Shown piece after piece: positions 1 to 51,209 of a DNA stretch of 51,209 nucleotides (its first letter is position 1; every line of letters starts with the position of its first letter). Source of the DNA: a virus (Duplodnaviria; Caudoviricetes); the IMG/VR virus record IMGVR_UViG_3300027743_000035, positions 1-51,209 of that record; one strand, 5' to 3'. The notes below the pieces were generated by a model. It made no database searches. It saw nothing but the letters and a program-made list of their open reading frames with translations, and was not told where the DNA came from. The translations under genes and the position numbers were made by a program.

Positions 1-588
1 GCCACCAATGGTAAGGTTTTAATACAATACTGGCACGGCATAGCCAATCTGCCACCCGGCACAGTTATTCCTAAAGTGTTCGCCAAGACCATTGTAGGCA
101 TTAGGTATAAAATTACTGGTATTGGTGGCACCTTTGAACAATCTTTAAACCCAACAACTCAACAAATGGTTGGCTTCATGCGTAGCCTGACACTTTGGTT
201 TGAAAATGGCTCGTGGATTAAAACCCAATGCTTTGAAGATCGTTGGCAAGACTTTAGCCACTTGCTTGATGTTCCAACGGCTGCTAGGCCAGTGCCAGAA
301 GGTTTCTTTGAAGCCGTGGCGGCAGTTGAGCCTTTCTGTGAAGATACTAGCGCCGTTCACCTTGGGGTTGAAACGCTTATGTCGCACCTTAATGGTGAAG
401 ATGGCGCTGTATATGAGTGCAAGGGTGTTCAGTCTGGCAAGATATTTAATGCCAAGCTAATTCGCCAAGTTGAGCCTTACGTTACAACTCTTGACTTGAC
501 AACGCAACCTGATCGTGCTTTCTTCTTTGGCGGAACGATAGCCAATCCAATTCGCGGCGTCTTTATGGGAATGATCGGTAGCCAGTGA
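1..588 (+). CDS. Replicative sliding clamp (DNA pol III beta-like), C-terminal part; 5' end lies outside the left edge
   Basis: Frame 1 is open from base 1 (ATNGKVLIQYWHG...PKVFAKT...RGVFMGM). It lies directly upstream of the DNA polymerase, as in PA73/KL1-like phages, and appears to continue the ORF that runs off the right end at 50660-51209. Confidence 0.7.
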   Translation, partial: ATNGKVLIQYWHGIANLPPGTVIPKVFAKTIVGIRYKITGIGGTFEQSLNPTTQQMVGFMRSLTLWFENGSWIKTQCFEDRWQDFSHLLDVPTAARPVPEGFFEAVAAVEPFCEDTSAVHLGVETLMSHLNGEDGAVYECKGVQSGKIFNAKLIRQVEPYVTTLDLTTQPDRAFFFGGTIANPIRGVFMGMIGSQ

Positions 589-2606
589 AGTTTGACGAAA
601 GCACCCCGAAGCGAATTAAAGCGGCAATCAAGGCTGGTAAGATTGAAAGGCAGCAATTCAGCCGCCAGCCAATCCCGCCAGCCAAGAGCTATGAGTTGTT
701 CGGTTTTGATGAATTAAACTTTGGTGGCGACCGCACTTTAATCTTTGACGTTGAAAGCTATTTGAATTATTTTTGCGTCAGCTTTAAGTGCGTTGTCACC
801 GGCAAGATCGTTGTCTTTGAGGACAGTGAATATAGTAGTTACACTATTAATCTACTCCCTGTCACGCAAGAGCAATGGTGCCAGCAACTCATTTATATTA
901 TATATCGCTTCACCATTGTTGGGTTCAACAGCCGGGTATATGATTTACCAATGTGCTTAATCGCGGTGCAAGGCGTTCGCGCACCAATGCTGTGCCAGAT
1001 CACAGAAGAAATAATTGTTCACGATATGCCGCCACACGAAATTGAGCGCAAATATGTGGGCAGAATACCTAGGACTAATCACATTGATTTAATTGAAGTA
1101 ACCCCGCTTCAAGGTTCGCTGAAGTTATATGCAGCCAGATTGCATTGCCAACGTATTCAGGATTTACCTTTTCCTGAATTGTCAATATTAGAGTTTTGGC
1201 AGATTGAAATTGTGAGGGATTATAATATAAATGATCTAGATAACACTGAATTGCTGTGGCAGGATTTAAAGCAACAGATTGACTTGCGCGTTGAATTGGG
1301 TAAAGTATATAGTGTTGACCTAAGATCACGCTCCGACGCGCAGATTGCCGAAACTGTTATAGGCAACGAGCTAGAAAAGCTTGGCGTCAAAACTAAGGCA
1401 GCTTCATGGAAAGAGGGGGAAGCTTTTTATTATAAAGTCCCTGATTTTGTCAACTTCAAAGACCCTGCATTTCAACGAGTGCTAGAAGTTGTTAAAACAA
1501 CTCCTTTTGTCATTGGCCCTAGCGGCTATGCAGCCTGTCCTAAAGAGATAGAGAAGCTTAAGCCTAACCTGAATGGGCGCACCTATCGGCTCGGCGCTGG
1601 CGGGTTGCACAGTAGCGAAGAAAACGTCTGCCATGAAGCCGATGAAGATACGCTAATTATTGATCGTGATGTTAGCTCCTACTATCCTTACATAATTCTC
1701 AACCAAGGGTTATTTCCTAATCACCTTGGCGTAGCCTTTCTACAAGTCTTTAGGAACCTTGTCAACCGGCGAATTAATGCCAAGCGAGAAAAACAAACTG
1801 TTACGGCTGACAGCTTGAAGATAACAGTCAACGGTAGCTTTGGCAAGCTCGGCAACCCACACTCCAAGCTGTATTCGCCTGATTTGTTAATTCAAGTCAC
1901 AATGTCAGGCCAGCTATGCTTGCTTATGTTAATTGAAGCAATTGAGTTGGCCGGTATTCCGGTAGTGTCTGCTAACACTGACGGGGTTGTTATAAAATGC
2001 CCGAAGAACCGCTATGCTGACCTTGAAAATGTCATAATGACTTGGGAAGAAGCCACTGGCTTTATAACAGAAGAAACTCGCTACAAGGGTATATATTGCC
2101 GGGACGTTAACAATTATATAGCAATTAAAGAAAGCGGCGGTTGTAAGCTGAAAGGCGTTTATGGCGAAGTCGGCTCGGCCCTTAACTCCCCGCTTAGTAA
2201 GAACCCTGAAGCATATATAATATCAATGGCATTACAAGCGTTCCTAGAGGAAGGCACACCAATTGAAACTACAATTGAAATGCTTGGCATGAATGTTAAT
2301 ACTAAATACTACCCTACTCCATTAAGCCGCTTCCTGTTAGTCAGGAATGTTAGAGGCGGCGGTGAGAAAGATGGGGTTTATTTAGGTAAAGTCGTTCGTT
2401 GGTATTATGCAGAAGGTGAGAAGGGTTGTATTAATTCTATATTAAGTGGCAATAAGGTGGCTAACTCCGATAACGGTAAGCCATGTATGATTTTGCCAGA
2501 TGATTTCCCACATGATATTGACTTGGCTCGGTATGTGCGGGAAGCATACGATGAATTATATAAAATAGGCGTCTTAAAGAAACTGGCTACGGGGTCACTA
2601 TTATGA
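585..2606 (+). CDS. DNA polymerase, family B-type, with 3'-5' exonuclease domain
   Basis: ExoI FDVES, ExoII GFNSRVYD, ExoIII YNIND; polymerase motifs DVSSYYP, KITVNGSFGK and NTDG. Confidence 0.92.
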   Translation: MKFDESTPKRIKAAIKAGKIERQQFSRQPIPPAKSYELFGFDELNFGGDRTLIFDVESYLNYFCVSFKCVVTGKIVVFEDSEYSSYTINLLPVTQEQWCQQLIYIIYRFTIVGFNSRVYDLPMCLIAVQGVRAPMLCQITEEIIVHDMPPHEIERKYVGRIPRTNHIDLIEVTPLQGSLKLYAARLHCQRIQDLPFPELSILEFWQIEIVRDYNINDLDNTELLWQDLKQQIDLRVELGKVYSVDLRSRSDAQIAETVIGNELEKLGVKTKAASWKEGEAFYYKVPDFVNFKDPAFQRVLEVVKTTPFVIGPSGYAACPKEIEKLKPNLNGRTYRLGAGGLHSSEENVCHEADEDTLIIDRDVSSYYPYIILNQGLFPNHLGVAFLQVFRNLVNRRINAKREKQTVTADSLKITVNGSFGKLGNPHSKLYSPDLLIQVTMSGQLCLLMLIEAIELAGIPVVSANTDGVVIKCPKNRYADLENVIMTWEEATGFITEETRYKGIYCRDVNNYIAIKESGGCKLKGVYGEVGSALNSPLSKNPEAYIISMALQAFLEEGTPIETTIEMLGMNVNTKYYPTPLSRFLLVRNVRGGGEKDGVYLGKVVRWYYAEGEKGCINSILSGNKVANSDNGKPCMILPDDFPHDIDLARYVREAYDELYKIGVLKKLATGSLL

Positions 2607-2878
2607 GTGAGCATATTGGTAAAGTATATTATTATAATTGCCGGTTGAATGGCGACACAGCTTTGTTAGCTGGCCCATTTGAAAGTGCTGAATTAGCTGA
2701 AAAATGTGGCGAGTATGTCGGCCCTACTACTGTTGATGAACACCCTGAAGCTCGTAAGGCTACGTTTGGCGTAGTTGAAATGAATAAGCCCGGTGCTGGC
2801 GCTGGCTTTTATAATTACTTATTACCTAATGAGTTGATCGGCTTCATCCTGATTGACACAGAGGCGAAACCGCACTGA
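2603..2878 (+). CDS. Hypothetical protein
   Basis: 91-aa ORF whose ATG overlaps the polymerase stop (ATGA). Confidence 0.7.
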   Translation: MSEHIGKVYYYNCRLNGDTALLAGPFESAELAEKCGEYVGPTTVDEHPEARKATFGVVEMNKPGAGAGFYNYLLPNELIGFILIDTEAKPH

Positions 2879-3078
2879 AATCTCGCCGCTAGGCCGGTTT
2901 TCCGCCCCGTCAGGCCGCGCTCGCCCCTGTCGGCGGCACTACCCTACGCTGAAGGCGCTTCTACGCGCCCCACACCTGATCGTATATGAGCCAGCCAACC
3001 ACAGCCAGCCATACAATTACCAATAATCCCATTAAAAGCCGGATTAAACATGGGGCAGGTTTATCATATTCGTCAAAA

Positions 3079-3645
3079 TCATCCTTCACTTCTGGCTTCC
3101 CCTAAAGGTGGCGGCGCAGTTACACTCTCGCCAGTTTCTATAAATACTTGGGGAGCGTCAGAGTTAGCAGTAAGTGGTTCACTCACTTCAACTTTAGCAA
3201 AGGTGAATTTATCAACCTTAAGTGTTTTCTTACTTTTAAATGCTTCGCCAAGGGCATTGATCTTTTTAACCGCTTCAATGCGCCCTTCGCCAATATGAAT
3301 ACGCTCTGCAATTATTTTCATAACCCTTATGATAGGGTCAAAGTCAGGCTCGTTCATTTCTACTTCTGTAAAAGTATGCAAATGAGGCGACATAATAATT
3401 GGCTTGCCATCTTCAAGCAAGGTTTTACCTTCAGCATTTACAATAGAAACAGTAACCGATACTGCAAGCTGCGTAGGAGCCGCTTCAACATCGCCATCAA
3501 TCATAGGCGCGAAAGCTGGCATAACATTAATCTTTGCTTTCCACAAATGGCCGGTTACATTATTCTTAAAAAATTGATAGCCGCCTTCGCTATAGTCAGA
3601 AGGAGCCGCCATAACCTCAATTTCAGTCTTTCGTTCGTCTGCCAT
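3079..3645 (-). CDS. Hypothetical protein, last gene of the tail operon
   Basis: 188-aa ORF starting 7 nt after the tail-tip stop, with an AGGTG RBS. Confidence 0.7.
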   Translation of the reverse strand: MADERKTEIEVMAAPSDYSEGGYQFFKNNVTGHLWKAKINVMPAFAPMIDGDVEAAPTQLAVSVTVSIVNAEGKTLLEDGKPIIMSPHLHTFTEVEMNEPDFDPIIRVMKIIAERIHIGEGRIEAVKKINALGEAFKSKKTLKVDKFTFAKVEVSEPLTANSDAPQVFIETGESVTAPPPLGEARSEG

Positions 3646-3652
3646 GTTTCAC

Positions 3653-6325
3653 CTATGGTTTAGGAGTTGTGCCACCGTAAGGGTTATGAGTATAAATAAA
3701 GCGACCTTCTTCTAAGCCAGCCCCATAAGTTTGACAATGGCATGAAATGTGGGCAACTAATCTAACACCCATATCTTCTACTTTAATTATTTCTTCCCAT
3801 CGGAAACCATCTTTATCTCGCACTGGCAATTTAAGGCCAAGTGCTTCTGGCGCTTTTTTACTAGACCTATCATCTAATGTCAAGGGCGTTGTAACAGAAC
3901 ATATTAATTCAATGCCGCTTTCACTAGTTAGCTTAACACATTTAGAGTGAGCAATTTTATTATTATTCACATCTATATATGTCAAGCCATCTAAACTGTC
4001 ATTTAGAATTTCAATTTGGGAGCCAATCATAACTTGATTAGCTCTAATACCGTTAGGCATAAAACTATTAACGTCAACACAATCGTCAACATAGCCACCG
4101 CCGCCACCGCCAGCGCCACTATCACCGCCAGAGCCAGCAGAGTTAGGCGAAGTGCCAGACGCCACAAAGTAACGATCAGTCCTTAGCAAATCATCGGGGT
4201 TTGTAGTATAAACATAAGGAACAGAGCCAACACTATCGCCATCTAAGCCGGGGTCGTCAACATATACAATCCAATAAGTAGAAAATGGCACAACAACACT
4301 ACCAGCGTTCCAACTAAGAGTAAGTAAAGTGCCACCTGCACCAGCGACTTTACGAACGTGAGCCGGAATATTTACAGTAACATTTGAAGCGCCCACAGTA
4401 TATGTAGGAGTTAAATTAGTTGAGTTTGAAATATTAACAATCTTTTGAGTGTTGTAAAATGTCGGGTCAGCAACACGGCCAGTAGTAGGACTAATTTTAG
4501 ATAATACAGTGGCGTTTGCTGTAACAGCGTTACCCAATATACCAGCCGTAAGACTTACCGCAACCCAATCACCGGGAACATTCTCACGGCTAACGTGCCG
4601 AGCTTCAATGTTATAAGCTGCACCTTTAAGTATGTCAACAATAATAACGCCATTCTGTGACGCAATTCTAGGCACTGGCGCAAAGTAAGTCCAAAGACTT
4701 GCAGTAGTTAGTTTGTGACGAACCTCTGTATGTTTAACGCGCACTGGCGGGTCTGTCCATGTAACCGACATTGCATCTTTAATCGCGGCTGGCGAGCCAA
4801 CACTAATACTAATGTTAGTTACAGTAAAGTTATTGACAGGATATTTAGTTAGGTTGTCGCGCTTAACACCAGTGCCAGTAGTAAAGGCATTAGCAACTGT
4901 GCCAGCGCCCCAAATAGAAGCATGAATTTCTTTAAGCAACATTGAAACGCCACCATAAGGGTCAATTTCATGCCGCCAAACTCTAAACAATTTAACCCAA
5001 CCAAACCTGTCGCTAGTATAGCGCACAACCGAGTAGGCTTGAGCTTGCATAGCCTTCATTTTCCATGAAGCTGTAAACTCGCCCTGATATTGGCCGGAAT
5101 TTAATTTAAGTCTAGCTAGACGTTGTGCCAGCACATGACTTAATACTTGTGGAAAATCCTGAGTGCGCCTAGATTTAAAGCCAAGGTTTGCTTCATAAAC
5201 ACTATCGCGCACAGCCGGATAAGCGAACGGCTGATATAATGTATTGACTGAAGGATTAATAAATTTACCAATTACTGAATTAAACTGCTCGCTCATTCCT
5301 TTCCATTCCAGCCAGCGAACAGTGCTATCTTCAGTTACATCATCGTCAGTTAATTCAACAGCAATTTGTGCCGTATCATCAACATTTGCATAATAACTCC
5401 ACAATCCACCGGGGTCTAGCAACCGGCCAATCAAACCATCGCAAGTAATTTTATCTTCATTACTTGTGTGTTCATCATCTGTTGACAACAACAAGTCAGT
5501 ATAGTAGCCAGCTACTTCACAAGCATTGGCACCAGCGATGAAAGTATTAAAGTTAATATCTTCAGGCGAAATACCCCGCCCACACATTAGCATCCATTCG
5601 CCAGTTTGGACATTTTGAACGCGCCAGCCAAGTAAATACCAAAGCGCCTGTAGTGCATTGTTACGGCCTATAGGCTGGCTATTGCCATCAAGTGTTGCAT
5701 AAGCCCATGTTGTCTGATCGTCGGCCCTGTGAGTGCCAGAGCCGCCCCTAGTGCTATCTCTACGCGGGTCATATACTAAAGCGCCTTCGCATACTTGGGT
5801 ATAGCGGCTAGGAACGCCATCGGGTAACTTTTCTTCATCAACTAACCAAGCATACTTTACATGAGCAACGCCAGTAAAAACGCTTGTGCTAGTCCAAAGT
5901 GTTCCACCGCCAGCACTTAATGCAGTATCACCCGGCACACCTAGTTTAGTTGTGCGAGAAAGTAAACCCACATATTTAGTTTGAACAGCGCCCGCCGCAC
6001 TTATAGCCAAGTCAGTTTCAATATAAAGCTCCTGAAAGCTTTGTATTCTGTGACCAGCTACAGCAAGCACTTCATCGAAATTAGTTTGAGCCGTTCCCCA
6101 TACTTCCCAAAAGCGAACGTCAAGAGGCGCAGCTATTTTACCAAACATTATCTTTCGTGCAGTTTCAGGGTCAAGGCTCTTATTTAAATTATTTACATTC
6201 TTAGAAGGTGGCGCTGCCTTCTTACCACCAAATCCAAAGACACCGCCGACAATTTTAGTGACAAAGCCGACAACGCCTTTGACAACCTTAACGGCTGCTT
6301 TAAATATTTTCTTTACGAAACCCAT
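3653..6325 (-). CDS. Tail tip / host-specificity protein (J-like) with a C-terminal Hint (intein-like) domain
   Basis: Last large tail gene; has YDPR and NNALQALWYL segments typical of J-like tips, an FN3-like region and a Gly linker, then C...THN. Confidence 0.85.
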   Translation of the reverse strand: MGFVKKIFKAAVKVVKGVVGFVTKIVGGVFGFGGKKAAPPSKNVNNLNKSLDPETARKIMFGKIAAPLDVRFWEVWGTAQTNFDEVLAVAGHRIQSFQELYIETDLAISAAGAVQTKYVGLLSRTTKLGVPGDTALSAGGGTLWTSTSVFTGVAHVKYAWLVDEEKLPDGVPSRYTQVCEGALVYDPRRDSTRGGSGTHRADDQTTWAYATLDGNSQPIGRNNALQALWYLLGWRVQNVQTGEWMLMCGRGISPEDINFNTFIAGANACEVAGYYTDLLLSTDDEHTSNEDKITCDGLIGRLLDPGGLWSYYANVDDTAQIAVELTDDDVTEDSTVRWLEWKGMSEQFNSVIGKFINPSVNTLYQPFAYPAVRDSVYEANLGFKSRRTQDFPQVLSHVLAQRLARLKLNSGQYQGEFTASWKMKAMQAQAYSVVRYTSDRFGWVKLFRVWRHEIDPYGGVSMLLKEIHASIWGAGTVANAFTTGTGVKRDNLTKYPVNNFTVTNISISVGSPAAIKDAMSVTWTDPPVRVKHTEVRHKLTTASLWTYFAPVPRIASQNGVIIVDILKGAAYNIEARHVSRENVPGDWVAVSLTAGILGNAVTANATVLSKISPTTGRVADPTFYNTQKIVNISNSTNLTPTYTVGASNVTVNIPAHVRKVAGAGGTLLTLSWNAGSVVVPFSTYWIVYVDDPGLDGDSVGSVPYVYTTNPDDLLRTDRYFVASGTSPNSAGSGGDSGAGGGGGGYVDDCVDVNSFMPNGIRANQVMIGSQIEILNDSLDGLTYIDVNNNKIAHSKCVKLTSESGIELICSVTTPLTLDDRSSKKAPEALGLKLPVRDKDGFRWEEIIKVEDMGVRLVAHISCHCQTYGAGLEEGRFIYTHNPYGGTTPKP

Positions 6326-6774
6326 AGCGCACTATCCAATTCGATTGTGGGCGCTTCAACTAATCCAGTTTCGCCAAGAAATAAACTATTCATACCATTT
6401 GCATAACAAATGCCGGGAGTTGGGCCAAATATTCTAAGCTCTTGTTGAATATGAAAACCATATATACTTTCATTTAAAAATACAATGTCACCCGGTCTGG
6501 CAAAGGCAATAGGTTGTAGCTCGCCACCAAGCTTTTTAATTAAAACCTCTTGCACTGTTTCACAACCGTCAACTTCTTTTAGCGCCTTTTTGCCCATTAA
6601 AAGAGTTTCGCTTTTGCCAGCATAGTCGGCCATGAAGTCAATATCAATAACAGCTTCAATACCTTTGAACGCCCAAAATAAACAATTAAGGGTTTCAAAG
6701 TCAAATGGTTGCTCACGATGTTCTCTTACAACATCGCTTAATCTTTGTTGCCAATTAACGTGCCGCCGCGTCAT
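6313..6774 (-). CDS. NlpC/P60-like tail-associated protein
   Basis: PFDFETLNCLFW...ARPGDIV pattern; lies between the hub and tip genes. Confidence 0.65.
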   Translation of the reverse strand: MTRRHVNWQQRLSDVVREHREQPFDFETLNCLFWAFKGIEAVIDIDFMADYAGKSETLLMGKKALKEVDGCETVQEVLIKKLGGELQPIAFARPGDIVFLNESIYGFHIQQELRIFGPTPGICYANGMNSLFLGETGLVEAPTIELDSALWVS

Positions 6775-7964
6775 TCAATATATGTCCTATATCCATAGCC
6801 ACCGCCAGACCCGCCGCCAGTAAAAGCAGCACCACCACCGCCGCCAGTTTCACCGGGTATTGGTGAAGTATTGCCAACAACAATTGCTTGATTAAGTTCA
6901 GCCGTAGTAGATTTTCCAATAATAGCCGACATATTAGCTAATTGATAAATATACTTCTGGCTAGTATCATTGGCATTAATATCAATTTGTTCACTGTAGC
7001 GAGTGTTTAATGGTTCATCGGCAGAAGATTGTTGACCTTCAATTACACACTTAATTGTGCCGCCTTCATTATTTTCTTCAAATGGCATACTATCTATACG
7101 CCCGGTTTTTATTCTAAATGGTTGTCCGGCAACCAAGAATGTAACAGGGTCTAATAGCATTAACCAAACAATAGCTCGGCGGAATTGCCAACGGTCACGA
7201 TCACGAATGACCTGTTGCATCATTGTATCATTTAAATCAACACCGGGAAAGGTAATTTCTAAACCGTCTGACCCGCCCACACCTTCAGACACAGTATTAA
7301 TTTCAAGAATATCTCCAAGGCCGCTAAATGTTTTACCATCTAAACTAGGGTCGCCAGTAGAAGGGAAGCCTGTCACTTCTTTAATTGAAATATTATCCCA
7401 ACGTGAAGTAGCATCTGGCCCACCTGTGTAAATGCGAAGTTGCTGATAGCCATTATTTATGGCAACAAATGTAAAGGAAAAGTTGACAGGGGCAGTTGGC
7501 ACAGTAGTTTGAGCAAACTGATTTTGCATAGAACTATCTGAATGATTATCATAAATACCACACAATAAACCCCAATTTGTAACATTTCCTGAAACAAGAG
7601 TGCCAGTAACCTTATAAGTTTTTCCTTCAGTTAAGCCACTAAGTATCCAAACTATACGTTCATAATAATATGGTGGCGGTTGACTAACGAGCAATAACTG
7701 ACCAGCATTACTAGAGGCGGCTAAACCAGCACTAATAATATCTGCCGATGTAACATCACTAGCAACATCAAAGTTACCAAGATAATTACCGCCTTTATTA
7801 AACATTTCAGGGCCAAGAGCATTGCCATCGCCAAAAATTAAATTTCCATGACCTGTCCATGCGTATAAAGGGTCGCCCTGAATATCTAATGAAACTATAG
7901 CAGCCATCGGAATAATAATCTTATTCGCGGCTTTTACAGTCATAGGGTCAAGGGGTCTAGTCAT
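6771..7964 (-). CDS. Tail hub/baseplate protein with an inserted carbohydrate-binding-like domain
   Basis: LYAWTGHGNL...FSGLGDIL...GRIDSM...RYSEQ core typical of siphovirus tail-tip hub proteins; position after the distal tail gene. Confidence 0.65.
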   Translation of the reverse strand: MTRPLDPMTVKAANKIIIPMAAIVSLDIQGDPLYAWTGHGNLIFGDGNALGPEMFNKGGNYLGNFDVASDVTSADIISAGLAASSNAGQLLLVSQPPPYYYERIVWILSGLTEGKTYKVTGTLVSGNVTNWGLLCGIYDNHSDSSMQNQFAQTTVPTAPVNFSFTFVAINNGYQQLRIYTGGPDATSRWDNISIKEVTGFPSTGDPSLDGKTFSGLGDILEINTVSEGVGGSDGLEITFPGVDLNDTMMQQVIRDRDRWQFRRAIVWLMLLDPVTFLVAGQPFRIKTGRIDSMPFEENNEGGTIKCVIEGQQSSADEPLNTRYSEQIDINANDTSQKYIYQLANMSAIIGKSTTAELNQAIVVGNTSPIPGETGGGGGAAFTGGGSGGGYGYRTYIE

Positions 7965-8599
7965 TAGAAGCTTTCTAAGGCTTTTAATTCAAAGTTATGA
8001 ATAACTGGCGCTTGTAAACCCCAAGTGCTAACTTCATCATCAACTGCCGACATAGGACAAGTTGGCGTTTTTAAATTCATTATAGTGCCATGTGGGTAGC
8101 CTTGCCTCAGTGGCGGCTCAAAATAAATCGTTGAAACATCGCTACCATTAGAAAGACAATCTTGAGTTACTATTTTTAATTCATTACCAATTCTAAAATA
8201 ATCACCACGCTTTGCAAAAACTGCCCCAACAGATAAATCTACTGTAGTTGTCCAAGATATTCTAATGCTAGCTTGCCTACCACGAATAGGAGCGCCACCA
8301 TCCCCATAAGTTTGAAATGTGCAATTTTGTTGATTTAAACTTTTTGGCACATATCCCGGCACTGGCAAGTCAAATATATTGGCTTGGCCTTCTAATTGTA
8401 TTAAAAATGCACGAATGTCATTGGCTTCAGGTTCGGGGTAGTTAACAAGTGTTCCGCTGAAACTCCAAAGCGCATATGGTAAAGTAATAGTTTGACGCGA
8501 GCCAGTAAAGCGTGAACGCACTGTTCTACCAGCGCGAATAATGCCCCACTGATCTACGCGAGTAAAGCCAAAATAGGCTGGAATGGGAATAACAGCCAT
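7964..8599 (-). CDS. Distal tail protein (Dit-like)
   Basis: Immediately downstream of the tape measure; SRFTGSRQT...AFLIQLEG...GDYFRIG...FEPPLR. Confidence 0.7.
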   Translation of the reverse strand: MAVIPIPAYFGFTRVDQWGIIRAGRTVRSRFTGSRQTITLPYALWSFSGTLVNYPEPEANDIRAFLIQLEGQANIFDLPVPGYVPKSLNQQNCTFQTYGDGGAPIRGRQASIRISWTTTVDLSVGAVFAKRGDYFRIGNELKIVTQDCLSNGSDVSTIYFEPPLRQGYPHGTIMNLKTPTCPMSAVDDEVSTWGLQAPVIHNFELKALESF

Positions 8600-11379
8600 T
8601 AGCCACCCCCTATTCGTTGGCGAGTAGAACGGGCCGCTGCATCTTGCGCCACAACTTGCCTAGTTTCTTGAATAGTAGCGGCTTTGTGGGCTTCTAATAC
8701 TGGCACCAATTCTGTCATTGTATCTTGAACCATGTTACCTTGAACAGTAATGTTAGTGTCGCCTTGGTAAATATTTCCAGCGCCACCATACATAGTATTA
8801 TCGTTACCGGCGACTGTGGTTTGACCGGGCCGCAGGACGCTATAGCCGCTCGTAGGAGCGCCGTATTCATCGCGTGGGCCGGAATATATGTCTTTGCCGC
8901 CCATCGTCTTGCTAGCGGCACTAGAGGCGCTTTTAGAGGCTCCCTTACCGCCACCGCCAAACATCTTAACGCCAATTGCTACGAGAAATGCCAGTGTAGC
9001 AGCGCCAGCCGCAATGTTTAATGGGAATGGCAAGCTGGCAATTGCTTTAGCAACAGCCGCCACACCATCTGCCGCCGCTCTAATGCCGCTATTAGCTACG
9101 CTACTGGCAGTTTGTGTTTTGTCAATTAGCATAGCTTTAATAGCCATAGCGAATTGAAATAATCTAAATGCTCGCTCGGCAGTCTCTAGGACTTTATAGC
9201 CAGCAGAACCTTCTTTAAAGAAAGTTTTAGCAGCGCCAAGCATATTAGCATAATTAGCTATTTGAGCTTGTGCCATTTCTTCTTGAATACGGCCTTTTTC
9301 AAATTCATATGCAGTTTGTGATTTTAAACCTTCATCATATTCTTTTTGTAAGTCAGCCAGCTTTGCTTTGCTTTCCTCTTGTGCCGCTGTAAACTCAAAG
9401 ATAGTATTAATTACATTAGAAAAGCCTTCGCCAACTGTGCCAAATAATTCACCAAAACTTTCTGTGGCTTCTCTTACCCCGTCAGCCACATCACGCGCCG
9501 CGTCAGCCGCCCTGTGAGCAGCTTCAACATCATCTTCGCGTTTGCCTTTAGCAGCCGCCGCCTCTAGAGCCGCAGCCGTTTCATCGCGCAAGGCTTCAGC
9601 TACGCCCACATAACCTTGACGTTCGGCTTCAAGGACTTTAATTGCAATTTCACGCAGCTTGATAGCTTTAGCTTTTTCTTCATTACTCATACCAACCAAA
9701 GTTGCTTCAAACTTTAATTGTTCATTTTCGTCACCAAGCGCCCGCTCCATTTCTTTGATCTTTTGAGCATTAGTTGCTTTAATCCAATCTTCAGTAGCTT
9801 TAGCCATTTGTTGAGTTAATGAAGCTGCCTTTTCCATAGCAGCGCCAGTGCCTAATGCAGCCGCAGCCGCGTTAAGCTCCGCAGCTTCCCGCTCTGTCGC
9901 CATCCGTTTTACTTCAAATATATTCTTACCAATTTCGGCAGTTGATGTTTGTAATGCTTTAAGGTAAGCTTCAGCACTTTTTAATGCTTTATCCCAAGCT
10001 TTTTCTTCTTCACTGGCTTTAGCTTTTCTAGCTGCATCGCCTTTACCAGCTTCATCCCTTATCCGATCTTCGCGGGCGCTACCCCTTGTGCTTACATATG
10101 CTCCTACTGCCTTTCTACCGCTTGCATCACCAGCAGTTTTCATTTTATCAAATTGAGCTTGTGCGCCAGCCGACATACCGGGAACTTCAAATTGAAAAGG
10201 TTTCCAGTCGCCGCCTTCAAAACCAGCAAATTTTCTAAAATTATTAATAACTTTAACCGATTTATCTATTGCATCATTTATAAACTTTAGAATTTCAATT
10301 ACAGCAAATTGAAAAGCAGCAGCAAGAGAAGCCGGAATATCACTAGCAGCAGATTTGATAACTCCAACCCCGTAGCCAAAAATGTAAATAACATCTTTAA
10401 TAAAATCATCTGCATCTTTAGCTAGATAATCAAGAGCGTTATTCCAAGCATTAGCCACATCATCTAAGTTAAAAGCTTCAGCAATAGCACCAGCAATACC
10501 GTGCATTACATCGCCCATTGTATAGCCTAAGTCAACGCCTTTTTCTTCAAGCCGCTCCATTTGTGTTTCGGTAAAGCCAAATTCTTTTTGCACATCGCCA
10601 AGCCCTAAAGAAGCTCCACGAGCCGCCAGACCTAGAGTAGCCATACCAGCACCAACAGCAGCCAGCGGGCCAGCTAATCTAGTTATCCAAGGCATTATAC
10701 TAGCGCCCATTTGCTTAAAGGCTGAAGCCGCGCTAATGCCTCTTGCACGAGCCGTTTGTAATACGTCGCCTATCTGTGGGCCTTGTTGCACCAATATCAT
10801 TAATGGGTTCATACCCATAGCCGCCGTAACGCCAATATCTGCAAACTGGCGTGACAGGTTAAGCATTTCGTGGGCTTGTAACTTAGCTGATCTAGCGCCC
10901 ATACCCATTGCAGCGTTAGCTACACCTTGCCGCCTAGCAAAGTCAGCCGACCGGGCATTTAGAATTACTTGCGCTCTAGCATAGTCAGCAGCCGACATTG
11001 CGCCAGCTTCAAACAATACGCGAGCTTCAACTAGCTCTTGATTTACTCTTTCAATTGCCATTTCTAGCGGGTCAAGTGAAGCTCTTAACCTACTAACCCG
11101 GCTTTCCATATCGTCACAAGCCGCAGCCGCGCCAGATGAAGCATTACGATTTTTATTTAATTGATCGTTGTATAAACCCATTGCCGATGTATTGGCATTT
11201 ATAGCAGCAATTGCAGCCCTAATACTAGCTTGCATTGCAGTAGTAGCTGAAGTTGTGCTTTGAGTTGATTTAGTGGTTCGTTCGGCGGTTCTACTTAAAT
11301 TTTCAAGTTTAGCCGCGCCATCGTCAGCACTAGAGGCGTCAACTTTAATGCCAAGTGTGGCAATATCGACTTCAGCCAT
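8599..11379 (-). CDS. Tail tape measure protein
   Basis: 926 aa, Ala-rich and helical; NLSRQFADIG...LVQQGPQI motif; follows the chaperone genes. Confidence 0.93.
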   Translation of the reverse strand: MAEVDIATLGIKVDASSADDGAAKLENLSRTAERTTKSTQSTTSATTAMQASIRAAIAAINANTSAMGLYNDQLNKNRNASSGAAAACDDMESRVSRLRASLDPLEMAIERVNQELVEARVLFEAGAMSAADYARAQVILNARSADFARRQGVANAAMGMGARSAKLQAHEMLNLSRQFADIGVTAAMGMNPLMILVQQGPQIGDVLQTARARGISAASAFKQMGASIMPWITRLAGPLAAVGAGMATLGLAARGASLGLGDVQKEFGFTETQMERLEEKGVDLGYTMGDVMHGIAGAIAEAFNLDDVANAWNNALDYLAKDADDFIKDVIYIFGYGVGVIKSAASDIPASLAAAFQFAVIEILKFINDAIDKSVKVINNFRKFAGFEGGDWKPFQFEVPGMSAGAQAQFDKMKTAGDASGRKAVGAYVSTRGSAREDRIRDEAGKGDAARKAKASEEEKAWDKALKSAEAYLKALQTSTAEIGKNIFEVKRMATEREAAELNAAAAALGTGAAMEKAASLTQQMAKATEDWIKATNAQKIKEMERALGDENEQLKFEATLVGMSNEEKAKAIKLREIAIKVLEAERQGYVGVAEALRDETAAALEAAAAKGKREDDVEAAHRAADAARDVADGVREATESFGELFGTVGEGFSNVINTIFEFTAAQEESKAKLADLQKEYDEGLKSQTAYEFEKGRIQEEMAQAQIANYANMLGAAKTFFKEGSAGYKVLETAERAFRLFQFAMAIKAMLIDKTQTASSVANSGIRAAADGVAAVAKAIASLPFPLNIAAGAATLAFLVAIGVKMFGGGGKGASKSASSAASKTMGGKDIYSGPRDEYGAPTSGYSVLRPGQTTVAGNDNTMYGGAGNIYQGDTNITVQGNMVQDTMTELVPVLEAHKAATIQETRQVVAQDAAARSTRQRIGGG

Positions 11380-11762
11380 TATTTGCGCCTTTTAGCTGCC
11401 GCGTCGGCTTCAACTGAAATATATACCCTGTCTAGTGTTAATAGAGTATCTAACTCCCAATCGTCAAGCTCAATACCGCGTAGTTTAGACCAGCAATATA
11501 TTTCCGTATATGTTAGTGGCGTAACTCCCCAACCATAATTGCGGCGTGTATTAGTTAAGTTAATAAACCACTCATACACATGGCTCATTAATTCTGGCAT
11601 TGGTGGCAACTCGTTTAGCCTCATTTGGGCTAAAACATCGCCTTGGTCAGCAGCACTAATTAAATTATCTAATTCGCTAGAGCCATCTTCTAGCCTAACG
11701 TCTAACTTAAAACGCGCTCTGGCGTAATCTTCTAAGTCACCCGTTAAGCCGGAATAAAATTT
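11379..11762 (-). CDS. Tail assembly chaperone, -1 frameshift extension (gpT-like)
   Basis: The -1 frame is open from the slippery heptamer AAATTTT (11762-11756) into the ORF ...PLTYTEIYCWSKLRGIELDDWELDTLLTLD. Confidence 0.8.
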   Translation of the reverse strand, partial: KFYSGLTGDLEDYARARFKLDVRLEDGSSELDNLISAADQGDVLAQMRLNELPPMPELMSHVYEWFINLTNTRRNYGWGVTPLTYTEIYCWSKLRGIELDDWELDTLLTLDRVYISVEADAAAKRRK

Positions 11763-12277
11763 TCTAAGTCACCAATGGCTTCATCAACCTGTTCGCGCAT
11801 CCAAAGTATGCGAGTATAAAGGTTTAAAGCATTTGGAATACTAAATGTAACGTGCTGGCTACCAAGCAAGATTGTGGGCTTAACTTCCACAACATCGCCA
11901 TTTTCATTATAAATCTCGGTTTCCCATCCCACAGTGCAAGCAACTAGCATTTCTAAAGCTTCCCGCTCAATTTCTTCAGCGGTGCGTGGGTCTAGCGGCT
12001 TACCCCGGCGAGCAGCTAGGGCTTCTGTCCTAACTCTTTTATTAATACGTTCCCTGACTAGCTCGCGGAATGTGGAGCTATGCTTACCCAATACAGTTAT
12101 AAATATGCCGATAGGGTCTTTAGTAACAGGGTGAACGATAGGCACTCTAGCGCCCTTGTCGCCAGCTACGGCTGTGTCAAGACTTTCAAGATCAATTTCA
12201 GGCTTGACTTCAGCCTTTACTTCAGGTTCAACTTTAGGCTTTGGTTCAGCAATTGTTTCATCTTTAGCATTTGTCAT
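11744..12277 (-). CDS. Tail assembly chaperone (gpG-like)
   Basis: Between the tail tube and tape measure genes; ends WMREQVDEAIGDLENFIPA. Start reassigned to ATG 12277 (AGGA RBS, after the terminator). Confidence 0.85.
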   Translation of the reverse strand: MTNAKDETIAEPKPKVEPEVKAEVKPEIDLESLDTAVAGDKGARVPIVHPVTKDPIGIFITVLGKHSSTFRELVRERINKRVRTEALAARRGKPLDPRTAEEIEREALEMLVACTVGWETEIYNENGDVVEVKPTILLGSQHVTFSIPNALNLYTRILWMREQVDEAIGDLENFIPA

Positions 12278-12292
12278 AAAAACCCGGTTCCT

Positions 12293-12325
12293 AAAAAATG
12301 GGGTAGCCACGAAAGCTACCCCATC
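12293..12325 (-). terminator. Rho-independent terminator after the tail tube gene
   Basis: ATGGGGTAGC-tttcgtg-GCTACCCCAT followed by a T-run on the minus strand. Confidence 0.8.
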
Positions 12326-12359
12326 ACCACTACGCTGTCAATGCGGCGAGTGGATTTTA

Positions 12360-13595
12360 CTATATAAATGCTGTATCTTGAATACTGATCGTAGCCGTTT
12401 CGTTAGCCGTGCCAGTGCCACCATTAACATTTTCAAGTGCTGCAAACGACATTGTTTGTGTAATGCCAGTTTGAATATCATCTTTATCAGCACTATTAAA
12501 TTTAACTCGCGGCATGATGAAAGCAATACAGCCAGAGCTAGCGGTATTGTCGCCAGTGAAAACACCAACTAAGTTACATTCGGTTTCATTAATAAACAGG
12601 TCGCGCATAGTTGCATCGCTAAATAGCGCGGTAACTTGTCCTGTTACATCAATAACGCCGGGGAAAATATCAGGGTCAATATTGGAACCAACAACGCCGC
12701 CCGGTGCAGCATTATTACCATTAATAGTAATGGTCATTCCAGTTACAATTGCTGCAACAACTCCGTTAACGATCAAAGCGCCGTTGACAGCCGCAGTAAT
12801 TGGGCCTATAGGTGCGTTTGCTGGCGTAGTGAAATACTCAGCAAGGCCGGGTATCATCCTAAGTCCAAGCGCCGGAAATTCAACAGTCGCTAGACCAGTA
12901 GCGGGAAGGCCAATTGTCGCGCCACTAAAAATAGTATCAACAAATACTTCACTAATTGCAACATCGCTAAACCAATGTTCAATTGTAAAGTAATCGCGGG
13001 TGTGACCTAATTGTGGAATTGAAATCTTTTTACCAGCCGTTGCAAAAGTTACAGAGCTACCCGAAGCTTGGGCGACAATATCAACTTTATTCAAAGCACG
13101 AACTGTCATTACAAGTGCTGTAACATTTGTAACTAAAAGGTTCTGTGTATTAGGGCCAGCGCCAACGCCAGTGCCTCTAATAACTTCACCAATTTTAAAA
13201 CCATTAGTCAACCAACTACCAGCCGCCCGCGTCAGTGTGCCAGCAAACGTGCCAACGCCAGAGCTAGCAATAGTTACGTCAGTTAATGCGGTGCTAGCTC
13301 CACCAGCCGCCGCCCGCGCTCGCAATACACCTTCAAATGGTAGTTGATAGCCGCCAACGGAAAGCTCGCCAGACAAAGAGCCAGTTACAGCATGGACACC
13401 ATGCCTAAAGTCTCGCCGCTGTTGAGAAGCCAAAATTTCCGCGCTAGTATAGTTGGCTTTTGTCAAAGTAATACTTGACGAAACGCGCCTCATATACTGC
13501 GCTGTGCCAGCCGCCCCCGGTGGAGCTACAACATTCAAAGCCGTTTGACGCTTGATTGCGACTTTCTTAAATACGCCAGTAGCAATAGCAACCAT
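12360..13595 (-). CDS. Major tail tube protein
   Basis: 411 aa; SAEILASQQRRDFRHG, FTIEHWFSD and IDVTGQVTALF; lies between the terminator and chaperone genes. Confidence 0.88.
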   Translation of the reverse strand: MVAIATGVFKKVAIKRQTALNVVAPPGAAGTAQYMRRVSSSITLTKANYTSAEILASQQRRDFRHGVHAVTGSLSGELSVGGYQLPFEGVLRARAAAGGASTALTDVTIASSGVGTFAGTLTRAAGSWLTNGFKIGEVIRGTGVGAGPNTQNLLVTNVTALVMTVRALNKVDIVAQASGSSVTFATAGKKISIPQLGHTRDYFTIEHWFSDVAISEVFVDTIFSGATIGLPATGLATVEFPALGLRMIPGLAEYFTTPANAPIGPITAAVNGALIVNGVVAAIVTGMTITINGNNAAPGGVVGSNIDPDIFPGVIDVTGQVTALFSDATMRDLFINETECNLVGVFTGDNTASSGCIAFIMPRVKFNSADKDDIQTGITQTMSFAALENVNGGTGTANETATISIQDTAFI

Positions 13596-13673
13596 TGTCT
13601 TAACCTTCCATTTAAGGCGGTTTGGCTTGATATACCAATATCAGCGCATTTAACGCCTGTCTATACTAAATCG

Positions 13674-14081
13674 TCAAGCTGTGTCAACATACGCAAAGAA
13701 GCGGCACCTAACTCTAATAATGTATCTATCATCTTCAACATTCCCGCCAGCTATTTCTGGCGTAGTTTCAATTATAATTTTAAGTCCATCAGCAAGTATA
13801 GTTGTGCCACGCCTAAAATGTTGTTTGACTGTTTCAGCTTTAGCTTGTGCGGCACCGCCACCTTCATTTATAGGATAAGCTAAAGTATTAGTAAATATTC
13901 CCCGTTGTAAATAAGGGTCGTTAGCATAACCTCTATTATCTGGCTCTGCAAACAAAAAGCTTGGCGCTTGAAAAGCTGCTTCAGTTGGCTTAAAATTAAC
14001 ATTCTCATAGGCAGTCGGAAAACCCGGCTCTAAAAGCTCTAAGAAATCTTCAATGGCTTCTTTAATTTCTTTATTGCTCAT
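13674..14081 (-). CDS. Tail terminator protein
   Basis: TAYENVNFKP...QRGIF...HFRRGT pattern; position upstream of the tube gene. Confidence 0.75.
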   Translation of the reverse strand: MSNKEIKEAIEDFLELLEPGFPTAYENVNFKPTEAAFQAPSFLFAEPDNRGYANDPYLQRGIFTNTLAYPINEGGGAAQAKAETVKQHFRRGTTILADGLKIIIETTPEIAGGNVEDDRYIIRVRCRFFAYVDTA

Positions 14082-14533
14082 TAAGGTAACTCTGTCGCCG
14101 CCTGTCTAACTATGCGATCAAATTCTAATATAGTTACTTGAACCATGCCTTGTGGCGCTTGACGCCAACTCCAACCATTTTCTAGCCGATTAGAATACGG
14201 AAGGCTATTTGTAATATAATGCACCATTCCAATAACTCGCTCCGGTATTGCTCCGGTTACTTTACTAATTGTCGGGCCACCTGTTTTATCTTTTTCTTGT
14301 GTAGTGGTTATATTAATATTATTACCACCATATTGCCAATTAGCTCTAAACCTTCCGCCCACATATCCCGGTGGCGCTGGCCGCTTCCAGAATTTAGGGT
14401 CGCCAACTGGCGATTTTAAAACAACAGATGTAGATAAATCAAATAAAATCTTCTTAACAACCAAGTTGGCTCTAACATCTGCTGATCTAGCAAACTTCCT
14501 GATTTGTTCAGCAAATGCTTCATATACGGCCAT
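14081..14533 (-). CDS. Neck / tail-completion protein (HK97 gp10-like)
   Basis: SPVG...GRFRANWQ...YITNSLPYSNRLENGWSWRQAPQGMV. Confidence 0.82.
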   Translation of the reverse strand: MAVYEAFAEQIRKFARSADVRANLVVKKILFDLSTSVVLKSPVGDPKFWKRPAPPGYVGGRFRANWQYGGNNINITTTQEKDKTGGPTISKVTGAIPERVIGMVHYITNSLPYSNRLENGWSWRQAPQGMVQVTILEFDRIVRQAATELP

Positions 14534-14913
14534 TAACCCGCTCTTATCTGTATCTCATATATTGCAATCAATTCGCCGCTATATGTGGGCAGCACATTAA
14601 TTACATTATGCCACTGACCATCAATACCTAATTTATCTCCGCTAGTCGGTTCAATCCCGGCTGCATCAAAATGTTGTTTAGCCATTGTTACTTTTAAGTC
14701 GCCAACTTCAATCAACCCGCCAGCGGCATAACCTTGGCCTTGTTTATAAAATTCAACCACGCCTTTAATTGTGGCTTCCTTTGGCGTTGGCGTAGCTGTG
14801 CTATTCGTTCGATCATAGGTGCCGGGGGTTAGCTGTTTATACTGAATATTCTTACCGTATTCAGTTATCAAATCAGCCGACAAGCCGGGAATAAAGGTAT
14901 CTAATTCCGTCAT
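14533..14913 (-). CDS. Head-closure / head-tail joining protein
   Basis: Position in the neck cluster; LIEVGDLKV...YEIQIR. Confidence 0.7.
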   Translation of the reverse strand: MTELDTFIPGLSADLITEYGKNIQYKQLTPGTYDRTNSTATPTPKEATIKGVVEFYKQGQGYAAGGLIEVGDLKVTMAKQHFDAAGIEPTSGDKLGIDGQWHNVINVLPTYSGELIAIYEIQIRAG

Positions 14914-15437
14914 GTTCTAACAACCCTAGCCATCATGCCAGTTGTCGCCGGGTCTAAAAACATACTTAATCGAGCAGCCGCAGCCGGGAAGCGAGCGCCA
15001 CTAGTTGAGCTTCCAGTTGAACCAGTCCCGCCACCAATATAATATTCAACTTCAATAGGGCCAACCACAACCTTTTGTTTGGGAAAGCCGCCACTAGAGT
15101 TTGGCATTAATGGGGTTGTATGATTAATTAAAGCAAACTCAATTTGAGCTTCTTTAATTTGAATAGGAACGCCTAAACTAAATAAATAGCCTAGGTCGTA
15201 TAGCGTTGTCCTAGGCCAAGCCAAAGCTTGACCGGGAACAGCCCTAATGCCAACAAATGAGGGGCCGAAGATATATGTAATATAATCTGCCGATGTTCTT
15301 AATAGTTGTTCTTTTCGCTCTTGACTAATTGTTGCCCACACATCGTTGCCACGCGCCAAGTGATAGGCGTTGGCTTCATCAACGCTAGCATAGCTTTCGG
15401 CAGTTGGCAAGCCAGTGCCATCTTCAACAATTAGCAT
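14910..15437 (-). CDS. Head-tail adaptor (DnaT-like phage family)
   Basis: MLIVEDGTGLPTAESYASVDEANAYH...QALAWPR...VGPIEVEY. Confidence 0.82.
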   Translation of the reverse strand: MLIVEDGTGLPTAESYASVDEANAYHLARGNDVWATISQERKEQLLRTSADYITYIFGPSFVGIRAVPGQALAWPRTTLYDLGYLFSLGVPIQIKEAQIEFALINHTTPLMPNSSGGFPKQKVVVGPIEVEYYIGGGTGSTGSSTSGARFPAAAARLSMFLDPATTGMMARVVRT

Positions 15438-15450
15438 AGCTAATTACCTT

Positions 15451-15483
15451 AAAAAAGGCGGGCCACGTTAGCAGCCCGCCTTT
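15451..15483 (-). terminator. Rho-independent terminator after the capsid block
   Basis: AGGCGGGC-loop-GCCCGCCT followed by a T-run on the minus strand. Confidence 0.75.
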
Positions 15484-15510
15484 CGCTTTAAAGACAACAA
15501 ACGGCGGGAG

Positions 15511-16104
15511 CTATTTGTTATCTTTATCGTCAGGTGCTTTAGCCGGTGCCGGAGCGCGAGCCGGTGCTGGCTTTTTACCTAAATCAGCAGAGCTAGGGGA
15601 GCCTTTGGTTCCCCAACCACCCGGCTTACCAAGTTGGTCAGCCAAAGCTTGACCGCTAAGGTTATTGCCTTCTTCAAGTGGTTCAGGTTGCGGCAAGCCA
15701 TCTTCAGTGACCGGGGGAATATCGCCCCATGCCGCGTCAGTTTCGCTACCGCCAGCGCCGCCATCCGTGCTAACTGCCAATATAGCAGCCGGAACAACCG
15801 CAGTATTAACTACGCCAATTCCTGCCATTGTATCGCCAGAGCCATCAGGAGCTTCAGACAGTGATCGGCCAAGCTCGCCAACTTCATCTTCGATCATTTG
15901 AACGCCAGCCTTAAGCCGCTCAACAACTTCAGGGTCAGGATGATAGGTTTCAATTAGATTAAAACCTTCCTTAAATTCCCTAAAACTATTCAAGACAGTG
16001 CCAACGCTAGGCATACCATTCAGGGGGTTCATTACCGGGTTTTCACCCCTATTGTTGGCAATTCTTTGCGCCCTGTCGTCATGCCTTTTTGCTAGGCTTT
16101 CCAT
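15511..16104 (-). CDS. Hypothetical protein downstream of the capsid gene, with a low-complexity acidic/Pro-rich C-terminus
   Basis: 197-aa ORF with a strong GGAAAGG RBS. Confidence 0.75.
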   Translation of the reverse strand: MESLAKRHDDRAQRIANNRGENPVMNPLNGMPSVGTVLNSFREFKEGFNLIETYHPDPEVVERLKAGVQMIEDEVGELGRSLSEAPDGSGDTMAGIGVVNTAVVPAAILAVSTDGGAGGSETDAAWGDIPPVTEDGLPQPEPLEEGNNLSGQALADQLGKPGGWGTKGSPSSADLGKKPAPARAPAPAKAPDDKDNK

Positions 16105-16131
16105 TACAATTTCCTTTCCACTTTAAATAAG

Positions 16132-17163
16132 TTATTCAGCGCGAGCAATGACGAACGCCAAGCCAGCTTGCCGCCTGTCAACAACTCTATTCCAGTGAGC
16201 CGCCAGCCGCAAGTCAGCAAGCGTTGGCGATTGTTCAACTAGAGTGCCTTCAACCCATTCAAAGCCTTGGGGATGAATAATCCAAGTCTTTCTTTCAACA
16301 ATGGCTTCCATGCCGCCACCGTGACCAGCCAAAGGTGTTCTAACAACTTCAGCCGCAACCTTTGGCGCACCTTCGCCAAGTGCAAAGGCAGAGCCTTCAA
16401 CTTGTCCAAAGCCAAACGAGCCAGAAGAAAACAGGACTGACGTATAAACGCGAGCAGGGCCAGTGCCAGTAACAGGCAGAGTATCGTCAACAATAACGGC
16501 TCTACCTTTATAGGTTTTCATCGTCAAGTTGCCTTCACTGTCACGCACATCAACCAACTCGTCATTTTTCAACATACGAGCTTCAATGTTGCTGTGAACA
16601 GCAATACCCTTAAACATATCAGCTTGTTCGCCAGCCGTATATGCTGCATCAATAAACGCATTTGCGCCAAAGACACCAGCCGCGCCAACGCCAGCAGAAA
16701 TGTCAACAACCATATCGCCGCCATTTGTTGCAATATTGTCAGCTAGAACGCCAACGCAAGTTGCAATAAGACGCCGGTTCATCTGACGAACCCAATATTC
16801 GCCAAAACGGTTACGGATATGTTGAAGTGGACTAGAGCCAGCCAATTCTGAAACCAAATCCATTTCACCGAAAACTTGGTTAAGCCAAGTTTTACGAGCA
16901 GTCATGGTGCCATATGGAATTTTATTCGGAACGGCCAGATCAGCGGGGTCGTCATTGCTATAGTTAGGCTCTAGTGTCGGGTCAATATCTTTCCAAAATG
17001 GAACGATAGCCAGTTTACCACCAGCCCTAGCAATAGCGGTTAGAGTTGCATTTGTCGTCATAATGCCCGCACGAATAAACGCACTACTCATGGGGTCATT
17101 AATGGCGGTGTATGAGCCGTAAACAGTCGGCACAAAAACGTCAGATAGCCTTTGATATGCCAT
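16132..17163 (-). CDS. Major capsid protein
   Basis: 343 aa after the scaffold gene; RLSDVFVP, VPFWKDID, NYSNDDP, IAVHS and LAAHWNRV. Confidence 0.92.
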   Translation of the reverse strand: MAYQRLSDVFVPTVYGSYTAINDPMSSAFIRAGIMTTNATLTAIARAGGKLAIVPFWKDIDPTLEPNYSNDDPADLAVPNKIPYGTMTARKTWLNQVFGEMDLVSELAGSSPLQHIRNRFGEYWVRQMNRRLIATCVGVLADNIATNGGDMVVDISAGVGAAGVFGANAFIDAAYTAGEQADMFKGIAVHSNIEARMLKNDELVDVRDSEGNLTMKTYKGRAVIVDDTLPVTGTGPARVYTSVLFSSGSFGFGQVEGSAFALGEGAPKVAAEVVRTPLAGHGGGMEAIVERKTWIIHPQGFEWVEGTLVEQSPTLADLRLAAHWNRVVDRRQAGLAFVIARAE

Positions 17164-17187
17164 GCTCTTTCCTTTCAGCGCCAGCTA

Positions 17188-17913
17188 TTATTGTATAATA
17201 GCCGGGTTATCGCTTGAAATTCCAGCGGCAAGCTGAACTTGCTTCCATTCTTCAGGCCGGTTTTTCGCCATATCGGTGCGCTCGGCTTCAGTTAGATCAG
17301 CAAGGGCTTTACCGCCCGGTGAACCGCCGCCATTAGCGCCGTTAGCTCCACCCCCGCCATTAGCCGGGGCCGTAACATAATGCTTGCCAGCATCGCCAGC
17401 AGCCCATTCTTTGACAAACTCGGCAACGCTCTTGCCATCGGCAACAACCTTGCGTTCGTCACCTTCCACTTCTACAGCAACCTTTTCTTTCAAAAGGGCT
17501 TTCGCCGCGTCCATGAAATGCGGTGCAACCTTAGCCTCAATCAAAGCTCCGTTCAAGCTATTTTCAATGAGTTGGTTGCGAGAAAAACTACGTTCGCTAT
17601 CACGTTCCGTAACAGCGTTATCGCGTTCGCCAGTTACTTTCTTTAAATCTCTATCAGCGGTGCGGAATTTAGATTGAGCTTCAGTTAGATCATGGCGAGT
17701 TTCCTCAAGCTCACGCTCTAACCGTTCAATTTCATCTTTATTATCGCCGCCAGCATCAGTGCGAGCTTTACGGAGTTTGCCAAGTATTTCCGTATTTTTA
17801 TCAGTAAGCCGCTTTACCTCATTACCATGTTCTTCAGCTTGTTCTTCAAGTGCGGCAGCAATTAGTCCGTCAACTATTTCTTTATCTTTAGGGTCGTTAG
17901 GGTCGTAAGCCAT
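17188..17913 (-). CDS. Capsid scaffolding protein
   Basis: Acidic coiled coil followed by the APANGGGGA motif; directly upstream of the capsid gene. Confidence 0.8.
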   Translation of the reverse strand: MAYDPNDPKDKEIVDGLIAAALEEQAEEHGNEVKRLTDKNTEILGKLRKARTDAGGDNKDEIERLERELEETRHDLTEAQSKFRTADRDLKKVTGERDNAVTERDSERSFSRNQLIENSLNGALIEAKVAPHFMDAAKALLKEKVAVEVEGDERKVVADGKSVAEFVKEWAAGDAGKHYVTAPANGGGGANGANGGGSPGGKALADLTEAERTDMAKNRPEEWKQVQLAAGISSDNPAIIQ

Positions 17914-17981
17914 TTGTAATCCTTATACCCGGTTCTTATCAAAACTGGAAAACGAACGCTAATACTATTTGTTGCGGCTGT

Positions 17982-19025
17982 CTAGCGCCTTTTTGCCTTC
18001 AACTCCGATAGCGTTAATGGGCGTCCATTCCCGTCAACCAAATCTTTTAAAGTAATTTTACCGGCTCGCCACAGATCAGCGCGACCTTTACCTAACATTT
18101 CATCCTGATATGATTGGGGTTTTCTTTTAAGAAAGCCATCAAAGGTTAAGTCGGCTGAAACTGGCCCTTCATCGCTAGCACGAGTTGTCATTTTAAATTC
18201 AGGTATATTCAGGCCCATTTCCTTAAATGTTTTAGTAATAGGCACTTCAACAGACCGGCAATTAAAGTGACGCGGCACTCCATTATTATAAGGCTTTTTC
18301 TTCTTGCCTATTGGTTTAAAATCCATATCCCATTGACACTCTGAATAAGCAATACAAACTAAACTTGTATGACTATCTAGAGTTGACACTTGCTGAATAC
18401 CTGTTATAACATCTGTATTAGCTTTAAAGGTTTCTCGCCTTGCGTCATTAGCAACATTTTGAACTGACGTTTGAACCAATGTGGCAGCGTTCTTACGAGC
18501 GCCATCCATTATACCTATTTCGCCGCCTTTGCCCACAATTCTATTAATAATCTGTTGGTTTGTTTCGCCAGACTGTAAACCCATCCTGACTTGCTGGCTG
18601 AATTTAAATTGTAAATCCTCACTTTGCCCGCGCCACCAATCGGCAGTAGGAGCGCCAAACAGCATAACGTCAGAATTAAGAGATTTAAAATAATGATCTG
18701 TGGGCAGATATAATGCGTCAATTCCTAACGCTACGCCAATACCATACCGCATATCATTGGCAACATACTTGGCTAGTTGCTCATACTCAAATGATTTAAA
18801 TATCTCTCTATACTTGCGGTCAATCACCTTGCCGGTTTGTTGCAAGAAAGTTTCAACCCTGCGCCGCTGGCGTTCTGTCACAGCTTCAGCCGCTAACAGG
18901 CTAACCAATTCCTTTTCTAATTCAACTAGAAACTCATAGGTTTGGTGGCGTTGACCAGCCGCGTAGCGAAACACTAGTAAGGCGTTCTCTAATACTTCAT
19001 CAAATATATCTACATATACTGGCAT
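17982..19025 (-). CDS. Minor head / head morphogenesis protein (SPP1 gp7, Mu F family)
   Basis: STLDSHTSLVC...PRHFNCRS...QDEMLGKGRADLWRAG. Confidence 0.88.
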   Translation of the reverse strand: MPVYVDIFDEVLENALLVFRYAAGQRHQTYEFLVELEKELVSLLAAEAVTERQRRRVETFLQQTGKVIDRKYREIFKSFEYEQLAKYVANDMRYGIGVALGIDALYLPTDHYFKSLNSDVMLFGAPTADWWRGQSEDLQFKFSQQVRMGLQSGETNQQIINRIVGKGGEIGIMDGARKNAATLVQTSVQNVANDARRETFKANTDVITGIQQVSTLDSHTSLVCIAYSECQWDMDFKPIGKKKKPYNNGVPRHFNCRSVEVPITKTFKEMGLNIPEFKMTTRASDEGPVSADLTFDGFLKRKPQSYQDEMLGKGRADLWRAGKITLKDLVDGNGRPLTLSELKAKRR

Positions 19026-19348
19026 TAAGCTTCCGATTTATCTATAATTGCCACCCTAAAACTTTCATCATCTTCAAGGGCATTTGCTGTAGTAATGTGA
19101 CAAGTGCAAACATAAGCTCTGCCAACTTCCCCGCCACTTACTTCAATAAATGCTCTAGTATCTGTATAACCTTGATTGTGAATAGTTAAACCATCCTCAA
19201 CTGTCCAAAGTATAGCGTCTATAACATCAGCATCTATAAGCCAAAACTTCCACTCAATTGCATAATCTTTTCTGGCTTCAGGGTCTTTTTCAATATAATA
19301 CCCTTGTTCGTCTTTAACGAAACCTTCAGGCGGTGGAGCAGTTGCCAT
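19025..19348 (-). CDS. Putative fibre adaptor/base protein (Ig-like)
   Basis: KDPEARKDYAIEW...SGGEVGRAY...ITT pattern of small virion adaptor proteins; follows the fibre gene. Confidence 0.55.
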   Translation of the reverse strand: MATAPPPEGFVKDEQGYYIEKDPEARKDYAIEWKFWLIDADVIDAILWTVEDGLTIHNQGYTDTRAFIEVSGGEVGRAYVCTCHITTANALEDDESFRVAIIDKSEA

Positions 19349-19351
19349 AAA

Positions 19352-22300
19352 TCACCTAACAGTTATGGTTCGATTTTCAAACGGAATAATAAGCACTCTG
19401 TTTTCTTCAACAGGAATGATTAGCGGTTCTGGCTCAACTGTCAATACCCTATTTTCAAACGGAATAATCAATGCTCGTTCTGGCGGGGTATTTAATAAAC
19501 CACCACTTTCAGCAAAACTAATCTCTGGCGCATAAGTAGAAACGCCTAGCGTAATTAACTGATCAACATAACCCAAACCAGCTAAAGTTATTGCTGGCAG
19601 ATTTGCAGTAATATTTGTAGTAACAAGATCAAATGCGCCACTACCAAGTCCAACAATAGTAATTTCTGGCGGGAATGTTGACAGATTAAGCGTAGCTAGA
19701 CTATTCTTTTGGCCTAGGGTGGCTAATTCTATCGCCGCTGGCGTGGTTTCTAGCGCCTCTGAAGCTAGATCGTGCTGCTGGCCTAGCGCGGCACTGGCGA
19801 GCGCCGGGGCCGCTGTCTGAAGCCCTAGAGAAGCGATGTTATGAGTTTGGCCGATAGAGACAAGTGAAATAGCCGGAACGCCGCTAACAACAGGTAAAGT
19901 AGAAGCGCCAGATGTTGCTGATAATGATGATAGACTAATAGCCGGTATATCAGTTGCTATACCTAGTGAAATAAAGTCAGCCCTACTAAGTAAGGTTGGT
20001 TGACTAATAACAGGTATAGGTGTTGTTATATTTGTAGTGCTAAAATTAGCTGTGCTAGTAATAGCAGCAATAGTTACTACAGAAGCCGATGTAGCTAAAT
20101 TAGCAGAAGTTAACTTATGAGTTTGACCAAGGCTAGGTAGCGAAATAACAGGTGGATTAGTTGCAACAATTAACGGGTCAAGTCCAACAGTTGACCCCAT
20201 GCCAGTTTTAGAAATAACGGCAGCGGCAGTTTCAACAGGAATTGTAGTAATATTATGAGTTTGAGCAATAGCCGGTGCGCTTAAGAAAGGCGCAGTAGTA
20301 GCTACAGCCAAAGCAGTTAATACACCAAATACCACCATTGCAGCTTGAGCAATAGCCGGAATTGGAGTATTAAGATTAGCCGCGCTTATATTGTGTTTTT
20401 GTCCAATAGCCGCCGATGTAATAGCCGGTGGAGTAGTGGTAACTGAATTTGCAGTTAAATTAGCTATTGATACAATTGATGCAGTTGATATAGCAGGTGC
20501 CGATGTTCCCACATTGATTGTAGCAATATTATGCTTTTGGCCGAGTGTGGGCAACGATACAGCCGGGGCCGATGTTACAATATTTATTGAGCTTAATAAT
20601 GCTTTACTAGTGAAAACCGACAGGCTAATTGCCGGTGCCGATGTTACTATATTTGTTGAAGCTAAGTTAGTTGCCAACAAAGCTAGAGCAGATTGTGAAA
20701 TGACGGGAACAGGAGTTGCTATATTTATTGTATTTAGAGCAACAGTTTTGTTAAATACAGCTTGTGATATAACAGGGATAGGAGTTGTTATATCAAATGT
20801 AGCCAGATTATGTTTTTGTCCAACAGTTACCGCATTTATTAACGGAGCCGAAGTAGTGATATTTATATTAGAAAGGCTATGTTTTTGGCTTATTGTTGGC
20901 GCTGTAATTGCTGGCGCTGAAGTAGCTAGATTTGTTGAAGCTAATACATGGCTTTGACCAACTGTAACAATACTAACGGCTGGCGCAGTAGTGGCAAGAT
21001 TTAAATTAAGTAAGGCGTGTGTCTGGCCGAGCGCCGCCGCACTGATCGCCGGGGCAGGAGTAGTTATATTAAGAGCAGTAAAATTATATGCTACAATTTG
21101 ACCAGCAGCAGCCAGAGTAATTTCAGGAACATATGCAACAGTAACTTGCTTTAAAACTCTAAAATAATCTACTTCAGCAAAACTACTAGAATTACCACCT
21201 AATGAAATGCTATCTGTTGCGTTACTATCTCTAGTATGAATAGCATCATAAATTTTAAAACCATCATTAGGGGTTTCACTAGTGCTTGTTATAGTATATA
21301 ATACTTGATCGCCAAGTCTAATAGTAATATTGGCTGTGCCGGGAGCCGCAACCTTACGCGCTTTAAATTGAACTTTAACACTTTCGCCAGCTACACCGCC
21401 TGAATTTTGTGAAATACCACCATTAGCAACACTACAAGTAAATCCGTAAACACCAGCAGTTATATAAGGTGCAGTAGCGCCACCAGTGCGAACACTAGTT
21501 GGCGTCCAACCTACAGGAGCCGCGCCAGCGCCATCTAACGGCGCATCCATTTCAGGATTAGTGTGAGTTTCTTGCCAAACTTGAAATGAGCTAGAAACAT
21601 CTTGGGTAACTAAACCATGTGCTGTAGTAATAGCCGCTTGACTAATTGAAGGCGCACTAGTTGTTATATTAGTAGAAGTTAAAGCATCAGCGGGTGGGTC
21701 GTCATTCCAAACTACAATATTATAGGCAACCCAATCTTCAGTTGCACGAGTAAATACGCCGGGATTTTCAGCAGCAGCGTTTGCAAAACCATTTATTGTT
21801 TTATCAGCACTACCAATAGTGCAACCATTAGCAGCATTGCTAATAGTGCTAACTTGATGATTAGCATAACCGCTTGGCGCAGCAGTTGATGAAGTTATAG
21901 TATCGCCAGCAAAAAAGACATTAAAAAGAGCATCTACAGCGGCACCAGTAGCATTACTTATACTCGGTGGGTCAGGATTAGTTGAAGAACCTTTTGCCGG
22001 TGTAGGATAAGCTAAATTTATTACTTTACCAGTGCTAGGTCGTATTCTAAGAGCTTGAACAACAATAGCTTCAGAAACACTTAAATTTATTGTTAAAGCC
22101 GGAATAGTATTAGCAGTTGTGACAATAAATCTAGCAAAAGCAGCTTTACAAGCATTTGTATTATCTGCTACTTGACTTGGTATAAGCCAACCGTCAGCCG
22201 CCGATGTTCCACCTAAACTTAAAGTTGGGTTGCCATCAGTAGCAATATATATTATAATTACATCGTTAGGTAATGCGCCGCTTGCCAGCGTAGCCAAACT

Positions 22301-22369
22301 AGGGGTATAAGCGGTCGTCCCGGCATTACCAGCTATGGCAGTCCATAAATTTCTAGTTGGCGCAACCAC
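19352..22369 (-). CDS. Long repetitive virion fibre/rod protein with about 25 repeats of 23 aa and globular N-terminal and inserted domains
   Basis: Tandem repeats such as NFTALNITTPAPAISAAALGQTH; C-terminal LIIPFENR repeats. Confidence 0.7.
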   Translation of the reverse strand: MVAPTRNLWTAIAGNAGTTAYTPSLATLASGALPNDVIIIYIATDGNPTLSLGGTSAADGWLIPSQVADNTNACKAAFARFIVTTANTIPALTINLSVSEAIVVQALRIRPSTGKVINLAYPTPAKGSSTNPDPPSISNATGAAVDALFNVFFAGDTITSSTAAPSGYANHQVSTISNAANGCTIGSADKTINGFANAAAENPGVFTRATEDWVAYNIVVWNDDPPADALTSTNITTSAPSISQAAITTAHGLVTQDVSSSFQVWQETHTNPEMDAPLDGAGAAPVGWTPTSVRTGGATAPYITAGVYGFTCSVANGGISQNSGGVAGESVKVQFKARKVAAPGTANITIRLGDQVLYTITSTSETPNDGFKIYDAIHTRDSNATDSISLGGNSSSFAEVDYFRVLKQVTVAYVPEITLAAAGQIVAYNFTALNITTPAPAISAAALGQTHALLNLNLATTAPAVSIVTVGQSHVLASTNLATSAPAITAPTISQKHSLSNINITTSAPLINAVTVGQKHNLATFDITTPIPVISQAVFNKTVALNTINIATPVPVISQSALALLATNLASTNIVTSAPAISLSVFTSKALLSSINIVTSAPAVSLPTLGQKHNIATINVGTSAPAISTASIVSIANLTANSVTTTPPAITSAAIGQKHNISAANLNTPIPAIAQAAMVVFGVLTALAVATTAPFLSAPAIAQTHNITTIPVETAAAVISKTGMGSTVGLDPLIVATNPPVISLPSLGQTHKLTSANLATSASVVTIAAITSTANFSTTNITTPIPVISQPTLLSRADFISLGIATDIPAISLSSLSATSGASTLPVVSGVPAISLVSIGQTHNIASLGLQTAAPALASAALGQQHDLASEALETTPAAIELATLGQKNSLATLNLSTFPPEITIVGLGSGAFDLVTTNITANLPAITLAGLGYVDQLITLGVSTYAPEISFAESGGLLNTPPERALIIPFENRVLTVEPEPLIIPVEENRVLIIPFENRTITVR
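19500..21085 (-). repeat. 23 tandem ~69-bp (23-aa) coding repeats
   Basis: Consensus xLxxxN(I/L)xTxxPx(I/V)SxxxxGQxH, counted by eye in the translation. Confidence 0.85.
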
Positions 22370-22385
22370 CGATTAGCCTTTATAA

Positions 22386-22418
22386 TAAAAAAGGGCGAGC
22401 CAAACAGCCCGCCCTTTT
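22386..22418 (-). terminator. Terminator between the 128-aa subunit gene and the 1005-aa rod gene
   Basis: AAAAGGGCGGGC-loop-GCTCGCCCTTTTTT on the minus strand. Confidence 0.75.
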
Positions 22419-22434
22419 AAACAGCGGGCGATTA

Positions 22435-22821
22435 TTAGCCAGCTAGATTTGGCAGACGAACAGTTTGTGCCGTTAGCGTAAAGATGTTACCGCTAGTAAC
22501 GCCCTGTGAGGCGCTAAGAGCTTGTGCAACCTCTAGCCGTGACGCGGTGCTATTCACTACGCTATTGTGGCTAGCCGTGCCTGTAGCCGTTACAGAGCCA
22601 TCGGTAACAGCCGCGCTAACAACTTGGCGTCCACTTGGCGAACCAGCAGCAATAGCAGCCGGATATACGTTACCAGCGCCAAAAACTTTGTTACCAAGCG
22701 CCACAGTTGATGTAGCTGCTGTGTAAGTAGCCGGTTCGGAGCTATTAATATAAACCCCGGTTGCGCCAGCTTTCAAGGCCGCTAGGCCGTTGTCAAGTGT
22801 ATTATTGTCAAGATACGGCAT
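22435..22821 (-). CDS. Small virion structural protein, putative fibre subunit
   Basis: 128 aa, A/S/T/G-rich and beta-type (VTATGTASH...GNIFTL); strong RBS. Confidence 0.6.
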   Translation of the reverse strand: MPYLDNNTLDNGLAALKAGATGVYINSSEPATYTAATSTVALGNKVFGAGNVYPAAIAAGSPSGRQVVSAAVTDGSVTATGTASHNSVVNSTASRLEVAQALSASQGVTSGNIFTLTAQTVRLPNLAG

Positions 22822-22846
22822 TACACTTCCCTTTCTAGCCTAAAGC

Positions 22847-23293
22847 CTATTCAGCTTGGTTTTCACAATATTCAACAGCTTCTTCTTCGGTTGCCCGCGT
22901 TCCGACTTCTTCCCATTTATAATCATAAGCTACACGATTATCGCCATGCTCGCCAGCTTCAGCAGCTTCACGCACATGACTAGGAACAAAGTGTGGGTTA
23001 GGTTCCCCGTCAATTTCTTCATCTTCAGAGTTAATCGGAGTTTTCTTATAGATATAGAAAACCCGCTTACCTTCAACAGTATTACCGCCCCAATCAAGGT
23101 AAGTAAATTCTTTACCAATTGCAATTACTTTACCGTCAGCATCGCGCAGACCCGGCCTATAATGTGGAGCCGTATTTTCATCATCTAGCAATTCTTCAGT
23201 TGCCATATCAGTAATACGGGGTGGGCCGGGTTCAATGCGATAGTTGCCCACATCAATAATGGCGGTATTTTCTTCATGCCGAATTACAGTCAT
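22847..23293 (-). CDS. Hypothetical protein (acidic)
   Basis: 148-aa ORF abutting the portal stop codon. Confidence 0.7.
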   Translation of the reverse strand: MTVIRHEENTAIIDVGNYRIEPGPPRITDMATEELLDDENTAPHYRPGLRDADGKVIAIGKEFTYLDWGGNTVEGKRVFYIYKKTPINSEDEEIDGEPNPHFVPSHVREAAEAGEHGDNRVAYDYKWEEVGTRATEEEAVEYCENQAE

Positions 23294-24811
23294 TTACTTA
23301 TCCTTTTCCTCTATTGGTTTTTCGGTTCCTTTGTCTTTAGGTTCGGGTATAGGTTTATCCTCACCTATTGGCGCTGCAACTGGCGGTGGCATTGCCGGGG
23401 CCGCGTCAATCCTTGCTTGTTCATCTTCAAAGCTAATTTCAGCATCAATTAGATCGCCACGCTTCATTAGATCAAAGAAGCTTTCAGACGACAATTGAGC
23501 CGCTTGAACAGCCGCAAGTAGTGAAGTAAGAGCCTGTGGAGACATTGGAAATGGCATGAAGTCACGATTAATGTCAAATTTAATATTATCTTCTGTAACA
23601 GGAACACCAGCCCATTCAGCGAATACCTTTAGGGCTTTAGTTAATCCTTCAGAAACGGCAACAGCAATTGCTGCTAAAATAGAGTTTTCGCCAGCATGGC
23701 GCATAGCAACAGTTTCAGCCGCTTCAACACCTGTTTTCTCTGGCGTCAGCATTTTAGCGCCGATAGCCGCCATTTGAGCTTCTTTTTTATCTAAATTGTC
23801 TGTTAGAGCTTTAAGCCCCTGCCCATTAAATTCTAAATAGCCAACTTCAGCACCAGCGGGAAGCATCCAAGCTGTCATTGACCCAATATATAATTTAGGC
23901 CAAATAGGCGAGCCATCAGCCGCGAAGCTCTGTGGAGTTGCGCCAGCAATCCAAGGTGTAGGAAGGCCGGTCATGTGGCAACCATGTTCAAAGTCAGCAC
24001 TAACTTGAAAGTGCTTTATATTTAAATCTACCAAGTCAATCAAAACCGGCTCTGATAATTCAGGTTCGCCACCGTCAGGGCCAATGAAATAAAATGGTAT
24101 ATACTGCATCGGCTGGCCGTTCATAGTTGGGTAAATATCCCAACCAATTTGGCTCTCGTTTTCTTCTATAAAGCGCCGCACTCTATAGTGACCATTAATT
24201 AAATCTAACACACGAATAACGGCAAACTTTTTATCTTTAAATTCAGTTTCAACTTCAGTGTGTTGTTCCCAAAGCCGCACTTGTGTTAGAGTATAATGGT
24301 TATTAATAAATTCATAGCGCCAGTTAATTATTTGTTCCGCTTTATACATAACCATTGACGGACGCAAACCCATGACTTCAGCCTGTGCCATTGTAATAGC
24401 TGTGCCATCGGGATTTGTAATATTACCATTTGGATAATCAACTAAAACGCCAACCCGACTAACCATTATATCTTCTAATGCAACATCTTGAGCGAAGTTG
24501 TCAAAACTAACGCCAGACATAGTTACATCGTCAAGTAGTTTTTGTAATTTATCTGGATATGTTTTAGCTGGCGGCTTACGAAACATCATGCCGATGAAAG
24601 CGGCCATTGTGCGCCAAGTTGCATTAAAAAATGGCGTTCTCTCTTGACGCTTCTTATATTCAGGGTCAGTTTCTTCAGCCAGTTTAGCTAAATAAAGAGT
24701 AGTGCCAAAGTAAATATTATCTTGACCAGCTACAACATCACGACACCGACGCCATTTTTGCGAGAAAAGATCGTAGTCTGAGTGCCGGGTTTTGACGCCA
24801 TTTGCTGCCAT
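23294..24811 (-). CDS. Portal protein (DUF4055-type)
   Basis: Follows the terminase; YKKRQERTPFFNATWRT, LVDYP, LNIKHFQVSAD and MAAIGAKML. Confidence 0.92.
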   Translation of the reverse strand: MAANGVKTRHSDYDLFSQKWRRCRDVVAGQDNIYFGTTLYLAKLAEETDPEYKKRQERTPFFNATWRTMAAFIGMMFRKPPAKTYPDKLQKLLDDVTMSGVSFDNFAQDVALEDIMVSRVGVLVDYPNGNITNPDGTAITMAQAEVMGLRPSMVMYKAEQIINWRYEFINNHYTLTQVRLWEQHTEVETEFKDKKFAVIRVLDLINGHYRVRRFIEENESQIGWDIYPTMNGQPMQYIPFYFIGPDGGEPELSEPVLIDLVDLNIKHFQVSADFEHGCHMTGLPTPWIAGATPQSFAADGSPIWPKLYIGSMTAWMLPAGAEVGYLEFNGQGLKALTDNLDKKEAQMAAIGAKMLTPEKTGVEAAETVAMRHAGENSILAAIAVAVSEGLTKALKVFAEWAGVPVTEDNIKFDINRDFMPFPMSPQALTSLLAAVQAAQLSSESFFDLMKRGDLIDAEISFEDEQARIDAAPAMPPPVAAPIGEDKPIPEPKDKGTEKPIEEKDK

Positions 24812-26106
24812 TATACACCGCCCACCTTAGACTTTATAACTCGGCCATTTACAACCGGGTAACGGTGATTGATAAAATAGCCGCCCGCATCGTTAGGATG
24901 GTCAAAGCCGCTAGTTTTATCTGGCTCGCCGTTCTTGTCATATGCTTGCTTTTCTAGCGCCTCTGCGAACATAGGGCAAGCGGTATCGTTGACATAAAGC
25001 TTACCTCTACTGCTACCCTCTAACATCATATTCATACTTAATATCCTGTCTTTAACTCTTGGGTTAGACAGGTTATTTAGAACAATGAAATTGGCTTGTT
25101 GCAATAAAGCAATATCTGAAACACTAGCCATATTACTATGTCGGCCAGAGCCAGTAGCATCAGGATATATAAAAATTGGGTGGCTAGGAAAGCGAGCTTT
25201 AATAGCATTAATCATGGCTGGCGTATCAAGCAAACCTGTTAGCTCTGCGCCAGCGTGAGGATTGTTGTCCCTTTGCATAAATACTATCGCGGCCATCTTT
25301 CCCACATTAAAGTCCATGCCGATGTGTAAAGCTTCGCCGGGTGAAGGTAACGCTGTTGAGCGGTTAGCATACCTATCATAATTAACGTAAATAGAGCCAG
25401 CAGTTAAGTTAACAAACTCGCCATCAATATACGCGGCAATTAGGTTACTTGGGTAATCCGCCAACAAGTCAGGAATATAATTTTCTGGCAAGTTGTGGGC
25501 ATTAGAGTAAGTGCTAGCTTTAATTAATTCATATTCATCATTAGGCGGGTTTTTCTTCCACCTATCATATGTAAACTTAAATCCTTCAGGTGTAGTGCCA
25601 ACTGCTACAGTGTTGTTGCCACCGCCTTTCTTTTTCTGTCGGTTGCGGCCTATGATCTTACGCCAGACCATTGCTGCATCGTCAGGCTTTAAAGTATCTA
25701 ATTCGTCAACCAAACTATCAGCGACTTCATAGCCAATAATACGTTGCGGTCTATCCATTGTTCTCATAATGATTTGACCAGCGCCGAATATCTTTATCAT
25801 TGGCGTTTGGCTTCTTACTGTTTTATAATCTTTTCCTTCTATCATTCCAAACATTTGTAGAGCATCTTCAAAACGCGGAAATGCAATTGTATTAATAAGA
25901 TCATAAGTAGGGGCGTAATAAGCAATGTTACATTCAGGATTTTCAAATTTTAATTTAAATCCCCTAGTTATCAATCCTTCCGTTTTGCCAGCACCAAACC
26001 CGGCAACCATAGCCGGGTAGCGTTTTAATGACGTAACCAACCTAAACTGTGGTTCGGTTAGTAGCCGGGTTTCAGCACCTATAAAGTTACTCTGGCTTTG
26101 GTTCAT
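24811..26106 (-). CDS. terL: Terminase large subunit
   Basis: Walker A AGFGAGKT, Walker B LVDE, coupling motif GTTPEG, nuclease motifs GMDFN and DHPNDA. Confidence 0.95.
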   Translation of the reverse strand: MNQSQSNFIGAETRLLTEPQFRLVTSLKRYPAMVAGFGAGKTEGLITRGFKLKFENPECNIAYYAPTYDLINTIAFPRFEDALQMFGMIEGKDYKTVRSQTPMIKIFGAGQIIMRTMDRPQRIIGYEVADSLVDELDTLKPDDAAMVWRKIIGRNRQKKKGGGNNTVAVGTTPEGFKFTYDRWKKNPPNDEYELIKASTYSNAHNLPENYIPDLLADYPSNLIAAYIDGEFVNLTAGSIYVNYDRYANRSTALPSPGEALHIGMDFNVGKMAAIVFMQRDNNPHAGAELTGLLDTPAMINAIKARFPSHPIFIYPDATGSGRHSNMASVSDIALLQQANFIVLNNLSNPRVKDRILSMNMMLEGSSRGKLYVNDTACPMFAEALEKQAYDKNGEPDKTSGFDHPNDAGGYFINHRYPVVNGRVIKSKVGGV

Positions 26107-26557
26107 TTGGCGTAGCCACTACGCCGGGATGAATGGCAAAGTTGAACACTGGCAAGCGCCGTTTGCCACTACCATCATCGCTGCCAGCATCATCATCTAT
26201 CTCGTTCTGCATACGCGCATGAAGCTCTATAGCCTTTAGCCGCTCACGCACTGGAGTTTTCTCGTCATTATATAGAGCTTCCAATTTCGCCAGCTTTTGT
26301 AGTTTCGTTTCAGGCGGCTTTACTTCTTCGCCGCCATTAAGCCTAGCTTGCCTGATACGCTCTATAATGTCAAGATCATGTGACCATATTTGTGCCGCTT
26401 GATTAGACCGCATTATAGGGTCGCGTAAGTGTTTAAACACTACGCCAGTAACTTCAAACGGTGAATGGTCAGGATAGCGGGCCGATAATTCAACAAAGCG
26501 AGCAATTAGCTCGGCTTCATCTTCATCGTCAAAGATAGGAACCGGACTTTCCCACAT
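26087..26557 (-). CDS. Probable terminase small subunit
   Basis: Helical 156-aa ORF overlapping the terL start; RLKAIELHARM. Confidence 0.55.
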   Translation of the reverse strand: MWESPVPIFDDEDEAELIARFVELSARYPDHSPFEVTGVVFKHLRDPIMRSNQAAQIWSHDLDIIERIRQARLNGGEEVKPPETKLQKLAKLEALYNDEKTPVRERLKAIELHARMQNEIDDDAGSDDGSGKRRLPVFNFAIHPGVVATPNEPKPE

Positions 26558-26613
26558 GACTAGTAATCCTATCTGGCATTAACCGGCAACGCAACAGAAA
26601 GGTTCATTAACAT

Positions 26614-26645
26614 AAAAATAGGGGCGACCGCTAGAGCCGCCCCTA
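26614..26645 (-). terminator. Rho-independent terminator
   Basis: TAGGGGCGGC-loop-GTCGCCCCTA followed by TTTTT. Confidence 0.75.
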
Positions 26646-26672
26646 CTCTCATTGCCCCCTACGGACGGTCAA

Positions 26673-27056
26673 TTAGGACTTGGGCGCTGCCGTTGGCGGA
26701 AGCTCCTGATCGGGCTTCTCAGGCGCGTCAGGAAGCTCGTTGCCCGCTTCCGGCTGTTCACCGGGCAAGGCGTTGTCAGCCGTTCCGCCGCCGCCTTCTG
26801 GAAGCTCCTGATCGGGGTAGAGCGTGTTACGAATTTCCTCAAGCTTTTCCTTTAGCTCGTCACGCGCTTGGCTTGGCAATTCATTGTCAGGAATTTCGTC
26901 AATAATGCCGCCAGTTGCGATAGCCAAAGTTGAAGTGCTTGCAACCAAAGCATTGTTGCCATCTTCGCCAGCATATACAGCCACTTCATCAATTGACTTG
27001 ACTAGTGCTTCAAGCGTTGCAGCAATCTTTTCATTCTTTCCATAGGCTTTACCCAT
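26673..27056 (-). CDS. Hypothetical acidic protein with PDxELP-type repeats
   Basis: Start reassigned to MGKAYG (AAGGA RBS). Confidence 0.7.
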   Translation of the reverse strand: MGKAYGKNEKIAATLEALVKSIDEVAVYAGEDGNNALVASTSTLAIATGGIIDEIPDNELPSQARDELKEKLEEIRNTLYPDQELPEGGGGTADNALPGEQPEAGNELPDAPEKPDQELPPTAAPKS

Positions 27057-27218
27057 TAGTATTATCCTTTTTAATTTATATAGGCCGTAGGTCAAGATAG
27101 GAGTTGGTGTATTAAAGATATTTAGTTTCTTTAATGTCCAACGTGCCAATGTTCGTATTAAAATATAAATACCAAATTTGACGCCCATCCTGTCCAAAGC
27201 TTGTAGCGGAGCTTTTGA

Positions 27219-27260
27219 CAAAAGAAAAGCCCTGCCGCTCACATGGGCGACAGGGCTTCC
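27219..27260 (-). terminator. Rho-independent terminator, preceded by a second hairpin at about 27288-27318
   Basis: AAGCCCTG...CAGGGCTT followed by TTCTTTT; upstream inverted repeat ATTAGCTAGCT/AGCTAGCTAAT. Confidence 0.7.
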
Positions 27261-27321
27261 CTGACAGTGCGCGTATGCGCTCTGCAATTAGCTAGCTGCC
27301 ATCGAAAGCTAGCTAATCTCT

Positions 27322-27978
27322 TTAGGCCGTGCGCCAGACACGAGCGCCGGGGCCTTTCGGGTCGTCGGCATTTACCGCTTTAACGGTAAAGTCACGAACA
27401 ACCTTCATTTTAGGCCGCGTAACCGATACTTCCGTATCAACCACACGCTTGCCATCAACCTTCAAGAATTGCCCATCTTCGCCCTTCTTGTAGGTCTTTT
27501 GGCTAACAGTTTCCTGTTCGCCAGTAGCTTCAGCATAGCGAGCGCGAGCGCCGCTAACCGAAGATTGCAAACGAGCCGCAACGTCAGCCGGTTCCTCACC
27601 ATCCTTAACAGCCACATGGAACGACTGATTGATGTTGAGATTTTCAAACGGATAGCCGCCAGTGCGACCACGGCGAGCCGTGCTAGTGGGAATGGGGATA
27701 TTATCCTCAATCTCATAGCTAGTCGCGGAGTTGCCGCTAGAAGCCAGCGCCGCCTTGCCCGCTTCAGTCAGCGTGATCTTGGCCGTGCCGCCATCACCAC
27801 TTACAGAAGTGTCAACAACAGCATAGCCGCTATTAACAAGGTCAAGCCCTTCCTCTTGCGTCAGCATAAGGCCATCGTCGCCCGCCGCTGAAATCATCGC
27901 CAAAAGGTCAGCACCGCGAGCCGTAATGGGTTCACGCTGCGTTTCCGCTGGCACTTCAATCTTTTCTTGCTTCGCCAT
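27322..27978 (-). CDS. Putative DNA-binding protein (IEDNIPIP...YPF...SF family) with an N-terminal wHTH-like region
   Basis: EIEDNIPIP..RRGRTGGYPFENLNINQSFHV...GARVWRT; own promoter, RBS (GGAAG) and terminator. Confidence 0.65.
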   Translation of the reverse strand: MAKQEKIEVPAETQREPITARGADLLAMISAAGDDGLMLTQEEGLDLVNSGYAVVDTSVSGDGGTAKITLTEAGKAALASSGNSATSYEIEDNIPIPTSTARRGRTGGYPFENLNINQSFHVAVKDGEEPADVAARLQSSVSGARARYAEATGEQETVSQKTYKKGEDGQFLKVDGKRVVDTEVSVTRPKMKVVRDFTVKAVNADDPKGPGARVWRTA

Positions 27979-28018
27979 AAATCTTCCTTTTCTCGCCCGG
28001 TTTCGTTTGGACAACTCT

Positions 28019-28047
28019 TACTTAGACAGCGCCAAAAACAATGTCAA
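28019..28047 (-). promoter_or_regulatory. sigma70-type promoter
   Basis: TTGACA-17-TAAGTA. Confidence 0.6.
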
Positions 28048-28076
28048 CAAGAAAAATGCGTTAGCCAGAAACTTTT

Positions 28077-28355
28077 TTACCCCAAGCCTTTTGACGGTGG
28101 AACGCCAGTGCCTTGCTCTTGCGCTAAATCTTCATCGGGTAGCGGATAATGCCGCGCCGCTGGCGACAAGTGAAGCTCGGTTAAAGGGTCAGGCTGCACC
28201 GCTTCTGTAAAATCAGTATCACAAGTTGCAGCAGCCAAGGCCATTATAATAAATTCAGCCTTTTCCTCAGTAACACAATCAGCAATTAAGATAGGCGGCG
28301 TATCGCTAAGATTTTTGAAATAAATAGCCTTACCGCTCCGATAGTAACCAGCCAT
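28077..28355 (-). CDS. Hypothetical protein
   Basis: Start reassigned to MAGYY (GAAAGG RBS). Confidence 0.6.
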   Translation of the reverse strand: MAGYYRSGKAIYFKNLSDTPPILIADCVTEEKAEFIIMALAAATCDTDFTEAVQPDPLTELHLSPAARHYPLPDEDLAQEQGTGVPPSKGLG

Positions 28356-28404
28356 TTCAATTCCTTTCGCTAGCACCGTGCGCGAATACTCCATACTTGT
28401 CAAG

Positions 28405-28478
28405 TGGTTCCCCGCCGTGGATTTGAACCACGATTGACGCCTTCAAAGGGCGTAGTCCTACCTTTAGACGAACGGGGA
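28405..28478 (-). tRNA. tRNA-Gln (anticodon UUG), CCA encoded
   Basis: Folds as TCCCCGT acceptor stem paired with GCGGGGA-A-CCA, ACGCC-CT-TTG-AA-GGCGT anticodon arm, and CGTGG-TTCAAAT-CCACG T arm. Confidence 0.95.
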
Positions 28479-28484
28479 GCGAGC

Positions 28485-28733
28485 CTAGGTTGTCAGCCAA
28501 TATAGCGCCCAACCTGCCAAGCCGGTTATAACGCCAGCCATCACTAAGCATGGAACGCTAAAGAAATTAGGTTCTTTCCCGCTACCTTTACATCGCTTGC
28601 ACATTGGCCCTTGCGCGTAAGTAACCCTATTAGGTTGGGATTGCCATTTACTTCTAATCCACATGAAGCCACGGCCACTACACCGAAAGCACAAGTTATT
28701 GACCATTTCGTTTTTCCTTACCCCTTTAATCAT
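28485..28733 (-). CDS. Small CxxCxGxG zinc-finger protein with a C-terminal hydrophobic helix
   Basis: CFRCSGRG and CKRCKGSG; hydrophobic tail. Confidence 0.6.
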   Translation of the reverse strand: MIKGVRKNEMVNNLCFRCSGRGFMWIRSKWQSQPNRVTYAQGPMCKRCKGSGKEPNFFSVPCLVMAGVITGLAGWALYWLTT

Positions 28734-29251
28734 TAGGTAAGACTAACATTAATAGCCGGTATGTCAAGTGGCAATTTAAGATAGCGTGAGATTATTGCAC
28801 GAGCTTCAAGCCAGCCATACGCAATGTCAGCATCATATCTAACATAACGCGCATAGGTTTGAAACCTAAGTTGATCGTTTGTGGGCTGATTTTTGCCAAC
28901 CTTCAATTCAATATAAAGGCCAGCTTTCATTTCATTAACAATTGGCACTGGCAAGAATATGTCAAAGACGCCAGCCTTAACGCCTTCAGCTTTAGCAATA
29001 CCGCCACGGATTTTATCACCATGCCCCTGATTATGGATAGCGTGAAGCCACTCCAATTGAGGCACTTTAAATTCATATGGATTGTTTGAGGAAAAGTTTA
29101 ACGCCCATCCTTCAACCGTATAAGCCTCTTTACAGTTTGCAGTATAAAAGCCAAAATTGACACACATATTTGCCCACATGAATAGGGCCGCTTGGTGAGC
29201 GTGTTCTGCGCCGGTTTTATCTGCATAATCCCAAGGGTTAGGCGTTGGCAT
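28733..29251 (-). CDS. VRR-NUC family nuclease
   Basis: EHAHQ...HAIHNQG...GVKAGVFDIF...YIELKVG...Q; start reassigned to MPTPNP. Confidence 0.82.
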   Translation of the reverse strand: MPTPNPWDYADKTGAEHAHQAALFMWANMCVNFGFYTANCKEAYTVEGWALNFSSNNPYEFKVPQLEWLHAIHNQGHGDKIRGGIAKAEGVKAGVFDIFLPVPIVNEMKAGLYIELKVGKNQPTNDQLRFQTYARYVRYDADIAYGWLEARAIISRYLKLPLDIPAINVSLT

Positions 29252-29609
29252 TATTAGTCCTATCAAATAAGTCCCAACCGGCTTTAACCGTGTCAAGTTG
29301 ATTTATAATATTAATACCGTCTTTAATATCCCAATGGCTAGGACAAAAGATAGGTTCGGGTTGGCTAATAGGCCGGTTGCCCTTGTCAGGGGTTACTTCG
29401 CCTTTGCCTTCGCAATGATCGCACGTTGCCCGCTTAGGAGCGCCAGTAGGCCAGTTGCCTTTATCTCTTGGCGTCAGGTCTAACTCACAAGTGCCTAGGC
29501 ACTTAGGACATTCAACCATGCCTTCATTTATTGGCGCAAACTGTGAATTGCAACGCCAAGGTGAACGCCTAATTGAAGCTTGCGCTCTTAGTGTGTTTTC
29601 ACTTTCCAT
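29238..29609 (-). CDS. DnaJ-type zinc-finger protein
   Basis: CPKCLGTC and CDHCEGKG. Confidence 0.6.
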   Translation of the reverse strand: MESENTLRAQASIRRSPWRCNSQFAPINEGMVECPKCLGTCELDLTPRDKGNWPTGAPKRATCDHCEGKGEVTPDKGNRPISQPEPIFCPSHWDIKDGINIINQLDTVKAGWDLFDRTNNANA

Positions 29610-29610
29610 A

Positions 29611-29895
29611 TTAACGCCAGATCAAATATAAAATGAAGCCAAATGTTTGCCCCAAAATAAAGCCAAGTGCAAGCGTTATTTTCATCGCTTTAGGATAATG
29701 TCGCCAACTGTAGTAAAGTTGCCTATGTTCATCGCCAGGAAAACGATCAACTTGGGCAGCATCAATTAGTTGCTTAATTTCCTTTTCGTCAGGCTTACGG
29801 TGAATATAGAAACAACTCCCATTGCCAATCTTAAACGATTTAGCCCAAACCCCTACACGAATACCGCGATGCTCAAAGATACGAATTGCTACCAT
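29611..29895 (-). CDS. Hypothetical membrane protein
   Basis: Start reassigned to MVAIR after the AAGGGAACATCGGCA leader; C-terminal hydrophobic helix. Confidence 0.6.
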   Translation of the reverse strand: MVAIRIFEHRGIRVGVWAKSFKIGNGSCFYIHRKPDEKEIKQLIDAAQVDRFPGDEHRQLYYSWRHYPKAMKITLALGFILGQTFGFILYLIWR

Positions 29896-29908
29896 TGCCG
29901 ATGTTCCC

Positions 29909-30178
29909 TTATTGAACAGTATTTTCTTCTTCATTAACTTCAGCAATTTCAGTTAGCATATGCTCAAAGCCAATTTCAGAATTTTTGCTTATAATGTCGC
30001 CAACCTGCTCTTTAGTAAAGTGGTGGTCACAAGCGGTCAATGCGCCAAGGGAGCCAGTTACTACAGACATAACAGCTAGTGCTTCCCCTGAACACATTTT
30101 ATCTTGATAGGTAATCAAGAGGGCTTTTAGCTCGCTAATTAGCTCTAAATGCTTAGGTTCAAATTCCATTAATTGCAT
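29909..30178 (-). CDS. Hypothetical protein
   Basis: 89 aa; GAGG RBS. Confidence 0.65.
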   Translation of the reverse strand: MQLMEFEPKHLELISELKALLITYQDKMCSGEALAVMSVVTGSLGALTACDHHFTKEQVGDIISKNSEIGFEHMLTEIAEVNEEENTVQ

Positions 30179-30194
30179 TGCCGATGTTTCCTCA

Positions 30195-30467
30195 TTAAGC
30201 AGAGTTAGACCCTAGCAAGTTTTGAACGCGCTGTAAAGTGCCTGAAGCCATAATAACATTTGGCATAGCTTGACTGAATTTTATATCAACTGCGCCATGT
30301 TCGCCTTCAGCATATGCACAAACAATTAGACCTTGGGGGTTAAGTGTGCCATCATCAATTGCCCGTAGAATATCTACTAGACAATCTCGCGGCGACCAGT
30401 CAGACCCATTGCCAGACCTTTTAGCGCGTAGCTCACCAATCGAAACAGGTTGATTTTCATATAACAT
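30195..30467 (-). CDS. Hypothetical protein
   Basis: 90 aa; DWSPRDCL motif; AAGGAAG RBS. Confidence 0.65.
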   Translation of the reverse strand: MLYENQPVSIGELRAKRSGNGSDWSPRDCLVDILRAIDDGTLNPQGLIVCAYAEGEHGAVDIKFSQAMPNVIMASGTLQRVQNLLGSNSA

Positions 30468-30663
30468 CTTCCTTATCCTTATCTATTAAGCCAGTTAGTT
30501 GTTCGGCTTCTGCCACCGCTTCAGCGTATGTTTGGGGGCCAGAGGCATAACCAGTGTAGCGGTTATTATAGTAATACATAACAAACCACTCCAAAAAGAC
30601 CATGCGTAATCTATAGCCTGTGACTTCAAATTCTGTGCCATCACTCGCCTTTATTATTATCAT
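30457..30663 (-). CDS. Hypothetical protein
   Basis: 68-aa ORF in a tightly packed run of genes. Confidence 0.55.
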   Translation of the reverse strand: MIIIKASDGTEFEVTGYRLRMVFLEWFVMYYYNNRYTGYASGPQTYAEAVAEAEQLTGLIDKDKEDVI

Positions 30664-30825
30664 GGGTTTCGCTATCTATTGGAGTTGGCTCAACCTCAAC
30701 AGGTTTCCACCCGCGCATAAGGGAGCTAAGAGTTAGTGGCAAGGTGCAGTCAACGCCAGCCATTATACAGGCTTTACGAGCAACTACCCTATTTTTGAAC
30801 ATAAACCCGGCTCCTTCATGTAACC

Positions 30826-30854
30826 CTTTTAGTCACATGAAGCGCCAGTGTCAA
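30826..30854 (-). promoter_or_regulatory. sigma70-type promoter
   Basis: TTGACA-17-TAAAAG, upstream of an AAGGAG RBS. Confidence 0.5.
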
Positions 30855-30871
30855 GCAGTTTAATAACTTAC

Positions 30872-31024
30872 TTAAATGCCTTGTGGGCTAAATAATAGAA
30901 TTAGAGTAAGTAATAGCCCGACTGAACCAGCAATTAAGTTTGTGCGGTCAGTCCTGTAACTAGTTGCTATTACAACCACGAAACATACGGCTATTACTAT
31001 AACTAATACAGCCAAAACGTCCAT
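30872..31024 (-). CDS. 50-aa protein with two transmembrane segments (holin candidate)
   Basis: Translated by hand (below the ORF-track cut-off): MDVLAVLVIVIAVCFVVVIATSYRTDRTNLIAGSVGLLLTLILLFSPQGI; GGGGA RBS. Confidence 0.45.
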   Translation of the reverse strand: MDVLAVLVIVIAVCFVVVIATSYRTDRTNLIAGSVGLLLTLILLFSPQGI

Positions 31025-31026
31025 GA

Positions 31027-31284
31027 TTAATCCCCATCATATAATAGGACTACGCGGTTACAAAGGTCAACCATTTCTTCAACAGTTTGACCCGCTTCAT
31101 GGGCAACTCTTTCGCCATTTTTATTAAAAAGCCTAAGCTCTGCGTTAGCGCCTTTAGTTTGATGTTCAAACTCGCGCTTGCTTACGTTTTTATTATCGCT
31201 TTCGCTCATTGGGCCAAAGTCAACTTCTAACCTAAGACCTGACGCAAACAATAAGCTGAAGCCAAACTTTTCTTTAATAAACAT
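31027..31284 (-). CDS. Hypothetical protein
   Basis: 85 aa; GAAGGA RBS. Confidence 0.6.
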   Translation of the reverse strand: MFIKEKFGFSLLFASGLRLEVDFGPMSESDNKNVSKREFEHQTKGANAELRLFNKNGERVAHEAGQTVEEMVDLCNRVVLLYDGD

Positions 31285-31589
31285 GGCGCTTCCTTCGATC
31301 AGGCCGCAGCTTGGAGCCTCACCGGGTAGCTGTCAACCCGCCACGAACCATCAAGGTTCCGCCGCGCATAGTAATGGCTATAAGGGTTAAGCCCCTCATT
31401 AATGTAAGCCCTATACTCGGCTTCCGCCCTAGTCATTTCCGGCCTTTCCGCCTTTGTTTCCTAGCCATCTTAGCGGCTTTGCGGCGTTTGTCAATAACTT
31501 TAGCACTGACTTGACGATATTTATAAGGCACGGCTGGCATGGCTTCCTGATAGGCTCGCTCCAATTCTTGATTTACTATATAATTATCA

Positions 31590-32270
31590 TCATCCACCTA
31601 GGCGCTCCATTTCAGCGGCTATTTTAGTGTGGTAGCCACCTTCAGCATAATTGCTTCCATTATACCCGCTGGCGAACGGCCTACAATCGTCAGGGTCAGT
31701 GCTGATCTGGCGTAGCTCTGGCAACAGACCGGCTAGGCGAATGTAACCGACTAACAGATAGTAATGGTGATACTCACTCTTAGTTGTTGAGAAAGCCATT
31801 TCAAGAGCCGAAGTAAAACCCATGTGAGGATACCAAAAACCCATGATCTGAAACTTGCCCCAACTAGCCGACTTAAAAGCCGGGTCTATCTCGCCAGTGC
31901 AAATAGCGTTAGTAAGTTTATCCCAACTATCTTCATTATAACCGCCAGCAGAAGAATTAGAATAGGAAGTAGTGCTAAACTCGCCACCAGTAATTTGATG
32001 GAATTTGTGACGTTCAAAAAGTATTTTAGGCCGACCATTACTATCGTAACCGCTACCGCTACTTTCCACGTTAGCAACAGATACAAGTTGTTCATAAGAG
32101 CAATCAGCCATATCAGCCAGAGAACGGAGTTGTTCTTCAGTTACGCCTTTAGCATCTTTGTTTACAAATACTTCTTTAGTTGCATCGCGGGTAGCTGGCC
32201 CACAAGCGCCATCGCTAATTATATCGGCATTATTATATATTAGCCAATCTTGGTAGTCGGACATAAACAT
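31590..32270 (-). CDS. Endolysin, N-acetylmuramidase (DUF3380-type) with a short PG-binding-like N-terminus
   Basis: VESSGSG...PKILFERHKF...SASWGKFQIMG...FASGYNG; N-terminal DGACGPAT. Confidence 0.9.
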   Translation of the reverse strand: MFMSDYQDWLIYNNADIISDGACGPATRDATKEVFVNKDAKGVTEEQLRSLADMADCSYEQLVSVANVESSGSGYDSNGRPKILFERHKFHQITGGEFSTTSYSNSSAGGYNEDSWDKLTNAICTGEIDPAFKSASWGKFQIMGFWYPHMGFTSALEMAFSTTKSEYHHYYLLVGYIRLAGLLPELRQISTDPDDCRPFASGYNGSNYAEGGYHTKIAAEMERLGG

Positions 32271-32288
32271 ATTAAATACCTTTGATAT

Positions 32289-32322
32289 AAAAAAAGGGGG
32301 CAGCACTTCCTATGCTACCCCC
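32289..32322 (-). terminator. Rho-independent terminator closing the secreted-protein operon
   Basis: GGGGGTAGCA-7 nt-TGCTGCCCCC followed by T7. Confidence 0.85.
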
Positions 32323-32347
32323 TTCCCCTTCATTCAGCGCGTGTCGC

Positions 32348-32740
32348 TTACGGCTGGACGAAAAGCCAAACCCCAACAAGCTGATTGCTGGCACTGGACG
32401 AGCCAATACCAAGCGTTCCGTTGCTGTTCTGCGAGCCAGCAAGGCCAAGGCTAAACGTGCTACCCTGTTGCGTGGTCGAAGAAACGTGCTGCGACTGCGA
32501 GCCTTGATCGTTGCCCGACATAATGCTTTCGGACAGGCCAGCAGAAGCCGCGCCACCGCTCGACTGTTGAGCAGTCACGCCAAACAGAGCCGATGCAGAC
32601 GAACCCTGCGAGCCAGAAATGGCCGTAGAGTTAGACTGCGATTGACCTGCGCCAAACGCAACGCCAAAGTCAACAGCCATCGCCGGGGTAGCAAAAGCAA
32701 CCGAAGCGAGCAAGCCAGCAAGTGCAAAGATTTTCTTCAT
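32348..32740 (-). CDS. Secreted Ser/Gly/Gln-rich protein (putative fibre/amyloid subunit)
   Basis: Sec signal MKKIFALAGLLASVAFATPAMA; 108-aa mature chain with no K, R or C; GAAGGA RBS. The CDS is well supported; the function is inferred. Confidence 0.7.
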   Translation of the reverse strand: MKKIFALAGLLASVAFATPAMAVDFGVAFGAGQSQSNSTAISGSQGSSASALFGVTAQQSSGGAASAGLSESIMSGNDQGSQSQHVSSTTQQGSTFSLGLAGSQNSNGTLGIGSSSASNQLVGVWLFVQP

Positions 32741-32760
32741 TCCCATTTCCTTCATCAATT

Positions 32761-32908
32761 ACCGGACAACTTAATTTAATAGGGTGTCCGGTTCCCCCTA
32801 TCCCTAATAGGTGGAGCTTGGCGTTGGCCGACGCGGGGTGTTGCGCCTTACGCCAAGCTCCGACGATAGAAAGCCACAAGTTGTAGCGTGTGGACAGGCT
32901 TCTATCGT
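32761..32908 (-). other. Structured intercistronic RNA element (four adjacent hairpins)
   Basis: Stems ACCGGACA/TGTCCGGT, CCTAT/ATAGG, GGAGCTTGGCGT/ACGCCAAGCTCC and ACGATAGAA/TTCTATCGT. Confidence 0.7.
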
Positions 32909-32920
32909 TTAGCTGTTACT

Positions 32921-33841
32921 TTATCGCGGGGAGCTAGCGATTACTGCAACAGTTTTGTTTTCCGCACTTTGTTGAGAAATTACCACAGAGGCCGCTTCTG
33001 GCGTAATTTTATTATTATAGGCCACTTTTGGTTGCGGAGTTTGACCGGGAGCCGGTTGAGCCGGTGAAGCTAGATGTTGAGAGCCATTTGAGCCAAGCAA
33101 TAGCAGCTTGTCACAAGCATCAGCCGTTGACTTGCCAGCATCAGGCCCGCCACTATCACTAGTGCAAATGCTCCAAATCATCATGGACATTAGTTTGCCA
33201 GACAATTCAGGTTGGTGCATATTAAGAGCATTAACTGCCGCCATGCCAAACTTTTCAGCGCGGCGTAGTGACTGACAGGATTTATCAAACTTAACCCCTG
33301 CACCGCCAACTGAAATACCTAGTGGGGCAGCAGAAACCCCGCCAGAAACAGTGCCGCCACAATAGTCAGAGCTAAAGCTAGAGCTAGCCGCAAGCGGAAC
33401 GGCATTGTTCGTCCTAATCTCAGTCTGGCGACGGTTACGGGTATTCCAAGTTTGGTTTACCGTAACGCCCTGTTGATTAGCTTGGTTAGCATCAAGGTTC
33501 TGCGATTGATCTTGGCCTTGCATCTGACCTTGATCTTGCCCTTGCTCATTACTTGACGTTTGAGCTTGGCCTTGTGTGTTACCGTTAGAATTGCTAGTGC
33601 TTTCGCTGGCAGAGCCAGAAATTGCGCCAGAGCTAGACTGACTAGTATTCTCGTTATTGCTAACGCCAATACCAGCATTATTGTTAGAGGCGTTATTGTC
33701 AGAGCTTGCACCGCTGACAGAGCCAGAGTTAGCGCCAGCGTTTGAAGCTGACTGGCTAGCCAAGTCATTGACGTTAATGTTTTGAGCATTAACCGACGCT
33801 GCACCACATAGAAGTAGCGCGAAAATAACCTTCTTATTCAT
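32921..33841 (-). CDS. Secreted protein with an N-terminal S/N/Q/G low-complexity region and a 4-Cys C-terminal domain
   Basis: Sec signal MNKKVIFALLLCGAASVNA; QGQDQGQMQGQDQSQ; CGGTVSGGVS...GISVG...DKSC. Confidence 0.75.
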   Translation of the reverse strand: MNKKVIFALLLCGAASVNAQNINVNDLASQSASNAGANSGSVSGASSDNNASNNNAGIGVSNNENTSQSSSGAISGSASESTSNSNGNTQGQAQTSSNEQGQDQGQMQGQDQSQNLDANQANQQGVTVNQTWNTRNRRQTEIRTNNAVPLAASSSFSSDYCGGTVSGGVSAAPLGISVGGAGVKFDKSCQSLRRAEKFGMAAVNALNMHQPELSGKLMSMMIWSICTSDSGGPDAGKSTADACDKLLLLGSNGSQHLASPAQPAPGQTPQPKVAYNNKITPEAASVVISQQSAENKTVAVIASSPR

Positions 33842-33868
33842 TGCTTTACCCCCAAATCAGGAACACAC

Positions 33869-33896
33869 ACGATACGCCTTTCCGTGGCGCTGTCAA
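33869..33896 (-). promoter_or_regulatory. sigma70-type promoter of the secreted-protein operon
   Basis: TTGACA-16-TATCGT. Confidence 0.55.
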
Positions 33897-33912
33897 TAGG
33901 CTTGTTTGATGT

Positions 33913-34131
33913 TTAAATTCGCGGCTTTTCCGTTTCTATTTTATTTGGCCTAACCCAAGTTAATTCCTCAACCAAGGCTGGCGCATAGACAACATCATTT
34001 CCTGTTCTTTTCCTAAATGCCCACAGTGAGCCATCCCCTAACTTGATAAGGTTAGGCGGCTCGCCCCATACTAATTTCATTTCCCCTTCACAACCTTCAA
34101 AGGTCACATTATATCTTTTTGGGTCTGTCAT
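33913..34131 (-). CDS. Hypothetical protein
   Basis: 72-aa ORF co-oriented with its neighbours. Confidence 0.5.
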   Translation of the reverse strand: MTDPKRYNVTFEGCEGEMKLVWGEPPNLIKLGDGSLWAFRKRTGNDVVYAPALVEELTWVRPNKIETEKPRI

Positions 34132-34306
34132 TTCACAGGTGCCTTATACTGGCCGATTATAACTTTAATCATGCCGCCAAAACTATCAGTTATATAAAAA
34201 ACCGCGCCTTCATCCATAAGCATTGGCACAGTAACTTCCGCCACTCCAACTTTCGTTCCCATGTGGTGCCGACAAGCATTGGCGACATTTAAAGGATTAA
34301 TAACCA

Positions 34307-35170
34307 TTATGGCTTCACCTTATAGTCTGGCATTGGACAAATCCCCAATCTTGGGTCGCCGCGCCAGTGAGCTTTGACCAAAGTTGTTCCGCCCTTTTGA
34401 AAGTGGCGTAAATGGGAACGGACGAAATGAAAGGCTTTATGAAAGGCTGGCCCGTTTGGATTATGCCCTGAATATTTAGGCGGCGGGGCAGTCTTATTAA
34501 GTGTAATATAATGGTGCGGCTTTAATTCAAAGCCAAGCCCCCGCGCCTGTCTAGCGTGAGCTTTGTGGACAGGTTGAGCTTCGGTTTTAATTCCATATGG
34601 AGCATTTATAATTAAAATCATCGCAACAACGTGCGCCCCAATATATCCGGCAACTTTAGCCAAGTGTTCGTCGCTGTCATTCTCGCTCTTATAACAACAA
34701 ATCCGGCACGTTTCATCATCATACATTTCAACGTGGGAAGTCATTACAACCGTGGCGTCTAGGTCTGACATAATATCAATATGTAATTTTTGGCTATCTT
34801 CATCATATGAAACCATCGCGCCCATGCGATATTTCTTTGGCCGTTCATTTATAGTAACAATCAATACATCTTTCATTATATCAAAGTCAACATCTGGCTC
34901 GTCAGAAGTATTTTCCTGCTGCCATTCAAACCAAGTATATTGGCTAGGCGGCACAAGCAATCCGCCATGCCCCACAACCGGCCTACCATCATGGGCTTTT
35001 ATGGTTGAGCCGTTAAGCGTTTCAATGGTCTGGCCTACCAAATCCATAACCGCTGTCATTTCAAAACAAACCGTTTCCTGCATCTGGATAACGGCTTTAT
35101 CTCTTAACTCTTTGCTCTTTGGCTTAATCGTAACAGCCCGTTCAAAGATACTTCTCAAAAATGGTGTCAT
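34307..35170 (-). CDS. Hypothetical protein with a C-terminal His/Arg motif
   Basis: HFVRSHLRH...VKAHWRGDP; own promoter and AGGAAGG RBS. Confidence 0.8.
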   Translation of the reverse strand: MTPFLRSIFERAVTIKPKSKELRDKAVIQMQETVCFEMTAVMDLVGQTIETLNGSTIKAHDGRPVVGHGGLLVPPSQYTWFEWQQENTSDEPDVDFDIMKDVLIVTINERPKKYRMGAMVSYDEDSQKLHIDIMSDLDATVVMTSHVEMYDDETCRICCYKSENDSDEHLAKVAGYIGAHVVAMILIINAPYGIKTEAQPVHKAHARQARGLGFELKPHHYITLNKTAPPPKYSGHNPNGPAFHKAFHFVRSHLRHFQKGGTTLVKAHWRGDPRLGICPMPDYKVKP

Positions 35171-35195
35171 TGCCGATGTTCCTTCCTAATAAGAA

Positions 35196-35224
35196 ACACT
35201 AGCAAAGTTGGCGTAGGGTGTCAA
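35196..35224 (-). promoter_or_regulatory. sigma70-type promoter
   Basis: TTGACA-17-TAGTGT. Confidence 0.7.
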
Positions 35225-35344
35225 CAAGTAATTTAAGGTCAGCTTTAAATTTATCGTGGTTTTTATTATAAACATCATCAACAGTATGACCTTCGGCTAC
35301 CCATTCAACTCTCTGGCAAGCCGCCCATAATTTAGGGTCTTTAA

Positions 35345-35647
35345 TCATTCCCGCTTTCCTTCAGCCAGAGCTTCACTAACTCTACCAGTGTTTGTATTAA
35401 ATTTAGTGGCTACTTCCTGAAGGTGAATATCTGGATTAGCAAAAGCATAATCTACAATATCCTGTTTTTCCGCATCTGTCAAAGGCGGGTGCTTAACTGG
35501 CGCTTTGCGTCTAGTCGGGCTTTCCCTGATAGTTTCCTGTGCCAAATCGTGAATTTGATCGGCAATACTATCCAACCCATGAAACCTAATTTCAGCGGCT
35601 ATATTATGTAATTCTGTTCTAATCTCTGGAATGGTGCGTTTAGTCAT
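35345..35647 (-). CDS. Putative HTH DNA-binding protein
   Basis: C-terminal LQEVATKFNTNTGRVSEAL. Confidence 0.6.
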   Translation of the reverse strand: MTKRTIPEIRTELHNIAAEIRFHGLDSIADQIHDLAQETIRESPTRRKAPVKHPPLTDAEKQDIVDYAFANPDIHLQEVATKFNTNTGRVSEALAEGKRE

Positions 35648-35852
35648 TGTTAAACCTATTCCCCGTATCGGCATTAAAGAAAAAATCTAATTCAACTATG
35701 GCTTCAAGCTTAGTCCCATGCACAGAAAATATGCCCACAGGATTATCGGCACCTGAAAAGATTTCTAATTCAGACATTTCTTCTGGCGTCAAGCGTCTAA
35801 TTTTGAGGCCGCGTATTTTCTCTAAGCTAGAGAAATTTTTTCTGATATACAT
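35640..35852 (-). CDS. Hypothetical protein
   Basis: 70 aa; AGGA RBS; overlaps the next gene. Confidence 0.55.
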   Translation of the reverse strand: MYIRKNFSSLEKIRGLKIRRLTPEEMSELEIFSGADNPVGIFSVHGTKLEAIVELDFFFNADTGNRFNND

Positions 35853-36164
35853 TATACTATCCTAATTGGAGTATTCATAGCAGCTTTAAGTTTGGCGTCA
35901 GCATCCGGCGTATAAGGGTTAACAAATCCCTTTGGCTTTTCCGGCGTTCCACAAAAACGACAAACTAACTGACCATCCCTCTTGACAAGCTCACATTGTT
36001 CGCATTGGCGTTTCATGTTATCATTTCCACCAAAGCTGAATATATTTCAAACAAACCAGTATCACGGCTTTTATAATAATTGGCTGTTTCTCTCAATTTC
36101 TCTCTGGCAACCCTCTTATCGTCACCATCGCAACGCAATAGAGCTAATTCCAGTGGGGTTTTAG

Positions 36165-36425
36165 TCACCGTTGTTCACTCCTATATGGCCTTCTAAGTGG
36201 AAAGCGTTTGTTAAAGAAAAACCTGATAGCTCGGCTGGCTTCTTCATCCAACAGAACAGATACATTTCTAACTATCTCACCATCTATAATTTCTGTGATA
36301 GAAATAAGGGCTTCATCATATTTATTGACCGCAATATTAATCTTATCACCATCATGGTCAATATATTCAAAAATGTCAGGGCTACCTGTCCTGACTTGCC
36401 CCTTTTTCACCTTGGGCGCTTTCAT
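36165..36425 (-). CDS. Hypothetical protein (possible paralogue of the upstream neighbour)
   Basis: YIDHDGDKINI versus HIDGDGDTFGI in 36422-36712. Confidence 0.65.
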   Translation of the reverse strand: MKAPKVKKGQVRTGSPDIFEYIDHDGDKINIAVNKYDEALISITEIIDGEIVRNVSVLLDEEASRAIRFFFNKRFPLRRPYRSEQR

Positions 36426-36712
36426 TCCGGCTCCCCTGTAAAGATCAGGATAGGTGGGCGTCGGGTTTCAGATGGTTCAATCTCCATGCTCCCAATATTC
36501 TCGTATGGCTCAACTGGCAATGGCTTATAGTTATAATTAAGCAAGTCCCTAAGCTGTCTGGCAACATAATTAGGCAGATGCACACTTTCATCATTGACCA
36601 TAATAACTACGTCACCCGTCCTAGGGAACATCTGTATTCCAAACGTATCACCATCCCCGTCAATGTGGGTAGCTTGCGTCTGTGTCGCATTAGATTGAAG
36701 ATTTCGTGGCAT
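36422..36712 (-). CDS. Hypothetical protein
   Basis: 96 aa; AGGGAG RBS; promoter upstream. Confidence 0.65.
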   Translation of the reverse strand: MPRNLQSNATQTQATHIDGDGDTFGIQMFPRTGDVVIMVNDESVHLPNYVARQLRDLLNYNYKPLPVEPYENIGSMEIEPSETRRPPILIFTGEPE

Positions 36713-36747
36713 TTAATCTGGCTCCCTTGGCTCGCTCAACTAGGATA

Positions 36748-36775
36748 AATTTAGCACCGCCCCAAAAAATGTCAA
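36748..36775 (-). promoter_or_regulatory. sigma70-type promoter
   Basis: TTGACA-16-TAAATT with an AT-rich upstream region. Confidence 0.65.
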
Positions 36776-37088
36776 GCCCCCCTATTAAATAAATCAAATA
36801 AAAATATTGGCTGTATTGTATGAAAAATGCCACCCCAAAAAATATGGCGCTCGGCTTTGATTAACCCGAATGGACGCCGACCCACCCCTATTGGGGGTTA
36901 AACGCTAACGTCAATGCTGGCTATCAATAACAACGATCAACTAACTCAATTACTAACATTGATTAGTAATGAATATCATTGAATATTTATATTGGCTTTA
37001 TATAGCAACACACATCATGGTGCATATGTTGATATATATTATAAATGATATATGGGCGTATTTATATTATAAATACATCACACATACG

Positions 37089-37117
37089 AAAAAGGGCTGG
37101 CTCACGCCAACCCTTTC
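37089..37117 (-). terminator. Rho-independent terminator
   Basis: AAAGGGTTGGC-loop-GCCAGCCCTTTTT. Confidence 0.7.
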
Positions 37118-37140
37118 CCTTACTGTATTAGTTGGCTAGA

Positions 37141-37587
37141 TCACCAACCCTTGCCAGTAATTTTCGTAATTTCACTAACGCGCTTATTGGCAAAGCTTAC
37201 AAGCTCAATACGCTGAAGCCTAGACTGGTCAATAAGATACCCGTCAAGAATGGCGCTTATATGCTTAGGCGTTACTACCAAGTAAATAACGCCCGGTTCA
37301 AAATCTTTTACCGCGTCAATTAGCTTTGGCTTTTTGCTAACAATGTTTGTGCGTTCAAACCTAACCCCTAGGCGTGACATAGCAAGCTCACGCTGTGCCG
37401 TGGTAGTCTTACCACCGAAACGCTGGCGCTTGGGGTATAGGTCAGCCATAGCTTGCTTACATAGCTCGTGGGCTACATCATAAGTAACGCCAGATGCAAT
37501 TGCCGTAGCGAGAACGCCACAAATGGGCTTTTGTGAATGGTAGTTAGAATAAAACCCTTGGGGATATTCAAAAACTGGCTTGCTCAT
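37141..37587 (-). CDS. Hypothetical protein, possibly a papain-like Cys/His fold
   Basis: ICGVLATAIASGVTY...HISAILDGYLID. Confidence 0.6.
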   Translation of the reverse strand: MSKPVFEYPQGFYSNYHSQKPICGVLATAIASGVTYDVAHELCKQAMADLYPKRQRFGGKTTTAQRELAMSRLGVRFERTNIVSKKPKLIDAVKDFEPGVIYLVVTPKHISAILDGYLIDQSRLQRIELVSFANKRVSEITKITGKGW

Positions 37588-37843
37588 TATTAAACCTTTC
37601 TGCCGATTGATTTGCTAGGAATTTCTCTGTATTTTCGATATAAACATTGATAACGATTTTTTCTGGCTTTGCAACCCTTTTTTTCGCAACATGGTGAATT
37701 TTATTTTTTGGCGTTGCTGCCTTTGCTTCAGCTTGCCTCATTCCGTTACCATAAGCGGCTGCAATCAAAAAGCCAATAATGCCGATTACCAACGCTAGCC
37801 GTAGGAAGCGACCAATTTTTACTCCAACATTATAAGCGGTCAT
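37568..37843 (-). CDS. Hypothetical membrane-anchored protein
   Basis: N-terminal hydrophobic helix LALVIGIIGFLIAAAY. Confidence 0.65.
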   Translation of the reverse strand: MTAYNVGVKIGRFLRLALVIGIIGFLIAAAYGNGMRQAEAKAATPKNKIHHVAKKRVAKPEKIVINVYIENTEKFLANQSAERFNNEQASF

Positions 37844-38176
37844 TTTCTGCCCTTTCGATCATTTTGGTATAAAGCATTTGCTGGCTTAGTCAAGCATTAT
37901 TTTGATTGCCCACAAATTATTTTATAATGAGATTTGAGGGGCCATTATACGCCATTTCCCCTCTACTGTAATTTAAAATATAATATATATAATGTTATAA
38001 GGTCTAGATTGTCAGGGTAGTCGAATATTATTTATAATGTAAATCAAACATTATATTTTATATTCAGAGCGGCAGAAAGAGAGATTTTGCCCTTATATCA
38101 TTATATCCTTATACGATGGCGGAAAACTGCCATTCTACCATTCTATTTAACTTATAAATCACTATATTTTTAACGC

Positions 38177-38205
38177 TTGACAAGCTATCTAGCATCCTCT
38201 AACCT
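38177..38205 (+). promoter_or_regulatory. sigma70-type promoter for 38236-38514
   Basis: TTGACA-17-TAACCT. Confidence 0.7.
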
Positions 38206-38235
38206 ATCCAACGCTCTTTAACATAGGATAACGAA

Positions 38236-38514
38236 ATGGTTTATATTTCCGAAAACGCGCCAATTCCGCCCGCCAATTCAAATCGCAAGGGAACGTGCCG
38301 CTTCCCATTTGCTCAATTAGAAATAGGCCACAGTTTCTTTGTTGCCAATAAAAACGATATGCCACCCGGCGAAGATATATCAGATGCCAGCACATTAGGC
38401 AACATGACAACTCACGTTTCTAGGCATAATAACAAATTAATGCCAGATAAGAAATTCCGTTGTCGCATTTATCCTGTTAATAAACAATGGATACAGGTTT
38501 GGCGCGAAGCTTAA
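38236..38514 (+). CDS. Small putative DNA-binding protein (same family as 27322-27978)
   Basis: ISENAPIP...RFPFAQLEIGHSFFV...IQVWRE. Confidence 0.7.
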   Translation: MVYISENAPIPPANSNRKGTCRFPFAQLEIGHSFFVANKNDMPPGEDISDASTLGNMTTHVSRHNNKLMPDKKFRCRIYPVNKQWIQVWREA

Positions 38515-38673
38515 TCACCACCATCCTAGGGGTTTATTGGGGAATTTGTCCATCCGAATGTCAATCAAGCGGCGAGCTTCAGCCAAGGTTTCAACCCTGA
38601 CCAAATTTTTGCCAGCAGCCCTAATGTGATAATAATCGCCGGAATATTCAATTTTATGTTGCCGATAAACCAT
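38515..38673 (-). CDS. Small early hypothetical protein
   Basis: Start reassigned to MVYRQH (GGGGAG RBS); own promoter. Confidence 0.6.
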   Translation of the reverse strand: MVYRQHKIEYSGDYYHIRAAGKNLVRVETLAEARRLIDIRMDKFPNKPLGWW

Positions 38674-38847
38674 TTGCTTAACTCCCTTTCGATATAAAGA
38701 CACTAGCCAGCTTTCACAGTTAGGTCAAGAGTTATTTTCAATTAGCCAGAAAATATATTTATTATAATTCGAGAAAAAAGAGTTGACAAAGCCATCGAAT
38801 TATAATATAATTAGAGTAGCGCCAAAATTTTTCGATCTGCGCCAGAC

Positions 38848-38893
38848 AAAAAAAGAGAGCCAAGGGAATTTAACCCTTGACCCTCTCTCTTTA
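38848..38893. terminator. Hairpin, possibly a bidirectional terminator
   Basis: A7-GAGAG-CCAAGGG...CCCTTG-A-CCCTCTCTCTTT. Confidence 0.6.
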
Positions 38894-38905
38894 ATGTGGG
38901 CTGGC

Positions 38906-39115
38906 TTATTTCCAATTTTTAGCCATGTTCCGGAAGCTTACCGCCTTGCCAGTTAGGCAATATTCCAATTCGGGGCGACCGCGCCGACCGTTGTGGATTG
39001 GCGTTGCCGAGATTAGGTTGCCCTTGCGCAGATTAACCAAAACAGCGTTAGAGAGAAGGCCACCATTGCCAGCTTCCACAATGGCGAGAGCCGCGAGCTT
39101 TTGCTTACCGTTCAT
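38906..39115 (-). CDS. Small basic winged-helix-like protein
   Basis: LRKGNLI...GRRGRPELEYCLT; own promoter. Confidence 0.6.
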   Translation of the reverse strand: MNGKQKLAALAIVEAGNGGLLSNAVLVNLRKGNLISATPIHNGRRGRPELEYCLTGKAVSFRNMAKNWK

Positions 39116-39263
39116 ATTCAATATTCCTTTGCCGATGTTTCAAGAGAGACAACCCCTCTTGATTTAATTACTATAACAACTTTTTTGAGCCAGTCAACAA
39201 CTTTATTTCAATTAGCCAAAATAAAATCGCTTGACTAAATAACGCCATTCATTTATAATAAAA

Positions 39264-39497
39264 CTAGCCATCAATTTTCCTTACCCCTAGGCTATCCAGA
39301 TCAGTTGTGTCAATCCGAAAAGTTACTTTTAAGCCAGCTTTAACCGGGATATGAAATTTGTCAACCCTTGGCTTAATAATAGTTTTTCCGTTACGACGAA
39401 TTTTCCAATAATTGCCGTTCCTCATTGCAACTTCAAGCGAGCCGCTATCAAGCAATCTTTCGATTTCCTGAATTTTATTATAATCAAGCATATTCAT
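39264..39497 (-). CDS. Small early hypothetical protein
   Basis: Start reassigned to MNMLDY (GGAAAGG RBS). Confidence 0.6.
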   Translation of the reverse strand: MNMLDYNKIQEIERLLDSGSLEVAMRNGNYWKIRRNGKTIIKPRVDKFHIPVKAGLKVTFRIDTTDLDSLGVRKIDG

Positions 39498-39561
39498 TAA
39501 ATGACCTTTCCAATTAACATAAGCCAACAATCTAGGCCAGACAAAGCCAGAATAAGAGTAT

Positions 39562-39756
39562 TCATCGCGCTTTGTCCCTTCCAGTTTCCGGCTTACCCAT
39601 TGCAGCCGAATAAAACCGGCTTGCTGAATAACTGGAATTTGTGCCGCGCAACTCACTAGAAAAATGAGCCGCAATTTCTCCGCGTTCATGCTCGCCAAGG
39701 TCAGGCAAGCTAGCGATAATTGACGCAATCTTTACATAATGCCGATGTTGAAACAT
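39562..39756 (-). CDS. Small early hypothetical protein
   Basis: 64 aa; promoter and AAGGGA RBS. Confidence 0.65.
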   Translation of the reverse strand: MFQHRHYVKIASIIASLPDLGEHERGEIAAHFSSELRGTNSSYSASRFYSAAMGKPETGRDKAR

Positions 39757-39819
39757 TTTATTCCCTTTCGATTTAACTCCGCCAGCTTACCAAACCGGCG
39801 GAGTATGTCAACAATTATT

Positions 39820-40074
39820 TTACATACAATGGTATGTTTCCGAGCCGGGGTCACAATAATACGGGGTATTAATCGGAATTTCAAATTCGCCAGCTTCAGG
39901 GTTAAGGATATTTCGGGTTGTGCGAGTTACGCCACAAGCGCCGAGAAAATCAATAAGCTTTGCTCGCTTGTCATTCAGGGTTGCAAAAATTGCTTCGCCA
40001 ATTGCCTTGCGGCTGGCGTTGTCAGCATTTGCGCTCTTGATTGCTGTTGCGATAATGAGGGTTGAATTTTTCAT
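39820..40074 (-). CDS. Small early hypothetical protein
   Basis: 84 aa; ends NTPYYCDPGSETYHCM; promoter and GGAG RBS. Confidence 0.7.
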   Translation of the reverse strand: MKNSTLIIATAIKSANADNASRKAIGEAIFATLNDKRAKLIDFLGACGVTRTTRNILNPEAGEFEIPINTPYYCDPGSETYHCM

Positions 40075-40143
40075 TTTGTTTAACTCCGTTTGCGTTTCGA
40101 TTTACTCACTATAGCCAGAAATTTCAGCCAGTCAAGCATTATT

Positions 40144-40350
40144 TTAAAATAATTTTTCGCTACGGCAAAATTCTAGGTCTAGCTCCACGCCAAAAGCGTC
40201 AAGCTTTAAATTGTTACAACCGGAGCCATCATTATTGTGATTATACCAAATTTCCACAATATTTAATTTATTATCATAGATCAAGCCGTATTCATTACTG
40301 CCAAAATCAATGATTGTTGCCTTTTCGCTCGCCAGATATTCCTTTGACAT
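40144..40350 (-). CDS. Small early hypothetical protein
   Basis: TAATG coupling to the upstream gene. Confidence 0.6.
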   Translation of the reverse strand: MSKEYLASEKATIIDFGSNEYGLIYDNKLNIVEIWYNHNNDGSGCNNLKLDAFGVELDLEFCRSEKLF

Positions 40351-40625
40351 TATCCAAAAACCTTTACGTCAAGATTATGAGCCGCTACAAATGCAGCCGC
40401 AACATCATAAGCTTCTGCCCGCGTTTCAAAGCTTTTGGCTTCCATTTTCACGCCGAGCTTGATAGCCAGCTTTTTTGCAATACCGGGGCCAACGCGCCCA
40501 ATTGCATTTATAATATAATTGCGATCAAGCGCCGACGCGCCACTAAAGCGATAAGCCAGATTAACCGGAACGCTGCCGACAAATCCGAATTTTCCGTTTG
40601 GATATTCAATTACTGAAATTGCCAT
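40350..40625 (-). CDS. Small early hypothetical protein
   Basis: 91 aa; promoter and GAAAGGA RBS. Confidence 0.7.
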   Translation of the reverse strand: MAISVIEYPNGKFGFVGSVPVNLAYRFSGASALDRNYIINAIGRVGPGIAKKLAIKLGVKMEAKSFETRAEAYDVAAAFVAAHNLDVKVFG

Positions 40626-41028
40626 TTGCTTTCCTTTCTCCGTTTCGATTTACAATAGATAGCCAAGCGAGCCAGCTATGTCAACAGAAAAAAGACATAA
40701 AATAAAATTATTTTAGGGGTTGACAATGAGCCGGAAAAAATGTTATCCTGAAGCAAAATGAATTTTTTATCCATTGCGCCAGACCTTATTGATCTGCGCG
40801 CGTGGGCGCGGGCGCGCGTGCGTCAGCCAGTTTCAAATGTCAAGCAAAATATTTACCGAAACAAAAAATAAATATGTTGACATTCATTTGATTTAATTTC
40901 TGCCCGCGCCAAAAATGGGCTAGGCTTAAGCCAAGAAATGCGACGAACGGAGTTATTTTATGGGTTGACACAAGCCAGAATTTTTGCTATAATAGAGGGT
41001 TGAGCAAAATTGTATCATACGCCAGATG

Positions 41029-41217
41029 AACGAGCCGGAAAGCCACCGTTCATGTTACGTTATATCATGGAGCGAGCCAATGGAACAAGCCGGGAACAAA
41101 GCCAGACCAAACCGGGAACGAGCCGAGCGAGCCACCCCTATAGTGGTGTCCCCTGTAGTGGCTACCTAGTATAGTGGCGACCAAATATATTTACCCCTAT
41201 AGTGTAGTGGCTACCTA
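41029..41217. repeat. Cluster of short direct repeats (GAACRAGCCG; CCCCTRTAGTG; GTAGTGGCTACCTA)
   Basis: CCCCTRTAGTG at 41135, 41150 and 41194; GTAGTGGCTACCTA at 41155 and 41204. Confidence 0.75.
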
Positions 41218-43638
41218 AATTAAATCGCCGGAAAATCTGTGGGGATTTGCAATCACATATGCTTTTGGTTTGCTACCAAAATCCAATTGCATTTGATGGC
41301 CGGGAATTTCTCTTAAATCATCTGCATCTAGCAGCGTTCGGATTGACCGCTTAATTGAATATGATGCACCCATTCGATCATTCTTGAAACAAGCCACAGA
41401 GATTAGTTTGCGAGATATAATGGTTTCTGTTATAATATGCTTTTCAAACATATCAATGCGACCACCATATTTAATATACTTTTCACGATCATCAAGCAAT
41501 TCTCTTATTGCTTTAATAACACTGTGGAGTTGCTTACCCTCACCTGTAGCGGCTAACGCGCCAACCTGTCCTGTTTCAAACTTAGCAATTAGTTTATATG
41601 TTTGATTGCAAACCATATCCGTTGCCCACATGAAATGCTCAAGGGTTACAACAGGATTTAAATAATTCTCGCCAATTGCCCGAAGGCTTGCCAGCTTAAG
41701 AGCCTTAAGGTGCGCCCTGTTCCACAATTGTCTAACGACTTCGCCATTGCTTTGATTGATTAAATCGGTTGTCCACACATCAAATTCATCTTGCAAAGCA
41801 TCAGCTTCAGGAGTTAGCTCAACCCGATGGACTGCGCGTTGGTGCATGACTTTCAAACAATGTGCTGCCAAGTCAGACAAACGAGTTATCAAATCTAATG
41901 AGGGATAAACGGTTTCAGCAGCTTTATTTAAATATCGTCTATCCGATTTATTTTCAAATACCAAAAATCTAGGCAACAATCCATCGCCAATCATACTTTC
42001 ATCTAATGCTTCATAAAAAGCTTCAGGCACACTTTCACCAAATAATGTTAGTGAGGGTGAATAAATTGGGTCAGTATTCTTTTCGCGTTCGGAGTAGGCC
42101 ATTGGGTCAAAAATATCGTTATGACCTGATTTAGAATACATTTGCAACAGCACACGCTGCAAGCCTATCAAATGGGTATTGGCGTTCGGCGCTGCCATTT
42201 CTTTCATCTTCTTGCCAAACTCGCCAACAATAGATAAGATGCAAGGCTTCCCGTTAGCCATCCACTTAATCAGGCCAGCCGATGAAACTAATTCACCCGG
42301 CCCGCGAAAGTCAATGATACTTGGACAGCTAGGCAATATAGCTTGTTGTAACTTAGCCGTTCCACTTGATACAGCATCCTTACCAATGCCTGTTTGCGCC
42401 AGCATAAGTATGTATTGATTTAATCCAGCACCAGAGCTAGTGTTATAAGCACGGCCACAGATGCCAGATAGAAACGCTATTGCGCCAGCTAAGGCAACAT
42501 CATAAGATGGTCTAGGAGCCGCATCATAAAAGAATTGAGCCACTTCGCCAAGCAAGCCGGAAGGAAACTGGTTGACAAGCTGCCGCGTTCCCGGCACTAT
42601 GCCCCTTCCCTCACCGTCTTTGCCGATGGGGACGAGGGACGCGGTGGCGGTCGATGCACTCTCCATGCTTGGCCTCTTACCCGGTTCGGACGTAGAGATA
42701 GTTCCCGCCGCCGCGTTACCATTTACTTCACCAAGACTATTAAAAGCATCATTTACCCAGCCCGCATAATCAATTGGCGGAAGCTGCCGGTCAAATGACT
42801 TTTCAACCATATACATTACATAATCGTCACGCTGCGCTTTATCGCGCTGGCCTAACATTGATGTTCTAAATAGCCGAATGATCTGTGGGATATGTTTAGT
42901 ATAAAAAGCGATTATGTCAACTAGGGCAAAATCACCTTCTGATTGAGTTGGGTAAAGGTCTTGCCAATGACCTTCCCATAATTGTTTAAACTTATCCCCA
43001 TTGACAGCTTCAGAAGCCATTTTAATAATAGCTGCATCTTCAGCTTTTTGTTCAGGGTCAGCATCAACAACGTATTGTTTAACATCGCCACCCATTTTAT
43101 TATATAAATCGTCTAACTCTGGCTGTGCATCCCTAATTGGATTAGGGTTAAGAACATCGCCAGTCATTGTAAAGAAACGGCCTTGCGGGTATAATTCCAT
43201 AGAATTACGCCGCCTACCTGTGGGAACATTACCTTTAACAATTATATGAACGCCATTCCTACTTGGCGAGCGTTCAGTATAACTATTTAATTTCATATAT
43301 ACTTGTTGTTGGTTCTGATAGGCTTCTAGGTCGCCGTGAACATCATCAAGATCAATGCCACAATAAGGGTCATCTTTACTGAAAACAAATCCGATGCCAG
43401 TAAAGCCAGTATCCATTATAGGGGTTTCAGGGTCAACCGCCTCAAAGCAAGCAATTGGAGCAGCCAGAGCTTCCTCAAAGCTACCCCATGTATTACTTTT
43501 AATTACACTTGCTTTACCTGAGTTGGGACGCGGAGTATAAGGCACTTTAGTAGGCTTAAGCATGGGCGGGCGAAATTCAAGCCGCCAAACCACCCATTGA
43601 TTATAGGCCCGCAATTCGGCAGGGATATTGCCAAACAT
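41215..43638 (-). CDS. Primase-polymerase (NrS-1-like prim-pol) fused to a helicase-like domain
   Basis: IPAELRAYNQWVVW...KVPY, GIDLD, YTERSPSRNGVH, RFFTMTG and SEGDFAL; C-terminal AQTGIGKD, GEFG and DGLLPRF. Confidence 0.88.
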   Translation of the reverse strand: MFGNIPAELRAYNQWVVWRLEFRPPMLKPTKVPYTPRPNSGKASVIKSNTWGSFEEALAAPIACFEAVDPETPIMDTGFTGIGFVFSKDDPYCGIDLDDVHGDLEAYQNQQQVYMKLNSYTERSPSRNGVHIIVKGNVPTGRRRNSMELYPQGRFFTMTGDVLNPNPIRDAQPELDDLYNKMGGDVKQYVVDADPEQKAEDAAIIKMASEAVNGDKFKQLWEGHWQDLYPTQSEGDFALVDIIAFYTKHIPQIIRLFRTSMLGQRDKAQRDDYVMYMVEKSFDRQLPPIDYAGWVNDAFNSLGEVNGNAAAGTISTSEPGKRPSMESASTATASLVPIGKDGEGRGIVPGTRQLVNQFPSGLLGEVAQFFYDAAPRPSYDVALAGAIAFLSGICGRAYNTSSGAGLNQYILMLAQTGIGKDAVSSGTAKLQQAILPSCPSIIDFRGPGELVSSAGLIKWMANGKPCILSIVGEFGKKMKEMAAPNANTHLIGLQRVLLQMYSKSGHNDIFDPMAYSEREKNTDPIYSPSLTLFGESVPEAFYEALDESMIGDGLLPRFLVFENKSDRRYLNKAAETVYPSLDLITRLSDLAAHCLKVMHQRAVHRVELTPEADALQDEFDVWTTDLINQSNGEVVRQLWNRAHLKALKLASLRAIGENYLNPVVTLEHFMWATDMVCNQTYKLIAKFETGQVGALAATGEGKQLHSVIKAIRELLDDREKYIKYGGRIDMFEKHIITETIISRKLISVACFKNDRMGASYSIKRSIRTLLDADDLREIPGHQMQLDFGSKPKAYVIANPHRFSGDLI

Positions 43639-43643
43639 TAAAG

Positions 43644-43817
43644 TTAAATACCTTCATGCTCTGCCATATAAAGGATAGCACGGCGCACGACTTCGCTAAT
43701 AGAAAGGTGCTTACTTTCTTTAGCTTCAAGATGGTGCTTTAATTTCATAAGCCGCGTTTCATCGTCAGGGTATAGACTGACTGCGAGGCGCGGCTGCGCC
43801 TTGTTACCCGGTTCCAT
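43644..43817 (-). CDS. Ribbon-helix-helix-like transcriptional regulator
   Basis: RLAVSLYPDDETRL...SISEVVRRAI; start reassigned to ATG 43817, just downstream of its promoter. Confidence 0.65.
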   Translation of the reverse strand: MEPGNKAQPRLAVSLYPDDETRLMKLKHHLEAKESKHLSISEVVRRAILYMAEHEGI

Positions 43818-43823
43818 TCGACA

Positions 43824-43897
43824 GGGATAAGCCCGCGCCGGTCGATATGTCAATGTTTAATTTCAGCTTGACAGCCTCTTGCCGCTGTGCTTATCTG
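43824..43897. promoter_or_regulatory. Back-to-back promoters at the primase / replication-operon divergence
   Basis: Minus-strand TTGACA at 43853-43848 and plus-strand TTGACA at 43868-43873, each followed by GCTTATC at the -10 position. Confidence 0.65.
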
Positions 43898-43933
43898 GCA
43901 TGGAATTAAACCGGGTAAATAGAGGGTAAGCAA

Positions 43934-44473
43934 GTGGAAGTTGAAGCAACGGCTGGCGTTCCTGAAACGCCTGAAGAATTTATTGCGCGGCGCGATGCTG
44001 AAATTAGCAAATGGGTTTCTGATAAAGAAAGCCTAACTGTAGCTAAAGAGTATGAGGGTGAAAGCCGCGCTAAAGTGGCAACCACTCTTTTTCCAACTCC
44101 TAAAAAGGGAACAAATCGCTATGCACTTAATGGCGGTTATAGCATTAAGCTTGTGTATGGTCTTAACTATACCCTTGGCGATAAAACTAAGCCCGACCCG
44201 GCTAACCCCGGCGAGCTTATCCCCGTCAACCAACAGGTCACAGACGCGCTGGCTAGGATTGCAGAGCTTGGCAATGAAGGTCAAGAGTTGGCTAATGTGC
44301 TGGTTAAGTGGAAGCCAGAGCTAAACGAAAGCGTTTATCTTCAGCTAACCCCGCCTGAAGGCATGGCACCAACCAACATTCAAGCGGAAGCTAAAGCTAT
44401 TATTGATGAAATTCTAACTGTCAAGCCAGCTTCACCGCAACTCACCTTTGAAACGCCAAAAGAAAAGAAATAG
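43934..44473 (+). CDS. Hypothetical protein, first gene of the replication operon
   Basis: 179 aa; GTNRYALNGGY...VKWKPEL...KPASPQL; GAGGG RBS. Confidence 0.75.
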   Translation: MEVEATAGVPETPEEFIARRDAEISKWVSDKESLTVAKEYEGESRAKVATTLFPTPKKGTNRYALNGGYSIKLVYGLNYTLGDKTKPDPANPGELIPVNQQVTDALARIAELGNEGQELANVLVKWKPELNESVYLQLTPPEGMAPTNIQAEAKAIIDEILTVKPASPQLTFETPKEKK

Positions 44474-44818
44474 GTGAACCCTTTAGTTAAAGAATTTGCT
44501 GACGATACGTTAGCATATTTAAGGCGGCTAGATAGTAATGGTTATCCAAGACGCGAAGCGGCTGTAATGGAGTTTATAGAAGAAACTATGGCAAAGTCAA
44601 AGCGCCCGCCTGTTCATGGCACTATTAAAAGTGCCAAAGGTATGCGGCTGCGTATTTTTCTAAACCAAAAAGAAGTATTTGAGGTATTAGAATATAATAC
44701 CGAAACTGGCTATATATTAAAAAATAAGCTTAACGAAAAAGGCTTGCCAGTGATTAGTAATGGGAGTATAGCAACTGAAGAATTGCATGGCTCTGTTCTA
44801 GTTACGAGGATTAGTTAA
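44474..44818 (+). CDS. Hypothetical protein
   Basis: Abuts both neighbours; start uncertain. Confidence 0.55.
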   Translation: MNPLVKEFADDTLAYLRRLDSNGYPRREAAVMEFIEETMAKSKRPPVHGTIKSAKGMRLRIFLNQKEVFEVLEYNTETGYILKNKLNEKGLPVISNGSIATEELHGSVLVTRIS

Positions 44819-45073
44819 ATGGACTATACCAAAGGCACCAAGAGCAATAAGGTAACTCTTAACATTGCTCACGTTCACAACGCGCTTGAACCACCGGAGC
44901 CGGGTGTTAGCTCGGTTATGATTGATGGCGTATCAATTCACGCGATTGATTATATTAAAATTGAAGCTGCAACTGGCGTTCCAACTAAATGCGTCATTCA
45001 ATTTGAATGTGAAGTCGCTGGTAAGATTGACGGTAAAGGCGTGGCTGATTATATTAAGGAACACACTGAGTAA
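44819..45073 (+). CDS. Hypothetical protein
   Basis: 84 aa; GAGGA RBS. Confidence 0.65.
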   Translation: MDYTKGTKSNKVTLNIAHVHNALEPPEPGVSSVMIDGVSIHAIDYIKIEAATGVPTKCVIQFECEVAGKIDGKGVADYIKEHTE

Positions 45074-45984
45074 TGTTTCAACCCATAACGGCCACACCAA
45101 TTCCCGCTGCCCACAATACAGGGCCGGGTAATTTCCTATCGCAAATACAGACCGGCTACGTTAAGTCAGGTCAACGAATTGTGATAGCTGGCGTAGAGAA
45201 GGTTGGCAAGACCACCTTAGCCAGTGCTGCGCCCGGTGCATTGCTCATACCATTAGAGCTAGGCTCGGCGGCTATTCCAGTGGCTAAAGTCCCGCTACTA
45301 GACAGTTGGGAAAAGGTTGAGGCATTTTGTGAAGAATTGATTGCGGCTGCTAAGGCTGGTCAGATTGCGCCGGGTAGCTCCCTGTCATGGGATAGCGCGA
45401 CCGCATTAGAAAGATTAATCCATAGCTACGTTCTACGCACCGATAAAGATTATAAAAATGGTGGCGTGACAATGGAAAGCGCACATGGCGGCTATGGTAA
45501 AGCCTATGGTTTAGCAAATGAATTGTTTGAGCGTTGGACGCGCTACATGGACGAGCTAGCCATATACGGCGGTATTAATATTATAATCACCTGTCACGTT
45601 TTCCCAAGTAGAGTTGTTGACCCTGCACATGGCGAGTATGACACTTGGGATTTGCTACTACATTCGCCAAAGAATAATAAAACATATGGCAAACGTGAAT
45701 TTATGACACAATGGGCTGACCTTGTGGCTTTCTTCTACGAACCGATGTTTGTATTAAAGACAGACAACAGTAGTGGCTTCCAGCAAGGTATAAGTGCTAA
45801 TCAGGGGCGTGTTATAGCGGTTGACCGACAACCGGCTTGGGTAGCTGGCAACCGCTATGGCATGACAGGTAAAATACAAATTCCAGCACCGCAACCCGGC
45901 GTGATTGCTAAAGATAGTTGGAACGCATTAGCGGCGGCGATCTGGAACGCGACACAGGGCGGCATTGATGTATGGAGTAGATAA
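45073..45984 (+). CDS. AAA ATPase, Sak4-like ssDNA annealing/recombination protein
   Basis: GVEKVGKTT, WDSATALE, GGYGKAY and QWADLVAF. Confidence 0.85.
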   Translation: MFQPITATPIPAAHNTGPGNFLSQIQTGYVKSGQRIVIAGVEKVGKTTLASAAPGALLIPLELGSAAIPVAKVPLLDSWEKVEAFCEELIAAAKAGQIAPGSSLSWDSATALERLIHSYVLRTDKDYKNGGVTMESAHGGYGKAYGLANELFERWTRYMDELAIYGGINIIITCHVFPSRVVDPAHGEYDTWDLLLHSPKNNKTYGKREFMTQWADLVAFFYEPMFVLKTDNSSGFQQGISANQGRVIAVDRQPAWVAGNRYGMTGKIQIPAPQPGVIAKDSWNALAAAIWNATQGGIDVWSR

Positions 45985-46181
45985 TGGCTAACAATTGGGA
46001 TAAAGCTATAGAGGTTCCTTTTACTGGCATAGTAGGTGGTGGTGTATTACTTTGTAATTCCAATGGTAAAGCCATAGCTCAAGTTATGGTTATGTTCCAT
46101 GATAAAGATATTGATTGCAAAGCACTAACCAATGAAGTTGCTAATCTAATTATAGGAGAAGGCAATGGAACAGCAACTTGA
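45984..46181 (+). CDS. Hypothetical protein
   Basis: TAATG coupling. Confidence 0.6.
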   Translation: MANNWDKAIEVPFTGIVGGGVLLCNSNGKAIAQVMVMFHDKDIDCKALTNEVANLIIGEGNGTAT

Positions 46182-46473
46182 AATGAAAAATTGTGGCGTT
46201 GAAGGTGAACCGGGTGAGCCAGAATTTAAATTATTGGCGCGTGACCCGCTGGCTCCATTTATTGTTGCAATGTGGGCTGCTCTGCGTAAAGGCGATACGG
46301 CTTCTGCCTTGGCTTTATTTTCAGATTGCGTTAGCGATGCTGCTTATAACTACAGACATAATCCTAGTAGTAATTCTAAAGTCAATGGCGCTTCTGAAAT
46401 TGCACAAGAAATGAATAATTGGCGTCACGCTAAGGGACTTCCTATTTTCGGTTTATATACAGTTAAAAGCTAA
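46165..46473 (+). CDS. Hypothetical protein
   Basis: EPEFKLLARDPLAP motif; AGGAG RBS. Confidence 0.7.
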   Translation: MEQQLEMKNCGVEGEPGEPEFKLLARDPLAPFIVAMWAALRKGDTASALALFSDCVSDAAYNYRHNPSSNSKVNGASEIAQEMNNWRHAKGLPIFGLYTVKS

Positions 46474-46646
46474 TGCGTGGTTGCGGCACCGTTTTTAATA
46501 TAAATCCTGTTCCGCTGTCGGCAGAGGAAATTGAAACATTAAATCAACTGGAAAGGATAGCTTCTAAATGGGAATTTCAGGCTAGACATTTACGAGAGCT
46601 TGTGCTTAAGTGCCATGAAGAACAGTCAACAGAAGGGATAGGCGAT

Positions 46647-47429
46647 ATGGTTGCATTTACATTTAATGCTCAACAATTCAGCCCGCGATATGGCGGCGTC
46701 AACGAGCAACTTCCACCGGGTAAGTATAAGGGCGTTCTAGTTAACGCTGAACCTGTTAACACAACTGACCAAGCTGGCAATGTCAAGGGCGGTTATCTGG
46801 CTCTTACGGCAACTCCAATTGAAGGGCCGCTGTCCGGTCAGAAGCATATTGATCGTCTTAATCTGCATCATACCAATCCTAAGACGGTTGAGATTGCTAA
46901 CGAGCAAATGTCGGCTTATTGTCATGTGCTTGGCGTCTATTCAATCCAAGCTACAGAGCAATTGCTTAACATTCCGTTCCTGTTTGAAGTCAACTGGCAA
47001 CGCGGCCAAGAGCCTTCACAAGAACGGCCCAATGGTGGCTTTACCCAAATAACTGCCATTTATGATATTAATGGTAACGCACCGGGTAAAGCTGGTTCTG
47101 GCCCACCGGCTCAAGCACAAAACCCGCCACCGGCTCAACCGCCGATGCAACCCCCGCCACAGCAGCCCGCACCGGCTCAACCGGCACCGCCAGCGCAGCC
47201 GCAGCCACCGGCACAGCCGACACCGGCAGGATGGGGTCAACCGCCAGCCGGTCAGCCTGTCGCGCCTCAACCGCCTCAACAGGCATGGGGAGCGCCAGCC
47301 GGTCAACCGCCAGCACAACAGCCAGCGGCACCGCCAGCAGCGGGTTGGCAACAGCAGCCAGCACAACAGCCGGGAGCTAACCCACAACCACCGGGAGCCG
47401 CGCCGTGGGGCGGGCCACCGGCACAATAA
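46647..47429 (+). CDS. Single-stranded DNA-binding protein (DUF669-like) with a long Pro/Gln-rich tail
   Basis: LPPGKY...DRLNLHHTNPKTVEIA; tail ends APW; start at MVAFTF (GAAGGGA RBS), although the frame is open from 46473. Confidence 0.78.
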   Translation: MVAFTFNAQQFSPRYGGVNEQLPPGKYKGVLVNAEPVNTTDQAGNVKGGYLALTATPIEGPLSGQKHIDRLNLHHTNPKTVEIANEQMSAYCHVLGVYSIQATEQLLNIPFLFEVNWQRGQEPSQERPNGGFTQITAIYDINGNAPGKAGSGPPAQAQNPPPAQPPMQPPPQQPAPAQPAPPAQPQPPAQPTPAGWGQPPAGQPVAPQPPQQAWGAPAGQPPAQQPAAPPAAGWQQQPAQQPGANPQPPGAAPWGGPPAQ

Positions 47430-47436
47430 TTGTAAT

Positions 47437-47473
47437 AAAAAGTCGGGTTTGGCTAATGCCATTCCCGGCTTTT
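47437..47473 (+). terminator. Rho-independent terminator after ssb
   Basis: AAAAGTCGGG...CCCGGCTTTT. Confidence 0.7.
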
Positions 47474-47583
47474 AAACGGGTAGCTAGAAACAGGTAATTA
47501 TAACATTTTACGCCTTCCTAAATGCTGATGTTATAGGTCAAAGCTGAAAACTCTAGCTATCCTTTTAAGGGCCGGGTAAAAAT

Positions 47584-47877
47584 ATGTGGGAAACAATAAA
47601 CGAAAAGGTAATTGTAACATTACCTTTAAGAAAAACTATTTATGTGGAGTGGGATAAGTCCCTTCCTTGCTTTGGTTGTGTTGTTAGACCAAGCGGTGCA
47701 AAGTCTTATATAGTGCAATACTATGAAGGCGGGCGCGGTTCAAAACAAATCAAAATAACATTAGGAAAAGTTGGTTTAATAAGCTACGCTAAAGCTAAAG
47801 AAGCAGCTAAACAAATTCTAATTAAACGAAAACTTGCTAATGTTGGTGCAATCTCTAATACAGATTATTTTGAATGA
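47584..47877 (+). CDS. Stand-alone integrase arm-type DNA-binding domain protein
   Basis: WDKSLPCFGCVVRPSGAKSYIVQY...KITLGKVGLISYAKAKEAA; no catalytic domain follows. Confidence 0.72.
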   Translation: MWETINEKVIVTLPLRKTIYVEWDKSLPCFGCVVRPSGAKSYIVQYYEGGRGSKQIKITLGKVGLISYAKAKEAAKQILIKRKLANVGAISNTDYFE

Positions 47878-48743
47878 TTGACTTAACTGACCACTTGCAG
47901 CGCAAGGCAATTGTTCTGCAAATTGAGAAAGACGTTGACGAGTTTTGTAGGCGGGAGTTTGAAGAAGATCACCGCACACACCTTGGCGCGTCCATAGTCG
48001 GTAACGATTGTCAAGCATATATTTGGAACACCTTTCGCTGGCTTAAATTTGAAGTATTTAATGGCCGGATGCTTAGATTATTCAATCGCGGCCATGAAGA
48101 AGAACGGCGCTTTATTCGCTGGCTAAAGGGCATAGGCTTTGAAGTCTATGAGATTGACCCTAGTAGTGGCAAACAATATAAAATAAGTGGCGTATTTGGT
48201 CACTTCGGCGGCTCGCTTGATAGTGTAGTCTTTGCGCCAAAGCATTATAATATAATTCAACCGCTAGCTTGGCTTGGCGAATTTAAAACACATAATGACA
48301 ATAACTTTCAAAAACTAAAGAAGTATGGTGTAGCGGCGTCTAAGCCACAACACTTCAGGCAAATGTGTTCATACGGCAGAGCCTATGGCTTTGAGTATGG
48401 CTTGTATTGTGCAGTCAATAAGAATGATGATGAATTATATTTTGAAATCGTTGTCCTAGATTATCGCCAAGCTGACGACTTGTTTCGTAAAGCAGAAACC
48501 ATAATCTTAAGCCAAAGTCAACCCCAAAAAATTGCAATGACTGAAACTTATTACGCCTGTAAGACCTGCGATTTTAAAACAATATGCCATCGTGGCGAAA
48601 AGCCTACTAAAAACTGTCGTTCATGCTGGCATAGCACACCGGCTCCTGAAGGTCAATGGCATTGTAACTTATTCAACGATAAAATACCACTTGACTTCAT
48701 TCCTAAAGGGTGCGACAACTGGTTTCCAATCATTAACGGGTAA
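47874..48743 (+). CDS. PD-(D/E)XK exonuclease (Cas4/RecB-like)
   Basis: HLGASIVGNDC, GSLD, GEFKT, QMCSY and CKTCDFKTIC. Confidence 0.85.
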   Translation: MIDLTDHLQRKAIVLQIEKDVDEFCRREFEEDHRTHLGASIVGNDCQAYIWNTFRWLKFEVFNGRMLRLFNRGHEEERRFIRWLKGIGFEVYEIDPSSGKQYKISGVFGHFGGSLDSVVFAPKHYNIIQPLAWLGEFKTHNDNNFQKLKKYGVAASKPQHFRQMCSYGRAYGFEYGLYCAVNKNDDELYFEIVVLDYRQADDLFRKAETIILSQSQPQKIAMTETYYACKTCDFKTICHRGEKPTKNCRSCWHSTPAPEGQWHCNLFNDKIPLDFIPKGCDNWFPIING

Positions 48744-48745
48744 GA

Positions 48746-50428
48746 ATGGCAACGCACGAAAACAGATGGTATCAGCGGGAAGCGGTTGACAGTCTCTTTG
48801 ACTTTTTCCGCGACAATCCCGGCTATGATGCTACAGGGGAAGCTACTGATGCTCACCCCCTTATCTGCTTGCCTACAGGAACGGGTAAGAGCCATGTTAT
48901 AGGCGACTTCACCCGCGAAGCTATGACAACATATCCCGGCACACGGGTTATAATGGCTACTCACGTTAAGGAATTGATTGAACAAAACGCGGCTAAGTTG
49001 CAAGAGGCTTGGCCGTTGGCACCGCTCGGCATTTACTCCGCTGGCTTAGGTAGCCGCGACTTTATGCACCCAATTATCTATGGTGGCGTTCAATCAATGG
49101 TCAAAAAGCCTGAGATATTCGGGCGGCGTGATATTTTAGTAATTGATGAAGCGCACCTGTGTAGTCCGACGCAAGACACTAGCTATCAAAAGCTAATTGC
49201 CGGATTAAAGGTGATGAACCCCTATTTAAAAGTAATAGGACTAACTGCTACTCGTTGGCGGCTCGGCCTTGGCTGTCTGACTAACGGTAATATATTTAGT
49301 GATATTGCTTACGACCTTTGCACAATTGACGGGTTTAACCGGCTTATTGCTGAAGGTTATATCTGTCCGTTAATTCCCAAGCGCACACGCACAGAGCTAG
49401 ATGTTAGCAATGTGGGTATGTTGAATGGTGAATTTAATCCCGGCCAGCTACAGGAAGCCGTTGACAAATACGAAACGACTTACGCGGCTGTCAGTGAGCT
49501 TGTGCAAGAGGGTTATAATAGAAAAAGCTGGCTAGTCTTTGCTTCTGGCATTGACCATGCTGAACACATTGGCGAATTATTAAATACCGCCTTTGGCATT
49601 TCAACCTGCGTCATTCACAGCAAGCGTTCGGATAAAGAAAACAAAGCCAATCTTGATGCTTGGCGGCGTGGCGAATTTCGCTGTGCTGTCAACATGAACG
49701 CGCTAACCACTGGCGTTGACCATCCGGCTATGGACTTGATCGGTATGCTACGGCCTACAATGTCAAGCGGTTTGTGGGTTCAAATGCTTGGCCGTGGCAC
49801 AAGGGTTTATCCCGGCAAAGAAAATTGCTTAGTGCTTGACTTTGCTGGCAATACTCGGCGGCTCGGCCCAATCAATGACCCTGTTATACCGCGCCCGAAA
49901 GGCAAGGGGCCACCCGGCGATGCACCTGTTAAAATCTGCCCCGCTTGTGGCACCTATTGTCATACAACTGCTAAAGTCTGCATCGTTTGCGGCTTTGAGT
50001 TTCCAGTAACAGAGAATATTAATCCAAATGCTGACACGACAGAGCTACTACGTTCTGACTTGCCAGAGGTTGTGCCGTTCAATGTCAAGCACGTTATTCT
50101 AAGCCCGCACCATAGCGAGCATAGCGGCAAGGATAGCATTAAAGTTAGCTATTACTGTGATGGCGTCATACCCCGCACTTTCTACGAATATATCAGCGTG
50201 GAAAGTAGTAGCAGGTATTTTAAACATAAGTCGCGTGACTGGTTCCGCCAACGCTATACTGGCTATCAAGCTTATCAACCCCCTGTTGGCGTTGAATGGG
50301 ATGATGATGTTCCCCGGCATGATAACGCGATAATTGATATGGCAATGTCCGGTCAGTTGCGTCACCCTAGAGTAATTCACGTTTGGACTAACAAACAAAA
50401 GCCAGAGGTATTGCGATATGAATTTTAA
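48746..50428 (+). CDS. SF2 DExH helicase (RadD/YejH-like) with a zinc finger
   Basis: [28 protein letters not shown] and CPAC/CIVC. Confidence 0.92.
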
Positions 50429-50660
50429 ACCTGAAACTGACCCGCGCAACGTGGCTATGGAACGACTACAGATCATTGCTCATTTAAGTGACATTGCAAA
50501 GCAAGCATTTGTTGACGAATTAACTAAAGCTACTCGCACCTGTCTTAACTGTGAACACTTTAAAGAAACTGGCGAGCAATGCACTTTATTTAATCAAAGA
50601 CCGCCAGCAAGAATTATTGCTTTTGGCTGCGATGCTTATATTGACAAAGTGCCGTTTTAA
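50418..50660 (+). CDS. Small Cys-rich hypothetical protein
   Basis: CLNCEHF...C...RPPARII..GC...VPF; lies between the helicase and clamp genes. Confidence 0.7.
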
Positions 50661-51209
50661 TGCGACTACATGACCCTGAAGTATTTGAAGCACACAGGGG
50701 TCGAACCACAGAGCATTTAAATTATATAGCCGGTTTAGCTGGCTGGTCACTTGAAGAAGCAATTGAAAGGAAATGGCAAGTGGAAATAGAAGATAATATT
50801 CCTATCCCGGCTAGCACACCGGCTGCTCCTACTGGCAAAAAGCGTGGGCGTCCACCGGGTAAGAAAAATATTCCAGCCGAAAACACTGCTCTATTAAATG
50901 CAGTTGACTTTATTAGTGTAGTGGAAACCGACGCATTTGAATTTAGCAAGTTTTGTGCAATTCGCGGAATGGCGGCAACAGCCTATTCTAATATATTGTC
51001 GGCTGGCTTCCCGGTTGCTGAAGAATTAAATCTCTGCCCACATATGGATAAGCTGAAGGCGGCTCTTAATCGTTGCGGGCGCACCTTATCTATTAGTGAG
51101 AATAATAACCAACTATCTGTCAAGGGCGACAAGCTACGCGCTCTAGTCCCTTGCTTGGCAGAGCCATTGGCGGCGATCACGCCTGATATGCCAATTATCA
51201 ATGGCGACT
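50660..51209 (+). CDS. Replicative sliding clamp, N-terminal part (runs off the right edge)
   Basis: Not in the ORF track because it has no stop in the window. Hand translation: MRLHDPE...VEIEDNIPIP...KKRGRPPGKK...LLNAVDFIS...CPHMDKLKAAL...LSVKGDKLRALVPCL...PD. Alternative GTG start at 50780. Confidence 0.7.
   Translation, partial: MRLHDPEVFEAHRGRTTEHLNYIAGLAGWSLEEAIERKWQVEIEDNIPIPASTPAAPTGKKRGRPPGKKNIPAENTALLNAVDFISVVETDAFEFSKFCAIRGMAATAYSNILSAGFPVAEELNLCPHMDKLKAALNRCGRTLSISENNNQLSVKGDKLRALVPCLAEPLAAITPDMPIINGD

Follow-up and report, generated by a model that had tools for sequence, protein, structure and literature searches.

The curli system (csgBA with csgDEFG; type VIII secretion) has two adjacent genes for Sec-exported proteins, the second of which is rich in Gly, Ser, Gln, Asn and Ala, lacks Cys and is linked to its partner by a short motif. 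Among the curli proteins, CsgD belongs to the LuxR family. In the Fap system (fapA-F), both the minor and the major subunit are Q/N/G/S/A-rich, and the system requires the outer-membrane channel FapF as well as other genes. Morons that specify exported envelope proteins of phages, such as lambda lom and bor, T4 sp and imm, and T5 llp, are independent units with their own promoter and terminator, foreign composition and variable position, and they are present in unrelated phages. H-type pseudoknots, in which a hairpin loop pairs just upstream of the ribosome-binding site, occur in bacterial and phage 5' leaders, including the T4 gene 32 operator and small pseudoknot riboswitches. Genes linked to secreted fibres have also been reported in phage genomes, as pelagimyophages carry a curli-related cluster of CsgF, CsgG and hypothetical proteins in a variable region, for which the authors raise aggregation and 'sibling capture' (Zaragoza-Solas et al. 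2020, PMC7029224).

The window, by which we mean the whole 51,209-nt stretch of viral DNA that was analysed, carries on its minus strand a cassette in the order promoter-like site, 306-aa gene, 180-nt structured spacer, 130-aa gene and strong terminator (Table 1). This layout had been proposed in an earlier sequence-only reading, and each element was located, the promoter by consensus only. The promoter-like site is a consensus match that carries no evidence of function, and the region holds nine such sites against 3.8 +/- 2.1 in shuffles. The terminator is missing from the list returned by the consensus scan; its fold has a z of -4.7, with 0/200 shuffles equally stable. The small open reading frame was read from an ATG (MKKIF), while the open reading frame listing extends its start to a TTG at 32758.

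Table 1. Cassette features, with positions on the 51,209-nt window.
Feature	Position	Strand	Basis or value
Intrinsic terminator: 10-bp G+C-rich stem (32296..32322), 7-nt loop, U7 (32289..32295)	32289..32322	-	RNA fold
Small gene, 130 aa: signal peptide residues 1-22, 108-aa S/G/A/Q-rich mature part, predicted all-beta, ending WLFVQP	32348..32740	-	
Structured intergenic spacer, exactly 180 nt	32741..32920	-	MFE -67.5 kcal/mol, z = -4.4
H-type pseudoknot	32761..32802	-	detection script, shuffle controls, cognate vs non-cognate helices
Long hairpin GGAGCUUGGCGU...ACGCCAAGCUCC within spacer	32813..32861	-	MFE structure
Large gene, 306 aa: signal peptide, S/N/Q/G-rich region, 4-Cys domain, Pro-rich tail	32921..33841	-	ORF
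Conserved domain of large protein, residues 137-258: SFSSDYCGG hairpin + helices, four invariant Cys	33068..33433	-	
Low-complexity S/N/Q/G-rich region of large protein, residues about 21-135: SGAISGS-like motif + QGQ repeats	33437..33781	-	
Signal peptide of large protein, residues 1-20, VNA/Q	33782..33841	-	rule-based sequence reading
Promoter-like site TTGACA-16 nt-TATCGT upstream of large gene	33869..33896	-	consensus scan, 10/12 matches

The pelagimyophage cluster, compared here by its published description, is characterised by CsgF and CsgG homologues and has no recognisable subunits (PMC7029224). In contrast, the cassette has candidate subunits while the channel and CsgF are absent. The earlier statement that nothing similar had been described calls for a qualification, as curli-related genes, though of another gene set, have been reported in phages. 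Neither cassette protein matched Pfam, PHROGs, NCBIfam, PADLOC or any PDB sequence, the PADLOC anti-phage defence profiles being searched at E≤0.1, and a collection of 50,697 phage records, from which near-identical ones may be missing, yielded nothing for the region or for either protein when searched at the DNA and protein levels with the low-complexity filter on. Look-alikes in the ESM Atlas were viral or bacterial clusters without names. These searches agree with the earlier view that neither protein resembles an ordinary globular family.

In 22/26 viral loci and 5/6 bacterial loci, the large gene is followed immediately by the small one. Among close metagenome loci, which were found with the large-domain alignment, the small gene follows in 47/58, and in the remaining 11 the contig stops less than 250 nt beyond the domain match; in loci long enough to show it, the small gene is present in 47/47. 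All 15 viral loci found via the small gene were on contigs already found via the large gene. This fixed order and near-constant co-occurrence bear out the prediction that homologues of the pair occur together, and the description of a self-contained two-gene unit for two exported proteins. No conserved third gene stands beside the pair in the related loci, where the neighbours vary between DNA polymerase A, primase, helicase, exonuclease, terminase and endolysin. The capsid and terminase proteins of the window detected nothing in five other carrier phage records, while the cassette proteins are 65-80% identical. The composition of the cassette differs from its surroundings, with a GC content of 0.48-0.55 against about 0.39-0.48 in flanking segments, a GC3 in the small gene of 0.56 against 0.22-0.46 in the other genes measured, and TCG as 12/27 Ser codons of the small gene against 36/424 elsewhere.

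The cassette is a horizontally mobile two-gene unit found in otherwise unrelated tailed phages and a few bacterial chromosomes, one of them from a Novosphingobium strain. It shares with phage morons a terminator and a promoter-like site of its own (the latter by consensus), foreign composition, variable position and carriers without a common capsid or terminase. It differs from them in comprising two co-inherited genes of new families with a conserved RNA pseudoknot inside, and in that no tyrosine integrase was detected in the window or five other carrier records. The carrier phages look virulent, and lysogenic conversion was dropped as an explanation given the lack of a tyrosine integrase in these six records. 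A LuxR-type regulator gene lies directly upstream in 3/4 chromosomal loci with housekeeping flanks, and therefore the unit can work in uninfected cells. The next gene after the cassette in the window encodes an endolysin (Pfam Muramidase, E = 1.6e-34), as had been noted, and an endolysin is likewise beside the cassette in the related locus L002. The functional tie to lysis that had been suggested was not upheld, as an endolysin adjoins the cassette in just 1/26 related viral loci, and the adjacency is incidental.

The small protein was assigned a Sec signal peptide by rule (MKK, a core and AMA/V), in agreement with the earlier reading, and among 38 homologues the Ala at -1 is invariant and that at -3 nearly so. 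The unusual composition reported for the mature protein was confirmed for the window: it contains no Lys, Arg or Cys, and its single Pro is terminal. In the family, K+R is zero in 34/38 sequences and Cys is zero in 38/38, the mature length is held to 107-109 aa in 38 sequences, and the chain ends x-P in 33/34 sequences having a residue in the last column. The alignment of these 38 sequences is near-gapless down to 36% identity, with 15 invariant columns. Used as a query, it gave at least 34 matches among the 8000 candidates scored, a figure that is not a family census. Searches of PDB sequence profiles with the small protein returned only noise at the level of the signal peptide. Between the window and the related locus L056, 63 synonymous and 11 non-synonymous codon differences were counted among 130 codons, a dominance of synonymous changes that shows purifying selection on the small protein.

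Conservation in the small protein alternates with a period of two, falling on even positions from 22 to 70 and on odd positions from 77 to 127. As read from the alignment, such a pattern is typical of beta strands, and one face of the predicted strands would therefore consist of conserved Gly, Ser, Ala, Gln and Asn. The variable face is hydrophobic at both strand ends and polar in the middle of every strand. AlphaFold2, given the 38 sequences, predicted four long antiparallel strands of 21-28 residues; the confidence of this model is only moderate (pLDDT 74.6), and the other four models reached 57-65. Two internal repeats had been described in this protein, but the comparison of its two halves by hhalign (11.8) was equalled by 2/30 column shuffles and does not rise above composition.

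The signal peptide of the large protein (MNKK, a hydrophobic core and VNA/Q) was likewise recovered by rule, and its homologues keep an N-terminal hydrophobic stretch ending A-Q in the alignment; the Cys within the signal peptide of the window's protein is absent from relatives. The S/N/Q/G-rich region that follows was modelled by AlphaFold2 without secondary structure (pLDDT 32-47). Among 96 relatives of the large protein it varies in length from 32 to 166 aa and lacks Lys and Arg in 72, and an SGAISGS-like motif was present in all 25 N-regions inspected. The union of this region with a 4-Cys domain, as earlier described, is supported by C161, C189, C226 and C243 of the mature protein, which are invariant across 97 sequences. 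Over residues about 161-250, the conserved domain was modelled with block-mean pLDDT values of 63-94. The large protein has 166 homologues at E≤0.001, and its domain is represented by 132 clusters among 1.84 billion proteins. Sequence profiles gave no PDB match to the domain, and comparison of the large-protein model with PDB folds gave no match either (best E = 1.2). Shorter relatives exist in other phage contigs without any small gene, and the large-protein domain therefore has a role of its own.

The motif SQSxSxAISGS is common to the two proteins and is written with different synonymous codons in each, as had been noticed. The N-region motif of the large protein aligns to the first strand of the small protein with a profile score of 12.9, which 1/40 shuffles reached; the nucleator-like similarity that had been proposed between the two is thus only marginally above composition. 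Prediction of a complex between large-protein residues 21-306 and small-protein residues 23-130, run twice with their own alignments and without controls, scored 0.00 and counts neither way.

None of 200 shuffles folded as stably as the intergenic spacer, whose length ranges from 68 to 665 nt in 23 related loci (L024 left out). Its long hairpin, with a GGAG..CUCC stem, was recognised by eye in L002, L003 and L008 with inner pairs changed. Immediately 5' of the ribosome-binding site, the final ~45 nt of the spacer form an H-type pseudoknot. In this structure, stem 1 pairs 32796-32802 with 32778-32784 and the loop arm 32785-32792 pairs with 32761-32768, ending 20 nt before the ATG and leaving the ribosome-binding site outside the helices. 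Since MAFFT alignments of the leaders misalign the two arms of the pseudoknot, it was assessed by scripts with shuffle and non-cognate controls in place of a covariance model. The pseudoknot score was reached by at most 5 of 100 dinucleotide shuffles in 39/48 distinct leaders, and the median distance from the end of the 3' arm to the ATG is 20 nt in the leaders compared. In the window's clade, cognate helices between loop and downstream arm were 8-10 bp long in 19/19 cases, whereas non-cognate pairs averaged 6.0 bp. The conserved pseudoknot is thus supported by covariation, in phage and chromosomal copies alike. Rfam gave only a chance match in the window at 32200-34000 (E = 0.71) and no match at the leader of six other loci at E≤0.5; in this the pseudoknot differs from the known 5'-leader pseudoknots that it resembles, and it is undescribed and absent from Rfam.

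To account for these features we favour, tentatively and at somewhat short of an even chance, a beta-sheet structure that assembles itself in the cell envelope, the large protein being its partner. Once exported, copies of the small protein would associate by way of their conserved G/S/A/Q/N face, giving an ordered beta-sheet oligomer or polymer (a fibre, sheet or tube) in the periplasm or at the outer membrane. The disulfide-bonded domain predicted in the large protein would hold that partner in position in the envelope, the partner's serine-rich SGAISGS-like motif would serve to dock it onto the small subunit or to seed the latter, and the pseudoknot might set the amount of small subunit through translation rate or mRNA stability. 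The pay-off for a virulent phage, which we purely infer, would be envelope remodelling during infection, resulting in a barrier to superinfecting phages or in clumping or embedding of cells and progeny. With no outer-membrane channel in the phage and CsgG in 1/5 carrier bacteria, an extracellular polymer would need another route. If such assembly occurs, virulent phages would build an ordered protein material in the host envelope from subunits unrelated to curli or Fap and with no need for a dedicated channel, which would extend the functional beta-polymers by a new class and give phages a further means of altering the cells they infect.

A more specific, channel-independent form of this proposal, which joins all of its parts, is rather doubtful when taken as a whole. 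The 108-aa charge-poor subunit, exported in lytic infection, would stack by its conserved G/S/A/Q/N face into a cross-beta sheet or nanotube in the envelope, seeded by the prion-like S/N/Q tail of its disulfide-anchored partner and dosed by a pseudoknot riboregulator that may sense a protein or small molecule. Any phage of Gram-negative hosts would profit from the structure, which would explain how the cassette came to spread among unrelated phages, and bacteria would occasionally have captured the cassette under LuxR-type control.

It is also conceivable, though unlikely, that the small protein supplies long hairpins to a multimeric outer-membrane barrel or pore and that the large protein acts as its plug or as a partner in the periplasm; this would alter permeability, mask receptors or help lysis. 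The four long antiparallel strands predicted by AlphaFold2 suit this arrangement, and the only fold matches to the model, weak and generic ones on long hairpins, were to stems of oligomeric pores and phage tail tubes (lysenin, aerolysin-type, phi29-like knob), which share very long paired Ser/Thr/Gly-rich strands with the small protein. The hydrophobic parts of the small protein are its terminal strands, VDFGVAFG and VGVWLFV, of equal predicted length, and they could therefore pair between subunits. A barrel would need no dedicated channel, fitting the absence of one, and the cassette is beside an endolysin in the window and L002; however, no endolysin homologue is found there in 25/26 viral loci. 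The matches themselves reach a TM of ≤0.28 in the PDB (≤0.41 in BFVD) with an rmsd mostly >20 A, and against the pore stems and tail tubes the rmsd is >12 A without sequence relation. The small protein also lacks the cap or receptor domain of beta-pore formers. Too few lipid-facing hydrophobic residues are available, and polar mid-strands with hydrophobic ends are the reverse of a membrane belt. Classical outer-membrane beta-barrel features are lacking, there being no continuous hydrophobic belt and no C-terminal aromatic residue, as the chain ends Q-P.

Periplasmic exclusion proteins are well known in phages, and the two products might be non-polymeric periplasmic effectors, that is, soluble binders or inhibitors of the host envelope acting in superinfection exclusion or lysis timing, for example, with their composition incidental. 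We consider this improbable. Both proteins carry export signals by rule, the large-protein domain is found by itself in other phage contigs, as expected of an independent effector, and the carriers, being without a tyrosine integrase in the window and five other records, look virulent, so the cassette genes would act during infection. Against this, tiny residues recurring with a period of two over about 100 residues, in a near-chargeless protein of fixed length, are better suited to a packing or assembly surface, and a small gene that is almost always paired with the large one speaks for a structure built by both products.

The pair had been likened to curli and Fap. A literal extracellular amyloid of this type, with the large protein as a CsgB-like nucleator, the small protein as a CsgA-like subunit and export through a host CsgG/FapF-type channel, is very unlikely. 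In its favour, the gene for the partner precedes that for the smaller and more conserved protein, the small protein is G/S/Q/N/A-rich and Cys-free, and a serine-rich motif is common to both proteins; the sequence type also recalls the minor and major subunits of Fap. The LuxR-type regulator gene beside three chromosomal copies is reminiscent of csgD. Curli-related genes in phages also have a published precedent (PMC7029224). However, Curlin_rpt (PF07012) matched neither protein at E≤1 and nothing in a six-frame search of the whole phage, in which the E. coli control was found. CsgG and CsgF (PF03783, PF10614) are absent from the phage, in line with the earlier claim that it encodes no secretion channel, and neither is linked to the pair in carrier bacteria; the CsgG found in one of the five bacterial genomes lies 1.2 Mb from the pair. 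The AlphaFold2 model (38 sequences) has long strands in place of a beta-solenoid of stacked strand-loop-strand repeats such as the five-rung solenoid of curli. The partner, at 306 aa, combines a disordered region with a four-Cys domain, putatively disulfide-bonded, that curli nucleators lack, and the cassette is mainly phage-borne. Only two genes are conserved, in contrast to the Fap operon, and no Pfam family was matched in the general scan. The pair belongs to neither the curli nor the Fap family, Fap being judged by this general Pfam scan and the lack of a conserved third gene.

Chance open reading frames in low-complexity DNA, to which the strong compositional bias and lack of any known family could point, have a negligible probability and are refuted by the near-gapless small-protein alignment with its invariant columns, the Cys and motifs invariant in 97 large-protein relatives, the dominance of third-position and synonymous changes, and the conserved gene order and RNA element.

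Two further candidates were rejected. A spanin (Rz/Rz1) or lysis role was set aside given the lack of a conserved lipobox Cys, the cleavable-type signals in both proteins and the unconserved position, and kinship with the Caulobacter holdfast-anchor proteins was discarded, a search of 400 other alphaproteobacterial genomes with the small-protein profile having given no match.

Apart from function, the analysis describes two new, near-obligately paired protein families, gives clear evidence of a two-gene cassette moving among unrelated phages and into bacterial chromosomes, and adds a conserved pseudoknot outside Rfam, supported by covariation, that is directly testable as a translational or stability element. 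The small protein, being short, free of Lys, Arg and Cys and of fixed length, should be an easy subject for biophysics. No RNA run was among the public runs listed as carrying cassette sequence, and four of the public runs yielded only short near-identical contigs of 151-268 nt, uninformative on transcripts. At the downstream edge of the cassette, the endolysin more likely starts at the ATG at 32270 than at the GTG at 32306, which falls within the terminator.

The two genes and the RNA element between them make up a phage-borne mobile cassette that encodes exported proteins of the envelope; both protein families and the RNA element are new. A search with the C-terminal part of the large protein recovered 166 relatives at E≤0.001 from a collection of 5.8 billion proteins, nearly all of them metagenomic and three from Novosphingobium genomes. 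The sequence-only reading had treated the genes as a pair, and their homologues do co-occur: the small gene lies directly downstream of a large-gene relative at 22 of 26 loci on viral contigs, at 5 of 6 loci in species-representative bacterial genomes (the exception being locus L033), and at 47 of 58 loci with close relatives on metagenome contigs, counts that are partly non-independent because several metagenome contigs are the same molecules as viral contigs, as judged by equal lengths. One of the four unpaired viral loci ends 239 nt past the match and the other three are distant partial relatives, and all 11 unpaired close metagenome contigs stop less than 250 nt past the domain match. None of 13 further metagenome loci with distant relatives carries the small gene directly downstream, at least 1 kb of room being available in nine. 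In the reverse search with the small protein, 15 of 15 viral loci fell on contigs already found through the large protein. The two genes are co-inherited. A term search of the open-access literature, supplements apart, found nothing on either family.

The layout first read from the sequence is present in its genes, structured spacer and terminator, with the promoter being a consensus match only. The Sec signals proposed for both products were also borne out by sequence rule, each with a basic pair and a hydrophobic core followed by V-N-A in the large protein or A-M-A in the small; the Ala at -1 is invariant across the small-protein family. By this rule both proteins carry export signals. A small hairpin with a T-rich tract, 34 nt past the large-gene stop (32873..32887, minus strand), may serve as a weak intergenic terminator or a processing site. 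The scan gave 3 such hairpin-plus-T-tract sites versus 2.9 in shuffles, no excess.

Features of the cassette in the window, and regulator genes beside the pair at three bacterial loci
Feature	Position	Strand	Description
Large gene	32921..33841	minus	306-aa ORF
Small gene	32348..32740	minus	130 aa counted from the ATG
Spacer	32741..32920	minus	exactly 180 nt between the two genes; fold -67.5 kcal/mol, z = -4.4 versus shuffles
Terminator	32289..32322	minus	3' of small gene; 10-bp G+C-rich hairpin then seven U, z = -4.7
Promoter-like site	upstream of large gene	minus	TTGACA-16-TATCGT; consensus match, no proof of promoter
Pseudoknot stem 1	32796-32802 with 32778-32784	minus	7 bp, encloses loop
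Pseudoknot loop helix	32785-32792 with 32761-32768	minus	eight loop bases paired
LuxR/GerE-type gene, L028	5068-5427	minus	beside pair
LuxR/GerE-type gene, L030	about 5112-5339	minus	beside pair
LuxR/GerE-type gene, L031	5161-5853	plus	beside pair

Neither protein had a match in Pfam, PHROGs, NCBIfam, PADLOC or the PDB sequence profiles. The biased composition reported for the small protein is correct and holds family-wide: in 38 sequences the mature protein is 107-109 aa long and S+G+A+Q+T+N make up 75% of it, with Cys absent from 38 of 38 and Lys and Arg from 34. The alignment is almost gapless down to 36% identity, and where the window gene differs from five relatives, it does so mostly at the third position of codons (against the relative at L056, 63 of 130 codons differ synonymously and 11 non-synonymously). 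Conservation alternates strictly, with even positions 22-70 and odd positions 77-127 occupied by G, S, A, Q, N and T; the remaining positions are variable, polar in mid-segment and hydrophobic at segment ends. The small protein is under purifying selection, with beta-type periodicity. AlphaFold2, given 38 sequences, predicted four strands (23-50, 55-75, 78-98 and 101-128; pLDDT 74.6), a topology that is tentative because the other four models score 57-65. Fold searches with it returned weak matches only, on the long hairpins found in oligomeric pores and in phage tubes. The motif SQSxSxAISGS, said to be common to both proteins, is present in each with differing synonymous codons. The two internal repeats perceived in the small protein do no better than column-shuffled controls, 2 of 30 of which reach their score of 11.8, and the likeness of the large protein's N-terminal region to the small protein is marginal (profile score 12.9, reached by 1 of 40 shuffles).

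In the large protein, a region that is disordered and variable precedes a conserved domain that bears Cys residues. AlphaFold2 with 97 sequences modelled residues 13-141 without structure (pLDDT 32-47) and, over residues 160-250 or so, a hairpin with Cys161 and Cys189 at its ends and then helices that carry Cys226 and Cys243, with block-mean pLDDT of 63 to 94; no solved fold resembling this model was found. Among 97 relatives, the mature protein's four Cys never vary. The S/N/Q/G region varies in length from 32 to 166 aa across relatives, and an SGAISGS-like motif is kept in it in all 25 sequences inspected. A profile of the domain matched 132 representative clusters among 1.84 billion proteins. 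Its distant relatives, likewise without a known family, are 156-290 aa proteins in which a short S/T/N linker connects a signal peptide to the domain; they stand without the small gene wherever context is available. Short relatives of this make-up (about 160-290 aa), with an SFSSDYCGG domain and a divergent helical end after the signal peptide and linker, sit in phage-like contigs (L025-L027, L033 and L109-L121) that lack the small gene, so the domain family extends beyond the paired cassette.

The structure in front of the small gene is a regulatory-looking RNA. In the window, the 3' arm of the pseudoknot ends 20 nt before the ATG, just 5' of a GAAGGA ribosome-binding site, and the same topology occurs upstream of the small gene in both phage and chromosomal copies. 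Hairpin and pseudoknot were found in 42 of 48 distinct leaders (sequences upstream of the small gene) by a strict search whose rules were a gap-free stem of 6 bp or more, a loop helix of 5 bp or more and an end falling 10-32 nt ahead of the ATG; the median distance from the end of the 3' arm to the ATG was 20 nt. The real score was reached by at most 5 of 100 dinucleotide shuffles in 39 leaders, and by none in 20. The failing leaders are the six in which the strict rules found nothing, four of them with a 5-bp stem 1 and loop helices of 8-10 bp, plus those of L008, L024 and L108. One clade has a freely varying stem 1 and a GGGGC loop motif paired to GCCCC. Stem 1 in the clade of the window reads UAGGG/CCCUA, and there the helix between loop and downstream sequence changes between phages with complementarity kept. 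This cognate helix spans 8-10 bp in all 19 sequences of that clade (mean 8.6 bp) versus a mean of 6.0 bp for non-cognate combinations, and for 12 of the 19 loops no foreign partner scores higher. Neither the window nor six other loci gave an Rfam match. The longer structured spacer is confined to the window's subclade, other loci having spacers of 68-96 nt; its long upstream hairpin (32813-32861) shows altered yet complementary pairs in three relatives, by eye.

The window is an entire IMG/VR virus record, 51,209 bases long, estimated complete and 44% G+C. PHROG matches mark it as a tailed phage (major head protein, large terminase, tape measure and tail fibre) and include a DNA polymerase, primase, helicase and Sak4-like protein; among the 15 best matches listed for its portal protein, no deposited phage exceeds 34% identity. 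A 1005-aa ORF within the structural block (19352..22369, minus strand) matches no PHROG at E≤1e-5; its GC3, at 0.22, is unusually low, and its GC2 is 0.53.

The cassette moves between unrelated, apparently virulent phages. Across five further carrier records, of which two are complete, the cassette proteins are 65-80% identical to those of the window, and searches of these records with the capsid and terminase proteins of the window found nothing; no tyrosine integrase was found in the window or in any of the five. Neighbours at other loci include DNA polymerase A, helicase, exonuclease, terminase, and a primase with PriCT and DUF5906 domains. Cassette G+C is higher than in the flanks. The small gene has a GC3 of 0.56 and favours the Ser codon TCG (12 of 27), whereas elsewhere in the phage GC3 is 0.22-0.46 and TCG accounts for 36 of 424 Ser codons, a pattern that the large gene resembles (GC3 0.40, TCG 2 of 48). 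This difference could mean that the small gene was exchanged at a later time than its partner. Cellular copies are rare, with 6 loci among 185,579 species representatives in a pattern scan, and the small-protein profile matched the centre genome only among 401 sampled alphaproteobacterial genomes. Four of the bacterial loci have housekeeping flanks, not phage genes, and in three of these four, from two Novosphingobium genomes and one alphaproteobacterial MAG, the gene immediately upstream of the pair encodes a LuxR/GerE-type regulator. Regulator and pair look like a small three-gene island; at L031 a tRNA gene (4288-4361) lies about 0.8 kb further upstream. At the sequence level, the cassette qualifies as a putative phage moron. 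Four other public runs, from four studies, hold short contigs (151-268 nt; soil, freshwater sediment and wastewater per run records) that are near-identical to stretches of the cassette and flanking DNA (32250..33950), one spanning the whole spacer with zero differences; close relatives of the phage or cassette therefore recur elsewhere.

As to function, the conserved face of tiny and amide residues in the small protein would be a packing surface, through which it would self-assemble in the envelope as a beta-sheet oligomer or polymer. As its partner, the large protein would engage it through the serine-rich motif, with the disulfide-bonded domain holding position, and the pseudoknot would set the dose of the small subunit. 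We put this combination forward tentatively, as the leading reading; sequence cannot tell a fibre or sheet from a closed tube or pore. One of two main rivals, an outer-membrane oligomeric barrel, seems unlikely. The other, a pair of soluble periplasmic effectors, is given similarly little weight. For a self-assembling envelope product, the pay-off to the phage might, speculatively, be to exclude other phages, or to clump and embed cells and progeny. The initial interpretation as a curli-like exported pair, with amyloid as a putative property, stands in part, for the unit, export and pairing, and for a likeness to curli in layout and composition, but homology to curli does not hold: curlin repeats are absent, the phage has neither CsgG nor CsgF, CsgG occurs in just one of five carrier bacterial genomes and is unlinked to the pair there, and the AlphaFold2 model of the small protein shows no solenoid. 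Pelagimyophages are described as carrying a curli-related cluster with CsgF and CsgG that lacks recognisable subunits, and similar aggregation ideas are raised there (PMC7029224).

An endolysin homologue adjoins the cassette at only one locus besides the window. The GTG start of the endolysin ORF as listed (31590..32306) falls inside the cassette terminator, and the ATG at 32270 (MFMSDYQ), with AAAGG in front, is the more likely start. Downstream of the endolysin, where no spanin-like pair was seen, are two small ORFs (31433..31597 and 30872..31024, both minus strand). The one of 54 aa has a very basic tail (KRRKAAKMARKQRRKGRK) and no PADLOC match; the one of 50 aa has two hydrophobic segments and could be a holin.
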